A stretch of DNA of 64,000 nt from Vitrella brassicaformis CCMP3155 (taxonomy: Eukaryota > Protista > Chromerida). Both the position numbers and the translations under genes were made by a program. The notes under the pieces were generated by a model, which worked only from the letters and a program-made list of their open reading frames with translations, made no database searches and was not told where the DNA came from. Location of the stretch: assembly GCA_001179505.1 (NCBI GenBank), contig CDMY01000314.1:61453-125452 (forward strand), written 5' to 3'. Within the stretch, counting starts at the first letter, position 1. Every line of letters begins with the position of its first letter. Of the stretch, positions 1 to 64,000 are shown piece by piece.

Positions 1-3000
1 CCTTGACTTGGACATTGCCTTCGGGCCTCTCTTCAGACTCCGACGGATTATCGTTCGCCAGGTCGGGGGGGGGGGGGGNNNNNNNNNNNNNNNNNNNNNN
101 NNNNNNNNNNNNNNNNNNNNNNNNNNNNNNNNNNNNNNNNNNNNNNNNNNNNNNNNNNNNNNNNNNNNNNNNNNNNNNNNNNNNNNNNNNNNNNNNNNNN
201 NNNNNNNNNNNNNNNNNNNNNNNNNNNNNNNNNNNNNNNNNNNNNNNNNNNNNNNNNNNNNNNNNNNNNNNNNNNNNNNNNNNNNNNNNNNNNNNNNNNN
301 NNNNNNNNNNNNNNNNNNNNNNNNNNNNNNNNNNNNNNNNNNNNNNNNNNNNNNNNNNNNNNNNNNNNNNNNNNNNNNGGGGGGGGGGGGTGTGTGTGAG
401 GGTCGGGTGCGCGACGCGGAATGGCTTCATTTCATTCCACATGTGTGTGTAAATGTGTGCAGGTGCTGGAGTGTCTGCAACTCGATCAGCTGTCTGAGGC
501 ACTGTCTAGGGGCGGCAGCAACAGGCCGCTGGAGGAAACGGCTGCCAGTCTGCACAGAGAGGCCAAGCTAATCAAGGGCGACGAGACGCGTCAGACACTC
601 TGCTCGCGCTACTTGTGGTACACAATGGTGTATGCCCTTGAAGCCATTGTCAGGCAGATAGAGGTCCGTTTCATGCACAAGCGCGTACACACTTATCTGC
701 AGGGCTGGCTGTCTGTCCTTACTCCGCCTGTCTGGCTGCCTCTATGCTGGTAGGCTGACGGTGTGGCTTTCGTCAGAACGATGCAAGACATCCGCCGCCG
801 CATACAAGATCAGGACTTTTCGGGCGCAGCTGACGCCATTCTGCCGCCCCTGCCGTTCGCAGGCGACAGAACGGCAGGCGACAACTTCAATGACTTTGCC
901 CGCCAGGTGGTGGTCGCTCTGGTGCAACAAGGGCCGCCCGACTTCTCATACCTGGAGCCTCATCTGCAGACATATATGACCGGCTTCGCCCCAAGCGACC
1001 GGCTTCTAGACCTACAATGGTTCTTCCGTCTCCATCAAGGTCCCCTGAAGTCGCCGTCGCAACACGACACAGAGGACTCTTTTTACTTCGAATGGCATGT
1101 GACGTATCGCGACTACTTGCACCAGTGCGGCAGCACGGCCGCCACGGGCGGTCGGCGGCACGGCAGCTTCACTGTGAGTGGCGCGCCGGTCATCAACGGC
1201 ACCTACCTGCTCCGCCCGACAGAGCAAGAGCAGGAGACGCTACTCTATATTCATCCGGAGGCTGTCGCGTATGTGGGCGAGGACCTGGCATTCGAGCGGC
1301 TGGTGTACCCGCAAGCGGATGGCAGCATGGGAGGCTTCTGGATCGCCTGCACTCCGGATTTTGGCGACACAATCGGGCCCCTCTGTGCCTTCGCCCCATT
1401 CAAGAATGACGCTGTGAGCGGCTATAATCCTCTGCTCAGCCACCCCGCTGCGGCCAACCCCGCCTTCGAGACCAGCGAGTGGTTCACTGCCGACCAAGAG
1501 GGACGCATCAGCAGACTGGATGGCGTCAAGATGTCTTCCACTCTCCCGCTGACCTTCGATGTCCCCCGATCCGTCATTCCAGGCGTATCGAAGGTGGAAG
1601 GCACGGTGGAGGTCGATGTGTATCCGCGGGCCGACACAGCTGAGCCGCTGGCGTGCGAGTCGCTGGATGACTACTACACCCATCATCTGGCCAAGCTGGA
1701 GGTCAGCAAGGGAGCCGCCTTTCCCATGGCCTTCTATCTCGACGCCAACGTCATGGAGCAGCTGCCCCGATCGGCACGGCACACGGAGCGGCTCACGGGT
1801 GCAGGCCAGTCACCTGCAGGTTATACATCCGTGAGCACCGCCGAGACCATGGTGATCAAGAGAGGAATGGTCCGCCTGGCGGAGGAGTACGTCACCAAAG
1901 CCTTTACCGAGTGGCCCTTTGCCGCCGTGGTTGCCCTGTTGGCGACCGGATGGGAGGCGGCAGGGGGGCTGGTGTGCGTCCTGCGGGCCGAGTCGAGGAC
2001 ACAGACATGTTCTCGGTGCGGCAAGCCGTGTGCGGGCAGCTCAGGGGGCCCCGTGGATACCATTCCTCTGGTGCACACGCTCACCTGTGATGACCTCATG
2101 GACGATGCCATGATCGAGGAACACAAAAAGTACATCCGCGGCGCCGGAGCGGAGCTGTGTGTGTGGGGCGCTGGTGGGAGACCGACGTGTGGTGCCTGCC
2201 AGCTGGATTGTGTCGAGTCGTTGGCGAAGGAGCCGTCGAGGTGAGGTGTGCGATATATGCAAACAGAAAGGCACCCACCCAGCCAGCCACGGACTCACAT
2301 ATGAATGAATGAATGGCCACTGTCATGTGTGTCTAGGCCTGCTACTCCGGCGGATGTGCTGGACGTTTTCTCACGCCTCATGTCGTCCCCTTCTGAGACG
2401 GAGGCAGTCCCCACGCCCCAACCCAAGAGCGCGTCGAGTAGCAGCACCCCCTCCCGAGCTTCCCCGGCTGCCCCTGGGAGCATCTTCCGCGGCATCTTCA
2501 CGCCCAAGGACAAGACGACCAAACCCAAACCGCCCAAATCGACGCCCTTCACTCCGCAGCCCAAGCCGACGTCCACCCAGCCACCTACCACCGCCCAGCA
2601 CCACCACACCATCACAGTTGAGTCCATTCGTTCGGCCTTTCCCGACATTGCCACCGTCAGGTCGGCCACAGAGGGCGACAAACAGCCCCCGAGTGAGACG
2701 CTGGCCGTCGTGAAGGCCTTCCTGCAGTGTAGGGGAGGGGCGACGGAGGGCGGCGGTGAGTCGAGTCAGTGTGATGCGACCCAGGAGCGGGAGACTTACC
2801 TGCGGGCCGTCAAGAAGTTCTTCATGGACCACCGCACAGCGCTGCAAAGGTCACCCAACAGAATGGGCATCTCAACCACTGGGTAATTTGAGTGTCATGC
2901 GCTGTTTGTGTGTGTGCAGCGATCCGTCGGCGGTGTTTCCGTTGGGTCCGCTGCGGCATGTGCGTGGCGAGTGGCTGCCCCAGTGGCACACGACATTCGT

Positions 3001-5155
3001 CAGTGAGCTCAGCAAAGGCCAGCAGCTCATGCAGAAGGAACTCGGGGCCGCCACTACCAGGGGCCCTACCGACGGCAACAAGTGAGCCGCAGGGAGGGGC
3101 AAGGGCAGTTATGGAATCGTACTGGATGGTCTCGTTTGTTTGTTTGGTGTCGTCTGATCGCTTCCCTTTCGCGCAGTGCGTCAGCCACGGCCATTGCGGC
3201 GGATGACATGGGCTCAGGTGAGTCGTCGCCCCTCCCGTCGCCCACCGCGCATCGCGTATCTCCACAGATGGCTGGAGAGGCGTTTCCCAGGTGAGACTCG
3301 TCCGTCCATCCATAGCCGCACAGCACACAGGAACACTTAGTTGTGCGCTGTATCTACATGCATGTTTTTGTCTGCAGTGTGATGCGCTTGCCGTATGGTG
3401 GACGCGCGAGCACTGGGGGCGCCCGTGATGCGGGCAAAGAGGTGGCAGACAAGTGTGCCAGACTGGAGAAGCAGCTCGCTACGGCAGAGGAACAAGTCAA
3501 GACGGCCGTGGACGCACACACAACGGAGAAGAATGAGCTCAACCAGAACATCGAACGACTCCAAGACGATGTCAAAAGGTGGTCCGACAGAGAGAGTGGG
3601 AGAGGGACGGAGGGAGGGAGCTGGTCGGGGTGCAATCCATTCCATATTCCTCTCTGTGTGGGAGGGAATGTGTGTGTGCAGGTTGACCGATGAGTTGTCG
3701 GCGTCGAAGAGAACGGCCAAGAAGGAGAGAAAGGCCGCCGATGCGCAGCGCAGCACACTCGAGGACCTCATCAAAGACAAAGACAAAGAAATCAAACAGG
3801 CGCAAAAGACGTGAGCGCACACCAGCACACACTGACACGCCCATTCACCATCCCTTGTGTCCCCCCCTCCCCATTTGGTGTGTGTGCAGTGCCGACGATC
3901 GCGTGCGTCGAGTGAGCCAGCAGGTGCGTGAGGAGGCCGACAAGGCCGCCAAGACACACATGGACACCGTCACCAAGCAGCACGAAGAGGAGCTGGACCG
4001 ACTGCGTGGCGAGCACCGGTCGGCCATTTTGGAGGTGAGGGCGCAGCACCGGACGGCCATCGAGCAGCGAGAGACAGAGGTGCGGTGCGAGGCTGAGAGG
4101 GCCCTGGGCGACATGACGCGCGAGAGGGATCAGCTGAGGCAACGACTGAGGGAAGAACGACTCAGGTGAGGGGAAGGAGAGGACATGCAATCCGCCGACA
4201 GCTGCTGTCATATCACTCCGTTGTGTGTTGTGTGTTGATGTGTGTGTGCAGGTCAGCTCGTGTAGATCAGGAGAAGGACACCGAGCTGCGTCGGCTGCGC
4301 GAGGCGGAGGCGCCGCTGAGGCGGGAGAACCTCATGCTCAAACAGCAGCTGTCGGCACAGCCACCACACAGGTCAGCAACCAACCACACACACACACATA
4401 CACATCAACAGCAGCTGTGCACACGCCGCCATATGTGGTGCAGTCGTCTCAGTGGGGATGGTGTGTCGTCGATGGAGCTGCCTTCGGTGCGTCAGCTGCT
4501 CGATGACCTCGTCTCGGAGCAGGGCCGTCTCACCCAGCTGCACCAGACCGCCATCGAGCGACAGATACAGCTACTCCACCACCCGCAGTCCAGCCATGCA
4601 TCCTCATCGTCGTCAGCAGCAGCAGCTGCAAATCCCCCAAACCACACCACCGCCCCCTCTGTGCCCCTCTCCCTCTCCATGGATGACGCCAATGCCTCAC
4701 CAGCGGCAGCAGCGGCCGGCGGCAGCAGCTCGGCCCAGAGAAATGCGCCGTGTGCTGCGTCATCGTCCAGCAGTGGTGGCGGTGGTGGTGGGTCGAGTGC
4801 GGCCAGGTGTTCTGTGTGTCTGGTCAACCCGACTAACGTCATCTTGCTGCCGTGCGGCCACAAGGTGAGTGAGTCGGGGGGGAGAGGGCAGCGCATCCAG
4901 GTGCATGTCTGTGTCGTGCGTGTGTGTGTGTGTGTCAGGTGGTGTGTCAGGATTGTTTTGAGAAGTGGATGGCCCCCATGCCGGCACAAGACAAACTCTG
5001 CCCCGAACACACGTACGTCAGTCAGCGAGCAGGGTCATTTGCCTCACTGAGACACGCAGCCAGGGCTGTCCATTGGGGTGTGTATGTGTCTGTGCTGTGT
5101 GCCATGCGTCAGGTGTCGCCAGCCCTACTTCGAGGTGAAATACGTTTTTTGAGTG
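1..5155 (+). CDS. Family A copy 1 (5' end outside window): multi-exon gene, uncharacterised N-terminal domain with two CxxC pairs + Pro/Ser/Thr-rich linker + coiled coil + C-terminal C3HC4 RING (putative E3 ligase)
   Basis: Exons join in frame through GT-AG introns (e.g. 62-462 across the gap, 664-753, 2241-2337). Spliced C-terminus CSVCLVNPTNVILLPCGHK|VVCQDCFEKWMAPMPAQDKLCPEHT|CRQPYFEVKYVFE* (stop 5153-5155) has the RING-HC Cys/His pattern. Heptad-rich exons at 3380-4370. Colinear with the inverted paralog at 55850-62583. Confidence 0.8.
79..378. other. Scaffold gap (300 N) inside an intron, flanked by poly-G on both sides
   Basis: N run with G homopolymers at 65-78 and 379-390. Confidence 0.95.
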
Positions 5156-5397
5156 AGTGAGCGGTGCGTTTGCGTATTCCATGAGTATGTGAGTGACATT
5201 TATGAGAAGAGGGAACGAATGTCGATGTGACGCAACGGGCGAGCGAGACATCCATGCGTTCACCGGTCCATACGCCGCAGTGTGCGTTAGGATGTAAGTG
5301 AGTGTGTAGAGTAGGTCGGTCGACCATGTGTGGGAGATATGTCCTATACACTATCGTGGACGCTCGAAGCTCGCAGATCTTCCGTTGAAAGCCGTTG

Positions 5398-7601
5398 ATG
5401 CTGTGTGATATGGAGCTGGCTGTGAAGCCTAGACACGCGGCTACATCGCCTCAGCTGGACAGAGAAGGAACGGTTCCCCAACCACGGCGACACTCCGAAG
5501 AGGCCAAACGGGCAATCCATGCCACAGCACCGCCGTCGGTGGATGGGGAGGCTCCGCAGCTGAGTGAGGTGCAGCGGCTGGTGGAGGGAGACCTTCACGC
5601 CCTCAGAGACGAATGGCCCCAGATGTACACACCGCGAGAAAGGCCATTCCCCATACCACCGGGCAGTTCCGTGTTTTCGTGTGGTTTCGTGTGTGTCAGG
5701 GGGCTGTCATGGGAGCGTGAGCCTCCCACAACGTCTCCAACGCTCGACAGCCAAGAAGAAGTCACGCAGCAGCCTGATGGCGATGCCCACGCAGAGCCCG
5801 GCCCGGCGGGTGATGACTCAGCGGTCTGGTTCTACGCATACAAGCTGACAATAGGTACACTCATCGCAATGACGATGGTGCCTCAGTCGGACGGGAGACG
5901 GTGCGTTGTGTGTTTGTGTGCAGCTGTGGCGCCGTTGTCCCTCTATTCTGTGAGTGGTCTTGTGCCGACATGGCACCGAGAGGGCACATCGCTGCCCTTT
6001 CACCTGCACTTCCAAATCAGACTCGTCTTCCCCACAGGCAGGCAGTCAGGCAGGCAGTCAGGGGAGCAGGGGAGGGAGGCGCATATGCAGTGGATGCCCT
6101 GGCTACTGTGATGTCTCTGCAGGATACCCAGACGTGCCATTTGGAGCGGTGTTCCTGTCGCCCATCTATCACCCGATATTCCATGAAGGCTACGTGTTCA
6201 ATTTCCCCTACGACACAACGATCCGCCAATTTGCTCGAGCCGTACCCTTGACTTGCCGAGAGGAATTGCCGTATGACTGTAAGTATCGATGCTGTTGGTT
6301 GCAGGTGTACGCTCAGCTCTTGCGCCCGACATGGGTCCCAACGCTTTCATTCCGCCGCCACACCAACGATCCCCTTCTATCCCTTATGGGCCTTTCAATC
6401 CGGTCCCCGACATCAGACATGGTGCCGTCATCAGAAGGGCCTCAAGACGAAAATCCAATAGCCCGATCCTCACTGGCAGAGGACGTCTCTGGCCGAGCAT
6501 CTCCGCCTCCTCCTGTCCCTCCCCCCGCAGGGCCGCTCCTTCTCCCGCCCCCCGTGGCTGCCAGCCGGGCGACGTCGATGCAGGGGGCAGGCGAGAAGGT
6601 GCCGCAGAGGGCGAATGCCGCTCTGGATCGGTACATGCATCTCGCGGGTCCGGCAGAGGAGGGGCTGACGACGGATCAGGAGGGCAAGGAGCAGGAGGAT
6701 CCGTACTGGTGGATGTCGGAGCCTCTGATGACTGCTGCGGATGCCAGACACAGGTTAGGTGCGCGGGCGAGTAGGTGGGAGACAGACAGACACGAGATCA
6801 ACAGCATTAGTGAGGGGGTCTGGTGTGCATGTGTGTGGGTCAGGTATGCGACTCCCCTGCCTCCTTTCGGCGCTCCGTGGCGTCGGGCTGCTCTCAATTC
6901 CCTCAAGCTGCCCCTCACTGAGCTGACGGGTCCAAACGGTGTCAGAGAGAAAAGGTCGTCGTCGGCCAGCAGCCAGTCGGCCGTCAAGCGGAGGTCCCGC
7001 GTGGTCCAGATACTGCCGCACGACCAAGGCTTCTCCGTGCAGATCCTCCATGTGAGCAGACGGGAGATGTCTCTCTCTGTTGATATCTCATTGATTGACT
7101 TGTCCCTTGTCCTTGGTCATTCAGAGGAAGACAGACGATTCGCTTGACGAGAACGAGATGGACTCTGGCATGACCCCCGAAGTGGACGAGGCGACTAAGC
7201 GACTGCGGACTCTTGTCGACACCCTTAACTGGCTCGACAGCACCGAGCCCGACCTGCCGCCCCTCCAGACCCTCAAGCAGAAGAGACTCATCAACGACAT
7301 CGCCGCGTACGCAGAGACCAAAGCCAAGGACGCCAAGCGACGGAGTCAGAGTGCTGGTGGCAGCAGGGCCTCCAGCAAGGAGAGGCCGTCTGCGGCAGGC
7401 AAGGAGACCCCTTCGCCGATGCGTGAGTTCCTCATGTCAGAGGGTCTCATGCCCGGAATTCAGCACCGGAGACAGCCGACGGCGCGCGAGCGGCATGATC
7501 CGTGGGTGAGGCGACGGTCGAGATGGGATGGGCGGGGCGTGGACAAGGAGGCCGCCATGCTGCTCGTCGGGGAAGCGAAAGCGAAAACGAGTGCCAAGTG
7601 A
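5398..7601 (+). CDS. UBC-fold protein, probably a catalytically inactive E2 variant (UEV/RWD-like), with a low-complexity C-terminal region
   Basis: RLVEGDLHALRDEWPQ|GLSWE resembles E2 helix 1. Spliced FQIRLVFPTG|YPDVPFGAVFLSPIYHPIFHEG (intron 6038-6122, GC donor) matches the E2 motif F-x-L-x-I-x-FP-x-x-YP-x-x-P-x-V-x-F-x-x-x-IYHPN, but HPN is HPI and no catalytic Cys follows. Gene ends are approximate. Confidence 0.6.
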
Positions 7602-8066
7602 GAGACGTCGATCAGGGGAGGTCGTCACTGGACTGTCTGCTGGGCTTCAATGAAGCGAGGGGAAGTGGGGGAGAGGAGTCGTGGAGAGGGGCACTGCGTG
7701 GTGCGTGTGATGTGTGTGCCTGTCCGAGAGACATATCAGTGCACGTCAATAAAGGACATTTCATTCGTTCGTCACAGGCTGTGTCTCTCCCACGCCATGT
7801 CTGTCGGTGTGATATATATCATTCGGCATGGCGTGGCGTGGCGGGGCCTGCAGTGGAGTCTGTCGGTCGACCACACGACTGGTCCTATCGATCTGTCCTC
7901 TCTCTGAAGCTCGCTCACCCTCCTACGCGCAAAACGGGTGAGACGTCAGCCAGCCACTGCTGGCTGCTGCTCAGACTCAGACGGACAACCCGGGCAGGAG
8001 AGTAAGGAGTGGACACACTGGCAGACAGACGGGCAGACGGGCAGGCGTCAGGTCAGGTGGGCAGAC

Positions 8067-8132
8067 CATCCATCCATCCACTCGCTCATGCATCCATGCC
8101 ATCCATCCATCCACTCGCTCATGCATCCATGC
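8067..8132. repeat. Perfect 2 x 33-bp tandem duplication in the convergent intergenic/3'UTR region
   Basis: catccatccatccactcgctcatgcatccatgc occurs at 8067-8099 and 8100-8132. Confidence 0.9.
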
Positions 8133-8211
8133 AGGAAAAAATTAAAGGCGATATGTGGCTGCTGCTGCTAGTGTGGTGTGGTGGGGGTGATGTGGTGAGG
8201 TGGTGACTATC

Positions 8212-9560
8212 TCATATCATGCGTGTGGGGGAGATCGCCCGGCTGCGGGTCATCTGCAGGGAACCACGACGAAGAGAGGCGGCGGTGCAGGTGGGACAGA
8301 CACGTGGACTCGGTGTTTGGCAGTGTCTCACCCTCATGTTGTTCAAGGGGCGCGGGGCAAGGGGCTCCCTGAGGACATCAACCACATCACACAAAACGCA
8401 CAAACAGGCACGCTCTCACAGTGCTCCATCTCTCCCTCCCTCCCTCCCTCCTTGCTGAAGAGCCTACGCCTTGCTCGAGGGTCGCTGGTATGAGGGACCT
8501 GGTCAATCAATCACCGAGAAGCCAGCCAGTGTGTGTGTGTGTGTGTGATGTCACTGCACCACCGTTGAGACACTGACCCTTGGGAGGTTTGGGCGCCTTA
8601 GGGGGCAGGCCCGACTTGGCCGCCTTCTGGCGCTTGGCCGCCGTCTCCTCCCGAACCTTCAAAGCAGCCAACTCGTCAGCAGTCATCGATACGATCACTG
8701 GCACAAACAGAGAGAGAAAGAGACAGAGAGACACGAGCGGTCCATACGCACGTGAGATGACGCGTGAGTCTTACTCACTGGGGTCATATATGCTGCGCAT
8801 TCCCTCCCCAAGCCCACCACCGGCAGCAGCCCCAGCACCAGCACCAGCAATCTCCACACAAGCAGGCGACGACATGCGGCTGTCACCCCTCTCATAAGCG
8901 ACCCCTTGCTAGGTGTGGCAGCCCCGCCACCCAGCGCACCCGCAGCCCTCTCCAAATCGAACGCGACGGGCGTCAAAGCCCCGAACACAGGCGACTGTCG
9001 CACCTTGGGGCGCACCGAGACAGCGGTGCCTTCGGAGCGCCTGTTCCTCACGGGAACGGCCTTGGGTTCCACAGACATGGCGCGACGGTAGGCAACACCT
9101 CCACAGGGCGAGTACAAACCCGGGATATAGCGATTCTCACTCACAATCTTGACCACAGACTCTGCACAGACACAGAGACACACAAAAATTGCGAACTTGG
9201 GGGTGAATTGATGAGTTCTTCCACGGTTCCTGGCTTCCGTGAGGCTTGTGAGCCTATCTCTCATCCCACTCCATTCGTCTGAGTCCCATTCTGACTTCCT
9301 GTCCTTCTCCAAGCTCACTGCAGTGAGACGCATGCACCGTGCTGACCCTTTTTCTGCTGCTCCTCCTGCGCAGCGATGACAATAGGGGCCGGGCGGACCT
9401 CAACTACCCCAATGACATCCTTGGTGCGGTAGAAGGGCTCATAGGTCCCGGTGCGGGGTGGCGTGGCTCTCATGCGAGCAGACATACTCATATTACCGCG
9501 GCTGCCACTGTCAGGCTGAGCTGAGTCACGCTTCCTTTGGGGACGCTCCATTGGATGAGA
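8212..9560 (-). CDS. Hypothetical multi-exon basic/Pro-rich protein; structure uncertain
   Basis: Protein-like exons TYEPFYRTKDVIGVVEVRPAPIVIAAQEEQQKK, ESVVKIVSENRYIPGLYSPCGGVAYRRAMSVEP and MTADELAALKVREETAAKRQKAAKSGLPPKAPKPPKG bounded by plausible splice sites. No family recognised. Confidence 0.4.
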
Positions 9561-9799
9561 ACGAGTGGCAGTAATGAGGTAGAACGCCGAACGACAAGTG
9601 AGACGGCGCCTAGATCGCTCGCCTGTAAACACATGCATCTTTCCTCCATTCCATCTGCAGCCGACAAGACTTCGTTTGCAGACAACACTCGTCGTCCCAA
9701 GATTTAATGCACTGTCAGCCACGTCACGCTGCTGAAGCGTCGCTCACTTTGCCTCAGATCGACACATGCAGCCATTGATGGATCTCCCTCCCACCACGT

Positions 9800-13384
<3,585 letters not shown>

Positions 13385-13727
13385 CAGGCCTCAGATCTCC
13401 CAATTCGTTGCCGAAAACAGTGTCAGTCGATGCCAGCCTGCAGAAAAGAGAGAATAAGTTGCACACGTTGTGTGTACATGCAAGGCAGTTTTGTGTGTGC
13501 TGTGTCCTTCTCCTTGCCTTTCCTCTCCCTCTTCCTGCTTCGGATGCGAGCTTAGCTTTCCATAACTATACCTACCAACTCTCTTTATCGGCACCGGCCC
13601 GGCCTGGAAGGAAGGAGGGCTGTGTGGGACTTCTCATCCTCTGCCACAAGAGGTGCTGCTCGAGGTTGAGGGGGGGTGCCCTTGCCGTGTGGATGCTCGA
13701 AGATCTGTGACGGTCTCTCATCGGGCG

Positions 13728-16700
13728 ATGGACAAGCAGTCGATGCTGGTGGGAGACGGTCGACAGCAGCCCGCTGACACGGATTACCAACCCCCTGAAG
13801 CCTCATCTCTTATTCCTGCCAGCCTCAGTGAGACCGCAGATCAGCCGGAGAACAGGCGACACGCAAGACTTTTGTTTGTGGATGCTGTTTGTCTGTCTGT
13901 GCAGCTCATGGTTGTGTGGATCCATCAGCAGAGATTCACGAGAAAGGGCAGCAGACGCAGCAAGACCACAGAAACCATCACGGCGCAGCAGACTCTCCCC
14001 TGTCGGCGCCAATTTGGCCGGCACCGTTGCCTCCGTCTGGCTTATCGTGGGGCAAAGGGAAGCGATCCAAGCCTCCTGCCACTACATTGATGGTGGCCAA
14101 AAAGGCTCGCAGTGCTTCAAAGTGAGAGCGATAAGGGAGAGGGTTGACGGATGGATGGCGGCTGATGGAATGTCTCATCATGCCTGTGCATGTGCTGTTT
14201 TGTCAGTGCTGGTCACATGAAGCCATCCATGCGCAGCAGCCTTGCAAACCATCCACTTCATCCACCGCAGCAACTCATCAAGAAGGAAGGAGTAGGCGCA
14301 CACACGATGGCACGGTCCTTCACCGTATGCGGCTGCATGCTTGGTGCAGAAAATGGACCGTCAATTGTCGCAGCAGCTGAGCAGCCCGCCCGTTGTTTGC
14401 CTGTTTGGAGCGTCACAGTTCTGCGTCCACCCTCAATGTGACAGCAAGGAGGGGCCACCATGGACGACCAGTTGTCTTTCTTTGCTCTCCTTCCTTCTGA
14501 TCAGGCATCCTCAACTCATCTTCGAGTCATGTCAAGGTACGTGTCAATCAGACTTGACCCGTCGACTTGACTGTGGTGTTTCGTGCAGATGGAGGTTGGC
14601 CACCTCCCGGTAGGTGGGCGTCCCCCTGGTCCGTCCTCTCAACTGAAGTCGCCCGTCGACGTCTTGCCACGGGCTGGTCTCACCAACCTGCCACATCAGC
14701 AGCTGATGCCGTTGATCAAGCAGGAAGAGGTACGCACTCACAGAGAGTGCCATACATCGCTGATATAATGGGCCCATCTCTGTTGCAGGCGATGGACGAT
14801 GAGCCGTCGCAGGCTGGACGGCCGAGCAACCTGCCCACCTCTGGCGCGTCTGGCGCGTCGCATTTTTGTCTCTCTCCTCCAAGTAAGGCATCCCTCCACA
14901 AGCACATTGGCACAATCAGCAGACGGGGAGGGGTGGAAACGGACGATTCATCCTCTGTGTCTTTGTGTCTGTTCGTTACGCCTCAGGCATCATCAAGGCG
15001 CTGCGGGACAACTGGGACAGGTGTGACCTCGACCGCCCCCGATCCACCACTTCCGTCGACCCCTGTGACTTGAGCACGCCACCCGAGGCGCGTCAAGTGT
15101 GGCTCAAGCCCAACGGTGAGTGGCTGCCCCGCGGCTGTGACATCGCCCTGCTGCCCGCGGGACAAGACGGTGGCCACGTGCGTCTTCCACGTCAATGGCG
15201 TCATGTGCGGCAAGCAGAACACATTCAGGAACATGGTCAACTCACACCTTCGCAAGACACACAAACTCCTTGCGAAGCCGAAAAAGGTGAGATAGCAAGT
15301 GTGTACATCCACAACCAGCCAGAGACGACAGATGAATGCTCTGTGGATGTTTTGCAGCGTGGCACGATCTCTCCGACGGAGCCAGAGACGGCGCCAGAGG
15401 TACTACATGGGTGTCACATTCAAGAAACCACCATGTGTCTGGTGCAGTTCATAGAAGACGGAGGACTGGAGGAGAGCGAGGAGACCACCACCGTTCAGCT
15501 CCCTCACGACCCAGGCACAGCACACAAGACACTGCCTGTGCAGTCTGGACGTATTGTCATCTCCTTGATTCAGATACTCATGCACTCGCCCCTGTTGCCC
15601 CACTTGAGGACGCCCACTCATATGCTGGCCCGACCCCCTTCCCACCTGTGCATCCGCAAGTCGAGACGTCTGTCAATGCAGGTCAGCGGACCAGGCTTCA
15701 CCTGCTTATCTGCATGAAGCCACGCTCACACATTCTTCGGCCTTTGTGTGGTGCAGGACTGCTGGCCTTCACTGACTTCGACCGTTTCTCTGACTTCCCA
15801 GCCCCACACGACCAGGTGAGTGCGCAAGCAAGGGAGGTAACGTTGGCTCTTGGTTGTTCTTTGTTAGATCCATGTGCTGGAAGAGGGTGATGGCGTGCAA
15901 GTGGCATGGTTAGGAGGCATGTGACAGCAACGTGGATCGGTGCGATGGTCATTTGTCATGTGTGCACAGGGATGTGTCCGACGGACCGAGCAGAAACATC
16001 GGATGGTTTGACGGAGAGGTGCTTCGAGTCGAGGAAACCCAGTTCCACGTAGGGAGACGGAAGTCACGCAGAGAGGCGACAGTGACACATGTACACGTGT
16101 CTCGGTGTACTTTTGCGGCTGTAAAAGGTGGAGTACTTCGTGTGCGGCAAGCGGTTGAAGTACTGGTTTGATTCCCGTATCTTCATCAACATGGAAGGTG
16201 CGACATGTGACGAGACCTGCATCCACATGAATGATGGTCCTCGACTGCGTATGCAGGTCTGCATTCCATCGAATCGCTTGTGCAGCACACACGGAGAGGC
16301 GCGGTCCGCAGGAGGCCTCAGCGATGGCTCACTCCACAGGCTGACCAAGCTTGGACATTGCAGAAAGGTGGAGAAGGTAAAGGGGTCTTGTCTCGATCTC
16401 ATTTCGATGTTTCTTGATACCAGGGGCTGTCGTCTCTGTTGTCCAAGAGGGCGATCGCCTTGAGCACCATGACGCCGTTGTGCGTGAATGCTGGTTTTTT
16501 CCTGGGGGGTCTCGCAAGGTACTCGTACACGCGTGCAGGTAGCCATGCATCAGGTATTCGTATCCGTGTTCGGCTGCACAGGCCACGGTGCGGTATCTTG
16601 TCAGCGGTGAGGAGGAGTTGCTGCCCACGGAGGTATGTGCTCCAAGACGAAGCGTCCTATCGGAAACTTACTTGTGCTCTGTGTCTCCTTCTCCGCTGGT

Positions 16701-16790
16701 GCGATACAAGCTCGGGCTTTCGATGTCATCCAACGTGCAATCGACCACGGGATCCCTGCCTCACTCATTCAGACGATTCCCAAGTGAGCG
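13728..16790 (+). CDS. Module-C gene copy 1: low-complexity exons + module C (C2H2 finger out of frame after a 185-bp deletion) + two Tudor/Agenet-like domains; possible pseudogene or frame-rescued isoform
   Basis: Exon chain hand-spliced via introns 15287-15357, 15400-15447, 15682-15756, 15816-15867, 15909-15969, 16049-16127. It yields IHVLEEGDGVQVAWDVSDGPSRNIGWFDGEVLRVEETQFHVEYF and KGAVVSVVQEGDRLEHHDAVVRECWFFPGGSRK|ATVRYLVSGEEELLPTE (royal-family beta-barrel patterns). Start and end are approximate. Confidence 0.55.
14566..15286 (+). repeat. Module C, copy 1 (dispersed multi-exon repeat)
   Basis: Aligns with 63491-64000 starting inside an intron (cttgactgtggtgtttcgtgcag). 15001-15160 is identical to 19395-19554. 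Confidence 0.9.
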
Positions 16791-17499
16791 GATGGATCTG
16801 TCAAACGATTACTTGATTGCTTGCCTTCGTTTGGCTTCCATTTCGAAACTGACGACACTTGGCTGCAAGTTATTGGCAAGAAAGAGGAGGAATCGATTGA
16901 CTGACCGCGGCGGGCAGGTCGGGCAGCTCAGGGGAGAGAGACGCAGTCGAGAGGGGGAGGGGAAGTGCATGCAGTCGAGCGACGGGAAGGGCGACAAGTA
17001 GTGCCTTAGGGAGTGGGAGTGTGTCTCGGTAGTTTTTTACTACTTGTAGAGAGCCGGCTGCCTCTTTTTTGGCTGCCATGGCTGCTGAGTAGAGGGAGAA
17101 TTCTTCCGTTTTGTGGGTTGCTTCCATGCCTGGTTTGTGTAATCAGAGAGAGGTAGGCTTGTGCCCAGTGTGCGTAGGAGAGAAGAGCGAGAGCCGTCAT
17201 CAATTACGAGAGTGATAGAGATAGAGGGTGCGAATTTGTTGTTCATGTGTGCGTGAACGAGGGGCCACGGGGCCACATGCCTCTGCTCGCATTTTTCAGA
17301 CACCAACGCGCAGACTTGTACACGTATGAGATCATTTTTCCATGACACATGTGCACATGTGTATGGTGAAAGCATTGTCGGACATGCATATTGAGTCTCT
17401 GGTCGTTTCAGCAGATTCATGCATCCCATCCCTTCCATTCATACCACTGCAGAGCACTGTGCATTGGGAGAACCATCCCATGACGCATACATACATTCC

Positions 17500-18008
17500 T
17501 CATACTGCTCTCCCTCTATGCTAATGACCTGATCATTCGACAGCAGCAACACCTCCTCCTCACCCGCACATCCCTTGGCAGGGGCCATATACACCCGCAC
17601 GTTCTGACCAGCACAGTCGCTGGCAATCATGAGCTTGCCGAGGTCCACGATGAGAGTGACCACGATCGCCGGGCTGCCGGTCTTGCGGCTTTTGAGCTTC
17701 GCGAACCTTGTGGCTTTTCTCATGTCGTTGGTGACATAGATGCCGACCCCTCGCCATTGCAAGTCGTCATCAGCAGCACAAGACGGGTTAAATCCGACTG
17801 CACACACTCACAGGAGAACAAAGCTAATGAGCTGCAATAGCGGCATTGGAAGCTGGATACAGACCCTACCTGCCCGAATTCTGTCTGCCGAGGCTTTGTC
17901 CGTCCCGTGAAGCACTCTCCGATGTGATTGTGACGTCCCCGTTCCGTCACAGACATCGCATGGAGACACGCAGCTCTGATCGTTGACGACGCACATGGTG
18001 TGCCCCGC
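17500..18008 (-). CDS. Gig2/PARP-like ADP-ribosyltransferase catalytic domain (H-Y-E class), preceded by a CxxCxGxG motif; gene probably extends to about 17040 and 18300
   Basis: Splicing a 72-nt GT-AG intron (17798-17869) gives PCDVCDGTGTSQSHRRVLHGTDKASADRIRAVGFNPSCAADDDLQWRGVGIYVTNDMRKATRFAKLKSRKTGSPAIVVTLIVDLGKLMIASDCAGQNVRVYMAPAKGCAGEEEVLLLSNDQVISIE, with HGT, GxGIYxT, VxLGK and EEE motifs in ART order. Confidence 0.8.
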
Positions 18009-18399
18009 CTGACATGCGCACGCACATTCCTTTGTCTGTCTGTCTGTCACTTATTGACAATGCGTGAGCATGCTTTTGCCTGACCTCTGTCTGCTGTGGC
18101 ATCTCTTCTGTTGTTGCGCAAGTCGATAGGGTACTGATTGAGCAGTCATCATCCTGACGACACAACAGACAGAGAGCGACCAGAGGTGTGGTCTACACAG
18201 CAATCGTGCTGTTGCTCCATTCCATACATCTGGTATGTCACTCAGCCGCTCATCGCCAGTGATGTTGACGGCAGAATTCACCGACGAACGAGACCATACC
18301 TGCACACACCGCACTCGAACGAGATCACACGTGCATCACACCAAGTCCGTGTGCAGGTCCGCTCACCACAGATGGGGGGTCCTCTCGGTGGCTGCGTGT

Positions 18400-21300
18400 G
18401 GGCGTCTTGTGGATCTTGTTCGGCGGTCTCTCGTTGGTCAGTCGACTCTTAGACGGTGCAATCTGGATGACAGCAGGGACAATCAAATGCAACGCCCCTT
18501 CGCCATGGCTTACGCTCATCGTGTTGCAGCCCTCAGACCACCACTGCTCAGACAGCTGGTCAAGCACTTGGCCCTGCAATCAGAGGCAATGCCCCTTCGC
18601 GAAGAGATGAGTGAGCTCTCTTTGCTTGCTTACGGTCATGGTGTTGGGCCACGAGTGCTGCGATTGCTGGTCGAGCGGCTGATTGCTGTCACGGCTGATG
18701 AATCCATCTGCCATTCGCACCGCAGCTGCCTCGTCAACCACTTGGTCCTGCAAGACACCACTTGGTCCATCTATGCGTGTCCTGACCCAGAGGGGCGTGG
18801 GCAAGGGGTGGGGGTGGGGGGGATGCATTGGGGGCGCTGGAGAAGGGAGAGGAGCCGGTATGACAACCTGCTCAGTGGCTGCTGACGGCTGAGACTGCTG
18901 ATTGCTGTCACCAGTGTGTGTTACGCCGTCGTGTCTCACTGCTATCGCCAACCCGACGGCGCTTGGAGGAGAGGCGGCAGCAGAAGACATGGGTCGCCCT
19001 GGCTGGTCGGTGAGGGGAATGGGCACGGAATGGGGGTGAGGTGGGTGGGNNNNNNNNNNNNNNNNNNNNNNNNNNNNNNNNNNNNNNNNNNNNNNNNNNN
19101 NNNNNNNNNNNNNNNNNNNNNNNNNNNNNNNNNNNNNNNNNNNNNNNNNNNNNNNNNNNNNNNNNNNNNNNNNNNNNNNNNNNNNNNNNNNNNNNNNNNN
19201 NNNNNNNNNNNNNNNNNNNNNNNNNNNNNNNNNNNNNNNNNNNNNNNNNNNNNNNNNNNNNNNNNNNNNNNNNNNNNNNNNNNNNNNNNNNNNNNNNNNN
19301 NNNNNNNNNNNNNNNNNNNNNNNNNNNNNNNNNNNNNNNNNNNNNNNNNTGTGTCTGCGTGTCTGTTCCTAACGCCTCAGGCATCATCGACGCGCTGCGG
19401 GACAACTGGGACAGGTGTGACCTCGACCGCCCCCGATCCACCACTTCCGTCGACCCCTGTGACTTGAGCACGCCACCCGAGGCGCGTCAAGTGTGGCTCA
19501 AGCCCAACGGTGAGTGGCTGCCCCGCGGCTGTGACATCGCCCTGCTGCCCGCGGTCATCGATGAGGACAGGCGCAACACGCCCCTGAGGAACTTCTTTCG
19601 GAAGCAGTTCTTCCGTCCCCCGGTCGAGCGGCAGATGGTTTCTTCCGGCGAGCCCGTGAAAGGGAGCTGCGCCTTGGTCTACTACGATGGAGTGTTGCAG
19701 CTGACCGTCCCCTATGTCCCTATTGGGTGCAGCCCGCAGGACAAGACGGTGGCCACGTGCCTCTACTGCGCCAATGGCGTCATGTGCGGCAAGCAGACCA
19801 CCTACAGGAACATCGTCAACTCACACCTGGGACTCACGCACGGGCTCTCCAAGAAAGGGAAACGAAGGACAAGGGAAAAGAAGAAACGAGCGGGCCCCCA
19901 TGTGAGACAGATCGAGGGCAACACATCACCTAACGACCCGACCGCTGCACACACGCGCATGTTTGTGTGTGTTTGTGTGTGCGTGTGTGCCGGCGCAGAG
20001 GCCCAGGAAGTCGGTGGTTGCGAGAGATTCGTCGGATGATGACTTTGACGACTCGCCAGTGGCCAAGCCAGGCGGACTGGCCGGTGCCCGCCGTGACCCA
20101 CCCCCGTTGCTTGATGCCGGTAAGCACACAGATCGATCCCCAACGCCACTCCTCACACTTCAGTCATGTCATGCACTCTTCCCTGGTCGGTCTGTAATCA
20201 GGTGACGATGCTGACCATGAGCTGCCGGCAATGCCCATTTGTCCCTCCACCCCCCGCGCCCCCCCAGTGGCATCGCGCGCCGCCCCTCACCCCCGATGTG
20301 ACCGGACAGAGGTTGCTGTCATCGGCCAAGGCGACACGTGCGACATGGCGTCACTTACGGACGAGGCAGTCAGCATTCGAGGCCTGCAGAACTGGATGCA
20401 CGCCCTGGCGATGCTCCACCGCTCCCATCGGCTGACGCCGGGCACCGGCCGGTCGCCCTTGCTGCTGCGGGGCGGCAGCGATGCGGCCGATCTGCATGTC
20501 TTGTTTCGGCACCCGCTGCTGAGGGTCAGTGACGTGGTGTTGCAGCTGCGGGCCATCGACGTTGAGACGGGAGAGTGGCTGGCAGCGCCGCATGGCACGG
20601 CCGTGTCGATGGTGGTGCGTAGGGACCGGAAGAAGCTGCTGCCGCTTCAGCTGAGTGCCGTTTCTGAAGAGGTGATGACCATCTCACCACCTACACCCCC
20701 CATGAAGGACCAGAGGGGCCACCACATCCCCTACCAGATCGTGGCGGTCAGGGCGCAACCCGACGGGGACACTGCTGCCCCAGAGGCGGTGTCGCGTCTG
20801 ATCTTCTTCACCGACGACGGGCCGCCTGATTCTTGGCCGCCCATCTCCCTGGCTGAGCTCAGCCTGCCTGCCAGCAGCTGCCCTTTCACCATCGGCCCGA
20901 GAGGGCTGTGGCAGCCGACCAAGAGCGGACTCTACCCGATCGCGACAACGCTCCGGCTCCCGGACATCGTCAACACACGGGATCTGCCCGCTTCCCTCAA
21001 GCGGACTGTCTCCCCGGGGCAGAGGTGTCCGGGCGGATTCAAGATTGTCGGAAATGTCGCTGTTTGCGACCTGGACTTGGGTCAGGTGGTGTGGAGCATC
21101 CAAGGGCGGCTGAGGGAGGCATCAGAGATGCCCATGGTGGATGTGCTCGCAGTCACCCACACCAATACTGACAGGTGGCCGGGGGTGCGTGACGTGCCGC
21201 TGCGGGAAATGTCGGACGCGCACCTCCTCTACTCGGCCCTCACAGCCAGCTTCCGCCACTGGCCCCTCGCGGCTCCCAACTTCATCCTCGATCCTGAAGG

Positions 21301-22726
21301 CCGCCTCTTCCAGCCGCTGCCCATGGAGTGCACGCGCTTTGACGCGTCATCGCCAGACCGAGCCGCCGACCGCAGAGCCATCACGGTGATGGTGCTGAAC
21401 CGTCCACAGGACGACGGAAACGGCACCCACCGGCACATGTCGATGACGCAGCAGCAGTTGGGGAGCCTCAACGACCTGAGTGAGTCGCTAAAGCGGCTCT
21501 TCTCCGGCCTGAGCATCCAGCTCACCCTGGCGGCGGGCAGCGGCCGCGAGCGTCTTCGGGAGGTGCACAGCCAGGTGCTGGAGGGGTCGGGTCTGTGGAC
21601 GGGTAGGGATGCCGGCAGGTGCCTCATGACGCTCTGGGAGGCGACAAAGGACACTCCCGGCGATGTGGAGGTGCTCATGCAGGTGGCCGAGCAGTGCCGA
21701 GACCTTGTCATCGACGGCTCTGATGAGGGCGGTGTGCGGCGTCTGTGGGAGAAACTCCACCTCCACCCCGATCTCCCATTCCAGCTGGGTCGTCGGGCGG
21801 CGAGCCTCAGGAGCGTCGAGCTGGTCTGCCCGCGCGGCTGTCCGGCGTGGTGTCAGAGCGTCGTCTTCGCTATCAAGAACGGCCGGGCCAGCGCGGCGAC
21901 GATGGATTTACTGGTGGTGAAGCAGAGGAGCGATGGAGATCCTGCTGCCGGTGCTGAGAAACCCTTGGCATGCTCGCCTGCAGTCGGCACAACCACAACC
22001 ACAACCACAACCACGAGCATCTTCCCATCTCTGCACCAGCTAACCGGCGGGGCACAACCACACCCCCCAGGCAACAGCAGCATCACCACCAGCCGCCCAG
22101 CAGGAGGGCCGCTGGCGCCAAGAGCATTGCCAGGTACACGGAGAGACATATCATACAAGAGAGCCGCAGCCAGGAGAGAAAGTAGGATTTCACGCTGGCT
22201 GTGGATTCGCGCGGTTTGTGTGCAGTTGCTGTGTGGTCCGCTCCTCCCCGGCAACGGTACGTCCTTGCGCACCCTCCTCGCCTGCTGGCCCGTGGGCTGC
22301 CGCTCCTGTCGGGTGCCTTTGGTGCTCACAACCGGGTGGTGGCCAACGCCGTGAACGGCGGATTCCCCCGACGCAGTGAGGAGCAAATAAATGGTCGGCA
22401 ACCTGCCGCCAGCAGCGGCAAGATGCCGGCCGCGGAGCAGAAGAGCCCCAAACGAGGCGCGCAAGACGCACAGGTACGTGCCATGCCGGGCACACTCACT
22501 GGCTGATCGGGGATGCTCACTGTAGGCACAGCACATGTCTGACGGCTGTGGTGTGGTGTGGATGGATGGATGGATGGATGTGCTGCAGCTTCCGTGTTGT
22601 GATGAGCCGAGGGCCAAGCAGCAGAGGGCCGACGAGGGGTGCCACAGCGCCTCCCTGTTGACCCAGCAGGACGTCCCTGCCCACCTGCTCGTCACGACCT
22701 CTCCTTGGGCCAAGGGAGGAGAGTAA
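18400..22726 (+). CDS. Module-C gene copy 2: module C with intact C2H2 finger (19758-19841) + large exon containing a degenerate Amidase_2/PGRP-like domain (about 21134-21670); 5' end interrupted by a gap
   Basis: Open frame 19381-19900 includes CLYCANGVMCGKQTTYRNIVNSHLGLTH (C-x8-C-x12-H-x4-H). The 707-aa ORF 20231-22354 has good codon usage. Terminal exons splice to ...SPWAKGGE* at 22726. Linkage of the 18400-18800 exon across the gap is unproven. Confidence 0.65.
19050..19349. other. Scaffold gap (300 N) ending at a module-C repeat copy
   Basis: Right flank 19350-19475 is identical to 63875-64000 (126 bp), consistent with a repeat-induced contig break. Confidence 0.9.
19350..19850 (+). repeat. 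Module C, copy 2 (contains the 185 bp missing from copy 1)
   Basis: Direct comparison with 14960-15270 and 63875-64000. Confidence 0.9.
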
Positions 22727-23037
22727 TGATTAACTTAACGGGGTTCGTTGGTTCGTTTGTTTGTTTATTTGTGTGTGTGAGTGAGTGAATCTGACAGACT
22801 CACTGGCTGTCTGGCTGATGAGTAACACACATGAGTGAGAGGGAGGGAGACAGGTGCCTGCATGTGGATTTTTTGCGTGCTGCTGTGTGTGCTGTGCATG
22901 CCGGTGGGAAAATGCATCGCTTCGGGAAAAACGCAGGTCGCTTTCTTTGAAGAAATGTCTCATTCGCTCCTTGCAGGATCCCCTCCCCCAGTTCTCTGCG
23001 AGCTTAGAAGAGGTGATCAGATCCCCATCCTCCCAGC

Positions 23038-23713
23038 ATGCATCGCGGCATCGTGTGTGGCGGCGCTTTCCCGCTGGCCATCAGCGTGCTCCTTGTGCTG
23101 CTGCTGGCGGCGGCGGCTGGAAGCGCGGCGCAGGATCTCATGCCCGAGGAAGCGCAACTTCCGGGACGTGCGACGAACGATACCAGCCCATCTCAGGCAG
23201 CCACTGAAGGTGGGAGGGGTCGGGAGGGGAGGGGCGAATGAATGGATCTGTAGATCTATCTGTCCGTGTGTGTCACTGACAGGCGCTCCATCGTCCCGTG
23301 CAGCAGCTGGTCTCCGTGGGCTTCAGTATCCGAGCCGGCCTGTGCAGATCCCGGTGCCGCCAGCACGTGGCAGCTCACAGGCGTGCAACCACCTCTCGTA
23401 TCAATGCCTCGGTGTGGTCAATGCTTATGGCCAGGGAGCGGGGTGCGCCGTGCAGGTCAACTCAAACAGCCTATCGCAGACACTGCCGTGGTGAGAGAGA
23501 TGGCCTGGCGGCAGAATTATTGGCACTTGAACGAAGTCAGGGGATCTTCTGTGTCACTCACAGTGTGTGTGTGGGGTCGTGTGTGTCAGGTGTTATGCGT
23601 CGTGCGCGTGCCCGTACGCCGCGAGCAGTCTGCTGATGGTGAATCAGTGCTACGTCTTCAACTGCTGCCCGCGGCTCGGCCAGCGGGGAAACATGCTGCT
23701 CTCGCCACCATAA
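23038..23713 (+). CDS. Small secreted cysteine-rich protein (3 exons, about 170 aa)
   Basis: Signal peptide MHRGIVCGGAFPLAISVLLVLLLAAAAGSAA. Phase-compatible GT-AG introns at about 23210-23282 and 23491-23589. The mature part has 9 Cys (CNHLSYQC...GCAVQ...WCYASCAC...QCYVFNCC); TAA at 23711-23713. Confidence 0.75.
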
Positions 23714-23799
23714 CCATTGCAGACAGACAAACAGACAGACAGAGGATGCCGAGAGAGCGATGCGACTCCTTTTTCGTCTGCGTGAGCTGAGTGGAAATC

Positions 23800-26700
23800 A
23801 AGGCTGTTTATCGGCCGGTGTCATCCGCTGTGCACTGGGCTTCTGTGCTCCGTTGTGTGTGTGTGTGAGAGTGTGTGTGTGTGACCGATCGGTCAAGCTG
23901 CGTGTTTCGTTTCGTTCTTTTTGTCGCGCCGTGTGAGAGCGTCGGCGCTTTGCTCTCTCTGGGCGTGTGTGTGAGGGGGTGGAAGAGACGGTCACGTACA
24001 CAACGGTGTATGTGTGTATTGTATGTGGGCTGGCAGAACCGTCTCGTGACGGATCATTGGACACTCATGAGGTGATGGGCGAAGTTGTTGGCGAGCTGCA
24101 TTGGATTGATGGTATCAATCATCCTTCCTCGGTCATTGTGTTGTGTCACATCGTCTCAGCAGTAAGCGCCACACGCACACACACAGGAGAGACGAGAGAT
24201 AGAGAGAAGAGTGAAGAGGTAAGCGAGAAGAGAGGAGAGAGTCCACAGACACAGACACACACATATTGTCCATTCGACAGACAGACAGACATGGATGGCA
24301 CCAAGGCAAGGCACGAGGCGACAAAAAGTGCATGGGATGACGACATGACGACGATGAGAGGTCTCTCTGCAGCATATCATGGCCATGCCATGGTGGGCGG
24401 ATGGATCGGCAGATGAGATGGATGTAAGCACACACGAACCCCCCGCCATGTGTGCAGGCAGGTACAGTAAGGGGTACAAATACTCACACACACACACACA
24501 GACACGCTCGGACACTGCACAACAGAGAGAGAGACAGAGCGAGGGAGATGGGATGAATGTCATGGCATGGGCATGTCTCGCAGGCAGTAAGGCAGGCAGC
24601 ATCAAGAAAGTGGCAAAATGCAGACAGACACGACGCGCACACGAGGCACACACACACAGAGGAAGATGGCCGGTCAGGAGGATGAAAGCGAGCAGTGTGA
24701 GATCGACTGTGAGATCGGGGTGCCTTCACACACACCCTCTCACTCACGCAGCACGCACGCACACACACGGACACACACACGGACACACACACGGACACAC
24801 ACATACACACACGCAGACACACACACAGAGCTCTCAAGACTGCTCCATCCTCACTTGGCCGCCCTCCCCATCCATCCAGCCATCCATCCATCCATCCATT
24901 CTCTCTCTCTTCGCCACGGCAGCACGCAACACGCTGCAGGTGGGGAAGATACAGACAGACACACACACACACACACACGGTCGCACACGCACTCGTACGG
25001 ACACACCAAGTACGCTTACAAAAAACTGGCCGGCCGCTCCGGAGGTCTCCCGCCCGCAAAACGCCCCGTGCGCGCGCAGACGTGACGTGACGCCCCTGTG
25101 TGTGTACGTCTGGTCTCTGTGTGTGTGTGTGCATGGAGTCCTGTCGGCCACCCGACCCGACCCGCCCATGGCTGGGATGGTGGCGCCAGGGAAAAAATTA
25201 GAGTGAGTGGCAAAGAGAGAACTATGAAGGAACCAAGGCAGGAAGGTCTGTATAGAACACAAACAATCGCCGGCTACGAAAAGCCCGTCGACCAATGAAT
25301 GAACTGACAACCAACAACACCAGACACGCAGGCAGGCAGGCAGGCAGGCAGGGGCAACGAGTCGTCTCTCTGTCTCCATTCGGGCGTCTCTTTCGTCACG
25401 CCTCGGTCCTCTCTCCCTTCGTCCGCAGGCTCTGCGCCACTCACCCTGACAGCGTAGGAGCGCCGTCAGCGTAAATGCAGCAGGTGCTGCACACGATGGG
25501 AGGGAGGACACGACCGACACGCACACCACACAGGTGAGGTGAGCCACATCCATCCATCACATCAACAACCAACATCACTGGCCGCCCCACACCATGCCAT
25601 GCCGGCCACAGCCAGTCAGTCAGTGAGAAGGTAAGAAGAAGCAAGTAGGTAGGTAAGCAAGTATGTAGGTATGTAAGCCTCCAAATATGGACGAAAAAGA
25701 CTCAGTCGACATCAGATCGGCCAGCCGGTCAGCCAGCCGGCCGGATGCGCTGAGGCAGGCGGACAGACAGACAGGCCTCTCTCTTCTTGTGTCGTGTGGG
25801 TTCTGATGTGTGCAGGTGGGGGATAGACAGATGTGTAGGAAGAACAGTAAGGCGCCAGGCAGGGCAGTCAGGCTGGCTGATGAGCAAGGAAAAAGACGCC
25901 CGCCCGTCCGGTGCGCTCTCTTCTCTTCCCATCCCGATTCCCGTGTCAGTCAGTCAGTCAGTCAGTCGTATTTACACACGCATCCCCCCACTCTCCCCCT
26001 CTCTCCGATCACTCACTCGTCTGCACCAATGCGCCGCGCCCCAGACAGCCTACCCCGACCATCCCCATTGCCCCCATTGCCCCGCCCCGGCATGTTCACC
26101 AGGCACACGCGCGAAGAATACACACAAGGAAAGTCAGATATTGGAAAAAACTCGTATCGACCACTCCTATGTGCACAACAGGAGGCAACACACACACACT
26201 CACACACACAAAGACACACACACACACCGAGATACACAGGCCGTCAGTCATGGGTGCGATCCCCCCTCTCCCCCTCCCCTCCCCCCTCCAGCTCTTTTCC
26301 TCTGTCCAGATGAGCGTGTTGTGTTACGTACATGCGGGCAAAATTTGGTGCTCGTGGCGGTGGGGTGGCGGTGGTGGTGGTGGTGATGTGTGTGTGTGTG
26401 TGGATCTACAAGTAGTAGGGTCACACGAAAAAGTGTAGCAGCAGACGAGGCGGGCAGGCGAGAAGGATGGCTGCAGTGGGTGAGTGCACTTGGGTGTGTG
26501 CGCGGGGGTGGGGTGTCTGTCTCCGCCATATACGATCATAGATGAAAAATTGGCCTGTAAGTCTGTGGTGTGCGTGCCTGTCCTGATGGAGCGAGTCGTC
26601 AATCAGGTCGCCCTGCCTACACACAAGACTGTCCTCGTCTAGCCTAGCTGCTCTAGGCGGGATCTGTCTGCTCATCTCACCACACACACTCACACCCACA

Positions 26701-29700
26701 CACACCACTGCATCACTGCATCATCACTCAGGTTTCCCCACTCCCTCCCTCCCCCGAGCCCCCACGATCGCTCAGGTAGTCAGTCCATCACGCAGACGTG
26801 TCATGCTGCATGCTGTGTGTCGTGTTGTTTTGTGTGTGTTGGTGGTGTTGGTGGTCAGGTCAGGTGATAGAGTAGACTGTACTCTATAGCGGGACCGTCG
26901 CCACGCCTCACACACGATCGTAGTGATGATGATGATGATGGTCATAACCCTGATGGTCGCATCCCACACCCACACCGACACCCCATCCATTCATCCATCA
27001 ATCCATCCATCCAGCGAGTGTCGCCACACGAGTCATGGAACCAACTGGTCGCCTGCCTATCTCCCTGATGCGGGCAAAATAACACCGTTGCGCGTCTTCC
27101 GTATTCCGTTCTATGACACCCACCCCCGCCAAACACCAGACAAAAGCGTGCTGTCTGTGTCACGTCGGGTCATGTGATGGTATGCTGTGTGGCGGCCGGC
27201 CAGCCAGCCAAGCCCAAGTGCCAAGCCCAACCGCCATGCCAGTAAGCCGCAAAAATGAAAAGCTACGGATACAGATGTTATGTGCATAAGAGTATGTGTG
27301 TGTCTGTGTCTGTGTCTGTGTGGTGGTCGGCCAGCAAGCCATACGTGCGAAGCGTCTGTGTCCTCTGTGTCCTCGTGTGTGCTTCTCTCGGACCGGCTCC
27401 CGCCGCCGCACGCTCGGTGCAGCCAGAGCGCTGATGCCAGTGCCCTGCGCACAGATGACCTGCCGCCACAGAAGTAGGCAGTTCCGAGGGAGAGCACAGA
27501 AAAGACACAGCCACAAGAGGTGAAGCATCAGCCATTTCCCCCCCAACCCCCCAGAGAGTGCTCGTCGCGTCCCTTTCTTTCTTGTAGCAGCATCCACACA
27601 TATCGCTCACCCACCCCTTCACGCGCTCACTCGTTCGTCAGCTCATCGACCTGTCGGCAGCAGGTAGGCATGAATTGACCATCCATTCATCCATTCGTCC
27701 ATCCATCCATACCAGAAGTGTCCTCCCCTCTCCCCCTCTCCACCACCCCCACCCTCCCTCCGTCCTTCTCCCATTGTGGCCCACGTCAGCCATTCATGAA
27801 GCATGCAGCAGGCAGACTGTTCGTTCGTTCGTTCGTTCGTTCGACAGACAGACAGACAGACAGACAGGGAGACACAGGGCAGCAAAATGGTAGGTATGGG
27901 CTCGGAAGCTCGGAAGCAGTGAGTGAGTGAGTCAGTGAGTGATTCATAGCAAAATCTCGACGCAGCATCGATCCACACGCACACACACATACACACATAT
28001 ACACACACACACACACACGCAAACACACGCACGCACGCACACACGGCACACCACACCCACTCTCCCCTGCCCTCCCCTCGGCCCCCGTTATCGGTGTCCA
28101 CACTTCGCACGCACGACCATTCATTGATTCGTCCTGACTGACCTGTTTGTTTGCTTTGCTTTGGGATAGCGTTACGTAAGCCTCCCGTACGCACACAGAC
28201 AGACAGACAGACAGACAGAGAGACAGACGGGCGAGTAGATCGACAGGTAGACAGGTAGACAGGCAGCCAGCCAGGCACACGTGACGATGGCACAGACATG
28301 TAGGCCAGCGAATCGCATGAGGCAGTGAGGCAGTGAGGCAGTGAGTGACTGAGCGAGTAGTCACTGAAGAGCAGCCCTTCCCCTCCCCATCCCACCCCCT
28401 CCCGCCGCCCGTATAATGCGTGCCAAGAGGCATGTCCCCTCCCTCCCTCCCTCCCTCCCTCTCCACCACTTCGACAGACAAGTAGGCAGACAAGTAGGCT
28501 ATGGAATCAGTCAGTCAGTCAGTCAGTGAGTCAGTCAGTCGATCGCGCAAAAGGCCCGCGTCAAGCGGGCGGAAAAGCCAAAAGACCAACAGATGAAGGA
28601 AGGGATGAATGGATGGATGGATGGATGAACCAATCGACCAGCCACCCACCCAGGGAGGCAGCCAGTCGAGAGGAAGGAAGGAGTCAATCGAGGCGGCCGG
28701 TCGTCCAATCCAATCGCACCACACACACCAAGAAACGGACAGAAATACACACAGGAGGGGTGGGGGTGGAACATACATATCAGGTCGGTCGCAGACAGAC
28801 AGACGGGCAGAAAGCATGCAGGCGTATGAACGGACCGGAGACAGACCTTTCCAGCCTCTCCCCCCTCCCCTCCCTCCCTCCCTCCCTCCCTCTCTCCCTC
28901 CCTCCCTCTCTCCCTCCCTGTCTCCCTCTCCCACCCTGATACGCACCGACCAGTGCCTTGGGCCATGCCTCAGGCTCCGCAGTCTCACCTATGTGTCTAC
29001 TGCCTCGCAGGCAGCGGGCTGTGGGGGTGGGTGGTGAGTGAGTGCATCAGAGTGTCCACCAGACAGTTGCCTCGGGGCGGACCAAAAGCGGACAAAACAC
29101 TCACACCCACACCGACCCACACCAGACGCAAACCGCTAGGCAGGCAGGCAGGCACTACAAAACGGTCGGTGCGCATGATGGATGGGAGCACCCGTGACAG
29201 AGGGGGAGGGGGGATCGAGGGGAAGAGCAAGCTGCGCCGCCGGCGATTCTTGTCTCATGTAGGGGGGCTTGCACTACTTGTGTGCGTGGTGTGGGAGAGA
29301 GGCAGGCAGGCAGGCAGGCAGGCAATGTCTGGACAGCAGTGGGTGGGAGAGAAGACGGGCAGGCACACAGAAAACCACTCATCGCACTCATACGGACAGG
29401 CAAAACCACGCACACACACACACACACACGCTCACATGTAGACAAGGTGTGGTGTCCGTCTGTATCACTCACTCAACGCCCTCTCGGCTGTGACAACAAG
29501 CTGTGTGAGCGATGCCATCCCATGCATGCTGTGACGGTGTGGTGTGATGTCATGTGATGTTGATGTCATGTGATGTCATGTGACTGATGGTGGTGGGTGG
29601 GGCAGTGGGTACCTGCTTGCTTCACAAATACAGTACACACATGCCATGCCGGCCGGCCAGACCACCACAACACACAACACACAACACACAACACGCGACA

Positions 29701-29853
29701 CACGATAGACAACCAGACAGACAGACAGCCAGACGAACGAGCAGCCACACTACCGTCGCCCACCCACCCAGACAGACAAGAGTAATCGGCCAGTCGATGC
29801 ATGCAGGACTACGCCATCGGTGCGAGTGTATGACACGCCCCCCCCCCCCCCCC
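23800..29853. repeat. About 6-kb microsatellite-rich interval without a credible long ORF: (CA)n, (GT)n, (CAGA)n, (CAGG)n, (CAGT)n, (CCAT)n, (CCCT)n
   Basis: The ORFs listed here translate to HT/CV/RQ/GW dipeptide repeats typical of non-coding simple repeats. Confidence 0.8.
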
Positions 29854-30153
29854 NNNNNNNNNNNNNNNNNNNNNNNNNNNNNNNNNNNNNNNNNNNNNNN
29901 NNNNNNNNNNNNNNNNNNNNNNNNNNNNNNNNNNNNNNNNNNNNNNNNNNNNNNNNNNNNNNNNNNNNNNNNNNNNNNNNNNNNNNNNNNNNNNNNNNNN
30001 NNNNNNNNNNNNNNNNNNNNNNNNNNNNNNNNNNNNNNNNNNNNNNNNNNNNNNNNNNNNNNNNNNNNNNNNNNNNNNNNNNNNNNNNNNNNNNNNNNNN
30101 NNNNNNNNNNNNNNNNNNNNNNNNNNNNNNNNNNNNNNNNNNNNNNNNNNNNN
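29854..30153. other. Scaffold gap (300 N) flanked by poly-C
   Basis: C homopolymers on both sides. Confidence 0.95.
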
Positions 30154-30267
30154 CCCCCCCGCCCCGCCCCTAGTGACCCCACTCCTGCCTGCAGCCATGT
30201 GTGTGGGGCGAGTGAGTGAGCTCCCCCCGGCCCCTGTTCCCTCCCTCTCCACATCCCCCCTGGACGT

Positions 30268-32600
30268 CTATTCTTCGTACTGCTCGCAGCACTGCAGCGT
30301 CGACGACAGACTCCGCATCTCTGAGCGAATGACACAACAGACACAGCAGCAGGCACGATCACCGGACTGCTCGCTCCCTCTCTCTCTCTCTCTCTCTCGC
30401 TCTCATTCTCACCGTTAGTCTGGCACATGTTGATGGCCTGTATGGCTGTGATGAAGTGGATCTGGCTGCAGGTGGGGTCGGCCCCGCTCGTGGGCGTCAT
30501 GGGCGACGGCGCGTGGGTCGACGGCGTCAGGCCACCCGTGTTGCACGACGCTCCCATGGGGCTCATCTGCAGCGGCGGCGGCATCATCCCACCCCCAATC
30601 TGGCCGGGCAAGAAACACGGCTGACACACACACACACACACACACATGCCCGAGAGACGTATGAGCGAGCCGTCTCTGTGTGCGTGTCGATGTGTGAGTG
30701 ACGTACGTACCTGGGTGTGGAAGACGTCATTGGGCAGCAGTGGCGGCAGTCCCCCCTGCTGACGCACCATGCTGGGCCCCCCTGCCGCCCCCTGCGGCAC
30801 CTGTGGCTGCCCGCAGCCCATCGCCTGTATGCCGGCCGGCATGATCGCGTTGCTGCTGGGGCTCACGTGGTGTGTGGGCGACGCCAGGTGACACACGCGG
30901 CCGTTGTTGTTGATGCTGATGATCGACGGGTCGTCGACGATGGGGCCCATCTCGAGTCGCATGCTGGTGGCGGCCATGTGGGCGTTGGCGGCCTCTACGG
31001 GCGGCTGCTGCTGCTGCTTGTTGACGGCGGCTGCGTGTGTGGGCGGCTGCATGATGCCCTCCTGTTTGGGCGAGGCCATGCCGTAGCTGCCGTTGGACGA
31101 GTGGCCCCAGACAGACTGGCCCTCACTCTGGGTGGGCGTGTCCTCGGAGGACTCCCCATCTGACGCACCCGCCCAGGTCACCGACTTGTCCGAGTGGGGT
31201 GGCGAGGTCGTCCCCCAGTTGTCGGCAACGCTCGGGTCAATCGCCGATGCCGTAATCACCACCTCAGCCCCCCGCTGCTGCTGCTGCTGCTGCTGGCCCC
31301 CTTCGACAACGACATCGCTAATGGGCTGGGGGGCCGGCGACTGCTGCTGGTGCTGCTGCTGTTGGGTGTGGCCGATGTTGTGCAGCGGGTGGATGATGGT
31401 GTGGCGTCTGCCGCCCCCGCCCGAGCGGGCCTGAGGTGTGCGCGAGGCCGCGTGGGTGGGCGTCAGGTCGCAGTGGGTGATGCTGTGGTGGTCGTGCGAG
31501 TAGAAGCGGCCCCGACCGCCGTGGTGTCTGGCCATGGGCAACTTGTCGCCCGCCTTGAGATGGAAGAGCGGGCCGGCGAAGTGGACCGAATGGTGGCGGC
31601 GGCGCTGCTCGTCGGGGGGCGGGTGGTGCAGTGGGTGGTGGTGGTGGTGATTGCCACGTGTGGGTGAGGGCTGCGTGGATGCGACCTCAGAGGGTGTGTC
31701 CGTCATCAGGGGGTCGTCACACGGGTGCTTCCCCTCCGCCTGCATCAACCTAACAGACAAAGGATGGAACGGAACGAGGAGTAGACGATGTGTGTGTGTG
31801 TGTGTGTCTGGTGTGTGGGTGATGTCAAACAGTGAGTGTAGTGCATGCTGATTGAGCATTTACTTGAGGGTGCGCAGTTCCTCTACTCCGTGTGCGTATC
31901 TGCATCTGTCGCCCGCCGTGCACTGCCCCTTCTGCCACAGGAAACAGAGACTCGTCTTGTAACACGCCGCTGGGCTACGCAACTCCTCAGCGCCTGGACA
32001 CACACACAGACAGACAGACAGACACCAAAGAGCCATCTCATCTTCTTGCCTGTCTGCGTGTGGTGCACAGGGCGTGTGAGCTGCAGTCGTCACTCCTCAC
32101 TCACTCACCGTGGGCGAACTGGCAGGTGGGGTCGTGACACTTCCCCTTGGCCCACATGCCACATATCTTCGTCTGTGCAGACAGACAGACAGACAGACAG
32201 GGATGGACAGACGATGAGTGAGGGAGAGTGAAGCCGTGCCATGCCGCGCTGTGGTGTGGTGTGGTACCTTTCTGAGGTCGGGTTGCGCTCTCAGCTCCTC
32301 AGTGCTGTGCGCGAACGTGCAGTTGGTCCCCCGCAGACACCGGTTCTCGCTGCACACACACAGGCGTCAGTGTTGCCTTGTCCGTCTGTCTGTCTGTGCG
32401 CTGTCTGCCGCGTCATGTCCTCCTTCCTTTGTGTGTTGCCAAGCTTGCTTACAGGAAGAATCGACAGACTTTAGTCTTGTAGCACTGCATGGTCATGATT
32501 GAGGGGAAGTGTGGCGGCGTGTCGGTGGTGGTGGTGCTGACGTGGGTCGGCAACACGGCTAGCGGGTCGGAAGGGCCAGAGGGAGGGGGCGGGGCACCTG
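30268..32600 (-). CDS. Triple CCCH zinc-finger (TIS11/ZFP36-like) RNA-binding protein with long Gln/His/Pro-rich tail; start codon upstream of 32600 not resolved
   Basis: Spliced fingers YKTKVCRFFL|ENRCLRGTNCTFAHSTEELRAQPDLRK|TKICGMWAKGKCHDPTCQFAHG|AEELRSPAACYKTSLCFLWQKGQCTAGDRCRYAHGVEELR. Last exon EMRSLSSTLQCCEQYEE* (TAG 30268-30270). Confidence 0.9.
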
Positions 32601-33363
32601 GTAGCTCATCCACCTTGACGCACGGACTCCTCACAACAGCAACACGACGATGAAACTCCACTCTGTTCGATCACCAGAGGCAACTGAGTGTGTGTGTGTG
32701 TGTCGCGTGTGTAGCCCCTCCCTCTCTGTGTGCCCGTGTGGAAGTTACCTTGGCAGCTCTTCGCGGTCAATCGCTCACACAAGCGCTCGGTCTCACGACT
32801 TCCTGCACACACAGCGCACACAAGCGCAGCCAAGGCACAAAACGTGCATCAAGGAGGAGACACACGCACCACGGCTCACTAGAACCACATGCACTTGTCA
32901 TCACAGCGTCACTAAGCTGAGCCTATCTCCCCCCTCCCCCCTCCATGAGTCGGCGGCAGCCGTCGCCACCAGGCAGAACGGATCTCTCTCTGCCAGATGC
33001 TGACATGCCTCCCTCACTCTATGTCTCGCCCTGCCCGCTCCCACCCACCCCCCTCATCAGCCTCGGTGCCAGGTGCTCTTCCTGCCTGGTGCGTCGACGC
33101 TGTCGCATCTGTCCCCTCCCTCCCTGCCTCTCTGCCCACCCCTCCGAGATCATGAACCTCACACGCCTGTCTGTGTGTCGTGTGTGGTGTTGCCTGCGTG
33201 TGCTACCTTTCAGCTTTTCCACAGCGCGTTGCTGAGCGAGCCAGAAAAGAAGCGTATCCGCGTTGACTCCCGCGTTGTGTGGCAGTGCGAGCTTGTGAAG
33301 GAGTGACGTGTGGATGTGATCAAACTGCCAGAGGGGAAGCAGCGCGTGTCAGTGTCCGCAGTC

Positions 33364-35820
33364 ATGAACCCCAAAATGAAAGATCTGCTTCTGGTGGTTT
33401 GCTTGGCAATGTCCGCGGTGCTTCATGGCTGTGCCGGGCAGATGGTGGCCATTCAGCAGACAGAGGCGAGAGACGACGGCGACACAGACGGCAGTGGTAA
33501 GATTGCTCTCCCCGAGGCGTCAAATGATCCGACCATCGGCAACATCGATGCCAAGAGATCCGCACATGAGGAGTGAGTGGGTGCGGGAGGGAGGGAGGGA
33601 GCGAAGCACGTGTGCAGAGAGGCCTCACGGGGCTCATTTCTAATGGTTGATGTGTCTGAATCTGTGTGTGTGTGTGTGTGTGTGGTTTCAGTCTGCTGTA
33701 TTGGGCCATCAGGAACAGTGACCCCGACAAGATCGCCGACTTGGCTGCCAGGTATCAGGCAGAGGGCCTCACCATCAAAGACAAACTGGGCCAGGAGCTC
33801 TTCGACGAGTTCTTCGTAAGACTTTCCCCTCCCTCCCTCCCTCCCTCCTTCCTCCATTAGTCACCATGAGTTGTATCTCTGTGCGCCTTGTGGGTGGCTG
33901 TGTGCTCATGGCACCAGGTTGAGGAGACCGACATTATGAAGCGGATCGTGTCGCACCTAAAGAACGACACACTCATACACAATGACCCGGACGCCATCGA
34001 GTGAGAGAGAGGCACTCTGAAACGCAAACCACAGTAGGGAGGGGGAGGAATACTCGTTCTGTGTGTGTGTGTAAATGTAAGAGCAGATTTGCTTGAACTG
34101 GAAGAGCTCATGGTGACCGACCGGCCAGCCAGACGGACGGACAACCGTCACACAACGAGAAGCTGTGCCGTCTCTGTTCGTGCGTGTGTTTGTTTGCTTG
34201 TTTGTGTCAGCACCAAGTCGACAACGCCATGAACCTCAGGGCCATCGGGTAAGCAAACCAACCACAGACCCACACACAGCCAGCCATGAGCGCTGTGCTT
34301 CTGTGTCTGTGTGTTGATTTGATTGCAGCGGTATGGGCGTCGTGGTGTCGCTTATCTTCAATGACACGCTGCCAGCCAGGTAGGGTAGGTGGGGAGGTCG
34401 GTGCGTCTGTGTGGGTGGCAACAACACTCGTCGTGTCCTCCTCGTGAGTGCAGCGTAAGGACGGCAGCCACATGGACCATTGGCACCGCCGCACAGGTGG
34501 GAAGGGACGAAAGAACGAACCAACAATCATTCTGGTGTCTGTCGGCGTGTTGATTGCTTCCTCCGGTGTGCAGAACAATCAGCAGGTGCAGGCCGACCTG
34601 CGAGAGCTCAACTTCCTGCCCAGGATGGGGCCGCTCACAAAGCTGGAGTGCGCCCACTCGGGGTTTGCCAACCTGACTGAGGCTCACGCCAAGCCGTCGC
34701 GGGAGCTATGCGGCAAGCTGCTCTACACCCTGTCGGCCATCATCAAGAACAACAGAGACGTACGACGAAAACACAGGACAAAATCAGAAGCCCACCACGT
34801 ACTGACTGACAGATGGCCCGCGTGTTGTGTTGCCCCGCCCACCTGTGTGCAGGCTCTGGCGGAGGCCGACCAGCTGGGGGTCTTCACCTGGATGGTCGAC
34901 GCACTGCCCAGATTCGTCGAGGCGGACCGTGCGAGCGCCCCAATACTGAAAAAGGTGAGGTTAGGTGAGAGAGCCATGCAGGCCGCCATCTGTGCAGACA
35001 GGTGCGTGTGTGTGGGTGGGGGTGTGTGTGGTGCAGGTCGTAGCATTATTGGAGACTGCTCTCGTGCAGCGGCCTGACAGCGACTGGGTTGACCATCTCG
35101 CACTCAGACAACCGGTGGACAGACAGCGAGACGAAAACGACACGGTCCCCTCATCTGTCTGGTGGGGCGGGGCGGTGCGGTGTTTGTGTGTCAGGAGGAG
35201 AGCATGGCAGTGGTGCTCCGGTCGCTGCTCTCAGCCCCAATCAACACAATGCCCGACGGCCGAACCGTCAACCTTGACCTCTCAGAAAAACTCCTGGCTC
35301 TCGGTCGGTACCATACACACCCCAATCATAATAGCGGTTCACTCCCATGCACTTTCCCACTCCCTGCCTGTCAGGTGCGGCCATCTACGAGAGGTCCTCA
35401 GCCGCCAATTCGTTCGCAGGCAATGGCATGTCAGCGGACCCCACATCCCTTCTCGCCGGTCTTCACGCCAGTGAGGCCTCCGTGGCTGCCTTCAAGAAGG
35501 GGGCTGACGATGTCGTCAGCGGGTGCCTCAACGCCACAAAGGCTGACGGCGGCAAGGGAGAGGAAGATGCAGCACACGGTGAGCACACCACCAGACGCGT
35601 CGATCTACCTCTGTGTGTGTTGTGGCCGTCCATCGCTCGTCAATCAGCGTGCAGCGGGCTGCTCGAGCTCTACCACCATCGGCTGGAGGCCCCGCTCACC
35701 AACGACCTGTCGCGGATACGAGAGGCCAGACACGCGCTGGAACCACACCATGGGGAAGAGGAGAAAGGGGTGCACCGCCACCATCCACCACCAGAGAAGA
35801 CAAGGAGGGAAGAGCTGTGA
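33364..35820 (+). CDS. ER-lumenal Hsp70 nucleotide-exchange factor, SIL1/Fes1/HspBP1-like (ARM repeats)
   Basis: Signal peptide MNPKMKDLLLVVCLAMSAVLHGCAG; LLYWAIRNSDP; VDNAMNLRAIG; GVQNNQQVQADL; KLLYTLSAIIKNN. C-terminal REEL* is an ER-retention-like tetrapeptide. Confidence 0.8.
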
Positions 35821-36222
35821 GTGGTGAGTGCGTGGTGCAGAGCGGCTGCTGGGTGTGTGCGTGTGTACATATTCGTCAGAGACTCGATCGACCTGCGACG
35901 CTATGCTTGAGATCGATGTGACGGACCGACGTCATGTGTGTCCATACGAACTGATAAAGCCTTTATTTGTGACCACCAAGAGCCACACACACAAAACATG
36001 CATTCAGGCTTCACAGCGTCACGGCACGCACAATGTCGTCCGTCACGTTTGTTCCTCTACCGGGGCGCTTTCAAACACACATTCGCGCACACGCAACGGT
36101 CTGCTAATGGACCACACACAGAAGAAATACTACTGTACACCCCGCGCCCCCAACCAACCAGTCCATCGCTACAGTAACCACACACCCCATCCTTCAGCCC
36201 TGCACCATCTCGACAGAGTCAG

Positions 36223-36504
36223 TCATTTGCCCTTGTTGTCCTCAGCGTCGAGCTCATCCGAGCTCTGCGCGCCCAGGAGGTAGTCAAGGCAGTTGAACAC
36301 CTTCAAGACGGGATCCCGAAAGGTGGCCCCGAACCAGAGGCCAAAGAGGAGCCCCACTCCCAGGCCGGTCCAGAAGCCAAACACAGGCGTCTGCCCTGCC
36401 GGTGTGCCGTGGCCGTCCTTGAGCGTCTGCTCGTACTCTTTCAGGTACGCCTGGCCGCCTAACAGCCCTCCGCCCAGCAGCAGGGCCGGCAGGAAGATGC
36501 CCAT
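36223..36504 (-). CDS. Small intronless membrane protein (93 aa, two hydrophobic segments)
   Basis: MGIFLPALLLGGGLLGG...FGFWTGLGVGLLFGLWFGATF; clean ORF, head-to-head with the next gene. Confidence 0.55.
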   Translation of the reverse strand: MGIFLPALLLGGGLLGGQAYLKEYEQTLKDGHGTPAGQTPVFGFWTGLGVGLLFGLWFGATFRDPVLKVFNCLDYLLGAQSSDELDAEDNKGK

Positions 36505-36854
36505 CAATCAACAGCAGCGACGTGGATGAAGGATGAAAGGGATCTGCAGGCAAGCTGCAGCAAAGCACCCGAATGGTCTCACGCCGGCTGCCCGTTTGTC
36601 GACGCCACTGAAGAAAGGGAGATGTTAATCAGCGAAGCGCTTGGGAGTTGTGCGGCTCGGGCAGTATGTGTTGAAGATGCTCTCAATGAACAGCAGGGTC
36701 CTCCAGCCCCTCTCTTTCGCATCCTTTTCCTGCGAGCTTCGTTGCGAGCTTCGCTTTCTTGGAGAGAGATTCCCCCTGGGCATCATAAAGGACGCTGAGA
36801 AGCTGTTGTTGCTGCTGAAATCGCTTGTGATTGGGAGATCTCTGGTGTTGACAA

Positions 36855-37475
36855 ATGATGAATGCTCAGCCGCGGCAACGAAGACCATTGCGGTGGCCGT
36901 CTATCCTCCTCTGGCTCTCATCGTGCATCATCCACTTCGCCCTGTCGAGCAGCATATCCCCCCCAGCTTTCGTCCCCTCACCCCTTTCACGCCTCCCGAT
37001 CTCAAGGCTGTCCCATCCGCTGCACAGCAGCCAGCCCAGATCAGCTTCACTCCTGCGCCTTGCGAGCGAGGCGGCCACAAAGAAGACTCGCAAGACATCG
37101 ACGGAGGAGGAGTTGCCGCCGAGGTCGGCAGCACCATCTGCAGAGGAAGAGGAAGTGGCGGAGCCGACGCGTCCGCCGCCTCCGAAGGGCAGCAAGTTGG
37201 TGGTATATCTGAATGACATCGAGGCGGTGGAGCGTGAGGTGCTGGAGGAGGGGGCCGACCTGTTCACCATCCTGGCTGAGAGGAAGGGCGTGGATCTGCG
37301 CGACTACGAGGAGGTGGAGATCCGCATGTGGGAGTCCATACGGCTCAGAAACATCCTCATCGTCGTGGGGTTTGTCGTGGCGGCCGTCGCTTACAACCTC
37401 TGGGTCGGGAGCGTGGTCGAGAAGCTGGACACACAGCCGCTCGACGCCCTCATTGAGCAGTCAATGCTGTGGTGA
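36855..37475 (+). CDS. Intronless, probably plastid-targeted membrane protein of unknown function
   Basis: Signal peptide followed by ...PPAFVPSPLSRL and a Ser/Arg/Pro-rich transit-like region; acidic domain; one C-terminal TM segment (ILIVVGFVVAAVAYNLWVG). Confidence 0.7.
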   Translation: MMNAQPRQRRPLRWPSILLWLSSCIIHFALSSSISPPAFVPSPLSRLPISRLSHPLHSSQPRSASLLRLASEAATKKTRKTSTEEELPPRSAAPSAEEEEVAEPTRPPPPKGSKLVVYLNDIEAVEREVLEEGADLFTILAERKGVDLRDYEEVEIRMWESIRLRNILIVVGFVVAAVAYNLWVGSVVEKLDTQPLDALIEQSMLW

Positions 37476-37889
37476 CAACGGGGGCAGGGACCGAAGGGTG
37501 CGTGTGGGCGTGGGCGCGAGTGTGTGTACAGATGAGGGTGGGGTGGGTGGCTGATGGCCTCGCTAGGCAGACTGAGAATGAAAGGGCCGTCCTTTCAACG
37601 TGGAGAGAGAGTGTTTTTTTCTGTGGCGAGCTCTCTTCTTCCATTGGTCGGTCGTATGAACTTCCTTGCTGTGTGTCGCTGTTTTTGATGATGACGACGT
37701 CAACGCATGAATCGGGGCCGTGTGCGAGTGCCCTGATTCATTCGGTGCCACCGTCGCCCTCAAGAACAGCGAAAGCACTCGATCAATGAGAAACCAGCAC
37801 TCATGCGTGCGACATTTTACATGGAATTTTTGACTTAATCATGCCCCTCTGCATGCACACAGACCATGGCCAGAGTTTTCGTATATGAA

Positions 37890-38833
37890 TCAGAGGTGCA
37901 TCTCCCGCTTGGTCCTCAGCCAGTTGAGCCACAGCGACAGCAGGGCATGAACCAGCAGCGCAAAACCGTCATCCATATGAACCACACTATCTACAGCACT
38001 CTCACCCACACTCACTCTCTGTACATCATCAGACCCCCGGGCCGCCAACACACCATCGCCACCACCCCTGCCCCCTCTCTGCCGCAGCATCCCGGCCACG
38101 AGAGAGCGCAGGCTTCTCCCCAGCACGTATCTCCGCAGCATGTACAGCTCCACGCATTTCTTGACCAGATATACCACGGCTTTTGTCCTCATCGCCTCGA
38201 CCTCATGGGAGGGCTCAACCAGTGACATGGCGGGCTTCAGCGGGGCCGCCGTCGCCTTGCTCATCAGCAGTTGCTGGGAGTCGCGAGAGCACCGCGAGAG
38301 GTTCATTAAGACCATGCACTTCTCGGCAATGTCTGGATGGCACATCGCCCACACATTCGGACCCGTGTCTGTGTGTGCGGGTTGTCCACCTGGGTTGTCC
38401 GGTCACCTGATAGGATGAGAAGGCCCTCACAGAGCACCTGCACTCTCTCGAGCGACTGCATGAGGGGTCCGTCACCCTTCTGGCTGCCCCAGCTGGGCAT
38501 CGCCTTCACACAGATAAGGTCGTCCGTGACATCCTTGACAATGTCGATGTAGGCCACACAAAGGCGGAAGCATCGCATCACCAACGACTTGTCGAAATGA
38601 GCCTCCTGCAACTGCCACGCCGATTTGAGCACATGGCCGCAACGCATCAGGCCCATCGCCACGTCCAGCAACTCCACCAGGCTGGCAGCGGACTCCTTCT
38701 TCCTCCCAGTCGGCGCTCTGCTCAAGAGAAGCGTGACGGCTTTGAGCAGCTCGGCAAGCCGGTATCTCGTGTTCCAGATGTCCAGCATGTGGGCCAGCTG
38801 CTCCAAGACAGGAGCGGCTCCAGATGACGTCAT
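37890..38833 (-). CDS. PEX11-like peroxisomal membrane protein
   Basis: About 280-aa helical protein: YRLAELLKAVTLLL, IDIVKDVTDDLICV, RTKAVVYLVKKCVEL and C-terminal DDGFALLVHALLSLWLNW echo the PEX11 layout (LVKNxCD and GxxSSxxGxYxxW). By-eye similarity only. Confidence 0.5.
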
Positions 38834-39065
38834 GGACTGCCACAGATAGATAGATGCCGGTTTTCAGCGCTCAAAGACAAAGATCCATCGCCTCAGCCGT
38901 CGTGCTGTGTCCTCATTTCTGCTCTTCTCGCCTTTGCCGCCCAGCGATCGGCATGTTCTTCCTTCAGCTCGCAACTCGAAAGAAGCAGCTGACAAAAAAG
39001 GAGCCAGTCCGCCACGCAGCGCGTTTCCTAACGAACGACATCGGTTCTTCACTCCATCTTGTCGC

Positions 39066-40799
39066 ATGAGTCGCCGGCTGCAGCAGAGTCAGAGCGCTCA
39101 GCTCATCGGCCGCTCCCGAGCCGAGCGGCTGCTCGACAGGCTCTACCACCACCAAAGCAAGGAGCTCAGGAAGCGACAGAGGGAGCAGGGAGCGGCGGCC
39201 GGCGTCAACGAGGCACTCAAGAGGCAGCGACTCGCCATCCCTGCTCCCGCAGCGCCTGTCAAGAAGCCGCGCTCCGAGCCTGTCGCACAGACGCCCGTCG
39301 ACGCGCTCGCCAAGATCGTGACCTACGCCCAGCACCGGCAGAAGTTCCCCAAGGCGATGGAGCTGCTGATCAAGCTGACAAAGGACCACATGACGGCGGA
39401 GACCAAGGGGTACTTCCTCACGGGCATTGGGAGGATCATGGCCCATAATCACGCCACTTCCAGCCCTGAGGGCCGTCCGCGCGTCATCCAGCTGTTCGAG
39501 CAGGAGCTGCTGCCCAAGACCAAGAGCGGCGATGGCGGCGGCGAGCCGTTCTTTGGCGAGTTGGAGAGGGAGTTTGTGGAGATCCTGGCTATCGCCGCTG
39601 TGCACCACAACAAGCTCTTCACGGACGACACGTACCAGTTCACCACCAGCCTCAGTCGCCTCAAGGCCGTGTTCGAGGCGCTCGAGCCGTACACCCAGAC
39701 CGAGATAGAGGAGATGGTGGATGACGACGAACAGGAGCAGCAGGAGGCGGAGCAGAAGGTTGAGGGAAGGGCAGAGGGGGAGGGCGCCGAGGGTGAGCCT
39801 GCGCCGCAGGAGCATCGAAGCGCTCCCGTGACCGTCAAGAAGGAACAAGGTGGGCAAACAGACCTTTAAACACACGTCACGTGAGGAATGCATCTGGGCT
39901 CTCTCCCCTGTGTATGTGTGCAGATGAGGAGCCTTCAAGTGCGGGTGATGGTCCGGTCGACGCAGCGGCTTCATCGGCCGCCGTCAAGCCCGAGGAGCAG
40001 GATAACGATTCCGAGTTTGGATCGTCATTTGCAGCGGCCGCGCCCTCGTCGCACGCACTGCTCGAGTGGAGCGCGCCGTCCAGGTGAGCAACATTCGTGC
40101 GGCCGTGCATGTTCGATGGCGTATTTCTGATGGATGTCTGTGTGCAGGGATGAGCTGTGTATGATGAAGCGGCTTTATTTCTTCAACGCGCTCAGCACCA
40201 TCTTCACCTACAGACACGTAAGCCAAGGCGGCGGGCCGCACACGACCTCACGACTCTCGCGGCCCTTCAGTCCCTGCATCTCTCCGTGTGAATGGGTTCT
40301 TGCAGAAATCCTGGGCGAGGACGGCTGTCGAGCATCTCTTCCAGCAGGTGTACCTGAAAAGGTACCCATAACCCGCCCACACCACCACCGCTACACACAC
40401 ACGTGGCTGTGTGCACCTGTGACGGTCAGGTCTCTGTTCTCCCCCGCCGAGCAGGAGCAGATCTCGTCCTGGCAGTCGGACATCAAAACACACAAGAAAC
40501 AGGGACCATGTAAGCCCACAAATCCATGCGCGTCGAGCCGCTGATCCAATCGGTCGGTGATGCTTTGTGTGTGGGTGTGTGTTGTGCTGTTCAGCTGTCG
40601 GTGCGTTGGGCATCGGCGAGGCCGCCGATCCAGTGCGAGACGCGCGAGAGGAGCGGCTATCCACTGCACACGGTAGGCACCTACACCCACAAGACCTCTG
40701 TGTGCTCACGTGATTGATGCCTGTGTGGTGTGTGCTGTGCTGTGCTGTGCTGTGGGTGCAGGGTCGGGTGTCTGGGCGGCCAAGCAGTTCGGATTGTAG
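39066..40799 (+). CDS. Conserved-looking hypothetical helical protein (basic N-terminus, probably nuclear)
   Basis: The splice chain yields KRLYFFNALSTIFTYRH|KSWARTAVEHLFQQVYLKR|SLFSPAEQEQISSWQSDIK...VRDAREERLSTAHG|SGVWAAKQFGL* (TAG 40797-40799), with all phases compatible. Confidence 0.75.
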
Positions 40800-41942
40800 C
40801 GCCGCACCCTCGGGCCCTGTAGCGTAGCGTACCTGCGTGCGTGCGAGTGTATAGAGAATGAGTAATTGCTGAGCGCTACTGCAGGGCCGGGAATGAACGG
40901 GCTGGGCTATGGGTTCGACGTGTGACACACACACAGTGAGGGAGAGGTTTCTGTCATTGATAAATGACTTAGCGGATGTGATGTCTGCCAGTTCCCCACA
41001 CCACACCCCCCAATTCTGTGTGTGTGAAACCACATGCAGCCCTCATTGGATGGCCTCACTGAACCACACAGACGCCACGCCCATATCGCTCCCCTCCCTC
41101 CCTCCCTCTGTGTCCAGTGTGCGTGTTTGCCGACTCTCACGCACACCAGATCAGAGCACTCCCAATGACAGCAAAGAGAGACACACGACACGAACGCAGC
41201 CGTCAGTCAGACAGCCAGACACTCAACCACACACGAGAGTCACAAGCTTCGCCCCTCCCGCTGTCTTTCAGCCCAAAGACACCCATGGCTGAGTGCACCG
41301 AGAGACGTGATCTGTCTTCCCTCACGACGACAAGAGCAAAGAACCAAGGAAAATTATTCAAGAAATGACAAAGAACTAAGAAATCATGAAACCCGCAGTG
41401 GACGACGCTATTCTGCCGCCTCGTCAGTCAGTAAGTCAGTCTGTCTGTCTGTCTGTCCGGCTGTGTGCCTGCGTCTCTGCACAAAAGAAAAACACTCTCT
41501 CACACACGAATCCATCAGACGACATCACCACAGACAGACCACTCAAGGAGGACAGAGAGACACACAACACACACGCAGCCGTCAGTCAGATGGCCACAAC
41601 ACTCAGCCACAAAGGGGAGAGAGAGAGAGAGAGAGACATCCGAGAGGCACAGACGAGGCATTCAGGCAAACACAGCGGCCGTCATCACCGCACCCCCTCC
41701 CCTCTCTCTGTCAGCGGCCCGCACAGACACACTGCCCCGCCCGCCCCCGGCCATTCTGTGTATGTCACGTCTGCACACACACTGACAGACAGCGAGACCA
41801 CACGAAACATAACGTCGTCCCTGCACATAAAAGCAGCAGCGTCGATCTCACTCTGTGGGTGGGGGCGGGGGGGTGTAAGTGAATTAGTAGGCACACGACA
41901 GACACACCATGACTCTCTCCCTTCCCCTCCTCCCGCTGACGC

Positions 41943-43084
41943 TCAGAGTCCCAAGCCGGGGCCCACGGGGGCCTGATCCGAGGCGCATAGGAAGTTGTTG
42001 CCACACACTCCCTGAGGCTCGAGATCGAGCAGGAGGCAGTCAAAATCTTCCAAGCATTGAACGCGTCGCACTGCGCATTGGGCGCCCGTCTGGGCGGCTC
42101 GCATGGTGCCGCCCTCGTTGAACATAACCGTGATGCCGATAAAAAGACCGAATGGTCCAAACCGAATGAGTTGGACAGTCGTAATTGTCTCCCCATCAGG
42201 TGTGACAAATCCTTCCGCTGTCAATATTCCGTCTGCGTCATCAGGGATGGTCTGCATTGAGTCGAGTCATCCATATGGCCGTACACACACCAGGTGCGCT
42301 CTGCTTACCACTTGGACGACGGTCACACTGCCATCCAGCTCACCCACGACAACATCGCCGATTTTGGCCACTACGACTACACCGTCAGCAGACACAGTGG
42401 TGTTACTCCAGGCCAGTTCTGACACGATTCCAATCTGACACGACACACGATTGCACATCACAGGCCTCCCGTGGGTGTCGAATAATCCACGGCCTCGATG
42501 GATTCAGTGCCGTCGAGTGCGCACCTGGGACCGGAGATCGGTGAGAGTCGGAATGCCAGTGTTTGCACATCCGTCCATGATAAACTGATCCTCGGAACAC
42601 ACACATCTGCAGACAAACAAACAGGACAGTGTCATGCAGCCAAGGGGTCAAGAGGTCACGGCCGGCCGTGTGTGTGATCGTACTCGACGTGTGGCGGGTG
42701 CAATCGCCTCTTCTCGGCCCCGGCCGCGGTGTCATTGGCGCTGGTCAAGGTGGGCGCTGTGTTGGGGCGGAGGAGGCCGGCACCGCTCGCGGCACACAGC
42801 GGCACCAGCCACGGGGGAAAGGCTAACGCCACACAGACGGCCAGAGAGCACACCAGACAGACAGACAGACAGACAGACAGGTGTAAGAGTGGTGTGGTGT
42901 GTGGGGGCGGTGCCCACCTGCCAGTGAGACCACGAGCCGCAGGGCAGCGGGGGACAGCACAGACGACCGCATCACTGAGGCCTCCTTGGTCAGTGAGTGG
43001 GGGGAGGGAGACTGCAGCCGACAAGAGAGAACACAGCACTGTCAGGCAAAGCTTTGCCAGTGGCCGTTGAGATGATCGGCACAT
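41943..43084 (-). CDS. Secreted beta-rich protein with a C-terminal Cys module, function unknown
   Basis: Signal peptide MCRSSQRPLAKLCLTVLCSLLSAAVS. Exons VCVPRISLSWTDVQTLAFRL, IGIVSELAWSNTTVSADGVVVVAKIG and ...CAVRRVQCLEDFDCLLLDLEPQGVCGNNFLC. Confidence 0.55.
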
Positions 43085-44179
43085 TGTTTCGGCGTGGCCA
43101 GGTTGACGGAGATTCTGGCCTCTTGATGGGGCATTTCTTTGCCCTTCGTCTGTCGACAAAGTGCTCTCCTTTGAGTCGTCTGCCCCTCCCCTCCCCTCCC
43201 CCCTGCTGTCCTTTGAAGCCTTCAGCAGCTCACGGTGCGTTCGTCTCTGTTGGCTCCCGCCGCCGCGGCCTGCTGGTCGTCATCACACCGCCCCGGTGAG
43301 CTCTCACGTCACTCCGACAAGGCCAGCACATTGATCCATAACACACACACATACACACACTGTCGGTCGGCACATAGTTCGCACGACAGCTCAGCCATTG
43401 CAGCGTCGCTCTCTCTGTCTTGGGGGCGGTCACACGCAGCGCAGCCAGGAGCGATATCAGACACACACACACACACACACACACACGGCCAGACAGACGG
43501 TCGTCCCGTGAAAAAGCCTTGAACCCGCCCCGCCCTCCCTTCCAGCAACTCAGGCGTACACTGGCACACACACACGCAGCCGTGGAGTGGACAAAACAAA
43601 AAACTCTCTCTGATGTCTGTCTGCCTGTCTGGTTGGCGGCAAAATTGCAGACAGACGTGGGTATGTGGGCCAAACGCCCCAACCAAGCTACACATAGTAG
43701 GGAAATGACAGGCATGGCCGCTGCTCTTCTAGCATGCACCGCACCGTCTTGTGAGTTGCCCCTATGGACGGTGAAGAACAACAGCCGGCAAGAGGGTTCT
43801 TGTCGTCTGCTGTCAGACGCCGGCCACAATGGGAAAGCACCAAAGACGCAACAGGTGCGCAACGACCCGAAACGCAACACTGAACAGGTCCACACGTCTC
43901 ACGAGTCTTATCTTCGCTGGCTGTCAGCATGGGTGGCTCCTCTGTCTCTGTGGCCGCCCTCGGTGAGGGAGACACGCCGACACGGAATACAGCCTGCGTG
44001 TCCACCTTACCGAACGTCACCACACAGACACAGGCCCACCCACAGCCTCTGATCTCCTCCCTGTCTCTCTCTCTCTCTCTCTCTCATGAGCACTCATTAA
44101 TCTCTCAACAAACTCAATCGCAACAGCCCGACGACGCAGTACAGCACACACCATACACGCACACACACACATGGTCGGT

Positions 44180-45510
44180 CACTGTGGTGGCCTCGATGCG
44201 GAGCCGATGGTGAACTCGGGCAGCGCAGACGGCACGGCGGGTGCTGTGTCCTTGTAGTCGGAGTAGTCGACCGTCCCCAGCAACCCCTCACTCTGCAGGT
44301 CGCCGTAAACGGGGTCCTCCGTATCCTAACCAACCACCACACCACAGGCAGATGATAAATTTCTCTCTCTCTCTCTCTCTGTGTGTGTGGTGGGGGGGGG
44401 GGGGGGGGGGGNNNNNNNNNNNNNNNNNNNNNNNNNNNNNNNNNNNNNNNNNNNNNNNNNNNNNNNNNNNNNNNNNNNNNNNNNNNNNNNNNNNNNNNNN
44501 NNNNNNNNNNNNNNNNNNNNNNNNNNNNNNNNNNNNNNNNNNNNNNNNNNNNNNNNNNNNNNNNNNNNNNNNNNNNNNNNNNNNNNNNNNNNNNNNNNNN
44601 NNNNNNNNNNNNNNNNNNNNNNNNNNNNNNNNNNNNNNNNNNNNNNNNNNNNNNNNNNNNNNNNNNNNNNNNNNNNNNNNNNNNNNNNNNNNNNNNNNNN
44701 NNNNNNNNNNNGGGGGGGGGGGGGGGGGGGGAAGAGTATTGGCGGCGCACCTCTGAGTACCACCCGTGGCCGAGGTATGAGCCTTGGTATGGCGTGAAGT
44801 TGGGGTTGCTCACGTAGCTGCCCTCAAACTCCTGTAAAGGAGGCCTGCACACACGACACCAGTGAGTGGCTGCGTTGCTCGGTCGCTCCTAGTGCGTGTG
44901 CTAGCTACTTGAGCAGTATGTCCTCGACGTCCCTCTGGATGGTCGCGCACATGTCGGCCAAGGTCAGCTGCTTGTTGACGGCGTCAAACGGCTCCTCAAT
45001 GAAGTGACCAATCTCCTGCACACACACATTCACATACACAGAGACCGACATCACCCAGCGCCCTCTCGCTCTCCCAATCTGACCGACCTCGATGGAGAAC
45101 ATGGCCCATCCGACGACAAACATGACGAGCGGCGTGAGCAGCCCCAGCTTGGTCACCAGTATGAGAGGGAGGGTGGCCATGAAGACGGTCAGGAAGCGGG
45201 ATGTGTGGCGCGAGTACGACTTGGGAATGGGCGTCTTGGCGATACGCTCGCACGCACCCAGCACGTCGCACAGGGTGCCCACCACCTGTTCCATGCTCGC
45301 ACGGTAGCCTGGTTGGCCGATCGAGGACATGAACAAGTTGACGGTGAAAAGTGTCAAGGAGAGGAAGTGGTGTTCGTGTGTGTGGTACCTGGATTGAACC
45401 AGAGTTCCTTCCAGAGAGCATTGTGGTCCGTCACCACGGCGGGGGAGTCGACCTTGATGCGCCCTGCAGTGGTGCCCTCCATGCCCAGAGGCTGCATCAA
45501 CATCATGGCT

Positions 45511-45544
<34 letters not shown>

Positions 45545-46859
45545 TAAGGTCGTCCATTCGAGGTGTGGCCGGTTGGTTACTTTGTTGGGTGGGGAGTCCC
45601 TCCCTTTGTCGCTCCTGGACGAGCTCGATAGGGTCCTGGAGCGCCAAACGCAGCTCCAGGTTGATCATCCGCAAAATGTACAGCGGAGGGCTGCCCACTC
45701 TGATAACACCACACCACACCACACAGATGTGTGAGCACGTGTGCAGCTATGGCCTGCCTCAGTCAATCAAGGGCTGGCTGCGCTGCTCACTTGCGCAGCG
45801 TCTCCATCTCCTGTTCGGTGAAGAACCGCTCCAGCTCTGAGATGTCGTCAATGCTCTGCAGGTGCTGCTTCAGGGACGCGCAGAAAGCCGATATCAGCTT
45901 CCCGAACCCTGTCAGCAGACAGACACGCAACACAACACAACACATTCGACACACATGTGCTGTGTGTGCGACGGTTGAGCCGCTCTCACTCTCATGGTGT
46001 CTTGGTTCAGTGTAGGTGGCGGCGTTGTAGGCCAGCTCGCGCGACTTGTTGACCAGTGTCCCCCACAGCTTGCGCGCCTCCCAGAACCTACACACACACA
46101 CACGCGCGCGCGCACACACACACACACCAGCAGCCACAGAGAATGGCGGCCCATCGATGGCTGCGCGAGTGGTGTGTTGATGTGTCCATATGTGGTACCT
46201 ACCTGTCGTAGGACGCGTTTGTCCTGAAGACGAGGAGCAGCGCGACTGCGGAGGACATGATGGTGTGGGGGAGGATGGGGAAGTCGGGCAGATTGGGGTC
46301 GTACTCGTAGATGCCCGCAATGAGAGCCGCCCACACCTGCCCGCATTGACCGCAATGCAGTCAGAGTGAGAGAATCATTGGCTCACAGCCTCTCTTGGTT
46401 GAGAGGAGCTGATTTCTCGTTTCTCTCAACGTACCGTGTTCCAGAGGAGGTGCGACTGGATTCGCGTGAAGATGGTCGACGACGGCAGCGACTTGAGCGC
46501 ATAGATCCAGTCCTGCACACAACACACACGCAGCACAGAGGCATCCATTGTGCCCTGCTGCTCACTGCAGGTGTGCTGCTCGCCCTCTGCCCCTCTCAGC
46601 TGACCTTAGATGAGTATCTGACAGGCTTCTTGAGTGCGCTCTGTGCCGTCAGCGGGACCTCATCATCGGCGCCGCCCCACAGCAGGTCGTCCGTCAGGGG
46701 ATCTGCCCATCGCGGTCGCCTGTTGTGGTTTCTCGCCACCTTGGCGGACACAGGGGCGGTGATGGGAGAGGGGGGGAGGAGGAAAGATGTCGACGATGCA
46801 GATGCATCGGTGACCAACAGACCTGCTGCGGCCGCTACGGTGAATCTGCGCACACGCAT
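44180..46859 (-). CDS. Bestrophin-like (UPF0187/YneE) anion channel, VCCN1-type, with bipartite plastid leader and C-terminal extension spanning a gap
   Basis: RFWEARKLWGTLVNKSRELA, GACERIAKTPIPKSYSRHTSRFL and FSIE|EIGHFIEEPF are signature motifs. Leader MRVRRFTVAAAAGLLVTDASASSTSFLLP; PVRYSSK precedes the pore region. The 3' end is approximate. Confidence 0.9.
44412..44711. other. Scaffold gap (300 N) flanked by poly-G
   Basis: G homopolymers on both sides. Confidence 0.95.
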
Positions 46860-46916
46860 CTTTCGAGTCGGAGTGTGCTGTGCGCCCTCTGCCAACTGCG
46901 GCAAGTGATCGCGCAG

Positions 46917-46940
46917 AAACCCTAAACCCCGAACCCTAAA
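46917..46940 (+). promoter_or_regulatory. Telo-box / interstitial (TTTAGGG)-type repeats in a 131-bp divergent promoter
   Basis: AAACCCTAAACCCCGAACCCTAAA lies between the ATGs at 46859 (-) and 46991 (+). Confidence 0.65.
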
Positions 46941-46990
46941 AGAAGAGCAACGGGGCCAAAGAGGGAGATCTGTGGAAGAAGCAGCGCGCC

Positions 46991-48034
46991 ATGCCGATCT
47001 CTACGAATGCAGAGGCCTTCGACTCATCGCCGCCGGCATCAAGCAGCCGCTTCGAGAGGAACGTGGCTGTGTTCGGCAGCTCCTCCGCTGCTGCAGGAAG
47101 CGGAGAGTACGCTCTTGCTGAGGAGATCGGGGCGCTGCTGGCTCGCCGAGGCTGTCGAGTCATCAACGGGGGCTACGGGGGTGTTATGGAAGCGACTGCC
47201 AAGGGCGCACGAGAAGCTGTGCCGGACGCGCAAGTGAGAGGTCAGAGAGAATGAGGGATAGTGACTGTTCGTTTGCAGTGGTGCATGCCGTTGATTCTCG
47301 CTGTCAGGCATCATCGTTCCGAGCATCTTTCGCAGGCGACCGAAGCATGGCAACGACTATCTGTCGGATGCCTTTGTGGCGCAGAGTTTGGTGGAGCGGC
47401 TCGACCACCTGACAAATGACGCGCGCGTCTTCATTGTCCTGCCAGGTCGGTCGCCCTGTCGGTCGCAGGGAGAGAGCCGATGCACCAACCGGCTGGCTGG
47501 TGTGTGTGTGTGTGGTGGTCATGCAGGCAAGATCGGCACGCTCACGGAGCTGATGCTGGTGTGGAATCAAGCCGACCTCGCGCACCACATCGACGCGTAC
47601 GCCGACAAATGAGGGAGTGAGGGAGTGAGGGAGTCTGTGTGGTTGGGATGCCTGCTGCATGTTGTGCTGTTTGCGGGCAGTGAGCCGCCATTAGTGATAG
47701 CATTTCGTGAGCCCTTCGAGCCGATCGTCATGTGAGCGGGCCGCAATACACGAGCATGTTTGCCAGGTGCATCATCATGTCTTCCTGATGTGTCTGTCTG
47801 TGTTTGTGTGTTCCGTCGTGCAGTGTGTGCATGGAGGCGCTCGAGATGTCTGAACAGACAAGGGTAGGCAGCAGAGAGGAGGGAGGGATGCGCTTCGCAT
47901 GTTGAGCACAGTCCCTGCCTGCCTGCCTGCAGAGCCTGGTTCGTCTTGTGGATACGCCTGAGGAGGCTGTGACGCTCGCCGGCGAGTACCTGGATGAGCG
48001 CGAAGAGAGAGCCAAAGCTGTTGAAGGATCTTGA
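46991..48034 (+). CDS. LOG: LOG/SLOG-family nucleotide monophosphate phosphoribohydrolase (type II LOG-like)
   Basis: VAVFGSS...INGGYGGVMEATAKGA, ERLDHLTNDARVFIVLPG|KIGTLTELMLVW, EPPLVIAFREPF and SLVRLVDTPEEAV...GS* (stop 48032-48034) after splicing. Confidence 0.9.
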
Positions 48035-48228
48035 AAGGACTGCATGCCTTGCAATCAAATCAAATGGGGTCCAATGGGACTGAACTGGGACTGGGACCGC
48101 ATGCATCGCACCAAAAGATAGAATTTACGATTCGCTCGGGGGATCCGCTGGATAGTTGCCCCTTTTGCGTTTGGCGTGTTATTGAGTTGACGGGCCACGG
48201 CCACTCCATCCCTTGTTCCCGTCGGGCG

Positions 48229-49556
48229 ATGGATGCGCCTCGTTCGCACGAGTTGGCTTTGGCGAAGCAGCAGTGTGAGGCCGAGATGAGGAAGGATATA
48301 GACAAGATGCTGGGGCGGATGGCCGACTGCGACACCGTCCACGTCGGGCATCACGACATAAGCGAGTTTATCAAACGCATCGAACCACATCTGCTCATCA
48401 AGACCCTCGCGCTCGTCTTTGTAAGCCATCCATCCACGAGCCTTCTTGACACACTGTGTGGGCGTCCATGTGTGTGTGTGTGCGTGTGTGTGTTTGTTGA
48501 CAGGAGTGTCTGCACCCGAAGCAGCTGCGCATTCAGCGCTCGCCGATGATCAAGCGGGAGAGCGTCCGTGCCTACAGCATGATAGTGCAGCAGCACCCCG
48601 TCTTCTGCTACAACCACCACACCACCATACTCAAGTCTATATTCGAGGGACTCCTCGACAGACTACAGGTACAGTACACGGCACAGCAAACGAAGGGCAC
48701 ACGCACATATGGGAGGGAAATCACCATCTATACGCTTGGACGCATTTGTCGCGCAGGATGGCACACAGGAGCATGCTGACACCCACATGAACACTGCCCT
48801 GGACAGTGAGGGGCGACGCTCATCCATCCATCCATCCACCCAATCTGTCTGTGTTGCCGTGTCTTTTGTTTTGTTGTGCAGAGTGCGTGTCAGCCATCAC
48901 GAGGACGCTGATGGGTTTGGCCTTCCCGCAGGACCTCGACGGCACCCCGCTGGAGGAGTATGTGACCGAGGGTGTGCGAGGGGTGTTCCAGTCACTCACC
49001 AGACCCCTGTTAGACTCGCTGCCCTCCTCCAAACAGGTGGGCACATCACATACATGGTCCCGGAGAAGATGGGCGAGGGTCCATATGATGTGTCCATGTG
49101 TCTGTGTGTTTGGTTTGGCTGGTGTGTTCGTCATCCATCCATTGTCAGGCGAAGGGCACATCGCAGCCGAAGTGCGTTCAGATTGGTGCGGCCACCTGCC
49201 TGACGGCCGTCATCAAAAGTATGCTCACGCGCCCACATCACGTCACGTGCGCACAAGTGTGGTATCGTCTCGTTCTATCTATCGTGCAGATTGCCCCGCG
49301 GAAATGTTGTTGGACCAGCAGCCGCGGCTCGTGCAGCGGCTCATCACCGTCATACGTGCCTACACCCACACCGCACACATTCCATGTGCACTCCTCCCTC
49401 GCTTAGGGAATGTGTGTGTGATTTCTGTCGTGGACAGGGACCCCCGAGCATCTGGTGCAGGCCAAGCCTGAGACCCTCCTGGCCCTCACACACCTATACC
49501 TGGTACACACACATCACACACAGCTCCACGTTACAGGCAAGTCGGTGTTGTGGTCA

Positions 49557-49588
<32 letters not shown>

Positions 49589-52500
49589 TGCGTGTGTGTC
49601 CGTGTGCAGTCTGTAGGTCGCGAGGGTTTCAGCCCTGCGTTAGAGGGAGTGTTGGAGGCGGTCCCGGTGTGCCTCGACGTCACCACTGCTGTCGACTGGC
49701 GAACCAGGAGGGCCGCCATCGAACTCATCCAGGCCATCGGAAGTACACACAACACAACACAACACAACAAAGCCAAAACCAACACTGACGCATCGCCCGC
49801 CGCATATCTTTCCCTCCTTGTTTCTCCACCCCCACCGCGCAGCCGAGGCAGTGGGCCGTCGGGCGAATGGGGCAGACTTGTGGGTGGAGCGATCGCAGAG
49901 GCCTGACGGGGACACCGACCTGCAGAAGCGGCTCAGGAAGATGGTCGAACCTCTCAAGGGAGACAAGGTCAGCCTGACGGTTTGGACACGGCATAGGGGG
50001 CATTTAGAAGTGTACGTGTGGTGTGCACTGCACAGGTTTCCAACGTTCGAGCGGCTGCCACGAGCTGCCTGCAGCTGGTGAGCAACTTAGAGGAAGAACA
50101 CACACAGGATCCCTATCCCTCCGGTCTTCGCATCTTGCTTGTGTTGGGTCTGCAGTGGTCGAGTGGCGGCTATGTGGATCTGAAGGATGACAAGCGATTC
50201 AAGCGGGCCAACCGCGGCACCCCAGGCACCCCCGGCCCATCCACCACATCCTCGCAAGCCGGCAGCCTCAGAGGCACCTCACCCATATCTGTCAGAGGCA
50301 CTGTCGTAAGCAAAGCGGCGCAAATACACGATCTCTGTTGAACACAAGGATGGATGGATGGATGGATTGATGGATTGAGCACACACCGTCTTCTTTGATA
50401 TGTCAGGTCCGGCAGGTTCGCCCTCTGGTCAATCCGCCGTCTCGTTTTCATGCCGCCGGCGGCCTCGATGGCAGCGGGGCGATCATGCCGCACATAGGGG
50501 TGAGGAGTGGAGTGGTGGGCGGGAGGCTCTTCGACTCGGCCAACATGGCCACGGCTGAGCACGGGTTCATCACGCCAAACTCAAAATCAGGTCAGACACA
50601 CACACACAGAGAGTCGACGTCAGAAACACCTGTGTCGTTCGTCGTAGGTCTGTCAGGGATGCATGGCAGCCGCAGCGGGGCGAGTCTGCATAGCCGGACT
50701 TCGCGGCAGCTGGACACCTCACCGGTCAGGATGGCCCAGCGGTCGCTCACGGGCGAGGGGCCGCGACGGGATGGTGTAGACTCCATGATGAAGGAACGGG
50801 ACATACCAGGTCAGATCAGCACTCGATGATTGAGCGGTGCATGCAGCCTGCGACGTGTCTCGTCTGTCTCACCTTTTTCCCCCGTGTGCGGTGCGTGTCG
50901 TGTCAGCTGTCCGGCGGGAGTCATCAGACGGCTACTCCCGGCCGATCCAGTACCACCCCTCCGCCACTCCCCCCGCCCTCATAATGCCCCCCTACGCCCC
51001 CACACCCCTCCCATACCACCCTGGCCACGTTTCACCCGTCCCCATCAGCTACCCCTATCCAGCTGCCCCACTCGGGCGGCCACCTGGGTACTACCAGCAC
51101 ACGGCCAGTCCTCAGTTCGCCTTGGGCGGTGGAGGGACGGGTGGCATGGATGGCCTGCCGATGCTCGCCATGCAGCCGCATGTGACGTCCACACAAGGAC
51201 AGGGGGGAGGCGGGGGAGAGGACCTGTGGGGGCGGCCCATCACTCCCACAGAGGCGGCGGACGCTGCGACACCCTCTTCCCCTTCTGCACCACCACCGGC
51301 ACCGCTGGATATGTCGCACATCAAGAAGGGCAGCCTCGCCCTCACACCTGCACTGCTGGATGCCTGCGCCTCAAAGGCCTCACCAGTGGTCTCATCAGCG
51401 TCTTCCCCGCCGCCGCCAGCAGAAAACGATGGAGCCGATGGCAACAAGGACAGCAGTGGTGAGGGCGGAGGGTTCAGCAGTGTGAGGGAGCTGAGGGCGG
51501 CGGCATTGCGGGAGAGGAGGAAGACGCGAGATCGGGAGAAGGGCGGATCTGCTCCGGAGTCCGATGCGCTCCGTTGCAGCACGGAGACGGTGGTCTTCAC
51601 CGGCACTGGCACGGGAGCCGAAAATGAGAAGCCCTCAGATGAGGGAGGGGTGAGTGCGGCAGAAGGGCCTGACGCCTCTCCATCTAGCGCTGCATCTGTC
51701 GCCTCTGATGCTGCTGGTGCTGCTGGTGGTGGTGGTGGTGGATCGAGTGATGGGCTGAGGGGCGAGGGAGAGGGGCAAGGCGACGGGGCAACACAGGGAG
51801 CCTCTGATGGGAAGGACAAGCCAAGGACCACCGACAAGAGAAAGAAGGAACGCAAAACCATATTCCAGGTTGGTGGAGCAAAGTGACACGATCCAGCGAC
51901 ACCACAGGGCGCAATCCACACGCTTCCCTTCTATACCTCCATGTCCATGGTTTTGCTTGGAACACTGCCAGCGTCAGCCCAATGTGGGTTTCTTCAAGCA
52001 TGCAGCCCCTCCGCCAGCACCATCAGATGGTGCCGCGAGCGGCTCAGTGGCCGCCGAGCACATCAATGTGGAGGTGCGCGAGCCGCGATTTCGTCAGTCG
52101 GCCCCTCCGCCGCCCCCGTGTCGGTCGCCGCCGCCATCAGAGGCCAACGGAGACACGGAAGGTGGTGAGGAGGGCAACAGGGAGGAGAATGGCGTCGCAG
52201 TCGAGATGCGCAGCGAGCAGGCTGTGGCGGGTACCCAGACTGATGCCGCGGGCGAGCAAGGGCATGACACAGAGGTGAGAGAGGGGAGGATCAGAAGGAA
52301 AACCACGCAAACCTCATGACGGCGCGGTGTGCTCAGGCGCCGCATGACGAGGGCCCTCCTCCCTCTCATTCAGCACCGGCCGCCCCAGAGCCGGCGACGG
52401 AAACGGCTCCCCGACAGCAGCAAGAGCAGCGGGCATCATCTGGATCCCCAGAGCAGCCCCAGCCACAGGATGGCAGAGAGGGGGAGGGGGAGCAGCTGCA

Positions 52501-55466
52501 GCGTGAGGCCCTGCATGATGACCTATCTACTCCGCCTGCAAGACATGAACAGCCACAGGAGTCCCCCGACTCCTCCCCTCCACTCGCTGACGACAGCGAG
52601 GAGCAGGCCAAGCCCCTTCTCCAGCTCTCCGGCGGCCCCAGCGACGTCCTCTCACTCGACGACCCATCCTCAGTCGACACGCCCTCCTCAGACAAGGCCA
52701 GCCTCCCCATGCCCTTACCCTCGTCCCTCACAACAGCCAGGCAGGACACTTTCGATCGCGACACGGCCGACGACCGGCCGCTGCGGGTGCCCTTCACCGC
52801 CAGGGAGTCGTTCCAGTCGATGAGCGAGTCGCTGCGGCCGCCCTCTGAGGACGAGGTGCCTGTGGTGCATCGGGGGGTCGTGGCTGGGGGAGGTGCGAGG
52901 AGGGGCCGGTCTGGCCTGCCTCTACCGCCCAGTCGGCCGACGCATGGCGACTTGGGTGAGATGGGGATGAAGCCGAGGGCGAGCGTGGCGATGGACGCGG
53001 CCATCCTGCGGGGCATGCGCAAGGTGAGTGGGGGGGTGGGCCGAGACACACACGACACAGACGTCACCACCTACACGATGCATGCATGGGTTTGGTCTTT
53101 GTGGCGGTCATCAAGGAGATGGATGAGCTGCGTCGTGACAACATGGACCTGCGGAAGAAAGTCGATGCACTCACACAGCAGCTGAGGTGAGAAACAGAAG
53201 CCCGACCTCTCGCCAGAACCGTCATGCCTCCTGTCTGTCCATCAGCAAGTTGGAGGGTCGTGCGGCATCGAGTGACGTCCAGTTGGCCAAGGCCGAGGCG
53301 GAATTGGCCAAGTACGAGGCCACCATGTGGCGGGAGTTTGTCAAGAAGGACGAGCACAGACACACCGTCAAGACCATAGACGATATCCGACGGAAGATCG
53401 ACGACCTCTACCAAAACCCAAGGCAAGCACCGACACACACACACACACACTCACACACAGACATGACGAAAGAACACCCAATGAGTGCCACCTGTTTGTT
53501 GGCCTCCTCTCCGGCTCATCAATCAGAGTGCCCCAGCCGGAGCGGCAACCGTCCCCCGCCCCATCGCCCTCTCCAGTGGCTCTCACTGCCCGCACAGTCC
53601 GCTCCACCGCGCCCACACCCTCACCCATACCCCAACGCACCGCAGTCATGCCCCTCACAGCACCCAACACCCAACTCGCCACCGAACAAATGGCACTGCG
53701 CTCACGGCAGTCCGCCCCACAAGCGCCGTATGACGCAGCGCCATCGGATGAAGAAGGCGATGAGTACGAGATGCAAGAGGGAGAGGATGTCGGTCCTCCA
53801 GAGGGCCTTCGCAGCCCGCTGCTCTGGCGGGCCAGCCCGCCGCTGCAATGGGATGTGACCCAGTCGGCATCGCGGCTGGTGGTGCAGGGCGACCTCTGGA
53901 CCGACCGACGCAACTCGGCCGCCATGCCGTCGAGCCCCTTCACCCTCACCATGATGCCGTCGGCATCGCCACTGCACCCAGCAGGGGGCATCGGCATCAC
54001 TCGCGCATCGCCCCGGTTCGGCAGCGGCAGTCCGCCCAGACAGCACTCGGAGAGCAGCACCACCACTGATCAGGCATATTCGGTGGCAGTGGAGATCGCC
54101 CGGAAGGAGCGGATGGACGAAGCGATGAGGGCGTCGGTGCAGAGCCTCCCCGCACCAGCACCAGCCATCGCCTCTGACGAGGGGACTGGGCTTTCGAGCA
54201 GACTGGGGTATGCGAACCAAGACAGCATGCAGCTTCTGTCTGCCATGCTCGCAGTGCGTCTGTCGGTCTGTTCGTTCATTCAGTGCGTGGCGTGTGCCGA
54301 TGGCAAATGACGTGGCGCAGGGGGAGCAAACCGATAGTACTGGTAGGCAGAGAGGCAGCAATCGGAATGCTCTCGCCTCCCTCCTTGATTGGTCGGTCGG
54401 TTATTAGGAGTTTTCTCAAGCGAAGCGGCCAAGGCTGCAGCTGCCGGGTGGTCCCCTGCTACACAAATGTCAGTCAGATTGGCAGCACCCTCAATGCGCC
54501 CATTTCACTCCGCTGGTATTATCCTGCGGGGCCGTTGTGTGTGTGCAGGGAGTTTGGTCGGCACTTGTCAGCTGAAGATTGGGGCAACGCATACGCCACT
54601 CTGATGAGCGGTGAGGAAAGAGAGAGACACCGCACATCAATCACATACGCCCAAACGTCACTCACCCACAAGCAAGCGTCCATCCTGTCTGTCTGTCTGT
54701 CTGTCTGTCGCCTACGTCACGTGTGGCTAAGTCGGTCCAGCTGTGCTACCTGAAGACTGGGCGCTGCTCGATGACCTGCTCAGAAGGACAGGTCGGCCGA
54801 CGTCTCGCTCACCAATAATCATACTGCATCGATGGCTGTATGCCTTGATTGCAATGCAGGCCCCGTTCCTCATTTGTGCGACCTGCCGACCAACAGCCGC
54901 ATGATGCGCCGCGCCATCAACGTGCTGACCGACCTGGCGAATGGCACACACGACCCCCTCGACAACAGAAACATGAGGCGGACCGGTGAGCATTCCGCCT
55001 GTTCGGTGTGCATGTCACGACAAATGGCATGGGTGGGGTGTTGTTGCTGTTGTGGATTGGTCAGAGATGATGCTAGCTTGGGCGTCCAAGGCGCTCGACG
55101 ACGAGCCGCAGACACTGGCATCGCAGCTGGCGGTGAGGGAGGTGCGCGACCAACCGAACTCACTCCCCCACCCAACTGTGGCCACCATGCACCGTGTGTG
55201 TGGGGGTGCGGGGGTGTGGGCGTGTGCGTTTACGTCAGGATTTGAAGGTGCTGCTGAGGAAACTCATAGCGGCGCCACACATAGAGGAACACAGTAAGCT
55301 GCCACTCTCACACACACACAGACTGGTGTTGGTTTGTCGTTCGTTGTGTGATGTGATGGATCATTCAGTGCGTGAGGTTGCCAGTGACATGTACCGCCGC
55401 GTCATGATGGGGGAGGGCGTGGGCGAGGGGGAGGGGGAGACTGCGGCCGGGGGACAGCCTGCCTAG
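48229..55466 (+). CDS. SPIRAL2/TORTIFOLIA1-like microtubule-associated protein (N-terminal HEAT repeats, long disordered region, coiled coil, TOR1-like C-terminal domain)
   Basis: N-terminus MRKDIDKMLGRMADCDTVHVGHHDISEFI...IKRESVRAYSMIVQQH...ILKSIFEGLLDRLQ parallels SPR2 (LxKLxDRDT, KKECLxLL, IVKRLKD). WRTRRAAIELIQAIG is HEAT-like. Coiled coil at 53100-53420. C-terminus WGNAYATLMS...EDWALLDDLLRRT|GPVPHLCDL parallels AYxEVL...DDxxLxKLMxxTGP. Confidence 0.7.
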
Positions 55467-55849
55467 ATTAGCGTAGAGATGCCTTCTGGCTTCTGACTGG
55501 GTGTGGGCGTGATGGGATGGATGACGCTTGTTCCTCCGCCCTATGTTCCTCCGCCCTAATGACCATGTTTGTGTAGGTGGATGCACCACAGTAGCTGGAT
55601 GCACACAACACACGTCTCACGGCACGGCTCAAGCGTTACGCATAAAAAGAGAGACCGGTCGGCTGCACCGTATAACCACAGCAAATGGTTCGTTCCATGG
55701 ATAGCGAACGTCGCATCAAGCATCAGACAGACGACTGACAACACGCACACAAATTAACCACACTCTCACACTCTCTCTGACCCCCTCCCTTTCCCCTCCC
55801 TCCCTGTCGCATCACTCTACGGCACCTCCACTCATCGATGCCGATGCTG

Positions 55850-58800
55850 TCAGTCGAACACATACTTGACCTCGAAGTAGGGCTGCCGACACCTGACGCA
55901 TAGCAAGCCACACACACACATACACACCCCAATGGACAGCCCTGCCCTGGCTGCGTGTCTGCGGCAAATGGCCCTGCTCTGCTCGCTGAGGCATCTACGT
56001 GTGTTCGGGGCAGAGTTTGTCTGCTGTCGGCATGGGGGCCATCCACTTCTCGAAACACTCCTGACACACAACCTGACAGACACACACAGCAAGACGACAC
56101 ACAGAGATGCACATGGATGCGCTGCCCTCTCTCTCCCCTTCGACTCACTCACCTTGTGGCCGCACGGCATCAGGACCACATTGGTGGGGTTGACCAGACA
56201 CAAGGAACAGTTGCTCGCCTGTGGACCAGCACCACCACCATCACCACTAGCAGCAGCAGCAGCGGCTGCAGCGGCCGGCGCGGCACACCTGGCGTTTGCC
56301 TGTGCGGCCGAGCTGCTGCTGGGGTTATCCATTTGCCGTGAGAAGGGCACAGCTGCTGCTGCTGCTGCCGACGAGGATGATGATGATGATGCACTTGCAT
56401 ATGGGCGTAGTTCTATCTGCCGCTCGATGGCGGCCTGGTGCAGCTGGGCGAGCCGGTGCTGCTCACCCACCGACGGCAGATCGAGGGACGACACACCTTC
56501 GGCAGTGACACGGCTACACCACACACAGATGATGGAGATGGACATAATCACGGCTGTTGTCGGTGTGTATGTGTGTGGTTGGTTGCTGACCTGTGTGGTG
56601 GCTGTGCCGACAGCTGCTGCTTGAGCATTAGGTTCTCACGCCTCAGCGGCGCCTCCGCCTCGCGCAGCCGACGCAGCTCGACGTCCTTCTCCTGATCTAC
56701 ACGCGCTGACCTGCACACACACATCAACACACAACACACAACGGAGTGATATGACAGCACCTGTCGGCGGATTGCGTGTCCTCTCCCTCCCCTCACCTGA
56801 GTCGTTCTTCCCTCAGTCGCTGCCTCAGCTGATCCCTCTCGCGCGTCACGTCGGCCATGGCCCTCTCGGCCTCCCCGCGCACCTCACTCTCTCGCTGCTC
56901 GATGGCCGTCCGGTGCTGCGCCCTCAGCTCCAAAATGGCCGACCGGTGCTCGCCACGCAAAGCATCCAGCTCCTCTCTGTGCTGCTTGGTGATGATGTCG
57001 ATGTGTGTCTTGGCGGCCTTGTCGGCCTCCTCCCGCACCTGCTGGCTCACTCGACGCACACGGTCGTCGGCACTGCACACACACAGGGAGGGGGGGACAG
57101 AGAGGATAGTGGATGGGCGTCTCCGTGTGTGCTGGTGTCCTCACGTCTTTTGCGCCTTTTTGATTTGTTTGTCTCTGTCTTTGAGAAGGTCCTCGAGTGT
57201 GCTCCGCTGCGCATCGGCCGCCTTGGTCTCCTCCTTATGTCTCTCATTAGCCGCCTCCAGCTGCTCATTAGCCGCCTCCAGCTGCTCACTCAACCTACAC
57301 ATACACCCGACCCCGCCCCCGAAGATGCAGCATGTGATTGGTGGATGCACGCCGACCCACGCCCGGCCCGCACCTTTTGATTTCGCTCTCTTGTCGCTTG
57401 ACGGTCTGGTTGAGCTGATCCATCTCCTTCTCACGTGCGCCGAAAGTGGTCGAGAAGTGTTCGATGTTGGTCTGAAGGTTGCTGCACAAGCTGCTGAACC
57501 TTGAGATGTTGGCCAGGGCCTCCTCTGTCTGTTGATCCTTGTCGTAGGTGTCCCAGCGGGCCTCTTCCAACGACTGACAAGATAAGACGGCACACGTGGA
57601 GTGGAGATGTGCGTAGTGTACGTGTGTGTGTCCCCTCCCCCCCCTGTGTGTGCGAAGCGGTAAGGTCTGTCGTGTCCGCACCTTGTGTTTCAAGTGCTCC
57701 TCTGTGACATTGAAGGCTTTATACCTTTCTACAACCTCGGTCTCAGTGGCCGCCTCAGCCGAGCTCGCCGAGGGCGCGGGACCATCCAGCCTGCAGCAAC
57801 AGGAATGCATCCATCCCCCCATCCCCCACCCCATCTGCCTTTGTGTGCGCACTTCTCTCCCGCCCTCCGTCCCTCACCCCGACGTCGTTGCGTCTTCTCC
57901 CGATGTCGCGTCTCTCTTGGTGCTCTTGAAGGGTCCAGTGACCGACGCCACGAGTGCCTCTAGGCAGGGAAGGTACCGATCCAACCTGCAAGAGTCCCAA
58001 GCCTCGTAGAGCTCGTCCGTGGTCAGCTCGCTGCGGTCGTCAATGTCGTCACGCGACCCCACAGCTGGCGAGGTGGACGACTCGTCGCGCTCCACAAGGC
58101 GACACGCCGCTTCATAGAGCTCCCCGGCCGCAACGAACACATCCTACGAAGAGACAGACCGACAGAGCGACAGACGGACAGGCAGACAGGAGAGGAGTCG
58201 ATGGATGGAACCAGTCAAGTGCTGGTGGCACATGTGTGTGGTATGCTACCTACCGAGCCGGCCTTGGTGAAGTTGCGGGCATTCAACGCCATATCCTCAA
58301 TGTAGCCAAGCCAACGGAACCAACCGTCGAACTGCATGACACAACACAAGACAGCGCCAGACCACAGGATGGCCCGAATTCGTCTGTGTGTACCTCCACA
58401 CACATACCCGCTTGGCGAAGTCAGGCACCATCGTCTCCAGGTGACTGATGCAGTGAACCGCGTCCTCTGGATACATGTGGGTGTACTCGGGGTGGGTGTA
58501 CGGCTCGCGGAACAGACGCGACGACGGGTGGCGTCGCAGCGCAGCCGTGATCGACATCATGTCCGCCTTCATCTGACGCCTATCATCCTTGATAGCCGCA
58601 GCCGTGGCCGTCACGATGTCAGCCCCAGCCCTCAGCTGATCCTTAATATTCTTGGGAGCCGCCGCTGCCGAGGGCGCGGGGGTCTGTTCAGCCGAGCTGC
58701 CGGGTGGTTTGCCCGTCTTCTTGGCGGCCTTGGACTTGGACTTGGCGGCAGGCATTCTCCTTGAACCCTTCCCTGTACACCACACACGTCAAGGCAGGAT

Positions 58801-61800
58801 GTGTCGATGCGTGTGTGGGTGTCTGGACGAGATGTGCTGTGCTGTGGTGTGTTTGGTTTGTCTGGTGGCCCACCCTTGGCGGCAGGCTTGTCCGCTTCCT
58901 CAGCACGATCGTCAGCCTCAGCTGCATAAACACACAACAGCGGGGGCACTTCCGCCGGCTGTGGTGTACATATGTGTGTGTGTGTGTGTGTGTGTGAGCA
59001 GTCACCCTTGGCGACTTCCTCGCTGATCTTGGCGAGGCCGTCGTTGATATCCGCCTCAGAAAGCCCCATCTGGTGCAGCCTGCCACGGAGCGCTGCATCC
59101 ATCGCGCACACACACATGGCGGAAGTGTCGTGGGGTTAGCCGGCTGGCTGGCTGGCTGTTCCGTCCTTGACCCTTTTCCTGAGCTTGATTGAGACTGACC
59201 TGAACTGAGGTCCGCCCTCAGCTGATCCATATCATCTGTATCATCTGCAGGAAATGTAAAGGCCGACGCACTGCATGGGAGGAAGCGAACAGACGGCAGA
59301 CAAACAAACCGGCAGACAGACAGACAGGGAATCCATCGGCATTCGGTCAACTGCCCCTGCCCCGCCCTGCGGCTCACTTGTTGGCGTCTGTGGGGCCCCT
59401 AGTGGCGGCCCCGAGTTCCTTCTGCATGAGCTGCTGGCCTTTGCTGAGCTCACTGACGAAGGTTGTGTGCCACTGGGGCAGCCACTCGCCACGCACATGC
59501 CGCAGCGGACCCAACGCAAATACCGCCGACGGATCACTGCACACACACATAGCACATGACACCCGCATCAGCCACTGGTTGAGATGCCCATTCCCTCCGT
59601 TGCTCACCTCTGCAGTGCTGTTCGGTGGTCCATGAAGAACTTCTTGACGGCTCGCAGGTAGGTCTCCCGCTCCTGGGCCCCATCGCACTCACTCGACTCG
59701 CCGCCGCCCTCCGCCGCCCCCTCTTCCGCCTTCGGCTCGAGGAATTTCTTGACGGTGGATAGAGTATCCTTGGACGGCGGTTTGTCGCCCTCTGTGGCCG
59801 ACCTGACGGTGGCGACGTCGGGAAAGGCCGAACGAATGGACTCAACTGTGACGGTGTCTGCGCTGCTGCTGCTGCTACTGCTGCTGCTGGGTGTGTATGG
59901 GGTCCCGCTGTGCGGCTGCGGCCGGCCTTGTGTCGGTGTGGACGTGGGTGGTGTTGCTGGTGTGGCGGCAGTGGGTTTGGTCGTCTTGTCTTTGGGTGTG
60001 AAGATGCCACGGAAGATGCTGCTGGGGGCCGGCGGGGGCTCGCGAGGAGGATCGGGGAGGCTGCCAAAGAGGCCGGGAGAGGCGGGGGTGCTGCTACTCG
60101 ACCCGCTGGGCAGACAGAAAGGGGGGAGAGGGAGACCGAGTGCGCCCAGTCGCTCACAGTGCCTTGCCCTGTCCCATTCTTTTGGCCTGTCTGGCTTACG
60201 TCTTGCCGATGCCGACACGTTCGAACACATTGCTCTTTCCCACTTGCTTGAACCGCACAAAGTCGCCTGGTCCAAAGCCTGGGAACAGCTCTTGAACGCT
60301 GAGCGGTTTACGAAGAGCACAGCCCATCCAAGTGAGAAAATCCAAGCGATGCTTGTGGCAGCACTTGTGTGCAGCGGGGGGCCTACCGACCTGCTGTCTT
60401 TATCTTTGAGGTAGCACGGCCCGCACATGCGTGACCGTCCGTCCGATACGACGAGGCGGCCCTCCCCTGCCTCTCTGATGTAGTCGAAGTCCGCTGCCCC
60501 CATAACGTCACCGATGGGGCAACAGTACGGCAGAGGTTGGTCTCCGGCCAGGTCGTATCCCTCCGCCGACTCGTGGCCGCAGACGTCGCACATAAAGGAG
60601 CGCAGGTCGGCCCCTACGATGCACACGGATCCTCCTCTCCTTCGGCCGTTGATCGGTCTTCCAGTGGCCATGAGCTTCAGCAGCACCATGAAGGGCCACT
60701 GGCTGAAGGGCTTCCTCACGTACTCGTCGCTCACACGAACGCACCCCCGGTCGACTGCCTCCTTCTCTCCATCGCTGACGCGCAGAGGAGGCGATCGCTT
60801 GCTGCTGGTGGTGGTCGTCGTGGTGGTGGTGGTAAGCTGCTCCGTGTGCCGTGCCGAGGGGGGCAGGTGCTGCATGACTTCAGCATCGAGATAGAAGGCC
60901 AGGTCCCGGACGGCGGCGCCCTTGCCGGCCTCCCGCTTGGCCAGGTGCTGTGTGCAGTCATTCAGTGACCTGCACGCCACCGGCTGCTCTGTCCCGAGGA
61001 TCAGCACCGAGTACGGCCGCCCTGTCCGTTTGTCGAGGGTCGACCATGGGACGAGCCAATCCAGCGGAAGCGTGGCCGTCATCTCCAGAGTAGCTTCCAC
61101 CAGCTCATTCTTGCCCTCATCCACAGAGTACCACTCATCCGTCTCGAAGGCAGGGCTGCACAGGAGGGGATCGAACAACAAACGACCCCCTGGCATGTCG
61201 GCGTCGCCAGGACCGACGGCAAGCAACCGAGGGGTCGGTCGCTGGGCTGTCGCTGGCTCGTACGCTACCCACACGACTCTTGATTCGTCGTCGAATACAG
61301 GCTCAGTGGTCGGATACAGCAATCGCTCGAAGATCACGTTCTCGCCCACAAAGGCAAGTGCACCATCGGGCGGCGCCACGAGCGTCGCTTGCTCGTCCTC
61401 TGTGGGGCGGATGACATAGCTGCCGTTGAGGGCCGCGAGTGAGCCAGAGGCACCGCTCACGGTGAAGGACCCAGGACGTATGGGGCCCTCTCCCTCTCCC
61501 AGTGCACAGTCAGCCGCCACAGACTCGTCGAGGACGGCGTCCCACGTGTTGGAATCGCCCCTTGTGTCGATCGGCCCCTTGTCGACTCTGAAGAGCTCCA
61601 GCAGCCGCATGAGGCCGTCAGCAGGCAGTAGACGTGCCTCGACAGATCGGTGGTAGGTTGATATGGATTGCTGCAGCACCAGCTGGACGGGGTCGATGGC
61701 CGGGGGGAAGACAGGGAGATGAACACTACCTGGGGCGGTGGGGGCGGTGGTGGTCGATGGCAGCTCAGCGACAGCTGCCCGCCACATTGGATCGATGGTA

Positions 61801-62583
61801 TCGATGAACAACGGAAAGTCAGCCTGATCGACACGCCAACATGGCACTGCACGTGTGAAGTCTCGTTGCCTGCCTTTCCCTCCCTCGCTCACCTCGAGCT
61901 GGTCGGCAATGTCCTCGATGAGGGTGACGAGAAACCCCCACATCTTGACCGACAGCAGCTTCTGCAGATGCGCCTCAGACGCCATCTGCAAAGCCATCTG
62001 ACGGACGGCCTTGACGCAGGCGTCGAGCCTCCCCTCCCTGCTGGCCTGCTGCAGCGTGTCCATGCGGACCCCCCTGCAGACTTGGACACAGAGAGTCTCC
62101 CTCAGCCTGTAACATCTCCTGTAGACACTCGCGGCGAATATCTCCTGAGCGGGAAACCGGGTGAAGATGGCCCTGAGGTTGATGGGATGGCTGGCGTCTG
62201 CAGATAGTAGGAGAAGGTTGGTAGTAAGACGGGCGGCCGCAAGCAGACTTTCAAGTCGAGCTGCAGCCTCCTCCTCCCCCTCCTCGACCGTCAAGTCGCT
62301 GTCTTCAAGGCCGTTCACACTTGCAGCACCGCGCTTCACGCCCTGGCGCAACCATTAAATAGAGTAAGTGAGTCGTTTGACACTGCAATGTTGTTTTCCC
62401 CCAGCCTACCCTCTCGGGCGCATCACGGCTTATGGCAGATGGCACGGAGGGCCGACGAGTGCTCGCTCTAAGCCTCGACCTCCTCACTCGTCTCTGCGCC
62501 GCTGTTGTGCGCTCCTCCCCGGCCGTGGTGCCGTCACCACTGTGCGCAGATGCAGAGGCAGCTACGGCTTGGTCTCCTTCCAT
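55850..62583 (-). CDS. Family A copy 2: N-terminal CxxC-containing domain + UBA-like + atypical bromodomain + coiled coil + C3HC4 RING
   Basis: First exon MEGDQAVAAS...APER| (62583-62410) splices in phase 0 to GVKRG. Colinear with 1-5155. RING CSLCLVNPTNVVLMPCGHK|VVCQECFEKW...LCPEH|CRQPYFEVKYVFD*. Extra exons MDAALRGRLHQMGLSEADINDGLAKI and LRRHPSSRLFREPY...KR|FDGWFRWLGYIEDMALNARNFTKAGS|DVFVAAGELYEAA. Confidence 0.85.
57243..57284 (-). repeat. Exact 21-bp tandem duplication adding one heptad (EQLEAAN x2) to the coiled coil
   Basis: ctcattagccgcctccagctg occurs at 57243-57263 and 57264-57284. Confidence 0.9.
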
Positions 62584-62853
62584 TGGACCCGTTGCACGCA
62601 CGCTCTTCTTCCCTGTCGATAATCTACAAACACACAGATAGATCGTGGTCTGGAAGCCTGCCAAGCTGCTCACACGACGTCTACCTCGGAGATCTGCGGT
62701 CTGCTCGAGGATCGCAACTCGCATGCGAGCTTAGAATCGTAAGGACTTCTCTCACAGCCTCGGGTCTGTCCTGCGTCTTGTGTTTGATTCCAAGGGGGCT
62801 GAAGGGGGTAGATCACGGGTAGATCATCCTCACGTCATCGTCCTCGGCTTGCG

Positions 62854-64000
62854 ATGAGCAACCACTCAGTGCTGACTGAGGGGGAGCTGCTTTCGTTTCG
62901 GACACCGCCGTGCCCAGGCATCAAGGCCGCAGCGGGCGGATGCGCCAACCACGCGGTCAGGGAGCGGTGCCACGACAGTCACAACGGCGAGCCGGTGGGT
63001 GTGTGGGTCCTGATCCTTGCCTGATCCTAGAACACAAAGCGACCCCACACCTGCATGACAGACGCCCTGTTGGACTGTGTGCTGCAGGGGAAGGGGAGCC
63101 TCCATCCCAAGACTGAAGACGCCAATGTGACTGTCGACCAGTGAGCGAGCGCACACACCACCATCCATCCACAGTACAGTCGCTGCAATGATTGCAATGC
63201 CTGCTTGTCCGTCCATCCTTCAGTAACAGTGTCCCTGCCCCTCCATCTGCCCCACAAACACCCCATCCCTCCGACCCCAGCAGCAGCAACATGCCAACAG
63301 GTGCTCACACGGTACCACACGACACAAATGTCGCCCTTCATGCAGGCAGCATTATCCACCCTCGTGTGTGCTGTGCATGTGTGTGTGTGTGCAGCTGTGG
63401 ACCACCCGCCACGGCCACCAAACGACCTTGCTGCCACGGCGGCCGGCCATATCAAGGTAAGGTACGCGGTGCGTGCAGACACACCACTGCCTTGACTGTG
63501 GTGTTTCGTGCAGACGGAGATTGGCCGTCCCTCTGTCGGTGTGCGTCCCCCTGGTCAGTTCTCTGTGGTGAAGTCGCCCGTCGACGTCTTGCCGCGGGCT
63601 GGTCTCACCAACCTGGCACATCAGCAGCTGATGCCGTTGATCAAGCGGGAGGAGGTACGGACTCACAGAGAGAGTGCCATACTTCGCTGATGGGCCCATC
63701 TCTGTTGCAGGCGATGGACGATGGGCCGTCGCCGGCTGGACTGCCGAGCAACCTGCCCACCTCTGGCTCGTCCGGCGCGTCGCATTTTTGTCTCTCTCCT
63801 TCAAGTGAGCCACTCCACCACAAGCACGAGCAGCAGAGAGGGAGGGGAGGAAACGGACGAGTCATCCTTCCTTCTGTGTCTGCGTGTCTGTTCCTAACGC
63901 CTCAGGCATCATCGACGCGCTGCGGGACAACTGGGACAGGTGTGACCTCGACCGCCCCCGATCCACCACTTCCGTCGACCCCTGTGACTTGAGCACGCCA
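62854..64000 (+). CDS. Module-C gene copy 3 (truncated by the window end), divergent from family A copy 2
   Basis: Exons TEIGRPSVGVRPPGQFSVVKSPVDVLPRAGLTNLAHQQLMPLIKREE|AMDDGPSPAGLPSNLPTSGSSGASHFCLSPS|SIIDALRDNWDRCDLDRPRSTTSVDPCDLST match copy 1 exon for exon. The upstream exons differ and the start is tentative. Confidence 0.7.
63491..64000 (+). repeat. Module C, copy 3
   Basis: Homologous to 14566-15080 including introns; 63875-64000 is identical to 19350-19475. Confidence 0.9.

Follow-up and report, generated by a model that had tools for sequence, protein, structure and literature searches.

An expressed Vitrella brassicaformis gene encoding a protein with two Tc5/CENP-B-type HTH modules and a divergent Gig2-like ADP-ribosyltransferase domain

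Exon structure of an expressed minus-strand gene

Positions 17439-19002 on the minus strand of the window, by which we mean the whole stretch of 64,000 nucleotides analyzed here, contain the 3' half of a Vitrella brassicaformis CCMP3155 (Alveolata) gene that is expressed and has multiple exons. An earlier prediction from the DNA letters had placed a compact, stand-alone ADP-ribosyltransferase (ART) domain at 17500-18008, assembled by one splice. The peptide strings that it quoted are present, on the minus strand, while the coding sequence runs on beyond 17500 to a stop codon at 17439-17441. The features of the gene within the window are as follows.

16882-17438, minus strand: 3' UTR, a minimum extent since the contigs are blind to the true RNA end
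17439-17441, minus strand: stop codon, ending the coding sequence of E7
17442-17797, minus strand: last coding exon E7, a split Val codon followed by 118 codons, second part of the ART domain from GFNPS... onward
17798-17869, minus strand: intron of 72 nt, GT..AG, phase 1, splitting the Val codon
17870-18008, minus strand: internal exon E6, Cys4 knuckle and ART H-G-T motif
18085-18153, minus strand: exon E5, 23 codons, linker; spliced contigs and translation match
18228-18299, minus strand: exon E4, 24 codons, linker; spliced contigs and translation match
18367-18462, minus strand: exon E3, 32 codons, linker; spliced contigs and translation match
18514-18573, minus strand: exon E2, 20 codons, linker, a partial repeat of the end of E1
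18634-19002, minus strand: exon E1 (window part), 123 codons, Pro/Ser/Gln-rich linker
18009-18084, 18154-18227, 18300-18366, 18463-18513 and 18574-18633, minus strand: five further introns, GT..AG, from spliced contigs
19050-19349: scaffold gap of 300 N, inside an intron of the ART gene

In order to establish the exon structure, contigs of four public runs (X1, X2, X7 and X3) were compared with window positions 15000-19030. Contigs of X1, X2 and X7, three runs from two studies, skip 17798-17869 exactly, whereas the DNA run X3 gives a single contig straight through 15131-18827 with this intron included; X1, X2 and X7 therefore carry spliced, RNA-derived sequence and the intron is indeed removed, as had been proposed. 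A 70-nt intron lies at the same codon in the paralog on scaffold C561, whose deposited 168-aa product, P0001, uses the same join; the paralog on C409 has no intron there, its H and GF motifs being encoded in a single continuous frame. Spliced contigs from the three runs support six minus-strand GT..AG introns in all, RNA-derived contigs cover E7, and the X2 contig is unbroken from 16882 to 17797. The exons upstream of E6 measure 69, 72, 96, 60 and 369 nt, are all of phase 0 and are open in the in-phase frame, with stops in most other frames. Because these five exons are spliced on in the same contigs, exon 17870-18008 is an internal exon and not the first one. Every exon in the window, E7 among them, translates to an exact substring of the deposited proteins P0074, P0075, P0002 and P0076. 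Searches and folds of the spliced product used deposited P0074, P0075 and P0002, for which identity to the window translation was confirmed exon by exon.

The form originally predicted, a stand-alone ART of ∼160 aa starting at the ATG at 17994-17996, with the upstream exons serving as 5' UTR or belonging to a separate transcript, has a precedent in P0001, a genuinely stand-alone protein whose ATG is closely preceded by an in-frame stop, and an ATG is found at the corresponding site in the window. We nonetheless regard it as quite improbable. In each of the three spliced contigs E6 is joined at 18008 to exons lying upstream; these five exons have lengths divisible by three and only the in-phase frame open, leaving more than 230 stop-free codons 5' of the proposed start; four deposited ORFs read through; and no contig begins near 18008.

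The linker exons carry some history of their own. At window 18514-18700 (minus strand) the end of E1, its intron and E2 make up an internal direct repeat, in which the peptide ...PLDQQSQHSWPNTMT resembles ...VLDQLSEQWWSEGCNTMS, so that the linker grew by a duplicated exon-intron unit. A variant contig of run X7 has 30 other letters in place of window 18457-18659 (depth 28.5) and may be a unitig switching to a paralogous linker. At 15131-16700 lies a convergent plus-strand gene with at least nine introns, all short (48-79 nt); of the joints reported for it, the one from 15511 to 15571 is non-canonical (CA..TT). The X1 and X7 RNA contigs traverse both convergent genes, and the two 3' ends thus overlap.

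The scaffold gap and the full-length product

The last 475 bases of scaffold C22 (C22:207963-208437) are identical (100%) to window 19049-18575, and C22 and the window therefore represent one locus. A search of the whole assembly (72.7 Mb, 1064 contigs), for which the N-terminal portion of the corresponding database protein was the query, located the missing 5' exons, comprising two HTH_Tnp_Tc5 modules and the start codon, at C22:205770-207880. Taken together with the 475-base overlap, these exons place the 300-N gap within an intron of the ART gene, and C22 and C314, the scaffold of the window, should abut at the gap. Immediately upstream of ∼19002 the X1 contig contains 30 letters, absent from the window, that encode ...WISAFRRRYQ and are located on C22. 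There the donor site CAGCAG/GTAGG is found, plus two in-frame acceptors: the first gives a 154-nt intron ending at window 19003, and the second, upstream beyond 19049, gives an intron of ∼74 nt and adds 27 codons, as in the P0075 isoform. The X7 contig continues past 19030, and the X1 and X7 contigs correspond to the two acceptor isoforms. The product is thus 882 or 909 aa in length, as set by acceptor choice, and the ART is a C-terminal domain rather than the stand-alone, compact protein that had been proposed.

The gene is already public. Its spliced product, which had been thought unannotatable, is deposited as P0074 (291 aa; NCBI CEM01961.1, UniProt A0A0G4ETM3, 'PARP catalytic domain-containing protein', on C314), with further deposited forms P0076 (383 aa), P0002 (755 aa, partial) and P0075 (909 aa, an MMETSP transcript ORF starting with Met). 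The CEM01961.1 model is cut short by the scaffold gap; the actual protein is ∼3 times longer and includes putative DNA-binding modules. Near the gap we also note a 205-base segment repeated at 97% identity at window 14956-15160 and 19350-19554, the second copy beginning where the N gap ends; at 15131-15160 the contigs of every run break, and the duplicate may be a repeat, mis-scaffolded or a haplotype duplicate.

From its N-terminus P0075 contains two Tc5/CENP-B-type HTH modules, a low-complexity linker of ∼250 aa rich in Pro, Ser and Gln, a Cys4 knuckle and the C-terminal ART domain. Both HTH modules are encoded on C22, outside the window, and score 22.3 and 26.7 bits against HTH_Tnp_Tc5 (PF03221; cut-off 22.2), the full-length protein scoring 39.8-40.6 bits; DNA binding by these modules is putative, as suggested by a Pfam match just over threshold. 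The ∼250-residue Pro/Ser/Gln-rich stretch matched no family. At least 46 matches to the HTH module, which is of the psq/Tc5 type, at 40-60% identity, occur in the genome (for example on C268, C646, C718 and C908), the copies often ending in ...RYQQ just before a GT donor, whereas the DDE_1 transposase has one match only in the whole genome. On this ratio the HTH module is a module of host genes and not part of active pogo elements, and an active pogo transposon was rejected as an explanation. The pattern looks like a large host-gene family that shares a pogo-derived DNA-binding head. The likeness to the DNA-binding domain of CENP-B and the pogo (Tc5) transposases extends to both N-terminal modules, each above the cut-off; the difference is that the Vitrella protein lacks a DDE transposase domain and that its module is multi-copy in host genes.

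With so many HTH copies in the genome, and with the link to the ART exons spanning a scaffold gap, one might suppose that a chimeric assembly has joined a transposon-derived HTH repeat to an unrelated ART gene. We consider such an artefact very improbable. C22 and the window are one locus by their shared 475 bases, a canonical GT donor and two in-frame AG acceptors are present in the genomic DNA, and the scarcity of DDE_1 speaks against active pogo copies. The HTH-ART junction is moreover found in independent assemblies, namely MMETSP P0075, JGI P0002 and the Logan contig of X1. Contigs are not proof of one RNA molecule containing HTH and ART exons, but P0075 and P0002 each come from a transcript assembly as a single ORF. 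For P0077, another ART paralog, an HTH module likewise lies upstream on the same strand.

The ART domain and its relatives

Read on the minus strand from 18008 to 17870, E6 encodes four Cys ending in CDVCDGTG, followed by RRVLHGTDKASADRIRA; from 17795 downward E7 encodes GFNPS...GVGIYVTNDMRKATRFA...VDLGK...GEEEVLL. The elements of the domain are located as follows.

17937-17993, minus strand: Cys4 knuckle, C-x6-C-x3-C-x2-C, ending in CDVCDGTG
17937-17960, minus strand: CDVCDGTG, a DnaJ-like CxxCxGxG
17907-17909, minus strand: codon of the triad His, H34 of the domain and H160 of P0074; column H in 58 of 60 rows
17736-17738, minus strand: codon of the triad Tyr, Y67, in GVGIYV; column Y in 58 of 60 rows
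17553-17558, minus strand: Glu-Glu codons; E127 column E in 43 and E128 column E in 55 of 60 rows
approximately 17590-17605, minus strand: site of a missing block of 14-16 residues (Cys/His loop, near-invariant Trp, GYDS)

An alignment of 60 rows, with the window domain at its head, has among its near-invariant columns H34-G-T, G48-F, G63-x-G-x-Y67, K74-A75, V97, G100 and E128. The H-Y-E triad is therefore intact as H34, Y67 and E128, in agreement with the original prediction, E128 being the likely catalytic Glu by its presumed placement relative to the E-x-V-V strand of PARPs. The domain is a minimal (∼135 aa) PARP-like ART of the Gig2 kind that has kept H, Y and E. The CxxCxGxG that had been noted ahead of the domain is also found, as CDVCDGTG, and belongs to a knuckle motif common to the protist-type relatives P0001, P0003, P0004, P0005, P0007 and P0008. 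The DnaJ central zinc-finger domain (PF00684) has four CxxCxGxG repeats forming two zinc centres; the window protein has one such repeat and two more Cys and gives no Pfam match to it, whereas relative P0007 has four CxxCxGxG repeats and relative P0009 a sub-threshold PF00684 match.

Kinship to Gig2 is supported by sequence and profile comparisons. Against a profile of 14 vertebrate Gig2 units the window domain gives an hhalign probability of 97.2% with E 3.1e-11 over 65 columns, and its sister paralog P0001 gives E 4.6e-17 over 94 columns. A phmmer search with P0001 against 1.84 billion representatives returned 73 matches at E ≤1e-3. Those with names, which come from teleosts, sharks and rays, amphibians and lampreys, are either Gig2 genes or uncharacterised; they include a cluster (of P0006) that contains 'GCRV-induced gene 2e protein' of Astyanax, at E 4.6e-29 over four tandem units, and 'GCRV-induced gene 2o' of Mustelus. 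With exon E7 as query, a word search covering matches of 0.55-1.75 times the query length found paralog P0001 only. The PARP catalytic family PF00644 is matched by 57 of the 60 alignment rows, and P0001 reaches 27.3 bits against a gathering threshold of 26.7, while the window domain alone stays below it at 13.8 bits (E 0.042), and Pfam searches with each of the two ART exons separately gave nothing relevant. The profile check proposed at the outset thus turned out positive for Gig2 and negative for PF00644. Searched against the PDB, the family profile finds the catalytic domains of PARP12 (E 3.9e-8), PARP10, PARP4, PARP14/15 and PARP1.

Structure prediction agrees with these results. An AlphaFold model computed on the alignment has a mean pLDDT of 72, with residues 29-100 and 128-145 above 90; it is of low confidence at the Cys knuckle and unreliable at residues 101-125 (pLDDT <55). 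A single-sequence run on P0001 gave a pLDDT of 38. All of the top 50 Foldseek matches to the model are ART domains, 49 of them PARPs or Tpt1, plus APE0204, with probability ∼1 but a best E of only 2.6e-3; on re-alignment with VIA-align APE0204 covers the same residues as Aeropyrum Tpt1. VIA-align Z scores range from 7.6 to 8.8, the best being Tpt1 (Z 8.8, 2.4 Å, 87 residues), with tankyrase and PARP2 at 8.0 over 117-123 residues. The Z scores are middling in absolute terms, but the list is uniform and agrees with the sequence results, so that the objection of a non-ART fold fails. The predicted fold is accordingly that of an ART, with its split beta-sheet, the model matching only ART folds. 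Both profile and model evidence thus point, as had been foreseen, to a PARP-related ART of the Gig2 kind in an alveolate.

It is instructive to compare the domain with its better known relatives. The genes called Gig2 (GCRV-induced gene 2) are interferon-stimulated genes of fish, amphibians and lampreys, and the W...GYD[ST]...EE C-terminal half has been described as typical of them (PMC3617106). The vertebrate unit, like that of Vitrella, is a minimal PARP-like domain of ∼135 aa with YHGT, GF-x-S, G-x-G-V-Y-V, K-A and V-x-x-G-K motifs and EE ahead of the last strands, in a family prone to tandem duplication and domain shuffling. Unlike the vertebrate units, in which it is invariant, the window copy lacks the W...GYD[ST] block, so that alignment is confined to its first half; a Cys4/CxxCxGxG knuckle, found in none of the vertebrate units, is present, and the domain forms the C-terminus of a long HTH-bearing protein on a separate protist-type branch. 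To our knowledge Vitrella has no interferon system, and none is involved here. PARPs (PF00644), especially the mono-ARTs PARP10, PARP12, PARP14 and PARP15, share the ART fold and an NAD+ site of the H-Y-E type. The window domain is, however, ∼60 residues shorter and without the helical regulatory domain, and the conserved Lys is followed by Ala throughout the Gig2-like family where PARPs have Ser. The RNA 2'-phosphotransferase Tpt1/KptA is the best structural match to the window model and likewise a minimal ART core. Tpt1 has a site of the H-H-h type and an N-terminal winged-helix RNA-binding lobe, whereas the window domain has an H-Y-E triad and is akin in sequence to PARP and Gig2 rather than Tpt1.

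The family is large in Vitrella. A profile search of the assembly gave 21 matches at ∼17 loci, so that it occupies at least 17 loci, and the unit of knuckle plus ART is a cassette shuffled onto different heads: HTH modules in the gene described here, two TLDc domains in P0077 (994 aa, C646), which lie ahead of the same knuckle and ART, and none in P0001. For the P0077 gene, at 1491-6238 (minus strand) of locus L021 (C646:4500-14400), an HTH_Tnp_Tc5 module is observed 680 bp upstream of the annotated start on the same strand, and P0077 shares linker motifs with the window protein; its public model may therefore also miss N-terminal HTH exons. In relatives elsewhere the unit is fused to ubiquitin, ankyrin repeats or DnaJ-like CxxCxGxG repeats.

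In a phylogenetic tree the window copy is sister to P0001 (SH-aLRT 99) inside a Vitrella/protist-type group, and the four Vitrella copies cluster with sequences that bear CxxCxGxG, separate from every named vertebrate unit; the tree is midpoint-rooted only and its deep branches are weak. As the relatives with names are all non-amniote vertebrates, one could imagine that the gene was recently acquired from a vertebrate by horizontal transfer, or that it stems from contaminating fish DNA. This we hold to be exceedingly improbable given the placement of the four copies, the Vitrella-type short introns of 51-76 nt and the number of family loci in the genome, and Gig2-like ESTs have been listed from the dinoflagellate Karenia brevis, the haptophyte Emiliania huxleyi and marine metagenomes (Zhang et al. 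2013, PMC3617106).

Divergence of the window copy and its possible function

From VDxGK to the EE strand, the two close paralogs and almost every relative contain a block made up of a Cys/His-rich loop, a near-invariant Trp and GYD[ST], the counterpart of ...GW...FYDS in PARP12. The window protein has none of it, although EE and the last strands are kept, and its hhalign alignment to the Gig2 profile stops at VDLGK whereas that of P0001 runs through the block. With Trp and GYDS missing, the window protein is a derived, incomplete member of the Gig2 family by descent and not a typical unit. It has also evolved faster than its sister. Compared with 58 outgroup rows, 473 differences are private to the window copy as against 106 for P0001 (∼4.5-fold), seven departures from strong consensus positions are private to it and none to P0001, and the end branches in the tree are 0.38 and 0, respectively. 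The window copy is the most degenerate of a multi-gene family. Between the window copy and the C561 paralog P0001 dN/dS is 0.26 with dS near 1, a value for the pair, which is under constraint as a whole, and not for the window lineage alone.

The lost loop and strand block and the accelerated evolution relative to the sister make catalytic competence uncertain, and we would put the chances that the window ART is catalytically active at about even. Of the original proposal of an active mono-ART, the intact triad has stood, whereas the missing W...GYDS block, the ∼4.5-fold excess of private substitutions and the PF00644 score of 13.8 bits weigh against it. In the papers on Gig2 that were consulted, the proteins are described as PARP-related or as ADP-ribosyltransferases by homology, and we found no enzymatic demonstration there for any Gig2 protein. 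The window ART may instead be a pseudo-enzyme that has kept the fold, and perhaps binding of NAD+ or ADP-ribose, and would serve a DNA-binding protein as a module for binding or scaffolding. Loss of a block conserved across the family, the seven private deviations from consensus, a branch that carries nearly all of the change since the duplication, the sub-threshold Pfam score and an alignment to the Gig2 profile limited to the first half all favor such a scenario. On the other hand H, Y and both Glu are kept, the gene is expressed and correctly spliced, the pair value of dN/dS speaks against free decay, and the lost block may be a loop and NVRVYM a substitute for the strand. We consider a pseudo-enzyme possible, but on the unlikely side.

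The reading that we favor, and hold to be probable as a whole, is that of an expressed HTH-HTH-linker-knuckle-ART protein that would, if active, carry out single ADP-ribose transfer while tethered to DNA or chromatin. The HTH modules would bring the protein to DNA or chromatin, and the ART domain would there transfer single ADP-ribose units from NAD+ to nearby targets, protein or possibly nucleic acid. With domain order as the sole basis for assigning a function, a DNA/chromatin-tethered mono-ADP-ribosyltransferase, or a catalytically weakened derivative of one, is most likely. The arrangement recalls the logic of PARP1, in that DNA-binding modules and an ART domain are combined in one polypeptide. 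The HTH modules and the zinc fingers of PARP1 are, however, unrelated folds, the Vitrella protein lacks WGR and BRCT domains, and there is no evidence for polymer synthesis by it.

A broader and rather doubtful suggestion is that Vitrella, and perhaps related protists, deploy a Gig2-type cassette on interchangeable targeting heads, with the HTH-headed form writing ADP-ribose at specific DNA sites. Such marks might be placed on chromatin or on DNA itself, for example in silencing mobile elements or foreign DNA. If so, Gig2-type enzymes would form a conflict module of ancient eukaryotic origin, older than the interferon system of vertebrates.

On present evidence the window gene is a divergent paralog of a known domain family, derived and with an unusual head. 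Its analysis corrects a public gene model and extends the non-vertebrate branch of the Gig2 ART family, which has received little study, by a chromerid alga with at least 17 family loci. If the HTH-ART protein is active, it would provide a simple model for DNA-tethered mono-ADP-ribosylation and for roles of Gig2-type proteins outside the interferon system.
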